From the NCBI GenBank assembly GCA_036513095.1, contig DATBZR010000078.1:15475-79474 (forward strand): a stretch of 64,000 nucleotides of DNA. The letters run 5' to 3'. This DNA comes from Candidatus Dormiibacterota bacterium (GTDB taxonomy: Bacteria > Chloroflexota > Dormibacteria > Dormibacterales > Dormibacteraceae). The notes under the pieces were generated by a model, which was not told the origin of the DNA, made no database searches, and saw only the letters and a list, made by a program, of their open reading frames with translations. Positions 1 to 64,000 of this stretch are shown here, in pieces. How positions within the stretch are numbered: the first letter of the stretch is position 1; each line of letters opens with the position of its first letter. The position numbers and the translations under genes were made by a program.

Positions 1-690
1 CAGGCTGATCGGATCGACGCAGGCGATGGCAAGGGCTCCGGCCGCGTGAGCGCTCTCGGTGAGAGTCTTGGCGTCGACCAGGAGCCCGATGAAGTCGGGC
101 TGCTGGAAGATCACGGCGGCTGTCTTGGGTCCGGGCTCGGTGCCCTTGCGCACCTTGATCCCCCGCCCGTCGCTGAAGGCGCGCAGCACCTCCACGTACT
201 CGGGATGCAGGTAGCCCGCGACGACGATCTCGTTGCGGCCGGTGTGGATGTGGGCCATCATCGCCGCCTCCGCGACGGCCGTGGCGCCGTCGTACAGCGA
301 CGCGTTCGCAACGTCCAGCGCGGTCAGCTCCGCGATCAGGGTCTGGAACTCGAAGATCGCCTGAAGCGTGCCCTGGCTGGCCTCCGGCTGGTACGGCGTA
401 TATGCCGTGTAGAACTCGGGTTTTGACGTGACCGCCGCCACCGCCGCCGGTATGAAGCGGCGGTAAACGCCGCCGCCGCGAAACGTGAGGCGGTCGGGGA
501 AGACTCGATTCCGGGCCGCGAGCGACGTGATTTGAGACATGGTCTCGTGCTCCGACAGCCCGAGGGGAAGATCGAGGGCTTTGATCCGCAGCGACCTGGG
601 GATGTCGACCAGCAGATCGTCCATCGACTTGACGCCGATCGCCTCCAGCATCGACGTGCGGTCTTCGTCGGAATGGACGAGGTACGGCAC
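1..690 (-). CDS. gcvPA: glycine dehydrogenase (aminomethyl-transferring) subunit 1; 3' end runs off the window
   Basis: Not in the ORF track because it is open to the window edge. Manual minus-strand translation from GTG (688-690) gives VPYLVHSDEDRTSMLEAIGVKSMDDLLVDIP...YTPYQPEASQGTLQAIFEFQTLIAELT, a GcvPA-type N-terminus. It starts directly after the gcvH stop (691-693). Confidence 0.85.
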   Translation of the reverse strand, partial: MPYLVHSDEDRTSMLEAIGVKSMDDLLVDIPRSLRIKALDLPLGLSEHETMSQITSLAARNRVFPDRLTFRGGGVYRRFIPAAVAAVTSKPEFYTAYTPYQPEASQGTLQAIFEFQTLIAELTALDVANASLYDGATAVAEAAMMAHIHTGRNEIVVAGYLHPEYVEVLRAFSDGRGIKVRKGTEPGPKTAAVIFQQPDFIGLLVDAKTLTESAHAAGALAIACVDPISL

Positions 691-1071
691 CTAGTGCGCG
701 CCCGCCTCCGCCACTTTCTTGTACTCAGCCTCGTCCAGGAGGTCCCCCGGCAGGTCACCGGTGAGCTCGAGCTTCAAGATCCACCCGTCCCCGTATGGAT
801 CGGAATTGATCAGCTCCGGTTTCGAGGTCAGCTTGTCGTTGACAGCGGTCACGCGTCCCGCGACGGGCGAGTAGAGGTCGCTTGCGGCCTTGACCGACTC
901 GATCACTCCGAAGCTTTCTCGCAAGGCGAGCTTGCGGCCTATGCTCGGCAGCTCGAGGAAGACGACGTCGCCCAACTGCGACTGAGCGAAGTCGGTGATG
1001 CCCACGGTCACGGTCTTGGCGTCGACCGTGACCCACTCGTGCGTCTTCGTATAGCGGCGCTCGTTCGACAC
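691..1071 (-). CDS. gcvH: glycine cleavage system H protein (lipoyl carrier)
   Basis: 126-aa ORF with YTKTHEWV...GITDFAQ..LGDVVFLELP...ESVKAASDLYSPVAG..., the GcvH lipoyl-lysine motif. Flanked by gcvT and gcvPA. Confidence 0.95.
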   Translation of the reverse strand: MSNERRYTKTHEWVTVDAKTVTVGITDFAQSQLGDVVFLELPSIGRKLALRESFGVIESVKAASDLYSPVAGRVTAVNDKLTSKPELINSDPYGDGWILKLELTGDLPGDLLDEAEYKKVAEAGAH

Positions 1072-1101
1072 TTTTCTATCCTCGCTGATTCCGGCGGCCG
1101 G

Positions 1102-2250
1102 TCAAGACTTGGCCGGGGCGGCGGCCGATCGCGCCGAACCCCGATAGAAAGGAAGCTTCACGACCTCAGCCGGTGCCTCGCGGCCTCGAACCTCGATCGT
1201 CACCTTGTCTCCAACTCGCAATGATGGGCCCTCCAGCAACGCGAGCGCGATGGGGTGGCCGAGGAAGAAGGAATGCGTTCCACTCGTGACGACGCCGATT
1301 CGGCGCCCCGCGTGGCTGACAGCCGCCCCATGACGTGGAATGTTGCCTGCTTCGGTTTGGAGACCGTTGAGGTGGCGCCGCGGCCCCTGCTCCTTCACCT
1401 TCGCGAGCGCATCGCGACCGATGAAGTCGCCCTTGGCAAGCTTGACCGTCCAGCCGAGGCCCGCCTCATAGGGGTTGACCGTCTCGTCCATGTCGTTTCC
1501 GTACAGCCGCAGCGCGGCTTCGAGGCGGGTGGCGTCCCGCGCGCCGAGACCGGCGGGCAGCACGCCCTCGGCCTTGCCCTCGGCGAGGATGGCGTCCCAC
1601 GCCTCTCCCACGCGTCCTGACTCGATGAACAGCTCGAAACCGTCCTCTCCCGTGTAGCCGGTACGCGAGATGAGCGCGGGAACGCCGGCGACCTTGCCGG
1701 GCCGAAATGCGAAATATGGGATGTCATCGGTCGCCGATGAGCCGTGCGGCAGGAGCGCGTGCGCGCGCGGACCCTGGAAGGCGATCAGGCTCATGTCGTT
1801 GGTGTGGTCCTCCATCGACACGCCGGCCGGGATGTGCTTTCGCATCCACTCGATGTCCTTTTCGCGATTGGACGCATTGACCACCACCAGGAAACGATCT
1901 GCAGCCTCGCGATAGACGACCAGGTCGTCGATCGCCCCGCCATCCTCCTTGCACATGAGCGTGTAGATCGCCTGGCCTTCAGCGAGCGCAGCAAGGTCGT
2001 TGGTGAATAGGCCCTGCAGATAGGATTCCGCGGCGGCCCCCTCCACGACGAGACGGCCCATGTGCGAGATGTCGAACAGACCAGCCGACTTGCGAACGGC
2101 GAGGTGCTCGTCACGGATCGACGTGTATTGCTGCGGCAGCTCCCAGCCTCCGAAGTCGACCATGCGGCCGCCAAGCGCCACGTGCCTGTCGTAAAGGGGT
2201 GTGCGGTGGGGTGCGCTAGCTGTCAAATTCAACGCGCTCGTCGTCGTCAT
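1102..2250 (-). CDS. gcvT: aminomethyltransferase (glycine cleavage T protein)
   Basis: The 487-aa track ORF carries an Arg/Ser-rich out-of-context N-terminal extension. The conserved part starts at ATG 2248-2250 (MTTTSALN..RTPLYDRHVALGGRMVDFGGWELPQQY...). The start is approximate; TTG alternatives lie just downstream. Confidence 0.9.
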   Translation of the reverse strand: MTTTSALNLTASAPHRTPLYDRHVALGGRMVDFGGWELPQQYTSIRDEHLAVRKSAGLFDISHMGRLVVEGAAAESYLQGLFTNDLAALAEGQAIYTLMCKEDGGAIDDLVVYREAADRFLVVVNASNREKDIEWMRKHIPAGVSMEDHTNDMSLIAFQGPRAHALLPHGSSATDDIPYFAFRPGKVAGVPALISRTGYTGEDGFELFIESGRVGEAWDAILAEGKAEGVLPAGLGARDATRLEAALRLYGNDMDETVNPYEAGLGWTVKLAKGDFIGRDALAKVKEQGPRRHLNGLQTEAGNIPRHGAAVSHAGRRIGVVTSGTHSFFLGHPIALALLEGPSLRVGDKVTIEVRGREAPAEVVKLPFYRGSARSAAAPAKS

Positions 2251-2863
2251 CGAAGTCGATCTCGGCAGGATCGATGAACTCGAGCATCTCTTCGTCGTGG
2301 CGACGGCGCCCGTCGGCGACCACACGGCCGACGTAGCGCGCACGGTCGACCGTCCACTCCAACTTCTCAGCGAGCTCGCTCTCAGTCGGTTCACGCTCGA
2401 GCTCGCGGCGCATGACCAGCTGAGCGTGCTCGTAGTCGGTGGCGGCGGCGACCAGCAGTTCCTCATCACGCACGGCGGTCGCCTCGATCGCAATCGCCTC
2501 GTCCATCTGACTTCGAATGCACTGCTCGGCGAATGGCTCGAACTCACTCGCGCCGCTGACGGCAAAGGAGCGGACGGCCTCGACGAGTCCGATCGATCCC
2601 TCCTGAACCAGGTCGGGTGTCGAAAAGCCCCGTTGATCGCGCTCCGCCGCGAGCCGGATCACCAGGCCCAGGTTGGCTGCAACCACCCGTTCCTGGCTGG
2701 CCCTATCGCCAAGCCCGGCTCGTTGGAGCAGCTGCGTCAGCTCGTCGCGGCTCAGGGGCTGGATCGCCTCGGCCTGGCGCATCAGGTCCCGCATCGTCTC
2801 GGCGTCGCCGTCGCCTATTGGAGGACGTATGGCGTGGTTCTGCTGGTCGCGGCTTACCCCCAT
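2216..2863 (-). CDS. sigma-70-like protein with regions 1.2/2/3 only (no region 4), acidic C-terminal tail
   Basis: VVAANLGLVIRLAAERDQRGFSTPDLVQEGSIGLVEAVRSF matches the sigma-70 region 2.1-2.2 pattern. RELEREPTESELAEKL matches region 3. The protein ends ...EEMLEFIDPAEIDFDDDDERVEFDS right after the region 3.2-like segment. Start chosen at ATG 2861-2863 (MGVSRDQ), because the longer track ORF overlaps the NfeD gene region on the opposite strand. Confidence 0.55.
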   Translation of the reverse strand: MGVSRDQQNHAIRPPIGDGDAETMRDLMRQAEAIQPLSRDELTQLLQRAGLGDRASQERVVAANLGLVIRLAAERDQRGFSTPDLVQEGSIGLVEAVRSFAVSGASEFEPFAEQCIRSQMDEAIAIEATAVRDEELLVAAATDYEHAQLVMRRELEREPTESELAEKLEWTVDRARYVGRVVADGRRRHDEEMLEFIDPAEIDFDDDDERVEFDS

Positions 2864-2975
2864 GAATCTGAAGTTTACGACGCGTCCCAGCCGGCCCCGG
2901 TCCTTTGGCGCCGGCGGACCGGATGTTCCACGTTTTACATGGCACCGGGCTTTGAGGATTGCCATACTCCGTGAC

Positions 2976-4307
2976 ATGCGGAGGCGGTCGGCGCTGACGT
3001 TCGGTTTCGTGCTGTTCGCCCTGGCCGTCCTGCTCCCTGCGCATGCCGCGGCCGCCACCCCTCATGTTGAGCGCGCGGACCTGGTCGGCGACATCAACAC
3101 CATCATGGCCGCCTACATGGAAGGGGCGGTCAGTCGCGCCGAGTCTGATCACGCCGACGCGCTGCTGGTCGTGATCAACACGCCAGGCGGAATCTCCACT
3201 TCGATGGACGACATCGTCACCAGTCTTCTCAACTCAAAAGTCCCGGTGATCGCCTACGTCTACCCGAGCGGTGCGCGTGCAGCGTCAGCCGGGCTCTTCG
3301 TCTCTGAAGCGGCAGACGTCCTGGCTATGGCCCCCGGAACCAACATCGGATCGGCGCATCCGATCGATGCCTCCGGGGCAAACCTGACCGGTGATCTAGG
3401 CACCAAAGTCCTCAACGACGCGGTGACTCGGGTGCGTAACCTCGCCACCATTCACGGACGCAATGCCGACTGGGCGGAGCAGGCGGTGCGCAACAGCGTC
3501 AACATCAATGCCGAAGACGCGGTCAGGCTTCACGTCGCCGACCTGGAGGTCTCGGATCCGGCGACGCTGTTGAACCTCGTCGACGGGCGCACCGTCTCCC
3601 GGCCCAGCGGGGCTCTCGTCCTTCACACGGCCGGCGCGACGATCGACGACATGCCGATGCCGTTCTGGCAGGTCCTCCTCAACGCCTTGATCGATCCGAC
3701 CATCGCCGCCCTGCTCATCATCGTCGCCGGCTACGGGATCATCACCGAGCTGTCCAATCCAGGGGCGATCCTCCCCGGGGTCGTGGGAGGCGTGGCGGCG
3801 ATCCTCGCCATCGTGTCTCTGGCCAACCTCCCGGTCAACATTGCCGGCGCCTTGATGATGCTGCTGGCGCTGGTCCTGTTCATCGCGGACCTCAAGGCGA
3901 ACACGCACGGGATCCTGAGCACCGGAGGCGCGTTCGCGCTCGTGCTCGGGATGGCTTTCCTGGTCAACACCGGGCCCATCGGGCTCGGCGTCAGCCCCGT
4001 CGTCGCCCTGGGCACCGCGGTAGTCACGCTGGGCTTCTTCCTGGTGTTCCTGCGCAAGATCTGGAACGCGAGGCGCGCTCCACCTTTCGTCGGCGTCGAG
4101 AGGATGGTCGGAGCCATCGGAGAAGCGCGCGAAGAGCTTGCTCCGGAAGGTCTAGTCTTTGTCTCAGGAGCGCTCTGGAAAGCTCTCGCGACGCCCGAGC
4201 CGATCCATGCCGGAGCGCCCGTACGGGTGGTGGGTCGGGATGGGCTTCAGTTGAAAGTGGTCCCCGGCGAGAGCGGCGGGAACGTCGCGATTAAGGAGAA
4301 GAGCTAG
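2976..4307 (+). CDS. nfeD: NfeD-family membrane-bound ClpP-class serine protease
   Basis: From ATG 2976: signal-like MRRRSALTFGFVLFALAVLLPAHA, then a ClpP-like domain (VVINTPGGISTS...ASAGLF), multiple TM helices and a C-terminal OB-like NfeD domain. Immediately followed by an overlapping stomatin gene. Confidence 0.85.
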   Translation: MRRRSALTFGFVLFALAVLLPAHAAAATPHVERADLVGDINTIMAAYMEGAVSRAESDHADALLVVINTPGGISTSMDDIVTSLLNSKVPVIAYVYPSGARAASAGLFVSEAADVLAMAPGTNIGSAHPIDASGANLTGDLGTKVLNDAVTRVRNLATIHGRNADWAEQAVRNSVNINAEDAVRLHVADLEVSDPATLLNLVDGRTVSRPSGALVLHTAGATIDDMPMPFWQVLLNALIDPTIAALLIIVAGYGIITELSNPGAILPGVVGGVAAILAIVSLANLPVNIAGALMMLLALVLFIADLKANTHGILSTGGAFALVLGMAFLVNTGPIGLGVSPVVALGTAVVTLGFFLVFLRKIWNARRAPPFVGVERMVGAIGEAREELAPEGLVFVSGALWKALATPEPIHAGAPVRVVGRDGLQLKVVPGESGGNVAIKEKS

Positions 4308-5125
4308 TGGACATCGGAGTTCTCACTGTCATCGCGGTGATCCTCGTGCTCGCGGTGATCGTCGCGTTCTCCAGCCTTCGGATCGCCAACGAGTACGAGC
4401 GCGGCGTGGTGTTCCGTTTGGGCCGGCTCATCGCGCTGAGGGGGCCCGGACTCTTCTTCATCATCCCGTTCGGGGTCGACCGCCTCGTCAAGATCGACCT
4501 TCGCGTCATCACGCTCGAGGTGCCTCCGCAGGAAGTCATCACGAACGACAACGTCACCGCCAAGGTCAATGCGGTCATCTACTTCCAGGTCATCGATGCA
4601 CGCAAGGCCGTGACCCAGGTCCTCAACTACATCAACGCGACTTCGCAGATCGCGCAGACCACCCTGAGGGCGGCTCTTGGACAGGCGACGCTGGATGAGC
4701 TGCTCGCGAATCGAGAAAAGATCAACCAGAACTTGCAGAAGATCATCGACGAGCAGACGGAGCCCTGGGGCATCAAGGTCGCGGTGGTCGAGATCAAGGA
4801 TGTGGAGCTACCGAGCACGATGCAGCGCGCGATGGCGAAGCAGGCCGAGGCCGAGCGGGAGAAGCGGGCAAAGATCATCAACGCCGACGGCGAGTTCCAG
4901 GCCTCGCAAACGCTGGCCAACGCCGCCCAGGTCATCTCTTCGCAGAAGGGCGCCCTCCAGCTGCGATTCCTGCAGACCATGGTGGAGATCGGCTCGGAGA
5001 AGAACACGACCATCCTCCTTCCGTTCCCGATCGAGCTCATCCGGCCCTTGATCGACATGGCCCCCGCCCCGGAGGATGGAGCGCCGCCGAAACCTCTACC
5101 CGCGCAGAGCTCTAAGCCAGGCTGA
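4307..5125 (+). CDS. SPFH/band-7 (stomatin-like) protein
   Basis: GTG start overlaps the NfeD stop (TAGTG), with AAGGAG 9-14 nt upstream. N-terminal TM helix followed by EYERGVVFRLGR...PPQEVITNDNV...EIKDVELP, a typical stomatin/SPFH pattern. Confidence 0.9.
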   Translation: MDIGVLTVIAVILVLAVIVAFSSLRIANEYERGVVFRLGRLIALRGPGLFFIIPFGVDRLVKIDLRVITLEVPPQEVITNDNVTAKVNAVIYFQVIDARKAVTQVLNYINATSQIAQTTLRAALGQATLDELLANREKINQNLQKIIDEQTEPWGIKVAVVEIKDVELPSTMQRAMAKQAEAEREKRAKIINADGEFQASQTLANAAQVISSQKGALQLRFLQTMVEIGSEKNTTILLPFPIELIRPLIDMAPAPEDGAPPKPLPAQSSKPG

Positions 5126-5163
5126 GCGGCCACCCCGTCCTGGACGCGGCGTCGGCTGCGACG

Positions 5164-6228
5164 GTGGTGCTGACGCCGCTGCCTCTGATCATCGCGGCCA
5201 ACATTGCGGTAGGACGGCAATGGGCCCATCAAGCGATCGCGATCCTGGGCGGCATCACGGCCGGGCTCGCCTTCCTGATCGGTGCTCTGGACGCAGCGGG
5301 CGCCATCAGCGTGTTCGTGCTACCGAATGGTGAAAGCCGGATTCCGCTGGACGTGGGCCTCATGACCAGCGCGCTGGTCGCGGCGACGGTTACGTCCAAA
5401 CCGGTGCGTGATCGACTTTCGCGGCACCTGCCGCTGGATCCAGACAATCCGGTTCACGCGTTGGCCCTCGTGCTGGGTGTGCTCTTCTTTGGCACGCAGG
5501 TCTCGGCCATCCTGTTCACGAGCGCGGCAAGCTCCTCCCCCAGCGCGCTCAGCGTTGGCGACTTGCTCGCCCAGGATGCCGGACTCCTTGTCCTCGCGGC
5601 GGCTGGGGTCGGCATTTTCATTCGGCGTGACGTCACCCAGGCGGCCGCGAGGCTTGGGCTGGTCAGGCCCGCGTGGTGGCAGGTGGTGCTTGCGCTCGCC
5701 ACCGCCGGGGCCATGTTCGCCTTCAGCGTCGCGATGATCGAGCTCAGCCGCAGCTGGACTCCCGACCTCTTCCGGGAGGTGAGCGTGAACACGAATCAAC
5801 TCTTCGGAGGACTCGTCAGCGCCCCGATGGGGATCCTGTTGCTCGCCATTGCGCCAGGCCTCAGTGAGGAGATCCTGTTCAGAGGCGCGCTTCAACCGCG
5901 CATCGGGCTCATCGCGACGGCGCTGCTGTTCACGGCGTCTCACGCGCAGTACGGGCTGTCGTTGATCCTCGTGTCGGTGCTCGCATCCGCGCTCGGTCTC
6001 GGCCTGTTGCGAAAGTTCACCAACACCACGACGTCCGCGATTTCGCATGCTGCCTACAACCTCCTGGTTGGAATTGGGCTGGCAGATTCCCAGGTCGGTG
6101 TAGCGATTGGGATCGAGCTGGTTCTGGTCGCGATTTCCGCCTACGCGATCTGGTCGCACCTGCGCGGCCCGGCCAGGCCGGTTGAACCCTTAACAAGCAG
6201 CGTTGCGGAACCGAAAAGAATCGAATAG
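5164..6228 (+). CDS. CPBP-family intramembrane glutamic endopeptidase (CAAX protease-like)
   Basis: Polytopic membrane protein with the CPBP motifs EEILFRG, FTASHAQY and HAAYN. The start is uncertain. Confidence 0.75.
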   Translation: MVLTPLPLIIAANIAVGRQWAHQAIAILGGITAGLAFLIGALDAAGAISVFVLPNGESRIPLDVGLMTSALVAATVTSKPVRDRLSRHLPLDPDNPVHALALVLGVLFFGTQVSAILFTSAASSSPSALSVGDLLAQDAGLLVLAAAGVGIFIRRDVTQAAARLGLVRPAWWQVVLALATAGAMFAFSVAMIELSRSWTPDLFREVSVNTNQLFGGLVSAPMGILLLAIAPGLSEEILFRGALQPRIGLIATALLFTASHAQYGLSLILVSVLASALGLGLLRKFTNTTTSAISHAAYNLLVGIGLADSQVGVAIGIELVLVAISAYAIWSHLRGPARPVEPLTSSVAEPKRIE

Positions 6229-6432
6229 CGTCGCGCTAAGGTGCGCAGGCGGGGGCAATCATTTGGTCCCATCCTCATCGCCGCTTGCGCGCAGGGCCGG
6301 CCCGGGACAGGGAGGGCCCGCCAGGGCCATCTGAATTTGGCGCTTCGAACCCGCTATCCTGCCGTCGGAAGCCTGCCGGCCGCGTTGACAACCCGGCTAG
6401 GCACCCGGCCGAATCTGAACTAGAATCCGAGC

Positions 6433-7248
6433 ATGCCCCCAGATATAGGATCCCTGGAGCGTACCAACCCCAAGATGTTGGCTACCACCACCCCACCCAT
6501 TCTTGCGGTGGTCAACCAGAAGGGGGGTGTGGGAAAAACGACCACGGCCATCAACCTGGGGGCGGCGCTGGCCGAGCTGGGCCACCAAACGCTGCTGGTC
6601 GATCTCGATCCGCAAGCCAATTCGACCTCCGGGCTTGGCCTGGACCCGACCCGAGCTCGGCTCAACATCTATCACCTGCTGACCGGCGAAGCCGAGGTGC
6701 AACAGGTGCAGCAGCCGACCGGAGTCACAGGGCTCATGCTCGTTCCATCTCATATCGACCTCGCCGGGGCGGAAATCGAGCTCGCCGCGCTCGACGATCG
6801 CGAGACGCTGCTGCGAAGGGCGCTGTCGGCGCCCCAACCCGGGCTGGAGTGCGTGATCATCGACTGCCCGCCATCACTCGGCCTGCTCACCCTCAACGCG
6901 CTGACCGCCGCCACCAGCATGTTGATTCCGACTCAGTGCGAGTACTTCGCTTTGGAAGGCCTGCGACACCTCATGTATACGCATCAGCTGGTCCGCTCAC
7001 GCCTCAATCCGAAGCTTGTCATCGCAGGCATCCTCATGACGCAATTTGACGCGCGCACGACCCTGTCGTGGGATGTTCTCGAATCGGTGCGCCGTTCATA
7101 CCCGCACGAAGTCCTCCAAACGCTGATACCCCGCAACGTCCGCATCAGCGAGGCGCCGAGTCACGGCAAATCGGTAATCGAATACGACCCCACATGTCGA
7201 GGCGCGATCGCGTATCGCGCCCTCGCGAAGGAGCTGCTGGAACGATGA
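6433..7248 (+). CDS. parA: chromosome partitioning ATPase ParA/Soj
   Basis: Deviant Walker A NQKGGVGKTTTAINLG, plus LLVDLDPQANST. Confidence 0.9.
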   Translation: MPPDIGSLERTNPKMLATTTPPILAVVNQKGGVGKTTTAINLGAALAELGHQTLLVDLDPQANSTSGLGLDPTRARLNIYHLLTGEAEVQQVQQPTGVTGLMLVPSHIDLAGAEIELAALDDRETLLRRALSAPQPGLECVIIDCPPSLGLLTLNALTAATSMLIPTQCEYFALEGLRHLMYTHQLVRSRLNPKLVIAGILMTQFDARTTLSWDVLESVRRSYPHEVLQTLIPRNVRISEAPSHGKSVIEYDPTCRGAIAYRALAKELLER

Positions 7249-8087
7249 GCCAACCACGCTTGCGCGGTCTCGGTCGCGGACTCGAGGCCTTGATCCCGAT
7301 GTCCCGCGACGGAGAGGCCCAGGTGCCGCAGATGATCGCGGTGGACCAGATCCGACCTTCGCACCAGCAGGTCCGCACGCGATTCGACGCCGAACCGCTG
7401 GGCGAGCTCGCCGAATCGATCCGACTTCACGGCGTGCTCCAGCCTCTGCTCGTGCGAAAGCTGGCCGACGGCTTCGAGCTCATCGCCGGCGAGCGCCGGT
7501 GGCGCGCAGCGAGGCTCGCGGGCTTGTCCGCGGTCCCCGCAGTCGTGCGCAGCGACGCCAGCAACGACCAGCAGCTCGTGCTCGGACTCATCGAGAACCT
7601 GCAGCGCGCCGACCTCGACCCGATTGAAGAGGCGCGCGGCTTGCGGCGCTTGACTGACGAGTTCGGTCTCACGCACGAAGAGGTCGCGCAGCGGATAGGC
7701 AAGCATCGCGTGTCGGTGACGCAGTCATTGCGACTTCTCGCGGGCTGCCCCGCCATCCAGTCCGCCGTGGCCGCGGGCGTCATCAGCGCGGGACACGCAC
7801 GTGCTCTCGTCGCGCTCGAAGGCCAGGCCCCGCAGGAGCACGGCCTCAAGGTCGTGGTCGCCCGTCACCTGTCCGTTCGGCAGACCGAGAACTGGGTCAG
7901 AACCTACCGTCCACGAAAGAAGCAGCGGGTCGACTCGACCGCCGAGCTGCGTACCATGGCGGCCGGCGTCGAGTCCAGGCTCGGCCTGCCGATGAAGCTG
8001 ACCGGAAGTCTCAACCGCGGCAAAATCGAACTTCGCTATTCGAGCCGCGAAGAGTTGGAGCGGGTCTGCGCTAAGCTCCTCTCCTAA
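7245..8087 (+). CDS. parB: chromosome partitioning protein ParB/Spo0J
   Basis: ATG 7245 overlaps the parA stop (ATGA). Contains GLGRGLEALIP, LIAGERRWRAARLAG and LIENLQRADLDPIEEA. Confidence 0.9.
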   Translation: MSQPRLRGLGRGLEALIPMSRDGEAQVPQMIAVDQIRPSHQQVRTRFDAEPLGELAESIRLHGVLQPLLVRKLADGFELIAGERRWRAARLAGLSAVPAVVRSDASNDQQLVLGLIENLQRADLDPIEEARGLRRLTDEFGLTHEEVAQRIGKHRVSVTQSLRLLAGCPAIQSAVAAGVISAGHARALVALEGQAPQEHGLKVVVARHLSVRQTENWVRTYRPRKKQRVDSTAELRTMAAGVESRLGLPMKLTGSLNRGKIELRYSSREELERVCAKLLS

Positions 8088-8092
8088 AAAAG

Positions 8093-8716
8093 ATGGCCGC
8101 ACCCCTTCCCCACGCGGCCCAACCCGCGCCAGCCGCAAGCTCCAGCGCCTCTTCCCTGCTCCGGGAGGTCGCCGAGGTCGTCGTGCTGGCGATCATCCTC
8201 TATTTCGGGATCAGCTTCGTTGTCCAGGCCGTGCACGTCGAGGGGCTTTCCATGTACGCAACGCTGGACGACAACGATTACCTGATCGCCAACAAGATCG
8301 ACTATCGATTGCACCCGCCGCAGCGCGGCGACATCATCATCCTGCGCCCGCCGACCGACAACTCGAAAGACTTCATCAAGCGCGTCATCGCGCTTCCGGG
8401 CGAAAGACTTCTGATCCGCGACGGATTTGTTTACATCAACGGACACAAGCTGGACGAGCCCTACCTGCCAGAAGCATGGACAACGCTCAACAATCCCGCT
8501 CCCTGGAGCGTGGGCGACGGCGCGGTGATTCCCGCCAACGAGTATTTCGTAATGGGCGACAATCGCAATCGCTCGCAGGATTCACGCATCTTCGGTCCGA
8601 TCGGGCGGGATCGGATTGACGGCCGCGCATGGTTTCGCATCTGGCCGCTCGACCATTTCGGCAACATCTACGCGCAGGAACCGATCCTCGAAACCTCGAC
8701 CACGTTCGCCGGCTGA
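8093..8716 (+). CDS. lepB: signal peptidase I
   Basis: Contains GLSMYATL, RGDIIILRPP, FIKRVIALPGE and YFVMGDNRNRSQDSR, the S26 catalytic Ser/Lys boxes. Confidence 0.9.
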   Translation: MAAPLPHAAQPAPAASSSASSLLREVAEVVVLAIILYFGISFVVQAVHVEGLSMYATLDDNDYLIANKIDYRLHPPQRGDIIILRPPTDNSKDFIKRVIALPGERLLIRDGFVYINGHKLDEPYLPEAWTTLNNPAPWSVGDGAVIPANEYFVMGDNRNRSQDSRIFGPIGRDRIDGRAWFRIWPLDHFGNIYAQEPILETSTTFAG

Positions 8717-8731
8717 CCCCGGCCGTCCAGG

Positions 8732-10003
8732 CTACGCCTGTATCGCGGACCTAAGACCAGCCTCGCTTGCGAACGGTCCGATCACCGCCATCTGTATCGG
8801 CCCCCGCAAAACTTCACCGGCGACTCGAAGGATGTCCGCGACGGTGACCGCGTCTACCAGCGCGAGCTCCTGCTCGACCGTGTTGATCTCGCCGAGCAAC
8901 AGCTCCTGGTAAGTGAGCCAGAAGGCGACGCCATTCGTGGTTTCCATCTCCAGGCGCAGACGTCCCTTGGTGAACTCCTTCGCCCTCTCGAGCTCATCCG
9001 AGGCCACCTCCTCGTCGCACAGGCGGCGCAGCTCACCCATCACCGCATGGACTGCGTCGACAGCCTTCTTCGGATCGACACCGAGATAGACCGCGACGTA
9101 GCCGGTGTCGCGATGTTTTTGCATGAAGCTGTGCACGTCGTACGCGATCCCGAGACGCTCGCGGATGTTCAGGAACAGCCGTGAGCTCATGCCCTCCCCC
9201 AACAGCGTGTTCAGAAGGTCGATCGCGTAGCGGTCAGGGTGCAGGTAGCTGTATGCCCTCACTCCAAGGCAGATGTGGGCTTGCTCGGTCTTCTGCCGGC
9301 GCACCATCACGTGCGCACCGTCGAGCGGGCCTGGAGCAACCGCCGCCACCTGGCCGTTCAGGCCTTCCGGCAGCGTGAGCCGCGGTCGCACGAGGTCCAG
9401 CACGACTTTCTCATCGAGGGACCCCGCCGCACCTATCACGACGTTCGGCAGGCGGTAGTGCGCATCGGCGTACTCGAGGATGTCGTCACGCGTCAGCCGG
9501 CTGACCGACTCTTGCGTCCCCGCGATGTCGCGCCCCAGCGGATGACCCGGCCACATCATCTCTTCCAACAGGTTCTGGACGTGATCCTGCGGCTGATCCT
9601 GGTACATCTTCAGCTCTTCCAGGATCACGGCACGCTCGCGTTCGATGTCTCCGGGATCGAGCTTCGAGTTCGACACGATGTCGAAGAGGACGTCCAGGCC
9701 GAGCTCCGTGTACTCCGACGGCACTCGCGTCCAGTACGCCGTCAACTCCTTGTCGGTGGACGCATTGATGAACCCGCCCACGCCTTCGATCGCGTCCGCG
9801 ATGTCCTTGGACGAGGGCCGCCTACGCGTCCCTTTGAAGAAGAGATGCTCGATGAAATGCGACACGCCGGCGAGGCGGTCATCTTCGAGTCGCGACCCTC
9901 CACCGAACATCGCGACGACGCTCGACGAGAGCCGTTCGGGCATCGCGGCCGTGACTAGCTTGGCCCCTCCCGATAGCGCGTGGACGTGATGCGCGGAGGC
10001 CAT
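8732..10003 (-). CDS. M16-family zinc peptidase (insulinase-like)
   Basis: HFIEHLFFKGT (inverted HxxEH zinc motif) and a typical M16 two-domain length of 423 aa. Confidence 0.85.
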   Translation of the reverse strand: MASAHHVHALSGGAKLVTAAMPERLSSSVVAMFGGGSRLEDDRLAGVSHFIEHLFFKGTRRRPSSKDIADAIEGVGGFINASTDKELTAYWTRVPSEYTELGLDVLFDIVSNSKLDPGDIERERAVILEELKMYQDQPQDHVQNLLEEMMWPGHPLGRDIAGTQESVSRLTRDDILEYADAHYRLPNVVIGAAGSLDEKVVLDLVRPRLTLPEGLNGQVAAVAPGPLDGAHVMVRRQKTEQAHICLGVRAYSYLHPDRYAIDLLNTLLGEGMSSRLFLNIRERLGIAYDVHSFMQKHRDTGYVAVYLGVDPKKAVDAVHAVMGELRRLCDEEVASDELERAKEFTKGRLRLEMETTNGVAFWLTYQELLLGEINTVEQELALVDAVTVADILRVAGEVLRGPIQMAVIGPFASEAGLRSAIQA

Positions 10004-10051
10004 GGGAGGGCCAGTATAGGACCGCTGGAGAACGTCCCTTCCGGGGCTGCT

Positions 10052-10327
10052 CTACGCGGCCGGGCCGCCTTCTCGAAGCGCGCCGAGCGCGGCGTAAAGG
10101 GTCATCGCCACGAAGTCGGCCGGCATCCCGTCGGACACCGCGTCCAGAGCCTCTCCGAGATACCGACGAACGTTGGCCACCTGGTCGACCTCGCTCAGCT
10201 CGAGGCAGTCGCGAATGGCTTCGGCGATCTCCGTTGGCGTGATGTCCTCATCGCCTGCGCCGTCCGCGACCGAGTTGACCAGCGCGATCGCTTTCCGGAT
10301 CCGCTCAGCGGCGGCCCGGCCTGGCAT
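10052..10327 (-). CDS. hypothetical small acidic protein
   Basis: 91-aa ORF in the gap between the jag and M16 genes on the same strand. No recognisable motif. Confidence 0.35.
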   Translation of the reverse strand: MPGRAAAERIRKAIALVNSVADGAGDEDITPTEIAEAIRDCLELSEVDQVANVRRYLGEALDAVSDGMPADFVAMTLYAALGALREGGPAA

Positions 10328-10336
10328 GGAACCGCT

Positions 10337-10987
10337 CTACTCGGCCGCCGACTTGCGGGGCCCGACGACGACGCGCCGCTCCGGCTCTTCGCCGATGCTC
10401 CCGCTTGTGACGTCCGGATCACCCTCGAGCGCAAGGTGGATCGCGCGGCGTTCGAACGGCTGCATCGCATCGAGCGTGATCGGGTCGCCCGTCATCTTGA
10501 CCTGGCGTGCGGCGCGCATCGCTATCTCGCGCACCGTGTGCTCCCTGCGCTGCCGGTAGCGCTCCACGTCAACGATGATCCGCTCGCCATCGGCGAGATG
10601 ACGGCCGACCATCACGTTCGTGACCGACTGCAATGCCCGCAGGGTCTCGCCTCGCCAACCGATCAGCGCACCCAGGTCGTGACCGCTGATGTCCAGGGTT
10701 ATGGGTTCGCTGCTTGGTCGCACCGTAACCTGCGCGCGAACACCCATATGCTTGAGGAGACCTTCGACCAGACCACGCGCAACCTCTGCTTTTCCGTTGG
10801 CAGGAGCGCCGGCAGAACCCACCGCGGCGGTGGCTGTTAGGTCGATCACGGTGACCTCGACCACGGCCTCATCGGCTGTCTCGCTGAGCACCCTGATGTC
10901 GACGTTCCTGCGGCTCTCTTTCAGTTCGATCAATGCGGCGTCAACCGCTTCGTCCACCGTGCGGCCGCGCCCTTCAGCGGAGCTCAT
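10337..10987 (-). CDS. jag: Jag/KhpB-type RNA-binding protein (Jag_N, KH, R3H)
   Basis: N-terminal EGRGRTVDEAVDAAL (Jag_N) and a C-terminal R3H-like ...FERRAIHLAL. Conserved position downstream of yidC. Confidence 0.85.
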   Translation of the reverse strand: MSSAEGRGRTVDEAVDAALIELKESRRNVDIRVLSETADEAVVEVTVIDLTATAAVGSAGAPANGKAEVARGLVEGLLKHMGVRAQVTVRPSSEPITLDISGHDLGALIGWRGETLRALQSVTNVMVGRHLADGERIIVDVERYRQRREHTVREIAMRAARQVKMTGDPITLDAMQPFERRAIHLALEGDPDVTSGSIGEEPERRVVVGPRKSAAE

Positions 10988-11017
10988 CGCAACTCACCTC
11001 TAACCCTCATTTCTGAC

Positions 11018-11908
11018 CTATCTCTTTGGTCTTCTAGGTTTGACGCCATTACCTGGCGGACTCTTCGGACCGCCGCCAGGTCCCTTCTTGGGCGGTGCGT
11101 CAGGTCCCTTCTTGGGCGGCAACGCGCCCTTCCCGTTAGAACCCCCCGACACGGTCCGTCTGAACCGCGCCGGCAGAACGTTTCCCCAGCCGACCACGAA
11201 GCTCTGCTGAATGATACTGACGCAGTTGCCTATAAACCAGTAGAGTCCCAGGCCCGCCGGGACGTTCAGGGCGAAGTAGCCGATCATCAGCGGCGACAGC
11301 CACACCATCGTGCGCTGCATCTGCTGCGTCTGCAGCTCCTGCTCCGTCGGGTTGGGGGCCGGCGGCATCTGGAGCATGCGCGACTGGATCAGCGTGGTGA
11401 GCGCCGCGAACAGCGGAAAGATCAGGAAAGCGAGAACCGGGATCGGGAGCCCGGGGATCATCAGGTGGTGGTTGGGGTTGTCGTTCAGGTTCGAGATCCA
11501 GAGGAACGGCTGTGGTGGATGGCCTGCCTTGGCGAAGCCCTGGAAGACGTAGTAGAGCGCAGTCAGGATGGGCAGCTGCACGATCAAGGGGAGGCATCCG
11601 ACCAGGCCTCCGAGCGGGTTGACCCCGTGCTCCTGGTAGAGCTTCATCATCTCCGCGTTCAGCTTCGTGGGGTCTTTCTTGAACTTCTTGCGAAGGTCGG
11701 CGACCTGCGGAGCCAGCTTGCGCTGCTCGACCATCGTCTTGCGCTGCGTCACCAGCTGGAACTGCTGAAGGGGTGCGAGGACCAGGCGGATCATGATCGT
11801 CAGCACGATGATCGCGACCCCGTAGGCCCCGATCGCCTCGATCACCGGAACCCCCTGCAGGTGGACGTACAGGTAGTTCAGCAGGCCCGCCAGAGGGTGC
11901 TCGACCAC
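11018..11908 (-). CDS. yidC: membrane protein insertase YidC
   Basis: Contains QQFQLVTQRKT...LYQEHGVNPLGGLVGCLPLIVQLPI..NVPAGLGLYW, plus a Lys/Pro-rich C-terminal tail. Confidence 0.9.
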   Translation of the reverse strand: MVEHPLAGLLNYLYVHLQGVPVIEAIGAYGVAIIVLTIMIRLVLAPLQQFQLVTQRKTMVEQRKLAPQVADLRKKFKKDPTKLNAEMMKLYQEHGVNPLGGLVGCLPLIVQLPILTALYYVFQGFAKAGHPPQPFLWISNLNDNPNHHLMIPGLPIPVLAFLIFPLFAALTTLIQSRMLQMPPAPNPTEQELQTQQMQRTMVWLSPLMIGYFALNVPAGLGLYWFIGNCVSIIQQSFVVGWGNVLPARFRRTVSGGSNGKGALPPKKGPDAPPKKGPGGGPKSPPGNGVKPRRPKR

Positions 11909-12004
11909 GGCAACCCATATGTCGTGGATCGGTGACAGAAAATTGCCGATGCTCTTGATGAGATCGCTCAGCTTGTTTTCTCCGATGAAGGGTGGAAGGC
12001 CGGA

Positions 12005-12214
12005 TCAGGGGACAGGATCGTAGCCGCCCTTGGCGAATGGATGGCAGCGCGCGATCCGCGCCGCTCCCATCCAGCCACCGCGCAGCCAGCCATACCTCTC
12101 GATCGCTTCATACGTGTAGTGGGAGCAGGACGGGTAGTAGCGGCACGAGGGCGGAAGGACTTTGGAAAACGACATCTGGTAACCCCGTATCAGAGCGAGG
12201 AAAAGCCTTGTCAC
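12005..12214 (-). CDS. yidD: membrane protein insertion efficiency factor YidD
   Basis: 69 aa with [19 protein letters not shown]...RCHPF..GGYDPVP. Confidence 0.9.
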
Positions 12215-12570
12215 GTGTTCTGCTTCGACAGCCGGAGCGCGGCCTGTTCCGCCTCGGCCACAAGCTCGGCGAAAGCGACTTCCAGGGCCGCCGGCCGGGC
12301 GATGAGAACCACGTCATATCGTATTCCCACGCTCGTTAGGGGCGAATCAGCGCCGAGCAAGCTGACGCGAGCCAGCTCGCGGAGGCGCCGCCGAGCCCGG
12401 TTGCGGTCGACCGAGCCCTTGAGGGCTCGGCTGACGGTTACTCCAACGCGGGTTTCGCTTCGCGCACTGGGGATGGCGAACGCGACCAGGGCGCGGCCGC
12501 TGTAAAACCGCTTGCCGCTCATCGCGGCCTGGAAGTCGCCGTGCCGGCGCAGCCGGATGCGCCGTTTCAT
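12211..12570 (-). CDS. rnpA: RNase P protein component
   Basis: Basic 119-aa protein with the RNR-like motif [15 protein letters not shown]. Overlaps the yidD start. The ATG at 12568-12570 is directly abutted by the tandem repeat and has no Shine-Dalgarno. Confidence 0.85.
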
Positions 12571-12750
12571 GTCTGCACTGCGCCCTGCGCGCGACCGGCG
12601 GTCTGCACTGCGCCCTGCGCGCGCCCGGCGGTCTGCACTGCGCCCTGCGCGCGCCCGGAGGTCTGCACTGCGCCCTGCGCGCGCCCGGAGGTCTGCACTG
12701 CGCCCTGCGCGCGCCCGGAGGTCTGGATTGCGCCCTGCGCGCGCATTCCT
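12571..12750. repeat. tandem repeat of six 30-bp units (GTCTGCACTGCGCCCTGCGCGCGCCCGGAG) filling the rpmH-rnpA spacer
   Basis: Units start at 12571, 12601, 12631, 12661, 12691 and 12721. Units 3-5 are identical. Unit 2 has one substitution and unit 1 two, both near the 3' end. Unit 6 is degenerate (GTCTGGATTGCGCCCTGCGCGCGCATTCCT). The units are contiguous, with no spacers. Confidence 0.95.
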
Positions 12751-12771
12751 ATTAGCGCGCCTGGCCGCCGC

Positions 12772-12906
12772 CTAGGCGGACAGCCGCTGGCGACCCTTTC
12801 GTCGGCGGTTCTGCACGACCCGGACGCCGCCTTTCGCGCTCATCCGGCGGAGGAATCCGTGAACGCGCCGGCGATATCGCTTCTTGGGTTGGAAAGTACG
12901 CTTGAT
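12772..12906 (-). CDS. rpmH: 50S ribosomal protein L34
   Basis: Not in the ORF track. Manual minus-strand translation gives (I)[43 protein letters not shown]-stop(TAG 12772-12774). The codon aligned with the universal Met1 is ATC (12904-12906). The only other in-frame candidate after the upstream TGA is CTG at 12919-12921. Confidence 0.85.
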
Positions 12907-13211
12907 GGTGGCCCCCTGCAGGAGTCAGTAACTGGCGAGAACCGCGGTAGTGTACCGGAGCAGGAGCCCATCGATCGTGATAGCGCTCATGTCACTTCAT
13001 CGCTAAGGTATATGCCTTGCGATGTCCACAGGGCTTTGCTACACTGCCCGCCCGGAAGCAGCCAAAGTAAGGGCTCGGGTAACGAACCAGTACAGATTGC
13101 ACCAATCGGTCCCACTTATCGTTATAGCTAACCCGGGCATAAACGTATAACACCGCTTCCTGGTTTCGGGATCGATCGGATGTGGGATTTCGGACGGCTA
13201 GGCAGCGCTAG

Positions 13212-13244
13212 CCTGTGGAAATCCGGTCCGCTCTTTTCCACAGG
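13212..13244. promoter_or_regulatory. inverted pair of DnaA-box-like sites forming a 10-bp perfect inverted repeat
   Basis: CCTGTGGAAA (13212-13221), then 13 nt, then TTTCCACAGG (13235-13244). Confidence 0.5.
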
Positions 13245-13369
13245 CATCAAGGAGGCGGAGCTCATGGTCAGAGAGCTTCGGGTTGAACCTGCAATCGCGG
13301 CGGCGCGATTTGCGGGGTCCCCGCGCAAGCGGTGACGCAGGGTAGGTCGGACGAGGAGTTGGCCCCAGG

Positions 13370-13378
13370 TTGTCCACA
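13370..13378 (+). promoter_or_regulatory. DnaA box, exact match to the high-GC actinobacterial-type consensus TTGTCCACA
   Basis: TTGTCCACA read directly, about 90 bp upstream of the dnaA start. Confidence 0.55.
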
Positions 13379-13467
13379 GCATTTGCAGAGCGGGGCAACC
13401 ATTCATCCCCAGGGCCGGGCATCCTCTTCCCCAACCACAGCCGCGCCTCCGGACAGGGAGATATGAG

Positions 13468-14859
13468 TTGAATCAGGACCAGATCTGGTCACAGGTTCAG
13501 GAGGAGCTGCGCTTTCAGCTCGCCAAGCGGACCTATGACATGTGGCTGAAAAACACCTCGGTGGTTTCAGCAGACGGCGGGACGTTCCGCATCGGCGTAC
13601 CGAGCAAGCTCGCCAAGGACTGGCTCGAGGATCGCTTCTCCGGCCTCATCCAGGAGACGCTCCAGGCAGTCACAGGATCTGAGGTCGACATCGATTTCGT
13701 CATCTCGCCGTCAGGACATCGCCCGGCGCTGTCCAGCGTCGACGGCGATTTCGGACGCGCGTCGGAGAACGGTCACGAAAGCAATGGCAATGGGAACGGG
13801 GTCGAGCCAGTGCCGGACGCGCCTGTCATTCCGCCTTCGGAGCTCAACGCCCGTTTCCGCTTCTCATCCTTCGTGGTCGGGCACAACTCGCAATTTGCCC
13901 ACGCCGCCGCCAAGGCGGTGGCCGAAGCTCCGGGCGACAGCTACAACCCGCTGTTCCTCTATGGAGGAGTGGGACTGGGCAAGACACACCTCATGCATGC
14001 GATCGGTCACGAGGTTCACGACCGCTTTCCGCGCAAGCGGGTCGTGTACCTGACATCCGAACAGTTCACCAACGAGGTGATCAGCTCGATCGCGACCGCG
14101 CGCATGGGCGAGTTCCGTCACAAGTACCGCACGGTCGACGTGCTGCTGATCGACGACGTCCAGTTCCTTGCCGGCAAGGACCGCACGAAGGAGGAGTTCT
14201 TCCACACCTTCAACGCGCTCCATGAGATCAACAAGCAGATCGTCATCTCGTCCGACCGGCCGCCCAAAGAAATCCCGACGCTGGAGGACCGGCTCCGTTC
14301 GAGGTTCGAATGGGGCTTGATCGCCGACATCCAGTCCCCGGACTTTGAAACTCGCCTTGCCATTCTTCACTCCAAGCTCGGCGACAACACCTCGTTGATT
14401 CCGGAAGAAGTTCTCAACTTCATCGCTCACAAGGTCCAGCGCAACATCCGAGAGCTCGAGGGGGCGCTGACCAGGGTCCAGGCGTTCGCTGCAGTGCACC
14501 AACGCCAGGTCGATGAGGAAGAGGCGGCGCGCCTGCTGGCTGACATCATCCCGGCGGGAACGCGCAAGCCGATCAACGTCGAACGCATCCAGGCGCTCGT
14601 CGCCGACTACTACAACATCTCGCTCGAGGACATGAAGGGAAAGCGCCGCGACAAGCACATAGTCTTCCCCCGCCAGGTGGCGATGTTCCTGGTGCGCGAG
14701 GAGACGCCCTCATCGCTGCCGGCGATCGGCAAGGCATTCGGCGGCCGCGACCACACGACGGCGCTGCACTCGATTGAAAAGATCGCCAACGAGCTGAAGG
14801 AGGACGAGCGATTGCGGTACGAGGTCCAGGCGATCCGCGAGCGCCTCTACGTCCAGTGA
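13468..14859 (+). CDS. dnaA: chromosomal replication initiator protein DnaA
   Basis: TTG start preceded by GGGAG. Contains FVVGHNSQFAHAAAKAVAE, Walker A GGVGLGKTHLMHAIG, LLIDDVQFLAGK, and a C-terminal DNA-binding domain (VFPRQVAMFLVRE...IGKAFGGRDHTTALHS). Confidence 0.97.
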   Translation: MNQDQIWSQVQEELRFQLAKRTYDMWLKNTSVVSADGGTFRIGVPSKLAKDWLEDRFSGLIQETLQAVTGSEVDIDFVISPSGHRPALSSVDGDFGRASENGHESNGNGNGVEPVPDAPVIPPSELNARFRFSSFVVGHNSQFAHAAAKAVAEAPGDSYNPLFLYGGVGLGKTHLMHAIGHEVHDRFPRKRVVYLTSEQFTNEVISSIATARMGEFRHKYRTVDVLLIDDVQFLAGKDRTKEEFFHTFNALHEINKQIVISSDRPPKEIPTLEDRLRSRFEWGLIADIQSPDFETRLAILHSKLGDNTSLIPEEVLNFIAHKVQRNIRELEGALTRVQAFAAVHQRQVDEEEAARLLADIIPAGTRKPINVERIQALVADYYNISLEDMKGKRRDKHIVFPRQVAMFLVREETPSSLPAIGKAFGGRDHTTALHSIEKIANELKEDERLRYEVQAIRERLYVQ

Positions 14860-15127
14860 AAAGCGTTTCCACAGTTTGTTGGACGAGCCTTGGGACGCAC
14901 ACCGCACGGCTCGCGACCGGCCATTTCATCCCCAGTTACTCAACAGGACATAGGTCGTCGCGGCACGCTTACACAGACCTTGTCCACCGCGGCGCTCGAT
15001 CTGTAAATGATCTCGACATCCACAGTGTCCACAGCGCTTACTGTTATCTACTACGGATAAATTCAATCAAGAGAATCTCTATCAACGGGGGACAACTGTC
15101 TTGAATTCGAAAGTATTAGCTGCCCAG
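14860..15127. other. oriC: oriC part 2 (dnaA-dnaN intergenic region with DnaA boxes plus an AT-rich candidate unwinding element)
   Basis: Boxes at 14865-14873 (gTTTCCACA), 14980-14988 (TTGTCCACc) and an abutting tandem pair at 15016-15033 (acATCCACA gTGTCCACA). The AT-rich stretch 15041-15086 (ctgttatctactacggataaattcaatcaagagaatctctatcaac) stands out in a GC-rich genome. Confidence 0.6.
15016..15033 (+). promoter_or_regulatory. two abutting DnaA-box-like 9-mers
   Basis: ACATCCACA followed by GTGTCCACA, immediately upstream of the AT-rich stretch. Confidence 0.5.
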
Positions 15128-16246
15128 ATGAAGGTCACCTGCCGGCCGTCCGTTTTAGGCCAGGCGCTGCAGGTGGTGTCGCGCGCCATCTCGAGTCGCA
15201 CCACCCTGCCCATCCTCAACAACATCCTCATCGAGACGACATCCGAAGGGTTGGCGCTCAGCGCCACCAACCTGGAGATCGGCATCCGTAAGCTGGTGCC
15301 GGCCGAGGTGGCGATGGAAGGTGCGACCACCGCGCCGGCAAGGTTGCTGACCGATTTCGTCGGCACGCTCCCCGATCAGGATCTCGAGATGACGCTCGAC
15401 GGAGCCAGCCAGTCGCTGAACCTGCGCTGCGCTCGTTTCGACACCCACATCAAGTGCATCGAGGCGGAGGAGTTCCCCCCCGGACCAAGGCCAGATGAAG
15501 GCGACCGGCTCGAGGTCGCGCTGGACGAGCTGGTCAGCGCCGTCGAGCAGACCCAGATGGCGGCCTCGACCGATGAGGCGCGTCCAGTCCTGACGGGCGT
15601 GCTGGTCCTGGTCCAGGGCGGCAGCCTGACCCTGGCGGCGACCGACGGACACCGCCTGGCGGTTCGGAAGCTGGCGGCGGCCGGACCGTCCGATCTCGAG
15701 GCCAGCCTCATCGTCCCGGCGCGAGCGCTCGCCGAGCTCTCGAGGGTGCTGAAAGGCGAGCCCGGGAAAGTTGAGGTGATCATCTCGAAAGCTCGGAACC
15801 AGATCTTCTTCCGGGCCGGCAGCTCGGAGCTGACCTCCAGGCTGATCGACGGAAAGTATCCCAACTACGCACAGGTTATCCCCAGCAAGAGCTCGACCAA
15901 GGTGAAGGTCTCCACCAGCGAGTTGACGCAGACCGTGCGGGCGGTGTCGCTCTTCGCCCGCGACAGCGCCAACGTGATCCGGCTCAAAGCGCAAGCCGGG
16001 GCCTTGACCCTATCCGCGACCACGAACGAGGTTGGAGACAGCAAGGCGGAGATGGCCGCAGACGTCGACGGTTCCGACATCCAGATCGCCTTCAACGCCC
16101 GCTATGTCCTGGATGCCCTTGGCGTGATCGGGGAGGACGAGGTCGAGCTCCTTTTCGACGGCCCCCTGAGCCCAGGGCTGCTGCGACCGCCGGGCAAGGA
16201 GCACTACCTGTACGTGATCATGCCCGTGCGGGTGGCGATGTCCTAG
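15128..16246 (+). CDS. dnaN: DNA polymerase III beta sliding clamp
   Basis: MKVTCRPSVLGQALQVVSRAISSRTTLPILNNILIE... The track ORF starts at TTG 15101, but ATG 15128 gives the usual N-terminus. Three-domain length. Confidence 0.95.
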   Translation: MKVTCRPSVLGQALQVVSRAISSRTTLPILNNILIETTSEGLALSATNLEIGIRKLVPAEVAMEGATTAPARLLTDFVGTLPDQDLEMTLDGASQSLNLRCARFDTHIKCIEAEEFPPGPRPDEGDRLEVALDELVSAVEQTQMAASTDEARPVLTGVLVLVQGGSLTLAATDGHRLAVRKLAAAGPSDLEASLIVPARALAELSRVLKGEPGKVEVIISKARNQIFFRAGSSELTSRLIDGKYPNYAQVIPSKSSTKVKVSTSELTQTVRAVSLFARDSANVIRLKAQAGALTLSATTNEVGDSKAEMAADVDGSDIQIAFNARYVLDALGVIGEDEVELLFDGPLSPGLLRPPGKEHYLYVIMPVRVAMS

Positions 16247-16247
16247 G

Positions 16248-17333
16248 CTGCGACTCCGCAGGCTCCGACTCAGAAATCACCGTAACTACGCCCAGCTAGA
16301 TCTGGTCCCCGGGCCGGGAATCAACGTCTTCATAGGCGCCAACGGTCAGGGCAAGACCAACTTGCTCGAAGCCGTCGCGATGCTGGCCCTGTCGTCCTCC
16401 CCCCGGTCGCGCCGAGAGCTCGAGCTGGTCGGTCCCGTCGCCCCGATGTCGCGAATCGAAGCCGAGGTGGAAAGTGGAGGCATCACCGCGGAGCTGGCCA
16501 TCACGCTGACCATCGAAGGCGAGAGGGCGCGGCGGGTGATCGAGGTCGACGGGGTCCGGCGCCGGGCGTTCGACCTCCCGGGCCGCTTTCGGGTCACCCT
16601 CTTTTGGCCCGACGACCTGGGCCTCGTCAAGGCTGGACCAGAGCTGCGGCGCCGCTTTCTCAACCAGATGCTGGTGCAGGTCGAGCCCGGCTATGCCCGC
16701 GCGCTGGCCGGGTTGAAGCGGGTCGTGGAACAGCGCAACAGCCTGCTCAAGCGGATCGCCGCGGGTGAGGACGGCGGGGACGTGCTGGAGGTCTGGAACC
16801 AGGAGCTCGTCCAGCTTGGAGGCGAGGTCGCGGCGGCTCGGTCGGCGGCCGTCCTGGAGCTGGAGCCGGAGGCTGCCCGATGCCACGCTGAAATCGCGGA
16901 CGGCGAGCGCCTGGAGATCCGGTACGAGGGCCCTCCACAGGATCTTGCCGAAGCTGTGCATAACTCGTTGGCTGAGGACCTCCGGCGAGGTTCCACCACG
17001 GTCGGTCCGCATCACGACGACGTCCGGGTGTTGCTCGAGGGCCGGGACGCCCGTGCCTACAGCTCGCAGGGTCAGCAGAGGACGGCGGTGGTGAGCCTGA
17101 AGCTGGCTGAAGCGGCCCTGATGGCAAGGCGCACCGGCGAGCGTCCCGTACTTCTCCTGGACGATGTTCTGTCCGAGCTGGACGGAGAACGCCGGGGCGC
17201 CCTCCTGAGGCAGGTCGCGAGCGCCGGCCAGGTCATCATCACCTCGGTCGAGGCGGGTCCGTTCCCACCAGAGCTCATTGCAAATTCGATGGTCTGGACC
17301 GTGACCGAGGGCAGGATCGAAGCCTGTGGATAA
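16248..17333 (+). CDS. recF: DNA replication and repair protein RecF
   Basis: The track ORF (TTG 16362) begins inside the Walker A region. The same frame is open back to 16218 and encodes L-RLRRLRLRNHRNYAQLDLVPGPGINVFIGANGQGKTNLLEAVAML. No ATG, GTG or TTG is available, so CTG at 16248 (2 nt after the dnaN stop) is the only plausible start. Confidence 0.85.
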   Translation: MRLRRLRLRNHRNYAQLDLVPGPGINVFIGANGQGKTNLLEAVAMLALSSSPRSRRELELVGPVAPMSRIEAEVESGGITAELAITLTIEGERARRVIEVDGVRRRAFDLPGRFRVTLFWPDDLGLVKAGPELRRRFLNQMLVQVEPGYARALAGLKRVVEQRNSLLKRIAAGEDGGDVLEVWNQELVQLGGEVAAARSAAVLELEPEAARCHAEIADGERLEIRYEGPPQDLAEAVHNSLAEDLRRGSTTVGPHHDDVRVLLEGRDARAYSSQGQQRTAVVSLKLAEAALMARRTGERPVLLLDDVLSELDGERRGALLRQVASAGQVIITSVEAGPFPPELIANSMVWTVTEGRIEACG

Positions 17334-17625
17334 GTTGGGCAATATCCTGCCGAGGGTGCTGCGCCGGCAGCCTGGCGGCGCCAAGTTCCTGGGTGTCCAG
17401 GTGGCCACCGCGTTTCGCATGGTGATCGGTGCGGAACCCGCCGTCCTGTGCGATGAGATCGAGCTCCATTCGGGCACGTTGGTGGTCACCACGTCGAGCC
17501 CGGCGCTCGCCCACCAGCTGCGGCTGGATTCGGAGCTCATCCTCGCCCGGCTGAACGATCTCAACCTGGGGCGCAAGGTGCGTGCGCTGCGGATCCGAAT
17601 CGGGCATTCGACGCCTGCGCAATGA
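17326..17625 (+). CDS. DUF721-family protein (DciA-like, candidate replicative helicase operator)
   Basis: 99 aa, in the conserved position just after recF. Contains ...LHSGTLVVTTSSPALAHQLRLDSELILARLN, typical of DUF721. The GTG start overlaps the recF stop. Confidence 0.7.
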   Translation: MDKLGNILPRVLRRQPGGAKFLGVQVATAFRMVIGAEPAVLCDEIELHSGTLVVTTSSPALAHQLRLDSELILARLNDLNLGRKVRALRIRIGHSTPAQ

Positions 17626-20348
17626 GCACACGCCTGGGTGCCGAGCAGCGCGCGGCCGCAGCGATCGGAGGGGGCCCGATCCGCGTCGTCGCGGGGGCCG
17701 GCACTGGAAAGACGGCGGTCATCGCGGAGCGCTTCCGCCGGCTGGTGAGCGGTGGCGCTTCGCCCGGATCGATCCTCGTCATGACCTTCACCGAACGCGC
17801 GGCGGCCGAGATGCGCCAGCGCATCGAGGACCAGATCGACGTCGTCGTTCCGGCGGTGGGGACGTTTCATTCGATCGCCCTGGGCTGGCTGCGCGCCGAC
17901 GGCGGCGCCGTCGGGGTTCCGGCCGGCTTTCGAATCCTGGCGGGCGCCGACCGCTGGATTCTCGCCCGTGAGCTGATGTGGGAGCTCGGCGACAACGCCC
18001 TCACCGGCGACGATCGGCCGGACGACCTCGTGTCACCTGCGCTGCAGATGCTCGAGCGGATGAAGCAAGAGCTGGTGCCCATCGCAAAACTCGCCGCTTG
18101 GGCCTCCTCGACCGACGATCGGGAGCGAGGCGACCTGATGCGCGCCTGCGTCCGCTTGTTCCGGGCCTACGAGAAAGCATGTCGCAAGCACCGTTACCTC
18201 GACTTCGAGGACCTGCTCGTGCTCGCCGTCCGGATGCTCGAGAGTCAGCCGCGGATCCTGGACAGGTACACCGACCGCTACCGGAACGTGCTCGTCGACG
18301 AGTACCAGGACTTGAACCTCGCGCAGGAGCGCCTGGTCGAGCTGGTCGCCTCGAGAAGCGAGCCGTTCGTCGTGGGCGACGACGATCAATCCATCTATCG
18401 ATTTCGCGGAGCCTCACGGGCCAGCCTCGAGAGGTTCATCACCAGCTTTGCGAGCACCAGGACCCTGACCATGGGGCGGAACCGGAGAAGCTCGCGGCGC
18501 ATAGTGGCGGCAGCAGCCACGCTGATCGGAGGAAACGCCGATCGCCTTCCGAAACAGCTGATCTCCAAAGTGGCCGGACCGCAGGTCGAGCTCTGGAGCT
18601 GTCCCGATGGCGTGACCGAGGCCGCCGCCATCGCCGCTCATGCAGCGGACCTGGTTGAACGTGGAACATCGCTGCGCGCGATCGCGGTCCTGTGCCGAAC
18701 CAATGCGATCGCCCGTCCCATAGCGGCGGCACTCGCGGCCCAGGGACTGCCCCACGTGGTGATCGGAGGTCGTGGCTTTCACGACCGGGCGGAGATAAGG
18801 GACGTCATCGCGCTGCTCCGAGTGCTGCTCGATCCTGGCGATGTGGTGGCGATCGCCCGGGCCATCACGCGCCCGCCCTGGAGCCTCGATGCTTCGACAG
18901 CGCTGGCGCGGCTCAGGGATCGCGGCGAGCAACCGCCACTCACCGCAATCAGGGCGTGGTCGCCGGCGGCGCCGGCAGCGAGATTGCTGGAGGAGCTCGC
19001 ATCGGATGCGACCCGGCTCGATGTCCGTGACCTGTTCTTCGAGCTGATGAACCGCACCCGCTACCTCGAGGTGGTCGGTGACACTCTCGAAGCCGGCGAG
19101 GCGGCGCGAGTCACCGCGAACGTGAGCCGTTTTGCCGAGATGATCGCCGAGTTCAGCGAAAACGTACCGGATCGGTCTCTCTCCTCATACATGCGGCACC
19201 TCGAGCTCGTCCTGCTGTCCGGGGAGGACGAGGAGCCGGCACCGGTCGAGACCGCGGACGACGCGATCCATGTCATGACCATCCACCAGGCCAAAGGTCT
19301 GGAGTTCGACGCCGTCTTCGTGCCGGGCCTGGTCGAGGGGCGCCTGCCACAGTCCGGAAGGTCACCACGCTTCGAGCTTCCAGCCGCCGTCCTGGAGCCT
19401 CTCGTGCGAGGTCGAGAGGACGTCGTCGCAGAGGAGCGCAGGCTGCTCTACGTCGCGATGACCCGTGCGCGACGTCACCTTTTCCTGACGCGCGCCTCGC
19501 ACTACGAGGGCGGCCGGCGATGGAGGGATTCGCGGTTCCTGGATGAGGTTCGCGCAGCCGGCCCGCGCACCGTCTGTGAGCGCACGTTCGAGTCTACCGC
19601 TCTGCCGGCGGAACCTCGGAGGGCGGTACCAAGAAAAGGCGAGGTCGTGCTTTCTTACAGCGCGATCGCCGCCTACCGCGACTGCCCCCGCCAGTACTGG
19701 TACCGGCAGGAGCAGCGGCTGCCGGCGGTGCAGAGCGCCGAGGCGGTGCACGGGGTCATCCAGCACGAGGCCCTGCGCCAGGCGGGAGAGGTCCGCAAGA
19801 GCGGAGGGAAGGTGACCGCCCGGGGCTTGAGATCCATCCACGAAGAGGTCTGGCGCCAGAGCGCATTTCCGGATGCCCGGCGGGCGCCCACCTTCAAGCG
19901 GATCGGTGCGGCTCAGCTCGAGGCGTACCGCAGCCGGGGAGGATTCGATGCGTCACCCGAGTACCTCGAGCATCCGTTCAGCGCGGCGGTCGACGGCTGG
20001 ACGCTTCGCGGCGTCATCGACCGCATCGACCGAACCGAGTCAGGCTGGCGGATCGTCGACTACAAGAGCGGCCGGCCACAGACCCGCACCCGTCGCGACC
20101 TGCAGGTCGCGCTCTACGCGCTGGGCGCGAGCAACGCTCTGCGCCTGGATCCTGTGGAGCTCGAAGTCGTGTACCTGGCGACGGGTGAGAGCGTCAAGGT
20201 CGAGAAGGTCACGGATCTCGTGGCGGAAGCCACCGGCCAGGCCGCGGAGGTGGCGGAGGGAGTGAGAGACGGAAGGTTCGAGGCGCGGCCTGAGCGAAGG
20301 CGCTGCCGGCTCTGTCCCTACCGGCTCGCCTGCGGCGAAGCCTTGTAG
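17622..20348 (+). CDS. UvrD/PcrA-type superfamily-1 helicase fused to a C-terminal PD-(D/E)XK, Cas4/AddB-like Cys-cluster nuclease
   Basis: Helicase motifs AGAGTGKT, VDEYQD, VGDDDQSIYRFRGA, HQAKGLEFD and YVAMTRAR. The C-terminus has CPRQYWY..., GVIDRID...IVDYKSG and CRLCPYRLAC (Cx..CxxCx5C pattern). Confidence 0.85.
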   Translation: MSTRLGAEQRAAAAIGGGPIRVVAGAGTGKTAVIAERFRRLVSGGASPGSILVMTFTERAAAEMRQRIEDQIDVVVPAVGTFHSIALGWLRADGGAVGVPAGFRILAGADRWILARELMWELGDNALTGDDRPDDLVSPALQMLERMKQELVPIAKLAAWASSTDDRERGDLMRACVRLFRAYEKACRKHRYLDFEDLLVLAVRMLESQPRILDRYTDRYRNVLVDEYQDLNLAQERLVELVASRSEPFVVGDDDQSIYRFRGASRASLERFITSFASTRTLTMGRNRRSSRRIVAAAATLIGGNADRLPKQLISKVAGPQVELWSCPDGVTEAAAIAAHAADLVERGTSLRAIAVLCRTNAIARPIAAALAAQGLPHVVIGGRGFHDRAEIRDVIALLRVLLDPGDVVAIARAITRPPWSLDASTALARLRDRGEQPPLTAIRAWSPAAPAARLLEELASDATRLDVRDLFFELMNRTRYLEVVGDTLEAGEAARVTANVSRFAEMIAEFSENVPDRSLSSYMRHLELVLLSGEDEEPAPVETADDAIHVMTIHQAKGLEFDAVFVPGLVEGRLPQSGRSPRFELPAAVLEPLVRGREDVVAEERRLLYVAMTRARRHLFLTRASHYEGGRRWRDSRFLDEVRAAGPRTVCERTFESTALPAEPRRAVPRKGEVVLSYSAIAAYRDCPRQYWYRQEQRLPAVQSAEAVHGVIQHEALRQAGEVRKSGGKVTARGLRSIHEEVWRQSAFPDARRAPTFKRIGAAQLEAYRSRGGFDASPEYLEHPFSAAVDGWTLRGVIDRIDRTESGWRIVDYKSGRPQTRTRRDLQVALYALGASNALRLDPVELEVVYLATGESVKVEKVTDLVAEATGQAAEVAEGVRDGRFEARPERRRCRLCPYRLACGEAL

Positions 20349-21568
20349 CGGGCGGCCAGCAGCAGGCACTCGCGAGCTATGTCCGAGGAGGCATAGGGAT
20401 GCGCCAGCTCCTGCGCTTTGCGCGACATCTCTCGCCACGTCGGGCCGCCCTCGGCCAGCACCCTGACCTCGTCCAGCAGGTCCGAGTCCTTAGGCGCGTA
20501 GGCGCCAAATCCTGAGTCGACGACATAGTCGACGTTCGGCGTTTCCTGTCCGGGCAAGAACCCCGTGATGATCAACGGAATACCTGTGGCCAGCGCCTCG
20601 GCGATCGCGCCGGGACCCGCTTTGGTCACGACCATGTCGCACGCGCGCATCAGCTCGGGCATGTAGTCGACAAATCCCAACACCAGCGTCGGCGTCGCGA
20701 AGCGAGGCTCTTCCAGGCGCCGGCGAAGCTTTTCGTTGCGTCCCGCCACGACCACGAGCTGCCATTGGTACGGCTCCCAGGCAAGGGCGCGAACCTGCTG
20801 GGTGAGGTGTCCGACCCCGGCCGCGCCGCCCATGACCAGCACCGTGAATCGATCCTCGTCCAGCCCAAAGCGCCGGCGCAGCGCCTGCTTCTCGCCACGC
20901 GCGGGTGGCCTGAACCGGAGGTCGACTGGCAGGCCGAGAAGCTTGACCCGGTCGGCCGGCACCCGCCGCCGCAGCGCCACCTTGCGAGCCAGCTCTGTGG
21001 GGGCGATCACAAGGTCGGCCTGGCTGAAGGTCCAGCCCCGGTGAAAGTCGACGAGGTCCGTGATCACCGTCATGAGCGCGCGCGGCCGGCCGCTCTTGCG
21101 AATCGCCTGGTGGCTGATGTGGTTCAGCAGTGGGTGGACAGACAGCACGACGTCGGGGTCGTGCGCTTTCAAGAGATCCAGCACCGAGTTGCGAACCCCT
21201 GGTCCGAAAACGGCGCGAATCGCCGCGAACGCAGCCCTGGTGTTGCTTGTGTGGTAGACCGCCCCCCAGGCAGCGCGCGAGCGCCGGATCACCGGCGAGT
21301 AGAGCGAGGCTAGTCTTCTGACGACCGCCGGGCCCTGCCCGATCAATGGATCGGCCACCGTGATCACGCAGCTGGGGTCGAGCAGCTTGAGAGCATCGGT
21401 GAGGGCGCGAGCGGCGGCGCGGTGACCTCCACCCGTGTCACTGAAGAGGATCAGGATGCGTGGGGAACCGCCTGCCGGTGTCGGTAGGAGGGGCGGCGCC
21501 GGGGGATGGTCGGCGTCGGCGGGCTGGGCGCTTACTTCCGTCGCGCTGCCGCGCGGCGCGCGATCCAC
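20318..21568 (-). CDS. glycosyltransferase family 28, MGDG-synthase-like (diacylglycerol glycosyltransferase)
   Basis: ILILFSDTGGGHRAAARAL (MGDG_synth N-terminal motif) and a C-terminal GT-B fold (VTKAGPGAIAEA). The N-terminal 40 aa and the start are uncertain. Confidence 0.75.
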   Translation of the reverse strand: MDRAPRGSATEVSAQPADADHPPAPPLLPTPAGGSPRILILFSDTGGGHRAAARALTDALKLLDPSCVITVADPLIGQGPAVVRRLASLYSPVIRRSRAAWGAVYHTSNTRAAFAAIRAVFGPGVRNSVLDLLKAHDPDVVLSVHPLLNHISHQAIRKSGRPRALMTVITDLVDFHRGWTFSQADLVIAPTELARKVALRRRVPADRVKLLGLPVDLRFRPPARGEKQALRRRFGLDEDRFTVLVMGGAAGVGHLTQQVRALAWEPYQWQLVVVAGRNEKLRRRLEEPRFATPTLVLGFVDYMPELMRACDMVVTKAGPGAIAEALATGIPLIITGFLPGQETPNVDYVVDSGFGAYAPKDSDLLDEVRVLAEGGPTWREMSRKAQELAHPYASSDIARECLLLAARYKASPQASR

Positions 21569-22122
21569 CGCATGTTGTACTGGGCCAGCAGGTAGGTGAG
21601 GAAGACCATCGCGATGATCCCGATGCTCACCCAGAGGATCGTGCGCTTGGCGAGCTCACCCGCAGGGAGCGGCGCCGCACCGGCGCCAATGCTGTTCTGC
21701 TGAATGATGTACGCGGCCAGGTCCTTGACGTCCTGGTCGGTCAGGGCGGCGTTGCCACCCTTGGCGGGCATCGCAATCTGCTTCGGGTCGCCTGCTTGTG
21801 GCGTGCGGCCGTTGGTGATGATGTCGATCAGGAAGGCGGGGTCGAGGGAGTTGGCAATCCCGGGCAGCCTGTCGATCGGGTTGAGGACCGCGCCGATCCC
21901 CCCCTCGAGGCTGGCGCCGTGGCAGGTCGCGCAGTTTTGAGCGTAGAGAGTAGCTCCGCTGGCGGGGTCGCCTGGGAGCGCCGAGCCGCCCGCCGGCGAC
22001 GGCGAGGGAGAGCTGGCCGCAAGGGTCGTGATCGCCGTGAAGGCGATCAGCGCCGGAACCGCCAGCGCGACCAGCGCGGAGAGCTTGAACCCCTGCAGAA
22101 GGCGCATGGCGCGCCAAATCAT
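21532..22122 (-). CDS. membrane-anchored class I c-type cytochrome
   Basis: N-terminal signal/TM segment, a CATCHG haem-binding motif, a distal AMPAKGG Met ligand, and a C-terminal TM helix. Confidence 0.8.
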   Translation of the reverse strand: MIWRAMRLLQGFKLSALVALAVPALIAFTAITTLAASSPSPSPAGGSALPGDPASGATLYAQNCATCHGASLEGGIGAVLNPIDRLPGIANSLDPAFLIDIITNGRTPQAGDPKQIAMPAKGGNAALTDQDVKDLAAYIIQQNSIGAGAAPLPAGELAKRTILWVSIGIIAMVFLTYLLAQYNMRWIARRAAARRK

Positions 22123-22241
22123 AACTACCTCTATTCTCAGGCCTCGGCGGGAATAGCTGCTGAGCGCGTAGGTTTTACTGGTAATGGCTTCTTGCGCGCC
22201 GATCTCTCGTTCCGGCTTCTGCTGCGTCTCACGGCGCTGGC

Positions 22242-23552
22242 TTGACGCGAGATCGGCTTATCGTGGCTGAGGCGACCCGGCTGATCGACGACCGCACCGC
22301 CCGCCGGCGGATCGCGGTCATATCCATGCACACGTCGCCGACCGCTTCGCTGGGCCAGAACGCGAACGGCGGCTTGAACGTATACGTCCGGGAGATCTGC
22401 ACGGCTTTCAGCGAACGGGGCATAGCCACCGACATCTTCACCCGGAAGCAGTCCATTGACGACCCGAGTGTCGAGCGCCTGGCCCCATTGTCGCGGGTGA
22501 TCTACCTCCCTGCGGGCAACGGGCTTGACAAATACTCTCTCTATCGCGAGGTGCCGTCGTTCGCCGCACAGGTCGCGCAATTCGCGGCCCGCGAGAAGGT
22601 CGTGTACGACCTCCTCTACTCGCACTACTGGCTCTCGGGCGAGGTTGCTTGCCTGCTCCGGCCAAACCTCGCGACCGGTTGGGCTCACATCGCCCACACG
22701 CTCGGACTCGTCAAGAACCGCACGCTCGCCGCCGGGGCAAGCCCGGAACCCGAGCTGCGTATTCGCATCGAGGGTGAGCTTGCGCAGCAGGCGGACCTGC
22801 TGATCGCTTCCACCGCCGACGAGGCCCAGGAGCTGATCGAGGGCTATGGCGCTGACCCAGAGCGCGTGAGCGTGGTCGCGCCCGGCGTCGACCTCGGGAC
22901 GTTCCAGCCGCTGGATCGGGCGGAGGCCCGGCGCGTGGTCGGTTACGGAAGCGAGCGCCTGCTGCTCTTCGTGGGCAGGCTCGAGCGCCTCAAGGGAGTC
23001 GAGATCGCGATCCGCGCGCTCGGTCTGCTGCGTGACCGCCGGCATGACGACGTCCGGCTGTTGATCCTCGGCGAGGACAGCCATGAGGGCGAGGAGAGCG
23101 AAAAGGCTCGACTCAAAGCCATTGCTTCAGAAGTCGGTGTGCGGGATCGGGTCGACTTCGTCGGTTCGGTCGCCCACCACGAGCTGCCGTACTTCTACGC
23201 CGCGGCCGACGTCTGCGTGATGCCGTCGTACAGCGAATCCTTTGGCCTGGTCGCGCTCGAGGCGCAGGCGTGTGGCTGTCCTGTGGTCGCATCGGGCGTC
23301 TCCGGCCTGCGCTCGGTCGTGCGCGATGAGGTCAGCGGATATCTGATCGACGAGCACGATCCGGCGGCGTATGCCGAGCGCATCGGACGCCTCCTCGAAA
23401 ACAGCGAGCTTGCTCAGCAGATGGGCCGTCGCGGTCGCCTCCTCGCTCAGCGTTTCTCATGGACCCGAACGGCCGACCGGCTCGAGCTGCTCTTCGAGCC
23501 CGTCGTGGAGCGAAATCAGGCCCTGGTCCAGGCCAGCGCGCGGCACGAATAG
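22242..23552 (+). CDS. glycosyltransferase family 4 (MshA-like retaining GT)
   Basis: IAVISMHTSP....GGLNVYVRE, and the C-terminal E-x7-E region PSYSESFGLVALEAQACGCPVVAS. Confidence 0.8.
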   Translation: MTRDRLIVAEATRLIDDRTARRRIAVISMHTSPTASLGQNANGGLNVYVREICTAFSERGIATDIFTRKQSIDDPSVERLAPLSRVIYLPAGNGLDKYSLYREVPSFAAQVAQFAAREKVVYDLLYSHYWLSGEVACLLRPNLATGWAHIAHTLGLVKNRTLAAGASPEPELRIRIEGELAQQADLLIASTADEAQELIEGYGADPERVSVVAPGVDLGTFQPLDRAEARRVVGYGSERLLLFVGRLERLKGVEIAIRALGLLRDRRHDDVRLLILGEDSHEGEESEKARLKAIASEVGVRDRVDFVGSVAHHELPYFYAAADVCVMPSYSESFGLVALEAQACGCPVVASGVSGLRSVVRDEVSGYLIDEHDPAAYAERIGRLLENSELAQQMGRRGRLLAQRFSWTRTADRLELLFEPVVERNQALVQASARHE

Positions 23553-25108
23553 GGAAACGACACCGGGTCGAATCGCGTAAGCGCAGTCGGCCGCGTTCCA
23601 TCCGCGTTCATCAGCCACACCTGGTTTCCACTGACGAAGGCGATCTGGTGGCCGTCCGGTGATGGCACCGGGGCTGAGAGGTCGATGTCGAGGTCGGACG
23701 GAAGGCCAGAGCCCGGGTTCAACACGGCCGCCGGCGCGACAACGTTCACCACAAACGCTTTGTGCCCGCTGCTCCCCGCCGACTGAGTGACGGCGGCGAC
23801 CACAAGGTGGGCCGAGTCGGGAAGCCAGGACGGCGACCCCAGGTCCCCGGATGCCACCGTGGTAGTGGCTCCTCCTCCGACGAGATTCTTCACCTGGAGG
23901 CTGGTCGTCCCGCCGTCGTCTCGCAGATAGGCGATCCGGTTTCCTGACGGCGCCCAGCTGATGTCGCTGACCCCGCCCGTATCCATCGTCAGGAGATAGC
24001 GAGCACGCAGGCCGACGTCGTAGCCCCACACCTTGTTGGGTGCGAGGGCGCCCTGCACGAATGCAAGCCTCAAGCCGTTGGGAGCAACCGTCGCCTGAGC
24101 AACGTCCGCTGAGATCACCTCATCGCTTCCGTCGGCTGACTGTCGATGCAGGACCCCCGTGTCGTCGATGTACACGTAACCCATGCCCGGGGCAAGTGCC
24201 GCCGCCCACGCTCCTTTGAAGTCGAGCTGCGTCGTGCCGCCGCCAGGCACGAATTCGGACCAGGTCTCTCCGTCGCCCTGGATCAGAAGACGGTCGCCGC
24301 CCGGCGACCAGCTGAATGAGCTAACAGCGCTGGCGTCGAACAGCTGGCGCGGGAAACCGGTCTCATTGACGATCCACAATCCTCCGGAGGCTCCGCCCGC
24401 GCCATACGTTGTGAAGGCCAGCCAGCCCCGCAGGACCTGGGGAGAACCCGTCGTGAAGCTGACGGTCTGGTCACGCCCGAGCTGGTTGCCATCGATGTCG
24501 AGCGCCGCCGTGTTCACGGAAACCTGATAGGTGGTGTTGGGCGCCAGGAGCTCTGAAGGGGCGATGATCGCCCGCCGCCCATCCGCGGGATCGAGCCGCA
24601 CGGCGAACGGAATGCTGGGGGCGAACGTGACCGCCGACCGCAAGCTGGTCGCGTTCATCTCGCGTGAGAAGTTGAGCGTGATATAGGCGGCGGGGTCGAC
24701 GCCGGCGTCGGCGTCGCTGGGCGTGGAGGCGGCGAGGTTCGGCGGACCCTCGGTCACAAAGGCCCAGTGGTGACGCAGCGTATACGTGTTGCCCGCGGGG
24801 TCTCGGTAGCCGGGATCGAGTATCACCTCATACGTGGTGCTGGCCTGCAATGTCGCGTGGGTGTAAACGAGCTGGCGCGGACTCTCCCATTGCACCGTGC
24901 CGCTGGTCGCAGGCGCCAGGTGGAGCCGGCTTGCGACGGACGCCTGGTCGACCTCGTGGTCGAACGTGATCCTGATCGGGGCGGCGGTCGAGACCTCTAC
25001 CGCGCCGCGTTGGGGAGAGTAGTCGACGATCTGGGGTGGGGTGCCGCCGCATGCTGTCAGCGGGAGCAACAGCGCCACAACACCTGCAATTGACACGAGG
25101 TAACGCAT
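23516..25108 (-). CDS. lipoprotein with N-terminal Ig-like domains and a TolB-like beta-propeller
   Basis: Start moved to ATG 25106-25108 (MRYLVSIAGVVALLLPLTACGG lipobox). Ig-like segments are followed by repeated ...SWSPGGDRL / ISWAPSGNRIAY / PSPDGHQIAF PD40-like blades. Confidence 0.65.
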   Translation of the reverse strand: MRYLVSIAGVVALLLPLTACGGTPPQIVDYSPQRGAVEVSTAAPIRITFDHEVDQASVASRLHLAPATSGTVQWESPRQLVYTHATLQASTTYEVILDPGYRDPAGNTYTLRHHWAFVTEGPPNLAASTPSDADAGVDPAAYITLNFSREMNATSLRSAVTFAPSIPFAVRLDPADGRRAIIAPSELLAPNTTYQVSVNTAALDIDGNQLGRDQTVSFTTGSPQVLRGWLAFTTYGAGGASGGLWIVNETGFPRQLFDASAVSSFSWSPGGDRLLIQGDGETWSEFVPGGGTTQLDFKGAWAAALAPGMGYVYIDDTGVLHRQSADGSDEVISADVAQATVAPNGLRLAFVQGALAPNKVWGYDVGLRARYLLTMDTGGVSDISWAPSGNRIAYLRDDGGTTSLQVKNLVGGGATTTVASGDLGSPSWLPDSAHLVVAAVTQSAGSSGHKAFVVNVVAPAAVLNPGSGLPSDLDIDLSAPVPSPDGHQIAFVSGNQVWLMNADGTRPTALTRFDPVSFPYSCRALAWTRA

Positions 25109-25170
25109 TCGGCTGCTACCTGCGGCTCGGGCCCACTCCCACAAGACCTCCCACTGAAGGGGGAAGGTGT

Positions 25171-26715
25171 TTAGAGGTGAGACTTGAGCCTGGCCCTCAT
25201 CTCCTGGGCAAGCTGCTCGAGTCGCGACGAGTCCACGAAGAGGAGCGAGATGCTTGGGATCTGGTCGATCGCGGCTTCAACACCGACGAGCGACGGATCC
25301 GCGGCTCCGAGTATGTCCTTCACCTTGCGGGCACGGTTGCCAAGGGCGTCCTCCGCCATCGCCTGCAGCTCGGCGACGATGGTTGCCCAATCGAGCTGAG
25401 GTCCGGATGACTGAGGCGGCGTGGTCGGTGCGACCTGCATCGTGGGCGGGGTCGGCTGCGTGTAGCCGGAGTACCCACCCGTGGGAATCTGCGCGGTCGG
25501 CGGCTCCGCCTGCATCACCGGCATCACGGGGAGGGTCGGGTTGGTCGGCATGACCGGCTCGGGCGCGGGAGCCATGGGCGGCGCCATAACCACCACCGGA
25601 GCCGGAGGCTGCGATCTCGCGTTTCGCAACCCTCCGACGATCTCGTCGACGTCAAGCGGTGGATGCTTGGTCGCGTCCGCCGATTTGACCTCGATCATGG
25701 CGGCGGGGTCATCGCAGAGGGCGAGGGCGCGGTCCGGCTTGTCTGAGATGTCGCGCGACTCGCTTGTGTACGCGCCTGCCATCTCGCCGTCCGAGAGGAT
25801 GATCACGCCGGTGCCACCCGCCGACCGGATCATGACGCTGCCGCTCAGCTTCCGGTCGCTGAGGAACTTCAAGAGCGCTTTCATGTCGACCCAAGCCGCA
25901 TACAGCTCCGTGTACATCGGTCTCGAAACCGTCAGCTCGTAAAGGCCGTCGATCAGCTCCGGCGACAGTCCGACCACATCGAGGACCCCGTGTCCGCTGG
26001 TCACGTCGTCGTTGAACTTCTGCAGCGCTTGCTTGCCGAGCACCAGACTGGCCGCATCGGCAGCTCCGTCGTACATGCACTCGAGCGCCGAGCCTTCGCG
26101 GAACAGGATCAGTCCTGAGGCGTCGTCGGTCAGCAGGCGCACGTAACCCGTGTATCCCTCTTTTTCGAGGGTCGTGATCAGGCGCGGGAAATCCACGAAC
26201 GACGTTTTCAGCGAGTCATAGATGATCTGGCCCGCGGGAACGGGAATCGGTTCGCGCCCGTGTTTCGGCTGCGGGCGGTGCTTCACGCCACGTCTCGGCT
26301 GGGGTGCTTCCACCTTCCTCTCCGGTTCAGCATGATCTTTACGCTCGGCGCGTGTCTCCGGCCTGGGCTCCGGCTCGGGCTCGGGCCTGGGTTCTGCGTC
26401 GCCCTGCGCCCTGGGCGCCGTCTCGGCGGTCTGGACCAGCTCCGTGATGCCGGCTTTGACGGACTCATCGGCCGGGAGTTTGGCCTTGGCGTCGAACTCG
26501 AAGTCGCCCTTGGTCCAATGAAGGGCGGAGACCACAGCGTCATCGCCGGCCTTTCCATCGCTCTGCGCGTGGAAAAGGTGACCGAACAAAAAGTACAGAG
26601 AGGCCGACTGTCCGTTCCCATTGCGGACGGTAAGGGTACCTGTGGAGCGCTCACCTTGAGCAGACTCCAGAAGCGATCGAAGGGGAACGTCGGCCAATGA
26701 GCCGTGCGATTGCAA
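25171..26715 (-). CDS. DUF4388-domain protein with three DUF4388-like modules and Pro/Glu-rich linkers
   Basis: The N-terminus GSLADVPLRSLLESAQGERSTGTLTV...LYFLFGHLFHA is DUF4388-like. Two further modules share the same pattern (see findings). There is a PEPEPEPRPE linker and a Pro-rich segment. Confidence 0.6.
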   Translation of the reverse strand: MQSHGSLADVPLRSLLESAQGERSTGTLTVRNGNGQSASLYFLFGHLFHAQSDGKAGDDAVVSALHWTKGDFEFDAKAKLPADESVKAGITELVQTAETAPRAQGDAEPRPEPEPEPRPETRAERKDHAEPERKVEAPQPRRGVKHRPQPKHGREPIPVPAGQIIYDSLKTSFVDFPRLITTLEKEGYTGYVRLLTDDASGLILFREGSALECMYDGAADAASLVLGKQALQKFNDDVTSGHGVLDVVGLSPELIDGLYELTVSRPMYTELYAAWVDMKALLKFLSDRKLSGSVMIRSAGGTGVIILSDGEMAGAYTSESRDISDKPDRALALCDDPAAMIEVKSADATKHPPLDVDEIVGGLRNARSQPPAPVVVMAPPMAPAPEPVMPTNPTLPVMPVMQAEPPTAQIPTGGYSGYTQPTPPTMQVAPTTPPQSSGPQLDWATIVAELQAMAEDALGNRARKVKDILGAADPSLVGVEAAIDQIPSISLLFVDSSRLEQLAQEMRARLKSHL

Positions 26716-26888
26716 GAGCTTTCTCCTGAGGATCGGCCCAGCCCGATCGGTGGGATTAAGAGAAAGTTAGTATAGATATCGAGATCAGATTCGCGCGCCC
26801 GCAGCCGCCTGAGACCGGCGAAGCCGCCTTGTTCTCCGACCTGCCATCACCTGAATCGGCCGAAGGCGCCCTGGTGACCGCGCAGACG

Positions 26889-27527
26889 ATGCGTACGCGC
26901 TTGATGCTCGTTCGCCACGGCCAGTCGACGTGGAATCGGGAGCATCGGATCCAGGGCCAGCTCGATCCGCCGCTTTCGGCCGAGGGCCGCCGGCAGGCCG
27001 CGCTGGTCGGAAACAGGCTTGCAGGCCGCCGGTTCGCTGCCTTCTATTCGAGCGACCTCCAACGGGCGTTCCAGACCGCGGAGGTGATCGGCGGCGTCAT
27101 CGGCCAGCAGCCCTCCCCCACGCCGGGCCTTCGCGAGATCTTCCTCGGGGAGTGGGAAGGCCTGCGCTCCGGCGAGCTGGCCGGCCGGTTTCCAGAAGCC
27201 TGGGCGCGATGGAACCGGAAGCCTGATTGGGACCTCGTGCCTGGCGGCGAGGGCGCCGCCGTGTTCGAAGCCCGTGTTGCGGTAGCGCTGGACGCGATCC
27301 TGGACCGCCACGCGCATGAAGACGTGTTGGTCGTGACCCATGGCGGGGTCATCCAGGTCGCGCTGCACCGAGTGATCGGCCGGTCGAGCCACGGTCTTTT
27401 CGCTTTCAAGATCCAGAACGCGTCGATCTCGCTGATCGAGAGGTCGGATGGTCGCACGATCATCGGCGGCTCCAACGACATCAGTCATCTCGATCCGGCG
27501 CTCCCCACCGAACCCGGCCCAGGATGA
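26889..27527 (+). CDS. histidine phosphatase family protein (phosphoglycerate-mutase-like)
   Basis: ATG 26889 gives MRTRLMLVRHGQSTWN (RHG catalytic motif), with ...VVTHGGVI later. Confidence 0.8.
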   Translation: MRTRLMLVRHGQSTWNREHRIQGQLDPPLSAEGRRQAALVGNRLAGRRFAAFYSSDLQRAFQTAEVIGGVIGQQPSPTPGLREIFLGEWEGLRSGELAGRFPEAWARWNRKPDWDLVPGGEGAAVFEARVAVALDAILDRHAHEDVLVVTHGGVIQVALHRVIGRSSHGLFAFKIQNASISLIERSDGRTIIGGSNDISHLDPALPTEPGPG

Positions 27528-28495
27528 CGCAAGAGGCGTCGCTGTGGGACGGCGAGCTCGAGGAGCGAGCCTCACCGGCTCCTCTGCTGCAATCGTGGGC
27601 ATGGGGAGAGGTCCAGGCCCGTGCGGGTTGGCGCATCGAGAGGGTGCGTCTCGAAGGCGGTGCGATGGCCAGCGTGCAGGTGCGGTCGGTCGGTCCCGCA
27701 CGCGAGGCCTACGTCCCGCGCGGCCCCGCGCCGGCAACGGCCGGCGCAGTCGATGCGCTGGTCGACTGGGCTCGGGGCGCCAGGGTGGCCCGCCTGATCA
27801 TCGAACCCGAGGCGCCCCCGGCGATCGCTGAGGCGCTCGCCCAGCGGAACTTCTCCGCAGCGGCTCCGATCCAGCCGGAGCACACCCGGATCGTCAGGCT
27901 GCGGCCCCCGGACGAAATGCTCAAGACCTTCCGGCACGGCCGTCGTTACAACATTCGCGCCGGCCTCCGGCGGGGCGTCACCGTCATAGAAGGCAAGGAC
28001 GCGGCCGAGCTCGGACGCCAGTCGGCAGCGGTCGAACGGCGCGAGTCGATCCACCTACCCGATCAGGGCTACTACGAGCTGCTGCTCGAGCACCTGCCCT
28101 GGTGCCGCACCTACACCGCTTATGGAGAAGACCACGAGGAGGCGCTTGCCACAGTGCTGGTGGCGCGCCACGCGGGCCGGGCCTACAGCCTTTTCGCAGG
28201 CCGCAGCGGAGCTCACCCTGAGCTGATGGGCAACGACCTCGCCTGGTGGTCGGCGCTCAGCTCGGCGGCGGAGGCCGGCTGCCGGGATTTCGACCTCTGG
28301 GGCGCGCCGCCGCCCGGCGCAGGCCCAGACCACCCCTGGCACGGCCTGGGCTTCTTCAAGTCCGAGTTCGGCGGCGAGGAGGTGGCATACGCAGGCGCCT
28401 GGGAGCTGGTGCTCTCCGCAGCCGGCGCCAGGCTGATCGCCCTCGAAAAGAAGTCGCGCACCTATGTTCGTGGGTTGAAACGCAACATCTCCTAA
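27524..28495 (+). CDS. FemAB-family peptidyltransferase-like protein (peptidoglycan interpeptide bridge formation)
   Basis: LLQSWAWGEV, RRYNIRAGLRRGV and FKSEFGG are typical of the FemAB/MurM family. Overlaps the upstream stop. Confidence 0.65.
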   Translation: MTQEASLWDGELEERASPAPLLQSWAWGEVQARAGWRIERVRLEGGAMASVQVRSVGPAREAYVPRGPAPATAGAVDALVDWARGARVARLIIEPEAPPAIAEALAQRNFSAAAPIQPEHTRIVRLRPPDEMLKTFRHGRRYNIRAGLRRGVTVIEGKDAAELGRQSAAVERRESIHLPDQGYYELLLEHLPWCRTYTAYGEDHEEALATVLVARHAGRAYSLFAGRSGAHPELMGNDLAWWSALSSAAEAGCRDFDLWGAPPPGAGPDHPWHGLGFFKSEFGGEEVAYAGAWELVLSAAGARLIALEKKSRTYVRGLKRNIS

Positions 28496-28527
28496 CAATC
28501 CTTCAGATCGGTTAGGATGAACAGCAG

Positions 28528-29247
28528 GTGGGTGCGGTGGCGGAATCCTCCAGAAAAGTCTTGATCGTGGACCCGGACGCGGCGACGCGCCGGGAGGTTC
28601 GCGCCGCTTGCGAGCAGGACGGCTACCAGGTGCTCGAGGCTGACGGCGCGACCGAGGCGCTTCGCCAGGTCGAGCACTCGCATCCGAATCTAATCTTGCT
28701 CGAGGTCACGCTCCCCGACGGCGCCGGTTTCGACGTGTGCAGGGAGCTGCGAAAGATGGATCCGGCCGTGCCCCTGATCATGATGAGCTCTCGCTCCGAC
28801 GAGATCGACGTCGTGGTCGCCCTGGAAATCGGAGCTGACGACTACGTCAGCAAGCCGCTGCGGCTGCGCGAGCTGGTGGCGCGCATGACCGCGCACCTGC
28901 GGCGGACCCGGTTCGAGTCGGCAGAGGCGATGCGCACTCGGCTCGAGTTCCGCGACCTCGTGATCGACGTCAACGAGCGCAGGACGTACAAGTCAGGCAA
29001 GGAGGTTGAGCTCACCCACACGGAGTTCGATCTCTTGACCTTTCTCGCGAGCAACGCCGGCAAGGTGCTGAGCCGCGAGAAGATCCTGAACTCGATCTGG
29101 GGTTACGAATACCCGATCGAGACACGCGTGATCGACGTACACATCCGCAACCTCCGCCGCAAGATCGAAAGCCAGCCCTCGCGTCCCTATTACATCCTGG
29201 CGGTTCCAGGAATCGGCTACCGGTTCACCAACGCCCGTCCCGCCTAA
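28528..29247 (+). CDS. OmpR/PhoB-family response regulator (no adjacent kinase)
   Basis: Receiver domain (VLIVDPD...LILLEVTLPDGAGF...) and a winged-helix output domain (LTHTEFDLLTFL...GIGYRF). Confidence 0.9.
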   Translation: MGAVAESSRKVLIVDPDAATRREVRAACEQDGYQVLEADGATEALRQVEHSHPNLILLEVTLPDGAGFDVCRELRKMDPAVPLIMMSSRSDEIDVVVALEIGADDYVSKPLRLRELVARMTAHLRRTRFESAEAMRTRLEFRDLVIDVNERRTYKSGKEVELTHTEFDLLTFLASNAGKVLSREKILNSIWGYEYPIETRVIDVHIRNLRRKIESQPSRPYYILAVPGIGYRFTNARPA

Positions 29248-29650
29248 GGGTTTTGACCCCCAACTCGGCCAGCGACTCGCGCACGAAATCGCGCTCGGCG
29301 ATGCGCGGGTGAGGGATCACGAGGACCGGGGTGTTCAGGCGCTCGTCGCCGAATAGCAGGATGTCGACGTCGATAACCCGAGGCCCCCATCGCCTCGCCG
29401 GCTTGCGCCCGCCTTCGACCTCGACCTCCTTGGCTGCTTTCAGAAGCTGGCGTGGCGTGCCGGGCCACTCCACCTCGACGACCTGGTTCAAGAACCGAGG
29501 CTGGGCGGCCACCCCCCAAGGCTGGGTTTCTATGACGCGGCTTTGACGCAGGACGCGCGCTCCTTTTTGACGCAGCCGCCGGCGCGCAGCGCCCAGGTTG
29601 CGGGCGCGCGAACCGAGATTGGAGCCCAGTCCCAGATAGGCGATCGTCAA
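29225..29650 (-). CDS. folK: 2-amino-4-hydroxy-6-hydroxymethyldihydropteridine diphosphokinase
   Basis: AYLGLGSNLG, RWGPRVIDVDILLFGD, and IPHPRI..RDFV. Confidence 0.85.
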   Translation of the reverse strand: MTIAYLGLGSNLGSRARNLGAARRRLRQKGARVLRQSRVIETQPWGVAAQPRFLNQVVEVEWPGTPRQLLKAAKEVEVEGGRKPARRWGPRVIDVDILLFGDERLNTPVLVIPHPRIAERDFVRESLAELGVKTLRRDGRW

Positions 29651-30456
29651 CGCATGAGATCGGCGATCTGAGCGACGCGCGTCATCTCTTTCACGTCGTG
29701 GACGCGGACGACATCGGCTCCACGCAAGATGGCCGCGGTCACGGTGGCGCCGGTGCCCTCCAGCCTCTGATCGACGGGCAAGTCGAGCGCTTTGCCGATG
29801 AACGACTTGCGCGACGTTCCGATGAGGATCGGCTGGCCGAGCTCGCGCAACTCCTCGAGCCGGCGCATCACAACCCAGTTCTGCTCCGCGGTCTTGCCGA
29901 AGCCGATCCCCGGGTCGATGAGAACCCGCTCGCGCGGCACGCCGGCGTCCAGCGCATGCTCGATCGAGGCGCGAAGGAAGCGCTTGATCTCGTCCATCAG
30001 GTCCCCTGAATACTCCGTCCCGTCCTGGTTGTGCATCAAGACCAGCGCACAGCTCTTCCTCGCCGCGAGCCGGGCCAGGTCCGGTGAACGCGTCAGGCCC
30101 CAGATGTCGTTGAGCATCGTCGCGCCCGCGGCAACCGCAGCCTCCGCAACCTCGAGCTTGTAGGTGTCGATCGAGACGGGGACCTCCGCCTCGCGGACAA
30201 GCCGCGCCACCACTGTTTTCGTGCGGGAGATCTCCTCGGCTGTGCCGATTGGCTGATGGCCGGGACGGGTCGATTCGCCTCCAACGTCGAGCATGTCCGC
30301 ACCTTCGCGCATCATGCGCATCCCCTGCGACACCGCCCGCTCGAGGTCGTCGCCGGTGCCGTCACCGCTGAAGGAATCGGGCGTCACGTTGATGATTCCC
30401 ATGACGTAGGTTCGCGAGCCCCATTCGAAGCGGCGTCCACCAATGTCCGCAATCAC
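29647..30456 (-). CDS. folP: dihydropteroate synthase
   Basis: VMGIINVTPDSFSGDG, DVGGESTRPG, and GTSRKSFIG. Confidence 0.92.
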   Translation of the reverse strand: MIADIGGRRFEWGSRTYVMGIINVTPDSFSGDGTGDDLERAVSQGMRMMREGADMLDVGGESTRPGHQPIGTAEEISRTKTVVARLVREAEVPVSIDTYKLEVAEAAVAAGATMLNDIWGLTRSPDLARLAARKSCALVLMHNQDGTEYSGDLMDEIKRFLRASIEHALDAGVPRERVLIDPGIGFGKTAEQNWVVMRRLEELRELGQPILIGTSRKSFIGKALDLPVDQRLEGTGATVTAAILRGADVVRVHDVKEMTRVAQIADLMR

Positions 30457-30480
30457 GTGCCGATTATCCTTCCGTCAGGA

Positions 30481-31971
30481 ATGAAGCTCCACGAGCTGGC
30501 CAGCGGCGCGGGCGCGACCCTGGAGGGTGACGGCGACGTCGAGATCACCGGCATCGCCTACGACTCGCGGCGCGTGAAGCCCGGGGACCTCTTCGTCGCC
30601 GTCGAGGGTCTGAACTCGGACGGGCATGCATTCGTGTCGGACGCCCTCGCCAGGGGCGCCGCAGCAATTGCCATCGATCGGGATGTGACCCGGCCGCCCC
30701 GTACGCCTGTCCTCCGCCTGCCCTCGACGCGGATTGGGCTCGCCGAGCTGGCGGCGGAGTTCTACGGCAGGCCCTCGCGGACGCTGCGGGTGGCCGGCAT
30801 CACAGGGACGGACGGGAAGACGACGACCACCCACATGGCCGAGCACGTCCTCCAGGCCAGCGGCGTGGTGGCGGGGGCGATGAGCACGGTTTCGTTCACG
30901 GGAAGCGGTGGAGAGGTCGACAACCTCAGTGGTCAGACCACGATGGAGGCGCCCGAGGTCCAGGCGTGGCTGGCGCGAATGGTCGAGGGCGGCGTTGCGT
31001 GCGCGGTCATCGAGACGACATCGCACGCGCTGGTCCAGGAGAGGGTCCGCGCTTGCGATTTCGACGTGGCCGCATTCACCAACGTCGGCCACGATCACCT
31101 GGATTACCACGCGACGTGGGATGACTACCTCGAGGCCAAAGCGCGCCTGATCGACCTGACCGCGAGCGCGATCGACAAGGGAATCGAGAAGACAGCAATC
31201 TTGAATCGTGACGACGCGAGCTACGAGCGTCTGTCCCGCCGCCCGATAGCGCGCCGCTGGACTTATGGGCTTACCACGGCGTCCGACCTCCACCCTCTAG
31301 ACCTCAACGTCACCGGCTCGGGCTCGCGGTTTCGCATGAAGACCCCGCTCGGCGAGACCGAGGTCACCCTGCACGTGCCCGCCCGATTCAACATCTACAA
31401 CGCGCTTTGCGCAGCCGGTGTCTGCCTGGCTCTGGGCGTGCCGCTGGACTCAGTCGGCACGGGGCTTGCCGGTTTTGAGGGCGTGCGCGGAAGGCTCGAG
31501 CCGGTCGATGTGGGCCAGGACTTTCGCGTCTACATCGACTTTGCGCATTCGGCGGGGGCGCTCGCCAGCGCGCTGGCCGAACTTCGCCCCTTTACGTCCG
31601 GCCGCCTGATCGTGGTCTTCGGTTCGACTGCGCGCTCCGACCACGACAGGCCTGGCATGGGACGGGCGGCGGCCGATTTCTCCGACTTCTTCATCATCAC
31701 CACCGACGATCCTCTTGACCAGGATCCGGTGGAGATCGCGCGTGACGTACAGAGCGGCGCCGAGGGAAAGGCGCCTGCGCGCGACTACGAGATCGTCATC
31801 GACCGGCGCGCGGCGATCAGGCGCGCGATCGAGCTGGCTCAACCGGGCGATTGCGTGCTGCTGGCGGGCAAGGGCCACGAACGATCGATGCGGATGGCCT
31901 CTGGCTCGGAGCCCTGGGACGAGCGGGCGGAAGCCGAAGCGGCGATCAGGGACCGGCTTGCTCTTCGTTAG
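30481..31971 (+). CDS. murE: UDP-N-acetylmuramoyl-L-alanyl-D-glutamate--2,6-diaminopimelate ligase
   Basis: ATG 30481 gives MKLHELA...ITGIAYDSRRVKPGDLFVAV. Also contains GITGTDGKTTTT and a DNPR-like region (TTDDPLDQDP). The longer track ORF upstream is antisense to folP. Confidence 0.92.
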   Translation: MKLHELASGAGATLEGDGDVEITGIAYDSRRVKPGDLFVAVEGLNSDGHAFVSDALARGAAAIAIDRDVTRPPRTPVLRLPSTRIGLAELAAEFYGRPSRTLRVAGITGTDGKTTTTHMAEHVLQASGVVAGAMSTVSFTGSGGEVDNLSGQTTMEAPEVQAWLARMVEGGVACAVIETTSHALVQERVRACDFDVAAFTNVGHDHLDYHATWDDYLEAKARLIDLTASAIDKGIEKTAILNRDDASYERLSRRPIARRWTYGLTTASDLHPLDLNVTGSGSRFRMKTPLGETEVTLHVPARFNIYNALCAAGVCLALGVPLDSVGTGLAGFEGVRGRLEPVDVGQDFRVYIDFAHSAGALASALAELRPFTSGRLIVVFGSTARSDHDRPGMGRAAADFSDFFIITTDDPLDQDPVEIARDVQSGAEGKAPARDYEIVIDRRAAIRRAIELAQPGDCVLLAGKGHERSMRMASGSEPWDERAEAEAAIRDRLALR

Positions 31972-31993
31972 ACCAGAAAGCAGTTCGCATCGA

Positions 31994-32197
31994 TCACCCT
32001 CCGCCGACCATGCGCACGATCTCGACCGTGTCGTCCTGGTCCAGCGTCACGGCGTCGTAGCCGGCGCGCTCGATGATGGTTCCGTTGTGCTCAACGGCGA
32101 CCGTTCGCGGGTTCACGCCGAGCTGATCGAGATAGGCGAGGAGCCGGGTCGGGCGCTCCAGCTCAACTCTCTTTCCATTGATCTGCAGCGAGATCAT
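31994..32197 (-). CDS. thiS: sulfur carrier protein ThiS
   Basis: Last 67 aa of the track ORF: MISLQINGKRVELE...VEIVRMVGGG, ending in the GG thiocarboxylate terminus. ATGA overlap with the thiE stop. Confidence 0.85.
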   Translation of the reverse strand: MISLQINGKRVELERPTRLLAYLDQLGVNPRTVAVEHNGTIIERAGYDAVTLDQDDTVEIVRMVGGG

Positions 32198-32742
32198 TCG
32201 AACAGCCTGATGGCCGCGTAGCCCGCGGCCCCGACGTTCAGGATCTCGTTGACCCGCGCCTCGGTTACGCCGCCGATCGCGAGGACGGGAATCCCTACCG
32301 AGCGCACGAGTTGCGCCAGCGCATCGAGTCCGGCGGCGTTGGTACCAGGGTGGCTGGCGCTCTCCCACACGGGACCGAAGATCACGTAGTCCGCGCCTTC
32401 GCGCTCCGCCTGCTGGGCGGCCGCGATCGAGTGCACAGAGCGACCGACGAGCTGCCTGCCTAGAAGCGTTCGCGCCTCGGCGACGGAGATGTCGCTCTCG
32501 GGAAGGTGTACCCCGGCTGCTCCAGTCGCGAGTGCCACGTCGCACCGCGAGCTCACCACGACCGGGATCGAAGTCGACGCGAGCAGCTCGCGCGCCTCCG
32601 TTTCGAACAGAGCGGTGCTGAGGCCGGGAGCGCGCAGCTGGATGATCGTGGCTGATATGCGTTTGAGCCCCTCACCCCGAGGGGGAGAGGGAGTGGCGGC
32701 CCGAAGCCCAGCCGCGGCGCTGGACACGATCGCCATCGCCAC
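32194..32742 (-). CDS. thiE: thiamine-phosphate synthase
   Basis: Contains GVHLPE, ADYVIFGPV and IPVLAIGGV. Confidence 0.85.
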   Translation of the reverse strand: MAMAIVSSAAAGLRAATPSPPRGEGLKRISATIIQLRAPGLSTALFETEARELLASTSIPVVVSSRCDVALATGAAGVHLPESDISVAEARTLLGRQLVGRSVHSIAAAQQAEREGADYVIFGPVWESASHPGTNAAGLDALAQLVRSVGIPVLAIGGVTEARVNEILNVGAAGYAAIRLFE

Positions 32743-32750
32743 CGGCGTGG

Positions 32751-33545
32751 CTAGGTCGGTCGCGAGATGCCCTCGGTTGGCGAGCTCGGGCTGGCCTCGC
32801 CGCGCTTGGGGATCCGTCCGGCGTGGTAAGCCTTTCGCCCAGCTTCCGCGCCATCTCTGATCGCGGCGGCCATCAACGCCGGGTCGCGGGCGAGGGCGAT
32901 CGCGCTGTTCACAAGCACCGCGTCGGCGCCGAGCTCCATAGCCAGAGCTGCATCCGATGGCGCACCGATTCCCGCATCGACGACCACAGGAATGGAAGCC
33001 TCCTCGATGATGATGCGGATCTGCCCCAGCGTCTGGAGACCCTGTCCCGAACCGATTGGTGAGCCGAGCGGCATCACGGTCACGGTGCCGATCTCCTCGA
33101 GCTTCTTCGCCAGCACCGGGTCGGCATTGATATAGGGCAGGACTTTGAATCCCTCGCCGACGAGCACCCGCGCCGCCTTCAGCGTCTCCTCTGGATCCGG
33201 AAAGAGGTAGCGCGGGTCGGGGATGACCTCGAGCTTCACCCAGTCCGACAGGCCCATCGACCGCGCGAGACGCGCGATGCGGATCGCCTCATCGGCCGTG
33301 CGGCAGCCTGCGGTGTTGGGCAGGATCCGGTATCGCTTCCAGTCGATCACGTCGAGGATCGTCTTGTGCTTCGGGTCGTCGAGGTCCAGCCGGCGCAGGG
33401 CCACAGTGACGAGCTCGCAACCCGACGCCTCGAGGGCCGCGAGCATCGACTCGTCGGACGGGTACTTGCCGGTGCCGAGGAACAGCCTTGAACGCAGCTC
33501 GACGCCCGCGATCACCAACCGGTCGGCGGCGGCGATCGTCTGCAT
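32751..33545 (-). CDS. thiG: thiazole synthase
   Basis: Contains [31 protein letters not shown] and VDAGIG.PSDA. Confidence 0.93.
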
Positions 33546-33606
33546 CGTTCCAGCTTAGCGAAGCATTCGAAATCCCACGCCCCGATGAGGCGAGCCGGGA
33601 AGACGG

Positions 33607-34032
33607 CTAGGGCAGGCTCTGCTGTACCAGGAGCGTCCTGTCGCGTTCGTAGCTCAGGCGCTCGATCGCATCCTCAACCGAAAGCCAGAGCAGCCTGTCC
33701 ACCTCGATCCCCGGCCGGAACCGGCCGCCGCGCACTTCCATCACCCAGTAGCACGCGACCTTGTCGCGCCCGCGGCGGTCGACGTACGCGGTGCACCCCA
33801 GGGGGCGCATGAGCTCGCACCGCAGGCCCGTCTCCTCCCTGACCTCGCGCAGCGCGCAGTCTTCTGGGCTCTCGTCGGGTTCGATCTTGCCCTTTGGCAA
33901 GGTCCAGTCGTCGTATTGAGGCCGGTGTATGACGGCGATCTCCGTCTCGCCGGATCGCGTGCTCCGGCAGACGACGCCGCCGGCTGCCCTGATCACGCTC
34001 ACATCGGCTACTTCCAAGATCTTCGTTGCCAC
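33607..34032 (-). CDS. NUDIX hydrolase
   Basis: Nudix box GKIEPDESPEDCALREVREETGL. Confidence 0.85.
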   Translation of the reverse strand: MATKILEVADVSVIRAAGGVVCRSTRSGETEIAVIHRPQYDDWTLPKGKIEPDESPEDCALREVREETGLRCELMRPLGCTAYVDRRGRDKVACYWVMEVRGGRFRPGIEVDRLLWLSVEDAIERLSYERDRTLLVQQSLP

Positions 34033-34143
34033 CGTTGCTCCTTCCTTTGCTGAAACGTATGCGCGGCGGGTTCTCTTATCTCACGGCTCTGTGGCGGAGT
34101 GCAATGAGTTTAACCGCGGGGACTGTTCATCGCGACACTGGAT

Positions 34144-34545
34144 TCAAGATGAATTTCGATCGAGTGATTCCAACAAATTGCTCACGCGCTTCGATATGTC
34201 GTCGCGGATTTCACGAACCCGCTCGACCGGAAGGCCGCTGGGGTCGGGCAGGTCCCAATCGACATAGCGCCTGCCGGGGATGACCGGGCATGCGTCGCCA
34301 CAGCCCATCGTGATGACGACGTCCGCCCACTGCGCCAGGTTGGTCGTCAGCAATTGCGGCTTTCGATCGCTCAGGTCGATTCCCTCCTCGCGCATCACGG
34401 TGATCACGTTTTCGTGAACGCGATCGGCGGGAGTGGTGCCGGCTGAGCGCGCCTCGTGCAGGCCGCCGGCAGAGCGTTCGAAGAGGGCCTCGCTCATCTG
34501 CGAGCGCCCGGCATTGTGCAGGCAGACGAAAAGCACATTCGACAT
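34144..34545 (-). CDS. arsC: arsenate reductase, LMW-PTP (thioredoxin-coupled) type
   Basis: Last 133 aa of the track ORF: MSNVLFVCLHNAGRSQM (CX5R P-loop) ...GCGDACP. The rest of the 440-aa ORF is an out-of-frame shadow over pstA. Confidence 0.85.
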   Translation of the reverse strand: MSNVLFVCLHNAGRSQMSEALFERSAGGLHEARSAGTTPADRVHENVITVMREEGIDLSDRKPQLLTTNLAQWADVVITMGCGDACPVIPGRRYVDWDLPDPSGLPVERVREIRDDISKRVSNLLESLDRNSS

Positions 34546-34547
34546 GC

Positions 34548-35402
34548 TTAGAGCTGGCCGGCGAGGCGGATCTGGCGCCGCAGCACCCACCGGCTGATCA
34601 GGTTGATCCCCAGCACCAAGACCACGAGGACGAGCGCGGCGCCCCACGCCTGGTCCTGCAGCGACTTGTAAGGAAGCAGCGCGTACTGGTAGACGGTGAG
34701 CGGCAGGGCCTGCATCGCCTGCGTCGGGTTGACCTGGAAAAGCGTGTTGCCCAGCGAGGTGAACAAGAGAGGCGCGGTCTCGCCCGAGGCCCGCGCCACG
34801 GCAAGCAGCGCTCCGGTGATCACGCCGGGAACTGCCGCAGGGAGGATGAGCTGGATCGAGACGCGCCACCGGGGCAGGCCGAGAGCCAGGCCCGACTCGC
34901 GCAATCCATGAGGGATGAGCGCGACAGCGCCCTCGGTCGTGCGGATGACGATGGGCAGCATCAGGATCGCCAGGGCGACCGAGCCTGCGATCCCGGAGAA
35001 GTGATGGACCGGCACGACGACAAGCGCATAAGCGAAAAGGCCGATCGCGATTGACGGCGTACCGACGAGGACGTCGCTCGCGAGCCGGACCCAGCTTGCC
35101 CATGGGTCCGCGGCGTACTCGGCCACGTAGATCCCCCCGAGGATTCCGATCGGAATCGCCATCAGCGAGGCAAGGCCAACCAGGATCCCGGTCCCGACGA
35201 TGGCGTGGGCGACGCCACCACCTGGGACCCCGAACGGACGAAAGGAGTTGGTGAAGAACTCGGGGTGCAGCACGGACGGCAGGCCTCTGGTGACGACAAA
35301 CCACAGCACGAGGCCGAGAGGAATGAGCGCAATCACGGTCAGCACGTACATGACGCCCAGCCAAGCCGTGCTCGCGAATCGCCGCCTGACATTTCGATTC
35401 AT
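34548..35402 (-). CDS. pstA: phosphate ABC transporter permease PstA
   Basis: Polytopic membrane protein with the EAA-type loop ...LRESGLALG..RW. Follows pstC with a 4-nt overlap. Confidence 0.9.
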   Translation of the reverse strand: MNRNVRRRFASTAWLGVMYVLTVIALIPLGLVLWFVVTRGLPSVLHPEFFTNSFRPFGVPGGGVAHAIVGTGILVGLASLMAIPIGILGGIYVAEYAADPWASWVRLASDVLVGTPSIAIGLFAYALVVVPVHHFSGIAGSVALAILMLPIVIRTTEGAVALIPHGLRESGLALGLPRWRVSIQLILPAAVPGVITGALLAVARASGETAPLLFTSLGNTLFQVNPTQAMQALPLTVYQYALLPYKSLQDQAWGAALVLVVLVLGINLISRWVLRRQIRLAGQL

Positions 35403-36355
35403 GCGGCGCGGCTCGCTTCGCCGGAAATAGATCTGACCAGGAGCAGCGCGAAGATGTTGACGACAAGCGTGACGAGGATCAGCACCAACCCAAGCTCGAT
35501 CAACGCGGCCGGGTAAAGCGTCCCTGTCGCCTCGTTGAACTCATTCGCGATGACGCTGGCCAGCGTGTACGCCGGCGAGAAGATCGATGGGGGAATCGCG
35601 TATCGATTGCCGATCACCATCGTGACCGCGATGGTCTCGCCGAGGGCGCGCCCGAGCGCCAGGATCGTTGCTCCGAAGATACCGGCACGGGCCGAAGGCA
35701 GGATCACGCGCCACGTGGTCTCCCACCATGTCGATCCGAGAGCGACGGCGCTCTCCCTCAAGCCACGCGGGACGGCTCGGATCACTTCCCTGGAGATCGC
35801 CGAAAGTGTGGGCAGGATCATCACCGCGAGCACGAGGGAGGCATTGAAGAGGCTGCGTGCCCCGGGCTGTGAGAGCCATCCGATGGAACCTCCAAAGCGG
35901 TCGGAGATCGGGATCTCGATGTGCTGGAAAGACCATGGGGCGAGGACGTACAGCGCCCAGATGCCATAGACCACGCTCGGAATCGCGGCCAGGAGCTCGA
36001 TCGCGATGCCCAGGATTCCCCGGACCGAGGCCTGACCTTGCTCGGCGAGCACCACTGCTACCGCCACTCCGACCGGAACCGCGATCACGAGGGCGAGCAG
36101 GGAGGTCGCAACTGTGCCGAAGATTGCCGGCAGCGCGCCAAATGTATCGGTGACGGGGTTCCAGTCGGTGCCGGTCAGGAAGCCCAGCCCGAAGTGTTTG
36201 ACCGCCGGCGCGGCCTGCTGGAAGAGGATGACGACGATCACGACCAGGATCACCGGGGCTGCCGCGGCGATCGCACCCGACACCGTGCGGAATCGATCCG
36301 GCACTCGCCTCGCCGGCGGGAGGATGGCGGCCGGTGCGGCTTCGACCGCGGCCAA
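35399..36355 (-). CDS. pstC: phosphate ABC transporter permease PstC
   Basis: Contains ...LRESAVALGSTWWET... and has a typical PstC length. Confidence 0.9.
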   Translation of the reverse strand: MAAVEAAPAAILPPARRVPDRFRTVSGAIAAAAPVILVVIVVILFQQAAPAVKHFGLGFLTGTDWNPVTDTFGALPAIFGTVATSLLALVIAVPVGVAVAVVLAEQGQASVRGILGIAIELLAAIPSVVYGIWALYVLAPWSFQHIEIPISDRFGGSIGWLSQPGARSLFNASLVLAVMILPTLSAISREVIRAVPRGLRESAVALGSTWWETTWRVILPSARAGIFGATILALGRALGETIAVTMVIGNRYAIPPSIFSPAYTLASVIANEFNEATGTLYPAALIELGLVLILVTLVVNIFALLLVRSISGEASRAA

Positions 36356-36357
36356 AG

Positions 36358-37101
36358 CTAGGTCGTCTCGGTGAGGTCGGCCGGCTCGCCTATGCGATCG
36401 AGGCGATAGCCGATGCCGCGCACGGTAACGATTTCGAATGGCGCGACGCCGGCGAACTTCTCGCGCAGCCAGCGAATGTGAACATCCACCGTCTTGCGAT
36501 CGCCGGAGAACTCATGTCCCCAGACGTTTTCGAGCAGGACGTCGCGCGTGTGCACGCGGCGCGGGAAAGCCAGCAGGTAGGAGAGAAGGTCGAACTCGCG
36601 GGCGGTCAGCTTGACGTCGCGCCCGTCCAGCACGACCCGGCGAGCGGCCCGGTCGATGGTGAAATCCCCGATCGAGTCGCGTTCAGGGATCGACCTGGGC
36701 TCGTTGGCCTCCGGCGCGGCCCGGCGGAGAACAGCGTTGACGCGCGCGAGCACCTCGCGAATCGAGAAGGGCTTGGTGATGTAGTCATCGGCGCCGAGCT
36801 CGAGGCCGACGATCTTGTCGACCTCTGCGTCCTTGGCCGTGATCATGATGATCGGCACACGGCTGCTCTTCCTCAATGCACGGCAGAAGTCGAAGCCGCT
36901 CATGCCCGGCAGCATCAGGTCGAGCAGGATCAGGTCGGGCCGGGCGGTGCGCGCGGTGCGGAGGCCGGCGGCTCCGTCCCGCGCCTCCTGAACCGAGAAG
37001 CCGGCCGAGGTCAGGTTGTACTTCAGCATCTCGCGGATGCCTTCGTCGTCCTCGACCACGAGGACCCTGCCGGCGCTTCCATTGCCGGCAGGTCGGTTCA
37101 T
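36358..37101 (-). CDS. phoB: phosphate-regulon response regulator (PhoB/PhoP/RegX3-type)
   Basis: OmpR-family receiver domain plus winged helix (LTAREFDLLSYL...GIGYRL), embedded between phoU and pstC. Confidence 0.85.
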   Translation of the reverse strand: MNRPAGNGSAGRVLVVEDDEGIREMLKYNLTSAGFSVQEARDGAAGLRTARTARPDLILLDLMLPGMSGFDFCRALRKSSRVPIIMITAKDAEVDKIVGLELGADDYITKPFSIREVLARVNAVLRRAAPEANEPRSIPERDSIGDFTIDRAARRVVLDGRDVKLTAREFDLLSYLLAFPRRVHTRDVLLENVWGHEFSGDRKTVDVHIRWLREKFAGVAPFEIVTVRGIGYRLDRIGEPADLTETT

Positions 37102-37760
37102 CCGAGCTCCACGACCTGGCCGGTTTCAAGAAACACGATGTCTTCAGCGACGTTGGTGACGCGGTCGGAGATGCGCTCGAGGTTGTGTGCGACCAACAGG
37201 AGCGTGACTGCCCGCAGGGCGCCGTCGGTGTCGGTCTTGCCGTTCCCGATCTCTTTGACGAGGTCTTCGAAGACACGGTGCCAGAGGCGGTCGACCTCAT
37301 TGTCGCGGCTCGCCACCTCGCGGGCTCGTGGCACGTTCTGGTCGATGATCGCTTCGAGGATGTCATGCACCTGGCCGATGGCCAGCTCGCCCATCAGGCC
37401 GAGCTCGGCGCGCAGCGGCTTGTCCGGCAGTGCGACAAGGGTGCTCGTCATGCGTGCGATGCGCACCGCGTAGTCACCCATCCGCTCGAGCTCAATGGCG
37501 ATGTACTGAAGGCCCATCAGGTAGCGGAGGTCACGAGCAACAGGCTGCTGAGTGGAGATGACCATGAACACCTGCTCCCGGATCTGGCGGAACAGCTCGT
37601 TCAAGTACTGGTCCTGGTTGCGTACCTTCTCGGCCGCAGCGCCGTCACGCCGGCGTAGGGCATCGAGCGCGGCCTCGATCTGCGACTCGACAAGCGTGCC
37701 CATCCGGACCAGCGACTCGCGAAGGCTCGCGAGCTCTCTCTCAAACGTCAGTCGGGGCAC
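37098..37760 (-). CDS. phoU: phosphate signalling complex protein PhoU
   Basis: Two PhoU repeats with ...ELERMGDYAVRIA... and ...NLERISDRVTNVAE.... Confidence 0.92.
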   Translation of the reverse strand: MPRLTFERELASLRESLVRMGTLVESQIEAALDALRRRDGAAAEKVRNQDQYLNELFRQIREQVFMVISTQQPVARDLRYLMGLQYIAIELERMGDYAVRIARMTSTLVALPDKPLRAELGLMGELAIGQVHDILEAIIDQNVPRAREVASRDNEVDRLWHRVFEDLVKEIGNGKTDTDGALRAVTLLLVAHNLERISDRVTNVAEDIVFLETGQVVELG

Positions 37761-37765
37761 TGTTT

Positions 37766-38608
37766 CTAGCCGAACCTACCGGTGATGTAAGCCTCTGTCC
37801 GCTGATCCTGCGGTTGGTTGAACAGGTCGGCCGTCGGCGCGAACTCGATGAGCTCGCCATACCGACCTTCGGGATTCATGAGCATGAAGGCGGTGTAGTC
37901 GGAGACCCGCGCCGCCTGCTGCATGTTGTGCGTAACGATGACGATCGTGTAATCGCGCATGAGCTCGGCCATGAGGTCTTCGATCTTCAACGTCGCCACC
38001 GGATCGAGGGCCGAACACGGCTCGTCCATAAGGATCACCTCGGGGCTCACGGCGAGGCACCTGGCGATGGCGAGCCTTTGCTGCTGACCACCCGACAGCG
38101 AGGTTGCCGGAGCATCGAGGCGGTCGCTGACCTCGTCCCACAACGCAGAGCGTTCGAGACTCTGGCGGACGATCTCTTTGACCCGCGACGAGCCCCAGCC
38201 GAGGAGCCGCGGCGCAAAGGCGACGTTATCTCGAATCGACATCGGGAACGGGCTGGGCCGCTGGAAGACCATGCCCACTTTCTGACGCAGCTCCAGGAGC
38301 TTGCGTGTGGTGATCACGTCCTCTCCGTCGAGTAGGACTTTGCCCCCGGCGCGGGTCGCCGGGATGAGGTCGTACATCCGGTTGAAAACCCGCAGCAGGG
38401 TGCTCTTTCCGCATCCTGAAGGCCCGATGATCGCCGTAATCCGCTTCTCGGGAATCTCAAAGGTCACATCCTTCAAGGCCTGGTTCTTGCCGTAGTAGAA
38501 GGTGAGGCCCTCGACCTTCAGCTTTGCCTCCCCCGCGCCGACCACGGCGCGGAGCGCGGGCCGGTCGGAGCGAGCGGTCGGCTGCATCAACGGACGAACA
38601 TTGGCCAT
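37766..38608 (-). CDS. pstB: phosphate ABC transporter ATP-binding protein PstB
   Basis: Walker A GPSGCGKST, signature LSGGQQQRL, Walker B ILMDEP, and the PstB-typical tail YITGRFG. Confidence 0.95.
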   Translation of the reverse strand: MANVRPLMQPTARSDRPALRAVVGAGEAKLKVEGLTFYYGKNQALKDVTFEIPEKRITAIIGPSGCGKSTLLRVFNRMYDLIPATRAGGKVLLDGEDVITTRKLLELRQKVGMVFQRPSPFPMSIRDNVAFAPRLLGWGSSRVKEIVRQSLERSALWDEVSDRLDAPATSLSGGQQQRLAIARCLAVSPEVILMDEPCSALDPVATLKIEDLMAELMRDYTIVIVTHNMQQAARVSDYTAFMLMNPEGRYGELIEFAPTADLFNQPQDQRTEAYITGRFG

Positions 38609-38649
38609 CCCCCGGGGTTCAGGATATGCCCAGCTGGATTAAGGCAGGT

Positions 38650-39687
38650 TTATCCGCCGGTTAAGACTTGGTGCGGCAGGGCGATGTAGAAGACCTGGCC
38701 CCCCTCACGCGCCGTCTCGGTCCAGATCCGGCCGCCGAGCACCTGGACCAGGTGCTTGGTGATGGCAAGCCCCAGCCCGAACCCGCCGGCCTCTCGTGGC
38801 CGGGCCCGATCCACCTTGTAGAACCGCTCGAAGACCCGGCTCCAGTGCTCTGGCGAGATGCCAGGTCCTCGATCCCGAACGCTGAGCACAATCTCCCCAC
38901 CGGTGACCTCCGCGTTGACGTCGATCGCCGTACCCGGAGGCGAGAACTTGGCGGCGTTGTCCAGGAGGTTGCCCAGCGCCTGGGCGAGCTTTGGGCGGTC
39001 CGTCGAGACGAACAGGTCCGGCGGCACCGAGGCGTTCACGGTCCTGTCTGGGCGCAGCCGCGCCACGCTGTCGGACACGAGCTCCGCAAGGTCGAACTCC
39101 GCAACGTCGACGGCCATCGCTCCGGTCTCGATGTCGCCGAGCTGACGCAGGTTGTCGATGATCTTGCTCATCAGGTCGGCCTCTCTGACAAGGCGCTCCG
39201 CAAACCGCTTCCGGTCCTTAGGCAAAGGATCTCCGAGCAGGCTCTCCGCGGTGAGTCGCAGTGACGTGATGGGCGTCTTCAGCTCATGCACCAGATTGGC
39301 GACGAACTCCTGCCGCACCGTCGCCAAGCGCCTCAGCTCCGTGATGTTGGTCAGGAAGAGGAGCTTCTCGCCCTCACGGCGACCGGCGACGAGCTGCGTC
39401 AACACAGTTGCTCGGCGGTGCACCAGCTGCGCCTCGGCTCGCGGCTGCTCAAAGCGCACGATATCGACGAGACGGGACTCAAGGGTCACCTCGACAAGAC
39501 TTGCGGGCAGCCTTGACTGTTCGATCTCGAAGAAGTCACGCGCGGCCTCATTCGCGCCCACGACCCGGTTCTCGGCGTCGAGAAGGAGTGCCATCAAGGG
39601 AGCGTGCTCGAGAAGCTCGGCAAAGAGGTCTCGCGGCGGAAGGTTCGACTCAGGCGATCCGATGTCGCGGCGCCTGTCCCATATCAC
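38650..39687 (-). CDS. phoR: PAS-domain sensor histidine kinase (PhoR/SenX3-like), no obvious TM segment
   Basis: H-box FVANLVHELKTPIT, plus N, G1 and G2 boxes (LDNAAKFSP, DRGPGI, GGFGLGLAI). Heads the pst/phoU operon. Confidence 0.8.
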   Translation of the reverse strand: MIWDRRRDIGSPESNLPPRDLFAELLEHAPLMALLLDAENRVVGANEAARDFFEIEQSRLPASLVEVTLESRLVDIVRFEQPRAEAQLVHRRATVLTQLVAGRREGEKLLFLTNITELRRLATVRQEFVANLVHELKTPITSLRLTAESLLGDPLPKDRKRFAERLVREADLMSKIIDNLRQLGDIETGAMAVDVAEFDLAELVSDSVARLRPDRTVNASVPPDLFVSTDRPKLAQALGNLLDNAAKFSPPGTAIDVNAEVTGGEIVLSVRDRGPGISPEHWSRVFERFYKVDRARPREAGGFGLGLAITKHLVQVLGGRIWTETAREGGQVFYIALPHQVLTGG

Positions 39688-39723
39688 GGCCGGAGTATAT
39701 GAGCACCAAATCGACGTGTCGAA

Positions 39724-39752
39724 GCTTAAGGAGCGGTTAACCCGCGCTTAAA
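39724..39752 (+). promoter_or_regulatory. candidate Pho box: three 7-bp direct repeats at 11-bp periodicity
   Basis: GCTTAAG-gagc-GGTTAAC-ccgc-GCTTAAA, with TTAA cores at 39726, 39737 and 39748. It lies in the phoR/pstS divergent intergenic region. CATAAC (39761-39766) follows 8 nt downstream, and the pstS ATG is at 39806. Confidence 0.4.
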
Positions 39753-39805
39753 CGGCCGTCCATAACGTGGTGGCCGTTAGTCCATCGCGTTCAGGAGGGG
39801 TTTTG

Positions 39806-40900
39806 ATGCTTCGAGCTACGTTCATTACGCGGTTCCTGCTTGTGGGAGTAGCGGCCGCGATTGTCGGAACTGCATGTGGTGGCACCGGCACAGCGAGCGC
39901 CTCGCCATCACCGGTCGACGTCGGCAGCGGTTCGCTCACGGCCGCGGGCGCAACGTTCCCGGCGCCGTTTTATCAGAGGGCTTTCTTCGACTACTCGGCC
40001 AAGTACCCGCAGGTCACGATCAACTATCAGCCTGTCGGTTCCGGCGCAGGCATTCAGCAATTCATCAAAAACACAGTCGACTTCGGTGCCAGCGACGTGC
40101 CGATGACGGCGGCCGACATCACCTCAGCGGGCGGCCCTGACACGCTGACCCAGATCCCGACCACGCTCGGGGTGATCTCCATCGCATTCAACATCTCCGG
40201 CGTCAGCTCCTTGAACCTCGACGCGAGCTCGCTGGCCGGCATCTTCCTCGGCCACATCAAGAGCTGGAACGACCCCGCACTGACCGCGCTGAACTCCGGC
40301 GCGAGTCTACCGAACAAGCCGATCACCGTCGTCCACCGCTCGGACGGCAGTGGCACCACCTACCACTTCACCGACTACCTGGGCAAGGTCTCCCCAGAGT
40401 GGAGTTCCAACGTCGGCACCGCCAAGTCGGTCAAGTGGCCGGTTGGCGTGGGCGCGAGTGGCAACCAGGCAGTCGCGCAGGCGATCACCTCGACAGAGGG
40501 TGCCATCGGATACGTCGAGCTCGCGTACGTCGTCTCGGCAGGCATGCACCAGGCCGCGCTGAAGAATGCCAACGGCAAGTTCGTCACGGCCAGCGTCGCC
40601 GGCGCGACCGCCGCTGCTGCGCAGAACACCAGCGTCAGCCCGACCAACTTCTCGATCACAAATGCGCCCGGCGACACCACCTACCCCATCGCCGGTTTCA
40701 GCTGGGTCATGATTCGCACGTCCTTCAGCGACGCCACGAAGGGCAAGGCGGTCGTGTACCTCTTCAAGTGGCTGGTCAGCAGCGAAGGCCAGAAAGAAGG
40801 GACCGACCTGCAATACGCACCGCTCCCCACCGCCGTGCAGAGCCTGGCGCTCAGCAACCTCAAGCTGATCAAGGCCGGAGGGGCCACCGTTCTCAGTTAA
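39806..40900 (+). CDS. pstS: phosphate ABC transporter substrate-binding lipoprotein PstS
   Basis: ATG 39806 is preceded by AGGAGG (39793-39798). MLRATFITRFLLVGVAAAIVGTACGG is a lipobox. Contains GATFPAPFY...YQPVGSGAGI...RSDGSGTT. Confidence 0.9.
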   Translation: MLRATFITRFLLVGVAAAIVGTACGGTGTASASPSPVDVGSGSLTAAGATFPAPFYQRAFFDYSAKYPQVTINYQPVGSGAGIQQFIKNTVDFGASDVPMTAADITSAGGPDTLTQIPTTLGVISIAFNISGVSSLNLDASSLAGIFLGHIKSWNDPALTALNSGASLPNKPITVVHRSDGSGTTYHFTDYLGKVSPEWSSNVGTAKSVKWPVGVGASGNQAVAQAITSTEGAIGYVELAYVVSAGMHQAALKNANGKFVTASVAGATAAAAQNTSVSPTNFSITNAPGDTTYPIAGFSWVMIRTSFSDATKGKAVVYLFKWLVSSEGQKEGTDLQYAPLPTAVQSLALSNLKLIKAGGATVLS

Positions 40901-40913
40901 CTCCTCTCGTTGT

Positions 40914-41543
40914 CTACAGGGGTTTGCGCGCGGGAACGCCGGGCCGGCGCGGAAAAGCCGGCGGCGTTGGCCGGACTTTGTCGACGACGACCACGGTGCC
41001 CGAGCGGCGCGCGGCGGAGGGAGCAACCACCACCTGGCGCAGCTCTCCGCCCATCATTTCGATCGCGCGGCCGGCCGCGGCCATGTCCTCCGTCTCGGTC
41101 TTTTGCGCCAGCAGGCGCCCGCCGACCCGCACGAGCGGGAGGCACAGCTCGGCCAGCACCGGCATCGGCGCGAGGGCGCGTGCCACCGCCACATCGAACG
41201 ACTCGCGGTAGCGCGGATCCTGCCCGACCTCCTCGGCGCGCCTGGCCACGACCACCACGTCGCTCAATCCCAGGGCGGCACAAGCCCGCACCAGGAAGGC
41301 GGCCTTGGCCTGGTCTGCCTCGACCAGAGTCAGATCGAGACTCGGGCGTGCGAGCTTGAGCGGCAGGCCGGGCAGGCCACCGCCCGAACCGACATCGACC
41401 ACCCTGCCGGTTGCACCAAGGTGGTCGAGCAGGACAAGGGAGTCGGCGATCAGCTCCTCCGCCGGTCGCGACACCAGTCCCGGCCATTCCGAGATCAATC
41501 GCGCGAGCTCAACCAGCTTAGAATCAGTCACTGAAATGCCCAT
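40914..41543 (-). CDS. rsmG: 16S rRNA (guanine527-N7)-methyltransferase
   Basis: VVDVGSGGGLPGLPLK SAM motif and GidB-like length. The annotated start overlaps the divergent fmdB-like start by 8 nt, so GTG at 41529-41531 is an alternative. Confidence 0.88.
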   Translation of the reverse strand: MGISVTDSKLVELARLISEWPGLVSRPAEELIADSLVLLDHLGATGRVVDVGSGGGLPGLPLKLARPSLDLTLVEADQAKAAFLVRACAALGLSDVVVVARRAEEVGQDPRYRESFDVAVARALAPMPVLAELCLPLVRVGGRLLAQKTETEDMAAAGRAIEMMGGELRQVVVAPSAARRSGTVVVVDKVRPTPPAFPRRPGVPARKPL

Positions 41544-41778
41544 CTACGAGTATCGGTGCGAGAGCTGCACCGAGAAGTTCGAGCTCTTGACCAGGTTCGC
41601 CGAGCGGGACATCGCGCAGGCCTGTCCGGCGTGCGAATCGACCAGGACGAGAGTGCTCGTCTCGAGCTTCGCGGTGGCAGGCGGAGAACCATCCGAGTCG
41701 CTCGATTTCGGGAGCGCGGAAGGTGGCGGCGGCTGCTGCGGCGGCGGTTGCGGCTCCTGCGGCTCCAGCCCGAACTGA
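41536..41778 (+). CDS. FmdB-family zinc-ribbon protein with a Gly/Cys-rich tail
   Basis: ATG 41536 gives MPIYEYRCESC...ACPACES (CxxC...CxxC), with the tail GGGGCCGGGCGSCGSS. Confidence 0.75.
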   Translation: MPIYEYRCESCTEKFELLTRFAERDIAQACPACESTRTRVLVSSFAVAGGEPSESLDFGSAEGGGGCCGGGCGSCGSSPN

Positions 41779-41787
41779 TCCTCTAAG

Positions 41788-43071
41788 TTGCTCTTCCCGG
41801 TCACGTACCGGGTGAACGCCGCCGGCCACATGGAGGTGGGCGGCTGCGACCTCGTCGACCTTGCCCGTGAACACGGCACCCCGCTTTACGTTTATGACGA
41901 AGCGACCGTCCGCCAGCGGGCCGCGGAGTACGTCGCCGCGATGGGCTCGGCCGGTCAGGTGCTGTACTCCGCCAAGGCATTCGCGTCGCCGCAATTCCTG
42001 CGCGTCGTCGCCGAGGAGGGACTGGGCCTCGACGTCGTCTCGGCCGGCGAGCTCCACCTCGCCTTGAGGTCGGGTTTCCCGCAGGACCGTATTCACTTTC
42101 TCGGCAACAACAAGAGTCGCCAGGACGTCGAGGCCGCGTACCGGGCGGGAGCGACGATCGTCATCGACGGCGACTACGAGTTCGAGCTGCTGCGCGAGAT
42201 GGTCCCGGAAGGCAGGCGAACGCCGGTCATGCTGCGGCTTTCGCCGGGAGTCAAGCCGGACACGCACGATCACATCTCCACCGGACAGCTCGATTCCAAG
42301 TTCGGTTTTTCCATCGAGTCCGGCGCGGCGCGCCGGGCGGTGGAAAAGGCACTCGGGCATCCGCGTCTCGAGCTGATCGGCCTGCACTCGCATATCGGAT
42401 CGCAGATTTTCGGCCTGGGTGCTTACGAACACGCGATGGCCATCATGCTCGACCTGCTCGTCGAGCTGAAAGACGGCCTTGGTTTCGAGCCGCGCAAGCT
42501 CGGAGCGGGTGGCGGTCTTGGTATCGCGTACACGCGAAACGACGATCCGCCCACGCCGCGCGAATTCGTCGAGGTGATCCATCGCGCGCTGCTCGCGGGT
42601 TGCGCGCAGCGCGGATTGAAAGTGCCGCAGCTCGTGGTCGAGCCCGGCCGCTCGATCGCCGGGCCGGCCGGCATGGCGCTGTACACGGTCGGTTCGATCA
42701 AGGACATTCCGGGTGTCCGCCGTTACGTCGCGGTCGATGGCGGTATGGGGGACAACATCAGGCCGAAGCTCTACGGGGCGCGCTACGAGGCCTACCTCGC
42801 CTCTGATCCCGACCGCGCTGCCGATGGCAAGGTCACCATCGCGGGCAAGTACTGCGAATCGACCGACATCCTCATCACCGACATCGAGATGCCCCCACTC
42901 AAGGCGGGCGACGTCATCGCACTGCCCGCGGCCGGCGCCTACTGCCTTTCCATGGCGAGTAACTACAACGGCATACCGCGGCCCGAGGTATTGATGTTGC
43001 GGGACGGCGAGGCCAAGGTGATGCGCCGGCGCGAGACCCTCGAGGACCTCGTCGCAGCCGAAGTCTTCTAG
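41788..43071 (+). CDS. lysA: diaminopimelate decarboxylase
   Basis: Contains YSAKAF (PLP Lys), HSHIGSQ, EPGRSI and CESTD. Confidence 0.93.
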   Translation: MLFPVTYRVNAAGHMEVGGCDLVDLAREHGTPLYVYDEATVRQRAAEYVAAMGSAGQVLYSAKAFASPQFLRVVAEEGLGLDVVSAGELHLALRSGFPQDRIHFLGNNKSRQDVEAAYRAGATIVIDGDYEFELLREMVPEGRRTPVMLRLSPGVKPDTHDHISTGQLDSKFGFSIESGAARRAVEKALGHPRLELIGLHSHIGSQIFGLGAYEHAMAIMLDLLVELKDGLGFEPRKLGAGGGLGIAYTRNDDPPTPREFVEVIHRALLAGCAQRGLKVPQLVVEPGRSIAGPAGMALYTVGSIKDIPGVRRYVAVDGGMGDNIRPKLYGARYEAYLASDPDRAADGKVTIAGKYCESTDILITDIEMPPLKAGDVIALPAAGAYCLSMASNYNGIPRPEVLMLRDGEAKVMRRRETLEDLVAAEVF

Positions 43072-43075
43072 CCGG

Positions 43076-44776
43076 CTACAGGTCGACTCGGACGGTGGCG
43101 GACCTCAAGCATGAGCCGCCTGTGTTGGGACAGACGATGACGTAGGCATCCACGAGCGCCACGACGGGAGTCGGTGTAGAGAAGGATTGGTTGTTCAGGC
43201 TTCCTCCTGGCACTCTCGTGCTGGTCACCAAGTACGACCTTCCGCCCTGGATCACATTCACGGTCCACGTCCCCAAAGCAAAGTTGCGGAAGCTGACGAT
43301 GAAGCCCTTCGTCTTCGAGATCGCCGGCACGACGATCGAGGGCGCCGGCGTCGACGCTGGACTCGGAGAGGGCGAGGCCGGCGGTGACGGTGTCGACGTC
43401 GGCTGCGTTGGCGGCGTGACAGGCGCCACGGGCTCGAGAACTTGAACGATGGCGGTGAGATGGCATGACGACGCCCAACAAACCTGGATCGTGTGTCCTC
43501 CGATCCCAGCGTCTCGCGGCACCGTGATGTTCTGCCTGACGTTTCCATACGAGTCGGCTCGGAACGGGAACACCTGGAGCGCGCTGTGGAGCCGGATCTC
43601 GCCGCTCTGGTTTGCAGGCAGGTTGCTGGCCGACAGCAGCACCGAGTCTCCCGCGGCGACCGTGGACGGGCTGAGCGAAACCACCGGCGCCGGACGTCCT
43701 GCGAGATAACCCGCGACTCCGACGATGAGCAGCACGATGAGGGCGGCGGCGATGAGGATCGTGTTCCGACCTCGATGGGACTTGCGAGCGGGCACCGGTG
43801 GTGGCGACGGGTAGGCGACGGCGATCGGATCACTCGGCGCTTCCGTATCGACGTATGAGGGTTCGGCGATCGCAGTTTCCGCCACAGGCGTCGAATGAGG
43901 CGGCGCCGAAGGCGCCGGCGCCATCACGACGGTGCGCACCACCGCCGGCTCCGGCCTGCGCGCCAGCGCGGCGCTGAGAGCGTCGACCATCGCCGTGCCG
44001 CTCTCCCAGCGCGCGCCCGGATCCTTTGCCAGCCCGCGCATGATCACCGCGTCGACCCTCGGTCCCAGCGAGTGGTTGCGTGTACTTGGCGGTGGCGGCT
44101 CCCGATGCACATGCGCATAGAGCAGCTCCATCAAGCCCTCACCGTCGAATGGGATCACGCCGGTCAACATCTCGTACGCGATGGTCGCCAGCGCGTAGCG
44201 ATCCGCGGCCGGTCCGACCTTGCTCCCGGTCACCTGCTCCGGCGCCATGTAGGCAGGCGTCCCGGTGGTCACGCCGGTCATCGACTTCAGCGAAGAGCCC
44301 TGGAGCAGCTTGGCCAATCCGAAGTCCGCGAGCACGGGGGTGTCGTCCTTCTCGAGGAGGACGTTCGCCGGCTTGACGTCGCGGTGCACGATCCCCAGCC
44401 CATGCGCATGGTCGAGACCGGCTGCGATGCCGCGGAGATACTTCAGCGCCGTTGCGTTATCGAGCGGTCCTTTGCTGAGCCGGTTTGCGAGGCTTCCCCC
44501 GGGGACGTACTCGATGATCATGTAAGGCACTCCGTCATGCTCCCCGAAGTCGTAGACGTTGACGATGTTCGGGTGGCGCATCTGCGCGATGGCCTGAGCC
44601 TCGTGGCGGAACCGGGTAGTCGTGTCGGGGTCCGGGGCCATCCCCTGCAGGACCTTGACGGCGCCGGTGCGCTGCAGCTGCACGTGGTAGGCGCGGTACA
44701 CGAGACCCATCGCACCCTGGCCGATGAAGTCCTGGACCTCGTATTGCCCTAGCTTGGTTCCGGGAGCGATCGGCAC
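43076..44776 (-). CDS. Ser/Thr protein kinase with one TM helix and an extracellular non-PASTA beta-rich domain
   Basis: Hanks kinase motifs GQGAMGLVYRA, VKVL, HRDVKPAN, DFG and APE. A TM helix (ILIAAALIVLLIVGVAGYLAG) is followed by Pro/Thr/Ser linkers and Cys-containing beta-type segments. Confidence 0.9.
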   Translation of the reverse strand: MPIAPGTKLGQYEVQDFIGQGAMGLVYRAYHVQLQRTGAVKVLQGMAPDPDTTTRFRHEAQAIAQMRHPNIVNVYDFGEHDGVPYMIIEYVPGGSLANRLSKGPLDNATALKYLRGIAAGLDHAHGLGIVHRDVKPANVLLEKDDTPVLADFGLAKLLQGSSLKSMTGVTTGTPAYMAPEQVTGSKVGPAADRYALATIAYEMLTGVIPFDGEGLMELLYAHVHREPPPPSTRNHSLGPRVDAVIMRGLAKDPGARWESGTAMVDALSAALARRPEPAVVRTVVMAPAPSAPPHSTPVAETAIAEPSYVDTEAPSDPIAVAYPSPPPVPARKSHRGRNTILIAAALIVLLIVGVAGYLAGRPAPVVSLSPSTVAAGDSVLLSASNLPANQSGEIRLHSALQVFPFRADSYGNVRQNITVPRDAGIGGHTIQVCWASSCHLTAIVQVLEPVAPVTPPTQPTSTPSPPASPSPSPASTPAPSIVVPAISKTKGFIVSFRNFALGTWTVNVIQGGRSYLVTSTRVPGGSLNNQSFSTPTPVVALVDAYVIVCPNTGGSCLRSATVRVDL

Positions 44777-44818
44777 GGCCCCAGATTATGAGGTTCGGTC
44801 GCGGCACCCAACCTCGAG

Positions 44819-45571
44819 TTAACCGATCGTTGACTTCCAGCCGCCGCGCCCTTTCCGCCGGATCGCGAGCACGCCCGCGAGTATCGAGAGCGCGATCTCA
44901 GCCGGCGTGATGGCGCCCAGGTCGAGCCCGACCGGGCTCTGGATCCGAGAGATGACGTCCTCGGCCACGCCCTTCGCGCGCAGAGCCTCGAGGTGGTGGC
45001 CTGTGTGACGGCGGCTGCCTACCAGCCCGATGAACCGAGGCTCGAGCGGGAGGATCGCTTCCAGGGCCTGGACCAGGTCGGGCGCGTCATGGTCGGTGTG
45101 GACGACGTAGAGGTCCGTGCCGAGATCTAGAGGGAGCTCGTCCAGGGACCTGATGATCGGGGGTGGCCAACCGACGTCCTTGATTCGCTCGGGTCGCGTC
45201 TCGACCAGCAGGGCTGTGAAGCCGATCTGTCGCGCCCAGTCCACCAGGGCCCTCGCCACCGGCGTCGCGGAGAAGACCAGCAATTGGGGAGGCGCTTCGT
45301 AGGGCTCCAGATACACCTCGATGCTGCCCAGCTCGTGGCGGTAGGTGCGCACTTGGGGGGAAGCCGATTCCGCGACTTGCGGCGCGTCGGCCAGCGCGGC
45401 GGAGTCGAACTCGCTGCAGCCGAGTGTCCCGGCGATGGCGGCACTTCGTGACATCAGGAGCTTCGCCCCAGGCCTGGACGGAGGCCGGCCGTCGACTTTG
45501 ACCACCGTGGCGAGTACGACCTCCTCGCCTCGAGCCAGGCGCTGACCAAGCTCTTCTTCGACGCTAGGCAC
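44819..45571 (-). CDS. XdhC/CoxI-family molybdenum-cofactor insertion/sulfuration accessory protein
   Basis: N-terminal XdhC_CoxI pattern (VVLATVVKVDGRPPSRPGAKLL) and a C-terminal Rossmann-like part (LLVFSATPVARAL...IGLVGSRRH...PVGLDLGA). Confidence 0.8.
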   Translation of the reverse strand: MPSVEEELGQRLARGEEVVLATVVKVDGRPPSRPGAKLLMSRSAAIAGTLGCSEFDSAALADAPQVAESASPQVRTYRHELGSIEVYLEPYEAPPQLLVFSATPVARALVDWARQIGFTALLVETRPERIKDVGWPPPIIRSLDELPLDLGTDLYVVHTDHDAPDLVQALEAILPLEPRFIGLVGSRRHTGHHLEALRAKGVAEDVISRIQSPVGLDLGAITPAEIALSILAGVLAIRRKGRGGWKSTIG

Positions 45572-46706
45572 GCGCCGAAGCCCTCGTCAGCACCGACCGG
45601 ATGATTTCCGAAGCGCGCGACACCTCGTCGTCCGTCGTGGCATAGCCGGTGGTCACGCGGAGGCTGCCCAGGGCCTGGTCGAGGTTCAAGCCCATCGCAA
45701 CCAGGACGTGCGACGGATCCAGCGAGCCGGAGGCGCATGCGGATCCGCTGGACGCGGAGACTCCGGCCAGGTCGAGCGCCAGCAGCATGTCTTCACCGCG
45801 ACGATCGGCGAACGCACAGGTGGCGAAGTTGGGCAACCGGAGATCGGCGCCGGTGGGCGTTCCGCCCAGCTCCACGAGGAGGGCGCGCAACGCTGCCGCG
45901 TGCCGAGCTGCGACCGTGGATCGGCGCCCCCGGTCCCGAGCGCTCGTGGCGAGGGCGGTCGCGGCGGCGGTCGCGGCGGCGACGTCCTCCCGGCCGGCTC
46001 GGCGGCCCCATTCCTGCGGACCGCCATAGATCAGAGGGTCGATCCGCACCCCGTCTTTGACGAAGAGGATTCCGCCGCGCCCAGCGCCCAGCTTGTGACC
46101 GCTGAACGAAACCAGGTCTGCTCCCTCGGGGATGCCGATCCATCGTGGACCGGCGCAGGCGTCGACGTGGATGAGCGCTCCGATCTCATGCGCGCGGGCG
46201 ATGATCGCGGCCACCGGCTGGATGGTCCCGACCTCGTTGTTGGCGAGCCCGATCGAGACCAGCTCGGCAGAGGAGGGGATGTCGTACGGGTCGGCGCGGC
46301 CCGTTCCGTCGACTCTTGCCACCACGACCGGGTGGCCTTCCGACTGCAGGCGGCGGGCCGCTCCGAGCACCGATTGATGCTCGGCCGCCCAGGTCATCAC
46401 GACACCATGCCTCGGTAGGCGCTTCGCGGCGCCGAAGAGCGCGAGGTTGACGGACTCGGTGCCCGAGCCGGTGAACGATATCTCCGTGCGGTCCGCGCCA
46501 AGCGCTTGCGCGGCGAGGTCACGAGCACCGTCGAGCGCGGCACGAGCGGCGCGTCCATCGGCGTGTGGGCTCGAGGGGTTGCCCTCCGGCAGGTCGCGCA
46601 CCGCCGCGCGGACTTCCGGGAGGACGGGCGCGGACCCCGCGTCGTCGAGATAGATGCGGCTAGGGGAGTCGCGGGCCGAGCCCCTCGGCGGATCTTTGGC
46701 GTCCAT
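45564..46706 (-). CDS. class V aminotransferase, NifS/IscS-type cysteine desulfurase
   Basis: Contains ...FTGSGTESVNLA..., PLP Lys SGHKL, and the active-site loop SSGSACASG. 8-nt overlap with the xdhC-like gene. Confidence 0.88.
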   Translation of the reverse strand: MDAKDPPRGSARDSPSRIYLDDAGSAPVLPEVRAAVRDLPEGNPSSPHADGRAARAALDGARDLAAQALGADRTEISFTGSGTESVNLALFGAAKRLPRHGVVMTWAAEHQSVLGAARRLQSEGHPVVVARVDGTGRADPYDIPSSAELVSIGLANNEVGTIQPVAAIIARAHEIGALIHVDACAGPRWIGIPEGADLVSFSGHKLGAGRGGILFVKDGVRIDPLIYGGPQEWGRRAGREDVAAATAAATALATSARDRGRRSTVAARHAAALRALLVELGGTPTGADLRLPNFATCAFADRRGEDMLLALDLAGVSASSGSACASGSLDPSHVLVAMGLNLDQALGSLRVTTGYATTDDEVSRASEIIRSVLTRASARA

Positions 46707-46854
46707 TCAGCCCATCTGCGTCGTTGCGACCTGCGCTTCTCGCTCACGCATCAACGGATGCGCTCGCTGCGATGCTCGGCCGCGCCTAGCATCTGGGCTG
46801 CCTGGCCACCAAATCTCTCGCCGAGGTCTCGGTCCGCGACTCCGGGTGCCGCGA

Positions 46855-47208
46855 TCAGCCGCGGCTGTGGTCCGGCTGGTGGAAGAGCTCTGTGAGCGTG
46901 CCCTGGAATGTCTTGAGATAGAGGTGAAGGTCGAGTATCTCGTCGACCGTGATCGGCTCGGCCGCGAAGACCGGCTCCAGCTCCGGCTCGGGAATGACCT
47001 TCTCGATCTCCTCGACGGCGCCCCCGGCGATGGCCAGCACGACGATGAACGTCACCTGGCATTGGGCGCACGTGACCTGCAGGTGGAACCGCTCTTCTTC
47101 GTGGCTGAGGACCTGTACGTCGCAGCCTTTCAGGCTCCGTCCGCAGACCGGGCAGTTGTAGAACCGAGCTCGGTCGCGGATGAACTCGATGATGCCCATC
47201 GCTGGCAT
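46855..47208 (-). CDS. hypothetical zinc-ribbon protein
   Basis: 117 aa with CPVCG...CAQC. No family recognised. Confidence 0.4.
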   Translation of the reverse strand: MPAMGIIEFIRDRARFYNCPVCGRSLKGCDVQVLSHEEERFHLQVTCAQCQVTFIVVLAIAGGAVEEIEKVIPEPELEPVFAAEPITVDEILDLHLYLKTFQGTLTELFHQPDHSRG

Positions 47209-47238
47209 ATTACGCCGGGCGAATTGGTCCGGGCGCTG

Positions 47239-47490
47239 CTACCGCTTGCCTTCTATGCACGTGCAGCCGGCGGGGCCAACGAGCGCCCCGTGGACCGTGC
47301 CCGCCGGCAGGACCATGCGATCTCCGCCCTTCAGCTCGATCCGCCGCCCACCGGCTTCGAGGACGAACGTGATCGAACCGTCGACGCAATAAAGGACCTT
47401 CTCGTACTCATGGCTGTGGGGCGCGTAGCGATCACCAGGTCCGTTCGACCACGAGTAGCAGCCGGTGGCCTCGCCGCGCAAGCGGGTCAT
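47239..47490 (-). CDS. cupin-domain protein
   Basis: Last 83 aa of the track ORF: ...YAPHSHEYEKVLYCVDGSITF...GDRMVLPAGTVH (cupin motifs). GTG at 47503-47505 is an alternative start. Confidence 0.6.
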   Translation of the reverse strand: MTRLRGEATGCYSWSNGPGDRYAPHSHEYEKVLYCVDGSITFVLEAGGRRIELKGGDRMVLPAGTVHGALVGPAGCTCIEGKR

Positions 47491-47529
47491 GAGGTCCTCG
47501 CTCACGCACCCGATTCTAAGATTGCATGG

Positions 47530-47991
47530 GTGAAGCCTCGATTCCTGGCCGACTGCAACGTCGGGCGCCTTGCACGCTGGCTGCGTGCCCTCGGGTATGA
47601 CGCCTCCTATCACGTCCGCATTGGCGACGCGGAGCTCGTCCGCGAGGCAGCCGCAGAGAGCCGCGTGGTGCTCACGCGCGATCGCGACCTGACCAAGAGG
47701 CGCTTGATCCAGACGGGCGCCGTGCGGGCCATCCTCATCCGGGACGACGACGTGACCGCGCAGCTGCGGCAAGTTTTCACCGAGCTCGGACTGGAGCTCA
47801 AGGAAGCGCTCACGCGATGCATCGAGTGCAACTCGGAGCTGCAGTCGAGGGTCCCGGCGATGGTGGCCGAGCGCGTTCCCCCCTATGTCCGTCGCACTCA
47901 GTCCCGTTACTCCGAGTGCCCCGAATGCGGGCGCATCTACTGGGCCGGAACCCACTGGCAGCGGATGCGCGAGGTCCTCGCCGGTCTGTGA
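47530..47991 (+). CDS. Mut7-C (DUF82) PIN-like RNase-domain protein with C-terminal zinc ribbon
   Basis: GTG 47530 gives VKPRFLADCNVGRLARWLRALGYD...VLTRDRDL...CIECN...CPECGRIYWAGTHW. The upstream part of the 445-aa track ORF is antisense shadow. Confidence 0.7.
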   Translation: MKPRFLADCNVGRLARWLRALGYDASYHVRIGDAELVREAAAESRVVLTRDRDLTKRRLIQTGAVRAILIRDDDVTAQLRQVFTELGLELKEALTRCIECNSELQSRVPAMVAERVPPYVRRTQSRYSECPECGRIYWAGTHWQRMREVLAGL

Positions 47992-48929
47992 GAGACGTTT
48001 TGCGCCGGCTTCTTGCGGGCGAGCTCACCGAGGAGGAAGCCGTCTCTGAGCTACGCCAGGTCCAGCTCGAGGAGCTCGGAGGTCGGGCTCGTCTCGACCT
48101 CGGACGCTTCCTGCGCCGCGGCATACCCGAGGTCGTGCTTGCGTCCGGCAAGCGCCCGGCGGACGCGGCGCGCCTCGCTGTCGCCATGGCCGAGCGCCAG
48201 GGCCAGGGCCTGATCAGCCGGATGACCGCCGAACACCGCGCGGCGCTTGACGAGCTGGCCGCGGACGCATGCATGCGCGTGATCGGATACGCCGCATCGG
48301 CGCGAGTGCTCCGCGCCGGATTCGAGCCCGAGGCGAGTCCGGGGAAAGTCGGAATCCTCACCGCGGGAACTTCAGACCTGCCGGCTGCCGAGGAGGCTCA
48401 GATGGTGGTGGAGGCGTGCGGCCTCGAGGTGAAGCTGGACGCCGACCTGGGCGTCGCGGGCCTTCATCGATTCGTCGGGCCGCTGGCGTCGACGCTCGAG
48501 TGGGGCTGCGACGTCATCATCGTCGCCGCCGGCATGGACGGAGTGCTACCGGGCCTGGTCGCGGGACTCGTCGACGTGCCCGTGATCGGCCTCCCCGTCT
48601 CGACCGGCTACGGGCGTGGAGGCTCAGGTGAAGGAGCGCTCACGACGATGCTGCAGTCATGCTCGACCGGGCTGGTCGTCGTGAACATCGACAACGGCGT
48701 CGGCGCCGGCGCAGCGGCGGTGCTGATGGGTCAGCGCCGCCGGCGAGGAAGCAGCACCGCGAGCACGGCAAAGACAAGCGCGCCCACGAGCAAGAAACCG
48801 ACGAGCACGGCGGCCACCATCCAGGACGCCGCAGCTCCGCCTGGCACGGCGAACAGCAGGCCCAGGAGCGCCACTACGACCAGGACTCCGACCAGGAGCC
48901 AGGGAAACCCTCGCCGCCGGCGCCCGTAG
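47988..48929 (+). CDS. larB: LarB-like (PurE-family) nickel-pincer cofactor biosynthesis carboxylase/hydrolase, with an unusual low-complexity tail
   Basis: GTG 47988 overlaps the Mut7-C stop. VRDVLRRLLAGELTEEEAVSELR...IPEVVLASGK...VGILTAGTSDLPAAEEA...IIVAAGMDGVLPGLVAGL...VIGLPVSTGYG is LarB-like. The last 65 aa or so are Ser/Thr/Arg/Pro-rich and antisense to a TM-protein ORF. Confidence 0.7.
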   Translation: MRDVLRRLLAGELTEEEAVSELRQVQLEELGGRARLDLGRFLRRGIPEVVLASGKRPADAARLAVAMAERQGQGLISRMTAEHRAALDELAADACMRVIGYAASARVLRAGFEPEASPGKVGILTAGTSDLPAAEEAQMVVEACGLEVKLDADLGVAGLHRFVGPLASTLEWGCDVIIVAAGMDGVLPGLVAGLVDVPVIGLPVSTGYGRGGSGEGALTTMLQSCSTGLVVVNIDNGVGAGAAAVLMGQRRRRGSSTASTAKTSAPTSKKPTSTAATIQDAAAPPGTANSRPRSATTTRTPTRSQGNPRRRRP

Positions 48930-48973
48930 AAGAGCATCCACAACGCACCCGGGCGTTTTTTGGGGGCGTTCAC
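48731..48973 (-). CDS. small two-TM membrane protein
   Basis: 80 aa with two hydrophobic helices flanked by RRRRG and PRRRR (positive-inside). The GTG start overlaps the upstream HAD stop (GTGA), suggesting translational coupling. Confidence 0.45.
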   Translation of the reverse strand: MNAPKKRPGALWMLFYGRRRRGFPWLLVGVLVVVALLGLLFAVPGGAAASWMVAAVLVGFLLVGALVFAVLAVLLPRRRR

Positions 48974-49677
48974 AGCAGGCGCGGAATCTCGCTCAGCGAG
49001 GCGATGGTCGGGATGCCGTAGGGCGGCCTGTCCTCGGCGTGCGCGGTCAAGATGACAGCTCTCATGCCGGCAGCGATTGGGCCCTCATAGTCCTCGCGCA
49101 CCCGGTCGCCCACGAACAGGGCATGAGGCGCGTCGACGCCGATGGCATCGAGCGCAGCCCGGTAGACCTCCGGCGCCGGCTTGCGACGCCCGACCTCGCT
49201 GGAGAACACGACCGCCTCGACCATCTCGCCGATTCCATTCATGTCGACCTGGCGCCGCATCATCTCGGGAGGGAACGGCGCGTTCGAGCAAACTCCGCGC
49301 TTGATCCCTTGGGCGCCCAGCCACGACAGCACCTGGAGCGCATCGGGGTCGAGCTTGACCGCGCGGTCCCAGCACAGCTGCTCGGCGTCGAGGATGTCGT
49401 GCAGCAGGCCATCGGGAAGCTCCATGCCGGCGCGCGACCAGCTCTCGCGGTAGACGTCCATGTACTCGACCTCGTCTTCGCTCATGCTGCCGATGATCTC
49501 TTCGAGGGGCAGGAGGACGTCTTCGAGGATCGCCTCCGCCTCGGGCGCCCGCACGCCGAGGGCTGACTCAATTCGGGGCCGGAAGCTGCGCATCACCTCG
49601 AGCAGCTCCTCGGTCGGGTACTCGAACGTGACAAGGGTGCGGCCGTAATCGAACAGCACTCCGCGGGTTAACCCCAC
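48970..49677 (-). CDS. HAD-superfamily hydrolase
   Basis: Contains [10 protein letters not shown] (degenerate motif I), CSNAP, KPAPEVY and FVGDRV.EDYEG. Start set at GTG 49675-49677. ATG 49729-49731 is possible but leaves only 12 bp to the divergent moaC. Confidence 0.7.
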
Positions 49678-49743
49678 GAACTCAGAGCCTTCGGCGTGAG
49701 TTCGCGGGGACCCCGTCTGAATATCGGGCATCCGCATATCCTG

Positions 49744-50241
49744 ATGCGCGTGACACAACGCCTCACGCACCTGGATGACAAAGGGGCCGCGCGCATGGTT
49801 GACGTCGCCGGCAAGGCTTCGACCGTACGTGAGGCGCTCGCCGAATGCGTCGTGCGCATGGCGCCGGCGACGTTGCGTGCGGTCAAGGCAGGGACCGCTA
49901 AGGGCGATGCGCTCCAGGTCGCGCGGGTGGCCGGCATCATGGCGGCGAAGAAGACTCCGGATCTGATCCCGCTCACCCACCCACTCCCGCTCACGAGCGT
50001 GCGCGTCGACTTCGAGTTCGTCCGCGGCGGGGTGCGCGTGCTGGCCCAAGCTCGTGTCACCGGCCAGACCGGCGTCGAGATGGAGGCGCTGACGGCAGCC
50101 GCCGTCGCCGGGCTGACCTTGATCGACATGACGAAGGGAATCGAGAAGGGCGTCTACCTCGAAACGGTTCGCCTGCTCGAGAAGTCGGGTGGGCGTTCAG
50201 GGACATGGAAGCGCCCATCAGCAACCGCCCGAAAGAAATGA
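49744..50241 (+). CDS. moaC: cyclic pyranopterin monophosphate synthase accessory protein MoaC
   Basis: ATG 49744 gives [21 protein letters not shown]...[27 protein letters not shown]...GVEMEALTA. Confidence 0.92.
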
Positions 50242-50717
50242 GCACGGCGCACGTGATCACCGTCAGCGATGGAGTTTCGGCGAAGACAAGGGAGGACGAA
50301 AGCGGGCGGGCCCTGGTGCGGATCCTGAAGAACGCCGGCTTCGAGGTCTCGGAACCGCTGGTTGTACCCGATGATCAACAGCGCATTGCCGGCGCCATCG
50401 TCGCGGCCGCTGCGAGCGGAGCTGATCTCGTCGTCACGACCGGCGGAACCGGACTCGGCCCCCGCGACGTGACACCTCAGGCGACGTCAACTGTGATCGA
50501 CTTCGAAGTGCCTGGCATCGGGGAAGTGATGAGACGCGCGGGTGCCGCGAGCACACCGATGGCAGCGCTGTCCCGTTCGATGGCCGGCGTGCGCGGACAA
50601 ACGCTGATCATCAACGTGCCGGGCAGCCCGAAGGGCGCGGCCGAATCCCTCGAGGCGGTCATGCCGACGCTTGCCCACGCGATCAGGCTGCTGCACGGCC
50701 AGACGTCACACGAGTGA
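50238..50717 (+). CDS. mog: MogA/MoaB-family molybdopterin adenylyltransferase
   Basis: ATG 50238 overlaps the moaC stop (ATGA). Contains VITVSDG...[18 protein letters not shown]...INVPGSPKG. Confidence 0.88.
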
Positions 50718-51397
50718 ACCTGAACGCCGACCTCGGAGAGGGCGCGGGCGACGATGAGGCGATCCTGGCGCAGGTCGACAGCGCCTGCGTCGCCTGCGGC
50801 GTCCATGCGGGGTCGGCGTCGATCAGCATCGAGACGGTGCGGCGATGCCATGCCCTGGGCGTAGAGGTTGGTGCGCACCCCGGCTATGACGACCGTGCCA
50901 ACTTCGGTCGAGTGGAGGTACCCCTCTCGGCAGACGAGATCGGGGAGCTTGTCGCGTTTCAGGTCGGGGGCCTGGCCGCGCTCGGTCCGCTCGCTTTCAT
51001 CAAGCTTCACGGCGCCGTTTACCACCGCTGCCAGGTGGACCGCGCCGCCGCCGATGCTGTCGCCCGCGTCGCGAAACGACACGGCGCAGGCCTGGTGGGC
51101 CAGCCTGGTTTCGAGATCGTCGCTGCCGCGGCGCGCGCCGGCATACCCGCATACAGGGAGGGATTTGCCGATCGCCGGGTGCTTCCTGACGGAACCCTCG
51201 CGCCGCGGCACGAACCCGGCTCGGTGCTCGAACCTCAACGCGCAGTCGAGCAGGCGTTGCAGTTCGCGCGCAGCGGGCGCTACGACACGATCTGCGTCCA
51301 CGGCGACTCGCCAGGCGCGGCGCAGATCGCCGCGGCCGTGCGACTTGCATTTGCGGAAGGCGGTATAGCCACGAGCCGGCTGGCCGGCCGCAGGTGA
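50714..51397 (+). CDS. pxpA: 5-oxoprolinase subunit A (LamB/YcsF family)
   Basis: Contains [19 protein letters not shown] and GAHPGYDD. Confidence 0.88.
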
Positions 51398-52200
51398 GTC
51401 TGTCCATTCGCGAGCTCGCCGAGATCGAGGACCTGCGCGAGCTGGCGGAGCTGTTCGCCGTGGTCTGGGGACGCCCCGGCGAGCTTCCGATCAACTCGGA
51501 CATCCTGAAGGCGCTCGCGCATTCCGGAAACTACGTGTCTGGGGCGTACGTCGACAAGAAGCTTGTCGGTGGCCTGGTCGGATGGTTTGGAGGCGTGCCT
51601 CCGCAAGAGCTGCACTTGCATTCGCACATCCTCGGGGTGCTGAATGGCAGCGATGCGCAAGGCCTCGGGTCGCAGCTGAAGCAGCACCAGCGCCGCTGGT
51701 GTCTCGCGCGAGAGGTCAAGGTCATGCAGTGGACCACCGACCCGCTCGTTCGACGCAACGCGTACTTCAACCTCACCAAGCTTGGCGCGCACGCGCGGGA
51801 GTACCTCGTCAACGTCTACGGCGAGATGCGCGACGAGATCAACGCGGGCGAAGAATCGGATCGGCTGCTCATCACCTGGCTGCTCGATTCGGAATCCGCG
51901 CTCGCCGCTGCGGCGGGACGTGCGCTCGAGCCATCCGTCGAAGACCTTCAGCGGGAGGGCGCCGTCATCGCGCTGTCGGTTGGAGACGCCGGTGAACCGG
52001 TGGTGATCCGATCTTCCGCGCGTGTCCTTCTATGTCAGGTGCCTGACGACATCGTCGCGCTCAGGCGCTCCGATCCCCGGCTCGCGCGTTCGTGGCGCCT
52101 GGCGCAGCGCGAAACGTTCACCGATGCGATCGCCGCAGGCTACGAGGTGAGCGGGGCGACGCGATCGGGATGGTACGTGCTGGATGCCGCGGCTAACTAG
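51394..52200 (+). CDS. hypothetical protein, possibly GNAT-fold acyltransferase
   Basis: 268-aa ORF overlapping the pxpA stop. Contains ...GVLNGSDAQGLGSQLKQHQRRW.... The family assignment is weak. Confidence 0.45.
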   Translation: MSLSIRELAEIEDLRELAELFAVVWGRPGELPINSDILKALAHSGNYVSGAYVDKKLVGGLVGWFGGVPPQELHLHSHILGVLNGSDAQGLGSQLKQHQRRWCLAREVKVMQWTTDPLVRRNAYFNLTKLGAHAREYLVNVYGEMRDEINAGEESDRLLITWLLDSESALAAAAGRALEPSVEDLQREGAVIALSVGDAGEPVVIRSSARVLLCQVPDDIVALRRSDPRLARSWRLAQRETFTDAIAAGYEVSGATRSGWYVLDAAAN

Positions 52201-52209
52201 ACTCTTCTC

Positions 52210-52689
52210 GTGCTGCAGGTTGGCGACAAGGCCCCGGAGTTCAAGCTACCGACGACCGGAGGTTCCGAGCTAACCCTCGCGGACGCGCTCCAGAAGCACA
52301 AGGCGCTCGTCTTCCTCTTCTATGTGCTGGATTTCACGGGTGGTTGAAAGACGGAGTTGACCGAGTTTCGGTCAAGGCACGAAGCAGCCGTCGCCGACGG
52401 CATCGGCATCTACGGAATCAGCGTCGACTCGGTGTTCTCGCACCAGGCATTCGCCAAGGAGCTGGGCGGCCTGCCGTACGAGCTGATCGCGGACTTCGAG
52501 CGCAAGATGGTCACCGACTACGACGTGCGTCGAGACGACGTCGAAGGGTACTCGGGAATCCCGCGCCGCACGGTTTTCGTGATCGATGGCAGCGGGACCA
52601 TCACGTGGACCTGGATCACCTCGCGCGAAAAGCCGCAACCCGACTACGACCTCGTGATCGAGGAGGCTCGAAAGGCGGCGGGCATTTGA
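52210..52689 (+). CDS. AhpE/Bcp-like peroxiredoxin with in-frame TGA (candidate selenocysteine) at the peroxidatic position
   Basis: GTG 52210 gives VLQVGDKAPEFKLPTTGGSELTLADALQKHKALVFLFYVLDFTGG-[TGA 52345-52347]-KTELTEFRSRHEA...GISVDSVFSHQAFAKE...RRTVFVIDGSGTI. The track lists only the C-terminal 110 aa (TTG 52357) in the same frame. TGA aligns with Cys of the canonical DFT..C..E motif. Confidence 0.7.
52357..52375 (+). promoter_or_regulatory. SECIS-like stem-loop downstream of the in-frame TGA
   Basis: TTGACCG-AGTTT-CGGTCAA is a perfect 7-bp stem with a 5-nt loop containing GU. The stem starts 9 nt after the TGA. Confidence 0.5.
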
Positions 52690-53180
52690 ACGCTCAGCTC
52701 CACCGGATCGAGACTGAGTGGAACGAGCTGGCCAAGCTCGTGAACCAGCTGCAAGATGCTGACGGCCTGACCCAGGTCGGAACCGATGGGTGGACGGTCA
52801 AAGACCACCTGGCGCACGTCGCTGCCTGGGAGCACTCGCTGTTGGCCCTGGTCGAAGGTCGCGACCGTTCGCTGGCGATGGGTCTTCAAGAGTCGCCGCA
52901 AGAGATCGATGCGATCAACGAAGCAGTCAGAAAGGTGCACTCGACGGACACCGCTGAGGAGGCGCTCGGTTACTTCCGCGACGCACACGCGCAGCTGATG
53001 TCCGCGCTCGGAAAGCTGAGCGACGCCGACCTCCAGAAGCCATACAGCCACTTTCAGCCGGGCGACCCGGATGAGAAGCGGCCGGTGATCGAATGGGTCG
53101 CGGGCAACACCTACGAGCACTACGCCGAGCACATCGATTGGATCAATCAGCTCTTGAGCGAGTCGAGCGCCACCCGCTGA
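52686..53180 (+). CDS. DinB-superfamily / ClbS-like four-helix-bundle protein
   Basis: TTG 52686 overlaps the peroxiredoxin stop. Contains WTVKDHLAHVAAWEH...NTYEHYAEHIDWI (His-rich DinB-like motifs). The upstream part of the track ORF is out-of-frame shadow over the peroxiredoxin. Confidence 0.55.
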   Translation: MNAQLHRIETEWNELAKLVNQLQDADGLTQVGTDGWTVKDHLAHVAAWEHSLLALVEGRDRSLAMGLQESPQEIDAINEAVRKVHSTDTAEEALGYFRDAHAQLMSALGKLSDADLQKPYSHFQPGDPDEKRPVIEWVAGNTYEHYAEHIDWINQLLSESSATR

Positions 53181-54082
53181 GCCGCGCGCATTCGCAAGGC
53201 GGCCTCGATGGTGACCTCCGCGAAAGTCAGCTCATCTCCTGGCATCAGCTGAGCGGCCACGGGCAGAGCGGCGCCGGCGACCGTGGCGACGACGGGATAG
53301 CCACCCGCGGTCCCGTGGTCGGCCATCAGGAGGATCGGCTGGCCGCTGCGCGGCACCTGCAACGCCCCGAACACCAGGCCGAAGGAAAGCAGCTCGTCTC
53401 CTGAGAGCTCGAGCCTCGGGCCCTCGAGCCGGTAGCCCATCCGATCCGCATCGCGGCTGACCTGGAACGCCGACCCGAACAGCGCCTTGTGGCTTTCCGT
53501 GCCGAGACGAGTGACATGGGGACCCCCGATCGCCGCCAGGGTGTGGTTGGCGTAGTCGGGAAGCTCGTGCAGGGCGAGGTGGCGGCCGGAGATCGCGGGC
53601 GCAGCTTGCTGCCCCGCAACGGAGATGACGTCTCCCGCCGACAGCCGGCGTCCGTGCATACCACCCCGCGCGAGAAGCAGGTTGGTCGACATCGAGCCAA
53701 GCCACCGGTCCCCGGCAATGGCGCCGGCCACCGCGATGTAGCACCTGGCGCCCCAGCGCCGTCCGGCGAATCTGAGCACATCGCCTTCGCTCACGAACAC
53801 GCCGGTCCACATCGGCACCGGCCGGCCGTTCACGTGAGGGCCGAAATCGGCGCCCGTGATCGCGACCAGGGATGGTCGCAGGGCGACCAGCTCAGGACCG
53901 CTCAGCGTGCATTCGAGCGTGGCCGCGCCCTCGTCATTGCCGGCCAGCAGGTTGGCCGCCCTGTGCGCGAAACGATCCATCGCGCCCCCCGAAGGGACGC
54001 CGGCAGCCATCGCGTTCGGACGTCCGAGATCCTGGATCGTCGTGAGGAGCCCGGGCTTTTCCACGTGGAAGACCTCGCTCAT
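53147..54082 (-). CDS. pxpC: 5-oxoprolinase subunit C (KipA / allophanate hydrolase subunit 2 family)
   Basis: Contains PGLLTTIQDLGR, GVP.GGAMD and GGYP. Confidence 0.85.
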   Translation of the reverse strand: MSEVFHVEKPGLLTTIQDLGRPNAMAAGVPSGGAMDRFAHRAANLLAGNDEGAATLECTLSGPELVALRPSLVAITGADFGPHVNGRPVPMWTGVFVSEGDVLRFAGRRWGARCYIAVAGAIAGDRWLGSMSTNLLLARGGMHGRRLSAGDVISVAGQQAAPAISGRHLALHELPDYANHTLAAIGGPHVTRLGTESHKALFGSAFQVSRDADRMGYRLEGPRLELSGDELLSFGLVFGALQVPRSGQPILLMADHGTAGGYPVVATVAGAALPVAAQLMPGDELTFAEVTIEAALRMRAAQRVALDSLKS

Positions 54083-54735
54083 CCCTGGGCGGCGAAGAAC
54101 TTGACCCGGTCGCCGGCACGGAAAAGGGAGGGCGGATCCGAGTCGGGCAGGAAGAGCTTGACGGAGGTTCTTCCAAGGAGATGCCAGCCTCCAGGCGTGG
54201 CGAGCGGATAGATTCCAGTCTGCCGGCCCGCAATCGCGACCGAGCCTGCGGGCACCTTCGTCCGCGGCACCTGGCGGCGAGGCAGCTCGAGCTGTTCCGG
54301 CAGCGGCCCGAGATAGCCCCAGCCTGGGACGAAGCCGACGAAAAAGACGCGGTAGATGGGCTTTGTATGGATCTCGACGATCTTCGCTACATCGAGACCG
54401 AGCACCGCCGAGACAGCCTCGAGGTCAGGTCCGTCGTAGACCACCGGTATCCGATGAAGGCGGCCTGGTTCGGCCATCGGCGGTCGCCTGGAAGCGAGTC
54501 GCCTGATCGCGGTGGTGAGGGCATCGTGCGATGTCTGGTCCGGGTCGAAGTGGACAGTGACTGTCGAGTAGCCGGCGATCGCCTGGCGCACATCGCGCCG
54601 CTTCTTCAGCGCCGCAGCCAGAGCGATCGCTCTCGTATTGAGGGCGGTATCAAGCCGTGTGCCCAGCTCCGCCAGGAGCGCGGCCTCACCGAGCGGGTGA
54701 GTTCTGACCTTTGCTGTCGAGCGCTGCGCTGGCAT
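54079..54735 (-). CDS. pxpB: 5-oxoprolinase subunit B (KipI / allophanate hydrolase subunit 1 family)
   Basis: Contains ...VTVHFDP..., IPVVYDG.DL, GF.PGWGYLG and GSVAIAG.QTGIYP. Confidence 0.85.
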   Translation of the reverse strand: MPAQRSTAKVRTHPLGEAALLAELGTRLDTALNTRAIALAAALKKRRDVRQAIAGYSTVTVHFDPDQTSHDALTTAIRRLASRRPPMAEPGRLHRIPVVYDGPDLEAVSAVLGLDVAKIVEIHTKPIYRVFFVGFVPGWGYLGPLPEQLELPRRQVPRTKVPAGSVAIAGRQTGIYPLATPGGWHLLGRTSVKLFLPDSDPPSLFRAGDRVKFFAAQG

Positions 54736-55342
54736 GTGCGCTCACAAGAATGGCGTAGAGAACACCCGGCACGATGCCCACGAAGACGAGCCCGACGCAC
54801 GCCAGCCCGATCGCCCATGCCGTGACGATCGCGGCGGCCGCGAGGTTCCAGGTCGTGAAATCTCGTCCGACGGACCTGATCGATGCGCGAATGTCGAACA
54901 TGTCGCCCGCCCGACCGGAATGTGCGAACCGAGCGGTTGCGTGCGGCATGTGCAGCAGAAGGAGGAGCCCCCACGGGAGCGCGAGAAGGAAGAGCGCCAC
55001 GGTGTGGGAGTAGAGCTGGGCAACCGGCGCGTCGGTTGTGTGCCACAGATGTGCGTCGTAGAGCCATCCCGCGAAGGGATTGACGAGCAGGGCGAAAGGC
55101 GCGGTGAACAGCACCACGACGACCGTGGCCCAGAAACCATCGGACAAGAGCCGCACCGACAGCGTCCAGGGCGGAGGGCCGCCCGTGGCGTCGAGCTCAG
55201 CTGCTCTGGTGGCCGCGATGGCGTAGCCGAGGAGCGGGAGGAACGCGATCGGCAGCAGGAACACCATCAGGAGACCGGTGATCCATTTCGATTTCCACGC
55301 GCCCCGAAACGGCCACGAGAAGGATTGCGCGACCACCTTCAT
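54686..55342 (-). CDS. DUF4013-like polytopic membrane protein
   Basis: 218 aa with 5-6 hydrophobic helices and the N-terminus SFSWPFRG..W..K. Confidence 0.5.
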   Translation of the reverse strand: MKVVAQSFSWPFRGAWKSKWITGLLMVFLLPIAFLPLLGYAIAATRAAELDATGGPPPWTLSVRLLSDGFWATVVVVLFTAPFALLVNPFAGWLYDAHLWHTTDAPVAQLYSHTVALFLLALPWGLLLLLHMPHATARFAHSGRAGDMFDIRASIRSVGRDFTTWNLAAAAIVTAWAIGLACVGLVFVGIVPGVLYAILVSAHASAALDSKGQNSPAR

Positions 55343-55366
55343 GGTCGCAAACCTTATAGGTGCGGC

Positions 55367-55867
55367 CTAAAGCAGCGAGTCGATCGCCCCTACGAGCTTA
55401 GGATCTTCGGGGACGACCTTCGAGCGGAAGCGCCGGACGACCTTGCCGTCGCGCCCGATCAGGAACTTCTCAAAGTTCCATTTCACGTTGCCGGCCTTGC
55501 CGGCGTCATCCGCAGCCTCGCTGAGGATCTCGTAAAGCGGGTGCTGGTGGGAGCCCTTGACGTCGAGCTTGGCGAACAGTGGAAACGTGACCCCGTAGTT
55601 CCCGCTGCAGAACTCCTGGATCTTTTCAGCCGAGCCAGGCTCCTGGTTGAAGAATTGGTTGCACGGAAAGCCCAGCACGACGAAGCCGCGATCCGCATAG
55701 CGCTCGTTAAGCGCCTGGAGACCGGCGTACTGGGGAGTGAAGCCGCAGCGCGAAGCCACGTTGACCGCAAGCACGACCTTGCCCTCGTATTCGGAGAGCC
55801 GGGCAGGTTTGCCATCCAGTTTCGGCAGCTCGATCTCGTAGATCGAACGCGCTACTTCCTGAGCCAC
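55367..55867 (-). CDS. gpx: glutathione peroxidase (Cys type)
   Basis: Contains NVASRCGFTPQY, LGFPCNQF and WNFEKFL. Confidence 0.92.
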   Translation of the reverse strand: MAQEVARSIYEIELPKLDGKPARLSEYEGKVVLAVNVASRCGFTPQYAGLQALNERYADRGFVVLGFPCNQFFNQEPGSAEKIQEFCSGNYGVTFPLFAKLDVKGSHQHPLYEILSEAADDAGKAGNVKWNFEKFLIGRDGKVVRRFRSKVVPEDPKLVGAIDSLL

Positions 55868-55989
55868 ACCTAACAGAAGGGTGTCTGGACCGTTCCTATT
55901 CCCAGAGCGAGACCTACACCAGCGGGTTCGCCGGCAAGGCGAGCTAGCAGACCCGCTGCTGATGTTGGACTGGGCGCGTGCCCGCTACC

Positions 55990-56601
55990 TCAGCCTTTCT
56001 TGAGCTGGACCTCGTAGCCATCCTCGGTCGGGTTGACCTCGACGTCGCCCGCCTTCAGACGCACCCCGCTGTCCACGCGCGTGGCGATGACCGAACCCTC
56101 GAAGACCAGCTCTTCGAATCGCCATTCCTTACCGCGCTTGCGCATCTTCACGACCACGCCCCCCGGGCTGCGCCACACGCCTTCGCCCGAAGGCCTGAAG
56201 CCCCTGGTCACGAGCTCGCCCAGCTGGTCGGGAATCGCCTCCGGCGGCGGCTTTGCGGTGGGCCAGACCACAGGCCTCTCAGGCGCCCCGGGTCGCGGCG
56301 GGGCGTCCCCGCGGGTGGGATTGCGGAACTTCGCCTGCTCCAGGGACAGCCGGAGCAGCTCAGACCCCTCGTCCTGCTCGAAAAAGGCGCCGGAGATCCG
56401 GCCCTGGTCCCTCGAGCGCCGGACGCAGTTCGAGCAGTCGGCCCCGGTTTCGACGGCCGCGAACGTGCCCGCGGCCAGCGTCTGGCCGCAGAGGGTGGTG
56501 ACGGGCCCGCTCTTTGGAACGCGCGGAGTCAGGTGGATCCGCCCGCCGGTCTTGCGCCTGACCGACTCGAGCTTCAGCTGCTGGACGCTCATCGGAGTCA
56601 A
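55990..56601 (-). CDS. hypothetical protein
   Basis: 203-aa ORF with a CG...C.NC zinc-ribbon-like N-terminus and a Pro-rich linker. No family recognised. Confidence 0.4.
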   Translation of the reverse strand: MTPMSVQQLKLESVRRKTGGRIHLTPRVPKSGPVTTLCGQTLAAGTFAAVETGADCSNCVRRSRDQGRISGAFFEQDEGSELLRLSLEQAKFRNPTRGDAPPRPGAPERPVVWPTAKPPPEAIPDQLGELVTRGFRPSGEGVWRSPGGVVVKMRKRGKEWRFEELVFEGSVIATRVDSGVRLKAGDVEVNPTEDGYEVQLKKG

Positions 56602-56644
56602 TCATGGACGTCCGGCTACTCGGTTGGCCGGCCCGCCGCCGGTC

Positions 56645-57589
56645 TCAGCTCGTTGCGGGTTTCTTGCCGGAGTGCTGAAGCCTCAGGTTCGGCAGCGGCG
56701 TCAGGCTGGCCTCGACCTGGGCGCGAAGGTGCTCGAAAGCGGGCGGCAGCGAGAGCCGCTCGCCCAGGTGCTCCTTCGGTTCGTCGGAGGCGAATCCGGG
56801 GCCCTTGGTGGCGATCTCGAACAGGACGCCGCTCGGTTCGCGGAAGTAGATGGACCGGAAATAGAACCGGTCGATCACCGGAGTCGGATCGCCCCCGCCG
56901 GCGATCACGCGATCGCGCCAGGCCTCGTGATCCTCCATCGTCGACGCCCACGCGACATGGTGCACAGTGCCCGCGCCGCCGAGTCCGCGCGCCTCGGGTG
57001 CCGGGTCGTAGATGTAGTAGGACCCGCGCGACTCCCCGCGCGATTCGAACGAAAACACGTCTGAGCTGGTGAAGCCGAGAGCTTCGGTAAGGAACCGGTG
57101 GCTCGCACCTTTCTGCCGCTCATAGGCCCGCACTCCGGCGAACCCCTGGAGGGCGAACTGCCTGGGGATCTCGGGGTGCTCCGCCAGGAGCGGCTGGTCG
57201 GCGCTCGGCTGGGTGGTGAGCTCCAGGCCAAGGCCCTCTGGGTCGTTGAAGCGAAGACGGTCGCCGTCGAGGGTGGATTCAATCCCGGCAGAGGCAAGCC
57301 GGCGAGCCCAGAACTCCAACGCCTCGTGCGAGGCGACCCTGACCCCGATCCGGTGGATCATTCCCGCGCCGGCCCGGCCGCGCGCGAGGCCCGGGTATTC
57401 GAAGAAGGTGAGGTCGGCGCCGGGGCTGCCGTCCTCGTCCGCGTAGAAGAGGTGGTAGACGGCCGGGTTGTCCTGGTTGACCGTCTTCTTGACCAGCCGC
57501 AGCCCCATCACCCCTTCATAGAAGAGAAGGTTCTGAGTGGCGTCGGCCGTGATGGCGCTGATGTGGTGGATTCCGTCGAGCTTGTCCAT
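56645..57589 (-). CDS. VOC-superfamily ring-cleaving dioxygenase (MhqO-like)
   Basis: Two glyoxalase/VOC modules: GIHHISAI...FYEGVMGL, and VHHVAW.... Confidence 0.8.
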   Translation of the reverse strand: MDKLDGIHHISAITADATQNLLFYEGVMGLRLVKKTVNQDNPAVYHLFYADEDGSPGADLTFFEYPGLARGRAGAGMIHRIGVRVASHEALEFWARRLASAGIESTLDGDRLRFNDPEGLGLELTTQPSADQPLLAEHPEIPRQFALQGFAGVRAYERQKGASHRFLTEALGFTSSDVFSFESRGESRGSYYIYDPAPEARGLGGAGTVHHVAWASTMEDHEAWRDRVIAGGGDPTPVIDRFYFRSIYFREPSGVLFEIATKGPGFASDEPKEHLGERLSLPPAFEHLRAQVEASLTPLPNLRLQHSGKKPATS

Positions 57590-57647
57590 GTGTACCTATT
57601 TCTACCCAAAAAGTGATGATGTTTGTTCCTCCCCGGATAATCGGCCC

Positions 57648-58343
57648 GTGGCGATCACGGTCGTGGGGCTCGACGGCGATGACACGCTGTGGCACAACGA
57701 GACCCGATTCAACCTGACCCAGGGGGAGCTCAGAGACCTGCTCCACCGACACGCCCCCGAGGCGGACGTGGACGGGCGCCTGTTCGAGACCGAGATGAAG
57801 AACCTCGGCCTGTACGGCTACGGGATCAAGTCGTTCACGCTGTCGATGATCGAAACCGCGATTCAGCTCACCGAGGGGCGGATTCCGGCGTCGGATCTCG
57901 AGGTCATCCTCGGTTGGGGCAAGCGCATGCTCATGCAGCCGACCGAGCTCCTCGACGGCGTCGAGCCTGTGCTCCGGGAGCTGAGCCATCGCTACGACCT
58001 TCTCCTGATCACCAAGGGAGACCTCTTCGACCAGGAGAGCAAGCTGGCGCGGTCCGGGCTCGCCGACCTGTTCCTCGGCGTGGAGATCGTGAGCGAGAAG
58101 AACGTGGGCTCTTATCGCGGCATCCTGACGCGGCGCGGGATCAGGGCTGACGAGTTCGTGATGGTGGGGAATTCGTTGCGCTCCGACGTCGTCCCGGTTC
58201 TCGAGCTCGGCGCTCGCGCCGTGTACATCCCGTACCACGTGACCTGGAGCCACGAGCACGTGGCCGAGGAAGCGCTGCCGCAGTCCGGCTGGTACCGGCT
58301 GGAGGCGATCGGCGAGCTGAGCCGGCTGCTGGCCGGTTTCTAG
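57648..58343 (+). CDS. HAD-superfamily hydrolase
   Basis: GVG 57648 region: GTG 57648 gives VAITVVGLDGDDTLW (DxDxT motif I), plus LITKGD and MVGNSLRSD. Confidence 0.75.
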   Translation: MAITVVGLDGDDTLWHNETRFNLTQGELRDLLHRHAPEADVDGRLFETEMKNLGLYGYGIKSFTLSMIETAIQLTEGRIPASDLEVILGWGKRMLMQPTELLDGVEPVLRELSHRYDLLLITKGDLFDQESKLARSGLADLFLGVEIVSEKNVGSYRGILTRRGIRADEFVMVGNSLRSDVVPVLELGARAVYIPYHVTWSHEHVAEEALPQSGWYRLEAIGELSRLLAGF

Positions 58344-58414
58344 CTGAATGCCGAGCCCGGCTGCTGGCCGGTTTCTAGTTGAATGCCGAGCCCGGCTGCT
58401 CGCCGGGCTCTAAG
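58319..58414. repeat. about 35-bp tandem duplication (about 2.8 copies) of the 3' end of the HAD gene
   Basis: The copies are GAGCCGGCTGCTGGCCGGTTTCTAGCTGAATGCC, GAGCCCGGCTGCTGGCCGGTTTCTAGTTGAATGCC and GAGCCCGGCTGCTCGCCGGGCTCTAAG. Confidence 0.9.
58388..58410. terminator. GC-rich hairpin between convergent genes (candidate bidirectional terminator, no U-tract)
   Basis: GAGCCCGGC-TGCTC-GCCGGGCTC is a 9-bp perfect stem. It abuts the stop codon of the ABC ATPase gene. Confidence 0.4.
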
Positions 58415-59957
58415 AGGCGGCTGAGCGCGTCGCCGCGCCGCCGCCTGTCATCAAGAGCCCGAGCCGTTCCTCGGGCGCATCTCCGGGCTCGATGCTGACG
58501 ATCTTGCCTTCGTAGATGACCGCTATCCGGTCCGAAAGGGAGCGGATCTCGTCGAGCTCGGCGGAGACGAGCAGCACGGCGGCGCCCTGGTCCCGCTCGG
58601 CGACGATGCGCTGGTGGATGAACTCGATGGCCCCGATGTCGACGCCCCGAGTCGGCTGCGCCGCGAGGAGCACCCGTGGATTGCTGCCCATCTCGCGCGC
58701 GACGATCACCTTCTGCTGGTTGCCACCGGAGAGGTTGCGTGCTGCGGTATCGATGCTCGGTGTCCGGATGTCGAATTCCTTGACCAGCTTTCGCGCCCAT
58801 TCGCGAATCGCGATCAGCCTCAGCACAAACTCGCGCCAGGAAAACGTCGGAGCCCGCTCCCGCCCGAGGATCGAGTTTTCGGCGACCGAGAAGCTGAGCA
58901 CCAATCCCGTGCCGCGGCGATCCTCCGGTATGAACGCGATGCCGGCCTCTCGCTCGGTTAGCGCGTCAAACGTGGTCACGTCCTTATCGCCGAGCAGGAT
59001 CCGGCCGCCTGTGGCCCGGCGAGTCCCGGCGAGGACCTCCATCAGCTCGCTCTGGCCGTTCCCTTCGACCCCCGCGATGCCGAGGATCTCTCCCTGGCGC
59101 AGCTCGAAGGAAATGCCTTTGAGGGCCGGGACGCCGCGGTCGGAGTTCGCGGTCAGGCTCTCGACCTTGAATGCCACCTCGCCGGGCTTGGCGGGTTTCT
59201 TGTCGACTCGCAGCAGAACCTCGCGGCCGACCATCATGGTCGCGATCTCCTCTTCGTTCGTGTCCCTGGTGGTCAGGTGGCCGACAACTTTGCCGCGGCG
59301 CATGACAGTGATGCGATCCGAGATTTCAAGCACCTCGCGCAGCTTGTGACTGATGAAGATGATCGTCTTCCCAGTCTTCACCAGGTCTTTCAAGACGCCA
59401 AACAGCTCCTTGCTCTCCTGCGGCGTGAGCACGCCGGTGGGCTCGTCGAGGATGAGGATGTTGGCTCCCCGGTAGAGCACCTTCACGATCTCGGCTCGCT
59501 GCTGCAGTCCGACCGGGAGGTCGCCCATGCGTGCGTCCGCATCCAGCGCCAGACCGTATTTGCGCGTCAGCGCGGCGATCTCCTCTCGAGCCTTGGCGCG
59601 GTCGTAGAAACCAGGACCGGTCACCGGTTCCCGCCCGAGCATCACGTTCTCGCCGACTGTGAAGACCGGGATGAGCATGAAGTGCTGATGCACCATGCCG
59701 ATGCCGAGCGCGATCGCATCGCGCGGCCCGGAGATGCGGGCGGCCTTTCCATCGATCAGGATCTCGCCCGAATCTGCGTGGACCAGGCCGTACAGGATGT
59801 TCATCAGCGTGGATTTGCCCGCGCCGTTCTCCCCAACCAAAGCGTGGATCTCGCCCGCACGGACGGTGAAGTCGACCTGGTTGTTGGCGACAACGCCCGG
59901 AAACGCCTTGGTGATGCCCCGCATCTCGAGAGCGTTGGTCGCGACTTTCGTGCTCAT
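58410..59957 (-). CDS. ABC transporter ATP-binding protein with duplicated ATPase domains (sugar/nucleoside CUT2 type)
   Basis: Two Walker A motifs (GENGAGKST and a degenerate second), two LSGGNQQK/..QQR signatures, and 515 aa. Confidence 0.92.
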
Positions 59958-60904
59958 TCGCTGCCTGGCACGTAGGGAATGCCATCCGCGGCGGGAGGGC
60001 TGCTCCTGCCCACGAGCCCGGCGAGCACGACCAGGGTCAGGAGGTACGGCAGCATGCTCAGCAAATAGGGCGACGCGTGAATGATCGAGTTGTTTGCGTA
60101 GATCGCCTCACCGAGACCGAAGATCAAGCAGGCGATGAAAGCTCCAAACGGTGTCCACTTGCCGAAGATCATGGCCGCCAGCGCGATGTAGCCGCGGCCG
60201 TCGGTCATGTTCGGCACGAACGTGTTTGACACGCCTATCGCCAGGAACGCGCCGGCGAGTCCCGAGAGCAACCCGCTGGTGACGACCGCGCCGTAGCGGA
60301 TCAGGTAGACGTTGATGCCGGCGGTGTCGGCCGCCTGTGGGTGCTCACCCACGGCGCGGATGCGCAGCCCAAGCCGGGTCCTGAACAGGACGATGTGCGC
60401 ACCCACCAGGAGGATCAGCGCCGCGTAGACCACGACGTTCTGCTGGAAGAGGACCTGGCCGAGGAACGGGAGCTGGTCGAGCCCGGGGACGTTGAAGTTG
60501 GGCAGCAGCTCGTTCTGGGTCGCATGGCCGATGTCCTGGATGCCGTAGATGCGGTTGACCAGGAACACGGTTATTCCCGCCGCAAAGATGTTGATCGCGA
60601 TCCCACTCACGATCTGGTCCGCCCGGAACCGGATCGACACCACCGCGTGAACCCCGGCCATGATGCCGCCGGCAATGATTGCCACGCCGGTCGCAAGCCA
60701 GGGGTTGTGCCAGGCGAGGTCGGCTACGACGCCGAAGAAGGCGCCCGTGAGCATCATGCCCTCCATCGCGATGTTCACGACGCCGCTGCGCTCGGAGATG
60801 ACGCCGCCGAGCGCCGGCAGCAGCAGCAGCACGGCCGCGGCCAGCGTGGCCTGCCAGAGATTCGCAGTGACGAGCAGGTGGAGGATGTCGGAGAGGGCGG
60901 TCAT
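59954..60904 (-). CDS. ABC transporter permease (BMP/nucleoside system)
   Basis: Polytopic 316-aa membrane protein, translationally overlapped with its neighbours. Confidence 0.88.
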   Translation of the reverse strand: MTALSDILHLLVTANLWQATLAAAVLLLLPALGGVISERSGVVNIAMEGMMLTGAFFGVVADLAWHNPWLATGVAIIAGGIMAGVHAVVSIRFRADQIVSGIAINIFAAGITVFLVNRIYGIQDIGHATQNELLPNFNVPGLDQLPFLGQVLFQQNVVVYAALILLVGAHIVLFRTRLGLRIRAVGEHPQAADTAGINVYLIRYGAVVTSGLLSGLAGAFLAIGVSNTFVPNMTDGRGYIALAAMIFGKWTPFGAFIACLIFGLGEAIYANNSIIHASPYLLSMLPYLLTLVVLAGLVGRSSPPAADGIPYVPGSE

Positions 60905-62097
60905 TTCGGCGGTGTCACCTCTGGAGCGGCTGCCGCCGCCTCGGTCATGAGCGCGGCTGTTGGAGTCTCGGGCCGAGGTGCCGACGGCGGGCGGCGGAGA
61001 CCGGGTATCAGCTGCCTGATCGCACCGAGGAAGTTGGCCGCGATGCTGAAGAGGATCAACGCCTGCAACACGAGCACCAGGTTGCTGGAGACTCCCGCGT
61101 CGCTCTGCATCACCGAACCTCCGGCATGAAGGGCTCCGAACAAGAGCGCCGCGAGCACGATGCCGACGGCGCTTCCCAGACCCAGCAGCGCCACGGCGAT
61201 CGCGTCGAAGCCTGTCGTGTCGCTGAAGTACTTGTCAGTCAGGTTGTGATCGACGCCTGCGATCTGGACCGCTCCGGCAAGTCCGGAGAAGGCGCCAGCA
61301 ATCAGCATCGTCACGATGATCGTCCGGCGGACGCTCACACCGGCGTAGCGCGCGGCGCGCTGGCTCTGGCCCACGGCGCGGATCTCGTAACCCAGCGTGG
61401 TGCGCCACAACAGGAACGCAAAAACCGCGGCGGCGACGATCGCGATGAACAGCCCGGTATGGACGCGATACACGCTCGCGGGCAGACCGAAAACGATCAG
61501 CGAGTTGTCGGACGGAAGGAGCGTGGCGAGGCGCGCCCCCGGACCGATCGGGAGCGATTTCGACGTTCCGGCGGCAAGCTGCAGCGGCCCGCCGATGATC
61601 AGGTAGCGCAGGAACCACTGCGCGACGTAATTCATCATGATCGTCGTCACTACCTCGTGGGCTCCGACGGTCGCCTTGAGCACCCCGGCGACGCCCGCCC
61701 ACAATGCGCCTGCCACCATGCCGCCGACCAGGACCATCGGCAGCAGGATCGGGGCGGGCAGAGTGCTGAACTTGATCCCGATCGCGGTGCAGGCTATCGA
61801 GCCCGCGAGCAGCTGTCCCTCGGCCCCGATGTTGAACAAGCCGGCCCTGAACGGCAGCGCGACCGCGACCCCGGTCGTGATCAGCGGGGTGAGGAACACG
61901 ATGGTGTTGGAAATCTGAAGCGCCGGATTCTCACCCTGCGTGCAGCCGATTCCTAAGCCGCCGCAGATGAGCCCCGCGTACGCGCTGAACGGGTTGCCCC
62001 CGGTGGCTGTGACGATGAGACCGCCGGCGACGAATGCGAAGACGACCGAGCCGAGCGGCATCGCGAGCCCACTTGCGACCCGGCGCGCGATCGTCAT
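60901..62097 (-). CDS. ABC transporter permease (BMP/nucleoside system)
   Basis: Polytopic 398-aa membrane protein. First permease after the binding-protein gene. Confidence 0.88.
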   Translation of the reverse strand: MTIARRVASGLAMPLGSVVFAFVAGGLIVTATGGNPFSAYAGLICGGLGIGCTQGENPALQISNTIVFLTPLITTGVAVALPFRAGLFNIGAEGQLLAGSIACTAIGIKFSTLPAPILLPMVLVGGMVAGALWAGVAGVLKATVGAHEVVTTIMMNYVAQWFLRYLIIGGPLQLAAGTSKSLPIGPGARLATLLPSDNSLIVFGLPASVYRVHTGLFIAIVAAAVFAFLLWRTTLGYEIRAVGQSQRAARYAGVSVRRTIIVTMLIAGAFSGLAGAVQIAGVDHNLTDKYFSDTTGFDAIAVALLGLGSAVGIVLAALLFGALHAGGSVMQSDAGVSSNLVLVLQALILFSIAANFLGAIRQLIPGLRRPPSAPRPETPTAALMTEAAAAAPEVTPPK

Positions 62098-62122
62098 TGG
62101 TTTGGCGGTAGGCCCGGTGACT

Positions 62123-62151
62123 GGGGACGGGCGACGATCGCGCCCGTCCCC
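62123..62151. other. intercistronic 11-bp perfect stem-loop between the binding-protein and permease genes
   Basis: GGGGACGGGCG-acgatcg-CGCCCGTCCCC. Confidence 0.5.
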
Positions 62152-62159
62152 TGTCCCAT

Positions 62160-63194
62160 TTAGGCCGGAATGTCAGCCGGTGGCGTCAGCGTGCCTGCTG
62201 CGATCTCGCCCTGGATCTTCGTCACCTCAGCCTGGATGTCTGCCGGCAGCGTGAAGTTGTCGATGGCGTAGCCGGCGCCGCCGTTCTGGATGTCGAAGGT
62301 CAATGCCCCGCCGGGGAACTGGCCGTTGACCACGTCCTTGATGGCTGTGTAGGTGGCGACGTCAACCTTCTTCAAAGCGCTTGCGATTACGGAGGGGTCG
62401 GCGTCCTTCTGGTCCGCGTCCACGCCGATGCTCTTGACGCCGGCCTGCCCTGCGGCCTGCAGCGCTCCGAGCCCGCAGCCGCCGGCGACCTGGAACACGA
62501 CGTCGGACCCGCCGTTGATCTGCCCTTGCGCGACGCCCTTGCACTTGGCCGGGTCGGTGAAGTCGTTCGAGTAGCCGACCAGCACGTTGATACCGGGGTC
62601 TTCCATGGTCGCCGCCCACTTGTAGCCGGCGATGTAGTGGTTGACCGGCGGGATGCTCACGCCTCCGACGGCGCTGATCACGCCCTTGTTGTTCTTCAGC
62701 TTGCCCTGCTTCTCGAGCATCCCGGAGATGACTCCGACCATCGCGCCCGCGTCCTGCTCTCTGAAGAACAGAGACTCGACGTTGGCGTGCTTGAGGTCGT
62801 TGCCGTTGGCGTCGGTGCCGGAGCCGTCGATGATCGCGAAGTGCACGTTGGGGAACTGCCCGGAGACCGTGCCCACCGCTTCCTGCATCAAGAAGCCGAC
62901 TCCGATCACGAGGTCGTAGCCCGTGGACGCGAAGTTCGTGAGGTTCGGAACGTAGTCGTCGCCCGTCTTCGATTCCTTGACGTCGCCCTTGACCTTGAAG
63001 TCGGTGATCGCCTTCTGAAGCCCGACATAAGCGAGGTGGTTGAAGCTTTTGTCGTTGAGACCGCCGACGTCAGTGACAAGGCCGATCTTGTACTGCTTCG
63101 CGGGAGTGTTGTTGCCGGACGAACCACCGCAGGCGGCCACCAGCATCAGTGCCACAGCCACCAGACCAAATAGTCGAAGCCGCGTCTGCCCCAT
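62160..63194 (-). CDS. BMP-family (PnrA/Med-like) ABC substrate-binding lipoprotein
   Basis: Lipobox LVAACGG, plus GLVTDVGGLNDKSFN and GVGF. Confidence 0.9.
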   Translation of the reverse strand: MGQTRLRLFGLVAVALMLVAACGGSSGNNTPAKQYKIGLVTDVGGLNDKSFNHLAYVGLQKAITDFKVKGDVKESKTGDDYVPNLTNFASTGYDLVIGVGFLMQEAVGTVSGQFPNVHFAIIDGSGTDANGNDLKHANVESLFFREQDAGAMVGVISGMLEKQGKLKNNKGVISAVGGVSIPPVNHYIAGYKWAATMEDPGINVLVGYSNDFTDPAKCKGVAQGQINGGSDVVFQVAGGCGLGALQAAGQAGVKSIGVDADQKDADPSVIASALKKVDVATYTAIKDVVNGQFPGGALTFDIQNGGAGYAIDNFTLPADIQAEVTKIQGEIAAGTLTPPADIPA

Positions 63195-63310
63195 CCTAAT
63201 AGCTCCCTCTCAAATACCTGGCCACAGCCGGGCGCCACACCGCTCGGATCGGGCCGGATTGTAGCACTCGCCCATTGACCTTCCCGGGAGGTGTGGAAGG
63301 ATAGCCGGCA

Positions 63311-64000
63311 GTGGTTCCACTCGAGGTCATCGGCCGCAAGCGAGACGGTGCGGAACACACGCCCGAAGAGATCGAATTTCTGCTCTCCGGCTACCTGCGT
63401 GGCGAGATTCCCGACTACCAGATGGCAGCCTGGTTGATGGCGGTGTGCATCCGTGGCATGACCCGCGCCGAGACACTTGCCCTGACGCAGGCCATGGTGG
63501 CCAGCGGCGAGGTGCTCGACCTGAGCGGGATCAAAGGAATCAAGGTCGACAAGCACTCGACAGGCGGGGTTGGCGACAAGGTCACCCTGATCGCGGCGCC
63601 CCTTGCGGCCGCGTGCGGGGTCAAGGTCCCGAAGCTCAGCGGCCGCGCTCTCGCCCACACGGGCGGGACGCTCGACAAGCTCGAGTCCGTTCCAGGACTC
63701 ACCGTGGACCTGGAGCCCGAGCGCTTCATCCGGCAGGTCCAGGAGGTCGGGATCGCGGTGGCGGCCCAGTCGCCCCACATGGTGCCGGCCGACAAGGCCC
63801 TGTACGCCCTGCGGGACGTGACGGCGACCGTGCCGTCAGTGCCGCTCATCGCGTCCAGTGTGATGTCGAAGAAGATCGCCGCGGGCGCGGACGCGATCGT
63901 GCTCGACGTCAAGTTCGGTCGCGGGGCCTTCATGCCCGACGTCGAGTCCGCGATCGAGCTGGCCTCCGAGATGGTGCAGCTGGGCGAAGGCGCAGGCCGC
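63311..64000 (+). CDS. pdp: pyrimidine-nucleoside/thymidine phosphorylase; 3' end runs off the window
   Basis: Not in the ORF track because it is open to the window edge. Manual translation from GTG 63311 gives [66 protein letters not shown]...[17 protein letters not shown]. Confidence 0.9.

Follow-up and report, generated by a model that had tools for sequence, protein, structure and literature searches.

The segment spanning positions 52,210 to 52,689 of the 64-kb stretch of Candidatus Dormibacterota DNA analysed here (the window) very probably encodes a BCP/PrxQ-type 1-Sec peroxiredoxin (Prx) of 159 residues. The gene is intact and its internal UGA is conserved, selection acts on both halves of the protein, a covarying hairpin accompanied by frozen synonymous sites lies downstream of the UGA, and the column that holds UGA in this clade holds Cys in its homologues. 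The residue inserted at UGA-46 would be selenocysteine (Sec), and the partner of the hairpin would be SelB. The features discussed below are collected in Table 1.

Table 1. Positions of the peroxiredoxin gene, its RNA element and its neighbours in the window.
Feature	Position	Strand	Observation
Complete peroxiredoxin gene, 159 codons and stop	52210..52689	+	GTG start, UGA-46 as proposed Sec, terminal TGA; full PF00578 profile
N-terminal 45 codons with Thr43 of TxxU, absent from ORF and gene calls	52210..52344	+	dN/dS 0.13
Gly45 codon GGT immediately 5' of the UGA, synonymous site invariant	52342..52344	+	GGT 41/41
In-frame UGA in the peroxidatic-Cys column, proposed Sec codon	52345..52347	+	TGA in all 45 distinct orthologues; Cys in full-length homologues and PDB entries
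Conserved hairpin core (SECIS-like), GACCG-AGUUU-CGGUC, 5 bp	52359..52373	+	225/225 cells paired; same 5 pairs in RNAalifold
Extended hairpin UUGACCG-AGUUU-CGGUCAA, two extra U-A pairs, not conserved	52357..52375	+	-9.4 kcal/mol
pxpA (LamB/YcsF), upstream neighbour of Prx	50714..51397	+	conserved in orthologous loci
DinB_2 / MDMPI_N-like gene, sharing TTGA (52686-52689) with the end of Prx	52686..53180	+	in ~60% of orthologous loci
pxpC (CT_A_B) and pxpB (CT_C_D), convergent downstream neighbours	53147..54735	-	conserved in orthologous loci
Cys-type glutathione peroxidase (ASRCGFT)	55367..55867	-	minority of loci

Read in frame 1 from GTG 52210, the gene runs VLQVGDKAPEFKLP...FYVLDFTGG, meets its sole internal stop at TGA 52345-52347, continues with KTELTEFRSRH... 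and ends at a terminal TGA (52687-52689). This GTG is the first possible start because a TAG stands in frame upstream of it at 52198-52200, and the start position is kept in the orthologues as either GTG or ATG. With the stop replaced by Cys for the comparison, the 159-aa product matches the Pfam AhpC-TSA family (PF00578) with an E value of 4.7e-32 and 111 bits (cut-off 26) over positions 1-123 of the 124 in the profile, and 52210-52689 is a full-length AhpC/TSA peroxiredoxin. The sequence-only reading had proposed that this frame supplies an N-terminus missing from the open reading frame list of the window, in which Prx is present only as a 110-aa fragment from TTG 52357, and both statements were confirmed.

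Aeropyrum pernix BCP, M. tuberculosis AhpE and the nearest full-length homologues all have their peroxidatic Cys in the column of the stop, exactly the catalytic position on which the TGA had first been placed. T43-G-G-U46 and R120 line up with T, Cp and R in A. pernix BCP and are invariant across the orthologues. The Pro of the canonical PxxxTxxC motif is missing, with Val39 in its place in all orthologues (FYVLDFTGGU); this substitution is not disqualifying, because the nearest Cys homologues also vary in that column, with Leu in P0222 and Ser in P0231. The number of Cys residues in the window protein is zero.

By its alignments, the protein is BCP/PrxQ-like rather than AhpE-like, so that the family first suggested for it has to be revised. 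The best solved relatives are the Cys-type BCP/PrxQ peroxiredoxins A. pernix BCP (PDB 2cx3/2cx4; 90.5 bits along its whole length) and Sulfolobus Bcp, matched with an E value of 1e-24 over residues 2-158, and the alignment includes the C-terminal tail "...PDYD.V..EA.K". These BCPs carry Cys where the window protein has the proposed Sec, and A. pernix BCP has a second Cys five residues past the first (CtkelC), at which the window protein has Thr. M. tuberculosis AhpE resembles the window protein in being a 1-Cys peroxiredoxin of similar length whose FTGIC aligns with FTGGU, but membership was rejected, as AhpE (1xxu) aligns over 133 residues at just 30% identity and 49 bits, with the C-terminal third left out, a weaker match than BCP and than Prx1/AhpC. 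No AhpE entry stands among the best 60 PDB matches of the window protein, which the BCPs lead.

Sec-containing peroxiredoxins with a TxxU motif (COG1225) have been on record since 2005 (PMC1088965), and the family "Peroxiredoxin (Prx)", defined by PF00578 / COG1225 and TxxU, is described in that Sargasso Sea survey and in a review (PMC13188914). Compared by family description, the window protein shares with it the PF00578 domain, the Sec in place of the peroxidatic Cys in T-x-x-U (here T-G-G-U), a bSECIS-type hairpin close downstream within the coding region, and widespread Cys homologues, while it differs in its origin from Dormibacterota, in the Val that replaces the Pro of PxxxTxxU and in having no Cys orthologue within 43% identity. 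A Sec-Prx with TxxU is therefore a known kind of enzyme, and the Dormibacterota lineage is new. Among other selenoprotein peroxiredoxins, PrxU of Eubacterium acidaminophilum is an experimentally shown example. It, too, is a thiol peroxidase that depends on Sec and carries it at the peroxidatic position, but the window protein scores 48.8 bits against the cut-off of 270 of its model (NF040737, 233 positions) and belongs to a different Prx subfamily. Prx-SUH (NF045827) was also rejected, at 40.2 bits against a cut-off of 298, the window protein having TxxU and no Cys; Prx-SUH and the Prx-like UxxC selenoproteins share the thioredoxin fold and the AhpC/TSA superfamily with it and carry CxxU or UxxC motifs instead. 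None of the NCBIfam selenoprotein models covers the window protein.

Codon 46 is TGA in all 45 distinct orthologues, down to 56% protein identity, and TAA, TAG, TGC or TGT in none of them. These orthologues derive from independent assemblies of 37 species-level MAGs of Dormibacterota and from metagenome contigs, Prx-bearing MAGs including GCA_036733745.1 and the assemblies PNAG01, PLYZ01, DAIRGV01 and CAKZUH01; a first alignment comprised 41 sequences (820 pairs) and a later one 45. Homologues were searched for among cluster representatives with the JGI homologue P0001 as the query. The nearest full-length homologues have Cys in the UGA column and are at most 43% identical to Prx, and no Cys-containing orthologue was found inside the Prx clade, a clade without any Cys orthologue being unusual for selenoprotein families. 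As to the question posed at the outset, whether homologues carry Cys or TGA plus a hairpin in this column, every one of the 45 orthologues combines TGA with a paired hairpin core and Cys occurs only in the distant homologues. Additionally, the expectation that standard pipelines would miss the gene proved correct: they annotate it as "peroxiredoxin/redoxin" pieces of 110-125 aa, the same C-terminal fragment fills more than 230 90%-identity clusters of the protein database, and the N-terminal half is occasionally called as an ORF of its own (45-50 aa) with a weak AhpC-TSA match. A GC3-based composition scan for further TGA-interrupted genes, with filters that cannot tell sense from antisense frames in DNA of 66% GC, returned only Prx as genuine in appearance.

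Comparison of the 41 aligned sequences gives a dN/dS of 0.13 at a dS of 0.93 for codons 2-45 (805 usable pairs of 820) and of 0.17 at a dS of ~0.9 for codons 47-150, indicating that the N-terminal 45 codons, like the remainder, are under purifying selection. Synonymous sites in and around the hairpin, in turn, are frozen. A single codon is used in 41 of 41 sequences at Gly45 (GGT), Glu49 (GAG), Glu52 (GAG) and Arg54 (CGG), Thr51 is ACC in 37 of 37, and Phe53 is TTT in 32 of 41; outside the hairpin, TTC encodes Phe37 in 37 of 41 and Phe42 in 40 of 41, and Thr43 makes use of all four codons. The alignment columns G7 G8 T9, which form the Gly45 codon, are invariant in 45 sequences, and synonymous diversity within the gene is lowest at codons 51-55 (0.18 versus 0.42, p=0.015).

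The perfect 7-bp hairpin reported in the sequence-only reading is present in the window, where the extended element folds with 7-8 bp at -9.4 kcal/mol, but only its inner 5-6 bp are conserved. The outer two pairs occur in just 12 and 23 of 41 sequences, respectively, and an A-U closing pair adjoins the 5-bp core in 32 of 41. The core helix, which starts 11 nt past the UGA, is paired in 225 of 225 cells (45 orthologues), and RNAalifold applied to the orthologues returns the same five core pairs. Two of these pairs show compensatory swaps, from G-C to U-A in 4 sequences and from A-U to U-A in 6; the covariation score of the core was reached by 0 of 500 shuffles, and slid registers are only 5-60% paired, with the covariation probably reflecting only two evolutionary events. 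By itself the hairpin is weak evidence for Sec recoding: among the TGA triplets of the window, 2.2% are followed, at the spacing of a bacterial SECIS, by a perfect hairpin that has 7 bp or more and a G near the start of its loop, and the z-score of the 61-nt fold at the hairpin is -1.36. It stands far above chance because it is conserved in 45 orthologues.

The published bSECIS model specifies a loop of 3-9 nt with G in its first two positions (G[G/U] after an N1-N2 closing pair), an upper stem of 4-16 bp, a distance of 16-37 nt from the UGA to the loop and a minimum free energy of -7.5 kcal/mol or lower (PMC13188914). The window hairpin meets this model with a loop of A-GUU-U, a stem of 5-8 bp, a distance of 16 nt and -9.4 kcal/mol, in agreement with the SECIS-like position and the GU in the loop described from the sequence; taken alone, the 19-nt hairpin has energies between -5.7 and -9.4 kcal/mol across the orthologues, three of which lie at -5.7, above the cut-off. 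Like the E. coli fdhF SECIS, the hairpin is located within the ORF, begins its upper stem 11 nt past the UGA and exposes G and U in a small apical loop, but it has no bulged U, its loop is A-GUU-Y rather than GGUC, its stem is shorter (5-6 conserved bp) and its lower stem is not conserved. For fdhF, a minimal 17-nt upper stem-loop is sufficient for SelB. Rfam matched no family at gathering thresholds across the whole window, nor at E values up to 10 in 52200-52700; short bacterial SECIS elements are missed by Rfam. A search for other genes with the same hairpin, using the motif CCGAGTTNCGG 3' of a TGA, returned none.

Searches for selA, selB, selD and tRNA-Sec with tblastn (E. coli SelA, SelB and SelD as queries) and ARAGORN found none in the 64-kb window or in ~1.4 Mb of related loci, which is expected because the genome sample is so small. 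A metagenome scan with the SelA motif GDKLLGGPQAG yielded 120 SelA loci, many of them accompanied by selB, selD or tRNA-Sec. None of these was assignable to Dormibacterota with tetranucleotide, codon-usage or Markov classifiers, which did not assign even the window's own non-homologous part to Dormibacterota, and the loci had neither WGS-prefix overlap nor shared orthologues with the Prx-bearing MAGs. Judged by cluster name and gene context, the best SelA candidates belong elsewhere: to Mycobacterium, to Coriobacteriia, to an actinobacterial locus linked to WhiB, to a neighbourhood with a TonB receptor and to an anaerobe-like locus of hypersaline origin. The literature searched contained nothing tying Dormibacterota or AD3 to selenocysteine, selenium or selD.

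The fact that the Sec machinery was tied to Dormibacterota neither in the window and related loci nor among the 120 SelA loci would suit a recoding of the UGA without SelA, SelB, SelC and SelD, through hairpin-aided read-through or through Cys, Trp, Gly or Arg delivered by a near-cognate or dedicated suppressor tRNA, and so would the minimal size of the conserved hairpin and the lack of a close Cys orthologue. Such recoding is nevertheless improbable, given that the UGA occupies the peroxidatic position, at which only Cys or Sec yields an active peroxiredoxin, and that TGC or TGT, the simpler route to Cys, is found in 0 of 45 orthologues; moreover, the geometry conforms to the bSECIS model for SelB, the spacing of 11 nt equals that of E. 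coli fdhF, and Sec at TxxU in Prx has established precedent. There is equally little chance that Dormibacterota decode the UGA by a suppressor or allo-tRNA carrying Cys or another residue and guided by the minimal 15-nt hairpin; if true, this would be a new type of recoding device, site-specific and shared by the whole phylum. Much more likely than recoding without SelA, SelB, SelC and SelD is that this aerobic, oligotrophic soil phylum depends obligately on selenium for one peroxidase and has no Cys orthologue as a back-up.

It is very improbable that the UGA simply terminates translation, leaving a 45-aa peptide and/or a re-initiated piece of ~110 aa, as a pseudogene or as a non-catalytic or two-piece protein. 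All pipelines do annotate Prx as fragments, at times with the separate N-terminal ORF, and an ATG lies two codons past the UGA in 11 of 41 sequences (codon 48); however, the orthologues share no conserved start codon 3' of the UGA, the next candidate being CTG at codon 50 in 23 of 41, and the C-terminal piece would be devoid of Thr43 and the peroxidatic residue. Purifying selection is equally strong on both halves across a phylum-level radiation, and because of this selection Prx is not a pseudogene, an outcome that the sequence-only reading had allowed for and that was not borne out. The stop is also invariably TGA, never TAA or TAG, and the frozen synonymous sites and compensatory pairs point to an RNA element linked to the UGA. 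A reassignment of TGA in the lineage to Trp or Gly (genetic code 4 or 25), or an assembly or sequencing error, carries almost no probability. The JGI proteins P0001, P0012 and P0017 do show W at codon 46, yet the underlying DNA of all three genes is TGA, and an enzyme with Trp or Gly as its peroxidatic residue would be dead. TGA is, furthermore, the commonest stop locally, terminating 14 of 22 neighbouring genes, and it ends the Prx gene itself in 29 of 40 orthologues, stop-codon usage that refutes the reassignment. Error is excluded because the 110-aa fragment recurs on 8 independently assembled contigs and 45 distinct sequences carry the TGA.

Dormibacterota (former AD3) are widespread in nutrient-poor soils, permafrost and Antarctic deserts and are known only from MAGs, and Sec-rich lineages are mostly anaerobes. 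The Sec-peroxiredoxin reading implies that Dormibacterota use selenocysteine and need selenium for some of their defence against peroxide. It also exposes an annotation error at scale, in which hundreds of Prx clusters are truncated "peroxiredoxin/redoxin domain" pieces and a few are mistranslated with Trp; the curated selenoprotein models of NCBI miss this protein, and a dedicated model would mend the annotation for the whole phylum. With its 5-bp stem, A-GUU-Y loop, 11-nt spacing and invariant GGU before the UGA, the element comes near to a natural "minimal SECIS", with possible use in recoding studies and selenoprotein engineering.

In the mechanism proposed for this Sec-peroxiredoxin, UGA-46 would be bypassed as a stop during translation of the mRNA, and the hairpin, with the G and U of its A-GUU-Y loop exposed, would serve as a bacterial SECIS that recruits SelB-GTP-Sec-tRNA(Sec) to the ribosome, leading to the insertion of Sec into T43-G-G-U46. 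The selenolate, together with Arg120, would then reduce H2O2 or organic hydroperoxides, giving rise to a selenenic acid. Since the protein is without any Cys, it has no resolving Cys, and the enzyme would have to be regenerated by an external thiol reductant. A low-molecular-weight thiol may fill this role, as hinted by the 5-oxoprolinase genes and by the DinB/MDMPI-like neighbour, which is of a thiol-dependent kind. The DinB-like and glutathione peroxidase genes noted beforehand as neighbours are both in the window, the former overlapping Prx, but neither accompanies it in all orthologous loci, and it is the 5-oxoprolinase subunits that neighbour Prx throughout.

The peroxiredoxin (Prx) frame that opens at GTG 52210 on the forward strand reads VLQVGDKAPEFKLPTTGGSELTLADALQKHKALVFLFYVLDFTGG*KTELTEFRSRH...AAGI* and contains a single internal stop, the TGA of codon 46. 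The interrupted gene and adjoining hairpin are, to the base, as described in the sequence-only reading. This GTG is the first possible start, because an in-frame TAG shuts the frame just upstream. With Cys in place of the stop, the product comprises 159 aa and matches Pfam AhpC-TSA with E 4.7e-32 over profile positions 1-123 of 124. Judged from comparative sequence analysis, UGA-46 is very probably read as selenocysteine (Sec).

Eight independently assembled contigs, NCBI MAG GCA_036733745.1 among their sources, carry the identical 110-aa C-terminal fragment. A one-genome-per-species scan yielded 39 close loci, 37 with a complete N-terminus, labelled Candidatus Dormibacterota, Dormibacteraeota or Dormiibacterota, or 'Chloroflexi bacterium', an older name for AD3 bins. 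A few soil-MAG (SMAG) bins carry other names (Vicinamibacterales, Eisenbacteria, the archaeon Nitrosotalea, Verrucomicrobiia, Sulfotelmatobacter, Limnocylindria; loci L010, L016, L021, L026, L032, L035, L036); with Dormibacterota synteny and a Prx 78-94% identical to that of the window, these contigs are probably mis-binned. Codon 46 is TGA in all 37 complete loci and the window, within an otherwise open, well-conserved frame starting with GTG or ATG at an unchanged position, and also in three JGI genes and four more divergent metagenome lineages. Altogether, TGA occupies the site in 45/45 distinct sequences, whose protein identity goes as low as 56%, and TAA, TAG, TGC and TGT are absent from it. 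Fragmentary relatives share 57-82% identity, while the best full-length Cys proteins reach at most 43% when 1.84 billion cluster representatives are searched without filters. These full-length relatives place Cys precisely at the TGA column (e.g. FYPADFSTPCRTEL, FYLLDWTSVCTKEM), as had been proposed for the catalytic residue, and the suggested comparison of homologues thus separates TGA with an intact hairpin core, found in all 45, from Cys in distant proteins only.

Location of the Prx elements and associated loci (window positions unless a locus of a relative is named)
Feature	Position	Strand	Remark
XdhC/CoxI-Aminotran_5 pair	44819-46706	-	overlapping genes
Conserved Prx block	49696-55342		MoCF is MogA-like; also in relatives' loci L009-L047, L095-L102
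268-aa ORF	51394-52200	+	ends 9 nt 5' of Prx start, same frame
In-frame TAG	52198-52200
Prx gene	52210-52689	+
Codon 39 (Val)	52324-52326
Fixed UGA context	52342-52348
UGA codon 46	52345-52347
Hairpin	52357-52375		UUGACCG-AGUUU-CGGUCAA
Inner five pairs	52359-52363 with 52369-52373
Terminal TGA	52687-52689
P0001, P0012, P0017 coding regions	L089:326-805, L090:324-806, L091:335-826		short JGI contigs
selD-selA-selB cluster	L237-L242, ~9240-13349		metagenome contigs

A split gene or an assembly or sequence artefact, taken jointly, is highly improbable. Both halves of Prx are equally constrained coding sequence, with dN/dS of 0.13 before the TGA (codons 2-45) and 0.17 after it (codons 47-150) and dS of ~0.9 in both (Nei-Gojobori, 820 sequence pairs). 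No conserved start codon follows the TGA (codon 48 is ATG in 11/41, codon 50 CTG in 23/41). Reassignment of TGA is ruled out, because TGA is the commonest genuine stop nearby (14/22 called genes) and terminates Prx itself in 29/40 orthologues.

Taken alone, the hairpin is weak evidence for a SECIS element, because a perfect hairpin, 7 bp or longer and with an early loop G, stands at SECIS spacing behind 2.2% of window TGA triplets, and the local fold is unexceptional (z = -1.36). Conservation alters this picture. The inner five pairs of the 'perfect' 7-bp stem are paired in 225/225 cells of the 45-sequence alignment, while its two outer U-A pairs are not conserved; a sixth pair, A-U, closes the loop in 32/41 sequences. 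At pair 1, 41 sequences have G-C and the other 4 U-A; at pair 2, 38 have A-U, 6 U-A and 1 G-U. No shuffle reached the covariation score, displacing the 3' arm by 1-3 columns lowers pairing to 5-60%, and RNAalifold returns the identical five core pairs. The three stem versions (GACCG/CGGUC, GUCCG/CGGAC, UUCCG/CGGAA) arise through amino-acid substitutions in each arm (Thr to Ser, and Ser to either Thr or Asn); the protein has been altered in ways that preserve the helix.

The window hairpin agrees with all four criteria of the published bacterial SECIS consensus (PMC13188914, Fig. 2), including an upper stem of 4-16 bp (7-8 in the window, of which 5 are conserved), a UGA-to-loop distance of 16-37 nt (16 nt) and an MFE of at most -7.5 kcal/mol (-9.4 kcal/mol; the isolated hairpin is weaker in some orthologues, the weakest at -5.7 kcal/mol). 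The conserved stem starts 11 nt 3' of the UGA, the spacing measured for the E. coli fdhF upper stem. Synonymous sites within and around the hairpin are also frozen: Glu49 and Glu52 are GAG and Arg54 CGG in 41/41, and Thr51 is ACC in 37/37, whereas Thr43 uses all four codons. Phe53 is TTT in 32/41, in contrast to TTC at Phe37 (37/41) and Phe42 (40/41). Codons 51-55 show the lowest five-codon synonymous diversity in the gene (0.18 vs a mean of 0.42, p = 0.015).

The UGA context is equally fixed, with Gly45 being GGT in every sequence (41/41), downstream Gly codons 64 and 66 being mostly GGC, and A directly following the UGA in 41/45; this could reflect competition with RF2, the identity of the P-site tRNA or some unrecognised component of the recoding signal. 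Recoding of UGA-46 by non-canonical means is scarcely more probable than a split gene. No selA, selB, selD or tRNA-Sec occurs in the window or related loci, which says little because these loci represent one 20-kb region across many species. A metagenome scan with the SelA motif GDKLLGGPQAG recovered 120 SelA loci, many of which also hold selB, selD or tRNA-Sec; composition-based classifiers had no power to place them, and the placeable ones belong elsewhere (a Mycobacterium MAG, Coriobacteriia, a WhiB-linked locus, a TonB-receptor neighbourhood, a hypersaline lineage). These loci and the Prx-bearing MAGs have no WGS prefix or orthologues in common. In a selD-selA-selB cluster on hypersaline and other metagenome contigs (L237-L242), unrelated to the window's organism, SelD is called at only 261-302 aa with AIRS domains present, and may be Sec-containing and shortened by the gene caller.

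Sec insertion at UGA-46 would be notable for being fixed phylum-wide without a close Cys orthologue, for a near-minimal SECIS in an invariant GGU-UGA context, and for an aerobic soil lineage with no earlier selenium tie. No report linking Dormibacterota to selenocysteine was found in the literature searched.

The enzyme, initially called AhpE-like, is better described as BCP/PrxQ-like, since M. tuberculosis AhpE is a weak match (30% identity over 133 residues, 49 bits) outside the best 60 PDB hits. Among solved structures, the top relatives are BCP proteins of archaeal type, namely A. pernix BCP (2cx3/2cx4; E 1e-24, residues 2-158), followed by Sulfolobus Bcp proteins. Thr43, position 46 and Arg120 fall on the columns of the catalytic Thr, Cp and Arg, while every orthologue has Val in place of the usual PxxxTxxC Pro. 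Thr51 occupies the site of the second A. pernix BCP Cys, and cysteine is absent from the window Prx and from 39/40 orthologues. As a 1-Sec peroxiredoxin, it would perform catalysis on a single Sec and require an external reductant. The product stays below the cut-off of every NCBIfam model, and a PrxU or Prx-SUH equivalog is ruled out by scores far below threshold (48.8 vs 270; 40.2 vs 298). A 2026 review counts Sec-Prx among the established families, PrxU of E. acidaminophilum being the experimental case (PMC13188914); the window Prx would work like this family, whose defining motif it carries.

Public databases mis-annotate this Prx wholesale, as anticipated. The mechanical ORF list holds only a 110-aa piece from TTG 52357, and the best 120 protein-database hits to the window Prx and to a divergent orthologue are all C-terminal fragments except three 'full-length' JGI proteins (P0001, P0012, P0017). 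These carry Trp at the site (DFTGGW / DFTPGW) over a TGA in the DNA, because JGI/IMG translation used an alternative genetic code, and could misguide active-site inference from alignments. Some gene callers also issue the N-terminal piece as its own ORF, which ends in ...VLDFTGG and is spuriously extended at the N-terminus (P0292, 109 aa; P0264, 79 aa), so the family stands in databases as two unrelated-looking fragment sets.

The strictly conserved block in which Prx always lies runs MoaC - MoCF - PxpA - 268-aa ORF - Prx - DinB_2/MDMPI_N-like, followed by PxpC, PxpB, DUF4013 and, in some loci, GPx on the opposite strand. The three 5-oxoprolinase subunits are the invariable neighbours, and since Prx is always wedged between their genes, it may be co-regulated with gamma-glutamyl or 5-oxoproline metabolism; low-molecular-weight thiol metabolism is a plausible connection. 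The DinB-like gene (TTGA overlap) and Cys-type GPx noted beside Prx are both present in the window, but recur in only ~60% and a minority of loci, respectively. The 268-aa ORF has no NCBIfam hit and only a sub-threshold GNAT match (19 bits vs 20.7); conserved in most loci, it is missing in divergent clades (L042-L044, L095, L099, L100, L102), where Prx comes straight after pxpA or MoCF. Elsewhere in the window, with no selD nearby, an Aminotran_5 (NifS/cysteine-desulfurase-like) gene overlaps one of the XdhC/CoxI family. Such a pair serves the maturation of molybdenum hydroxylases and is similar to those discussed for selenium-dependent molybdenum hydroxylases.
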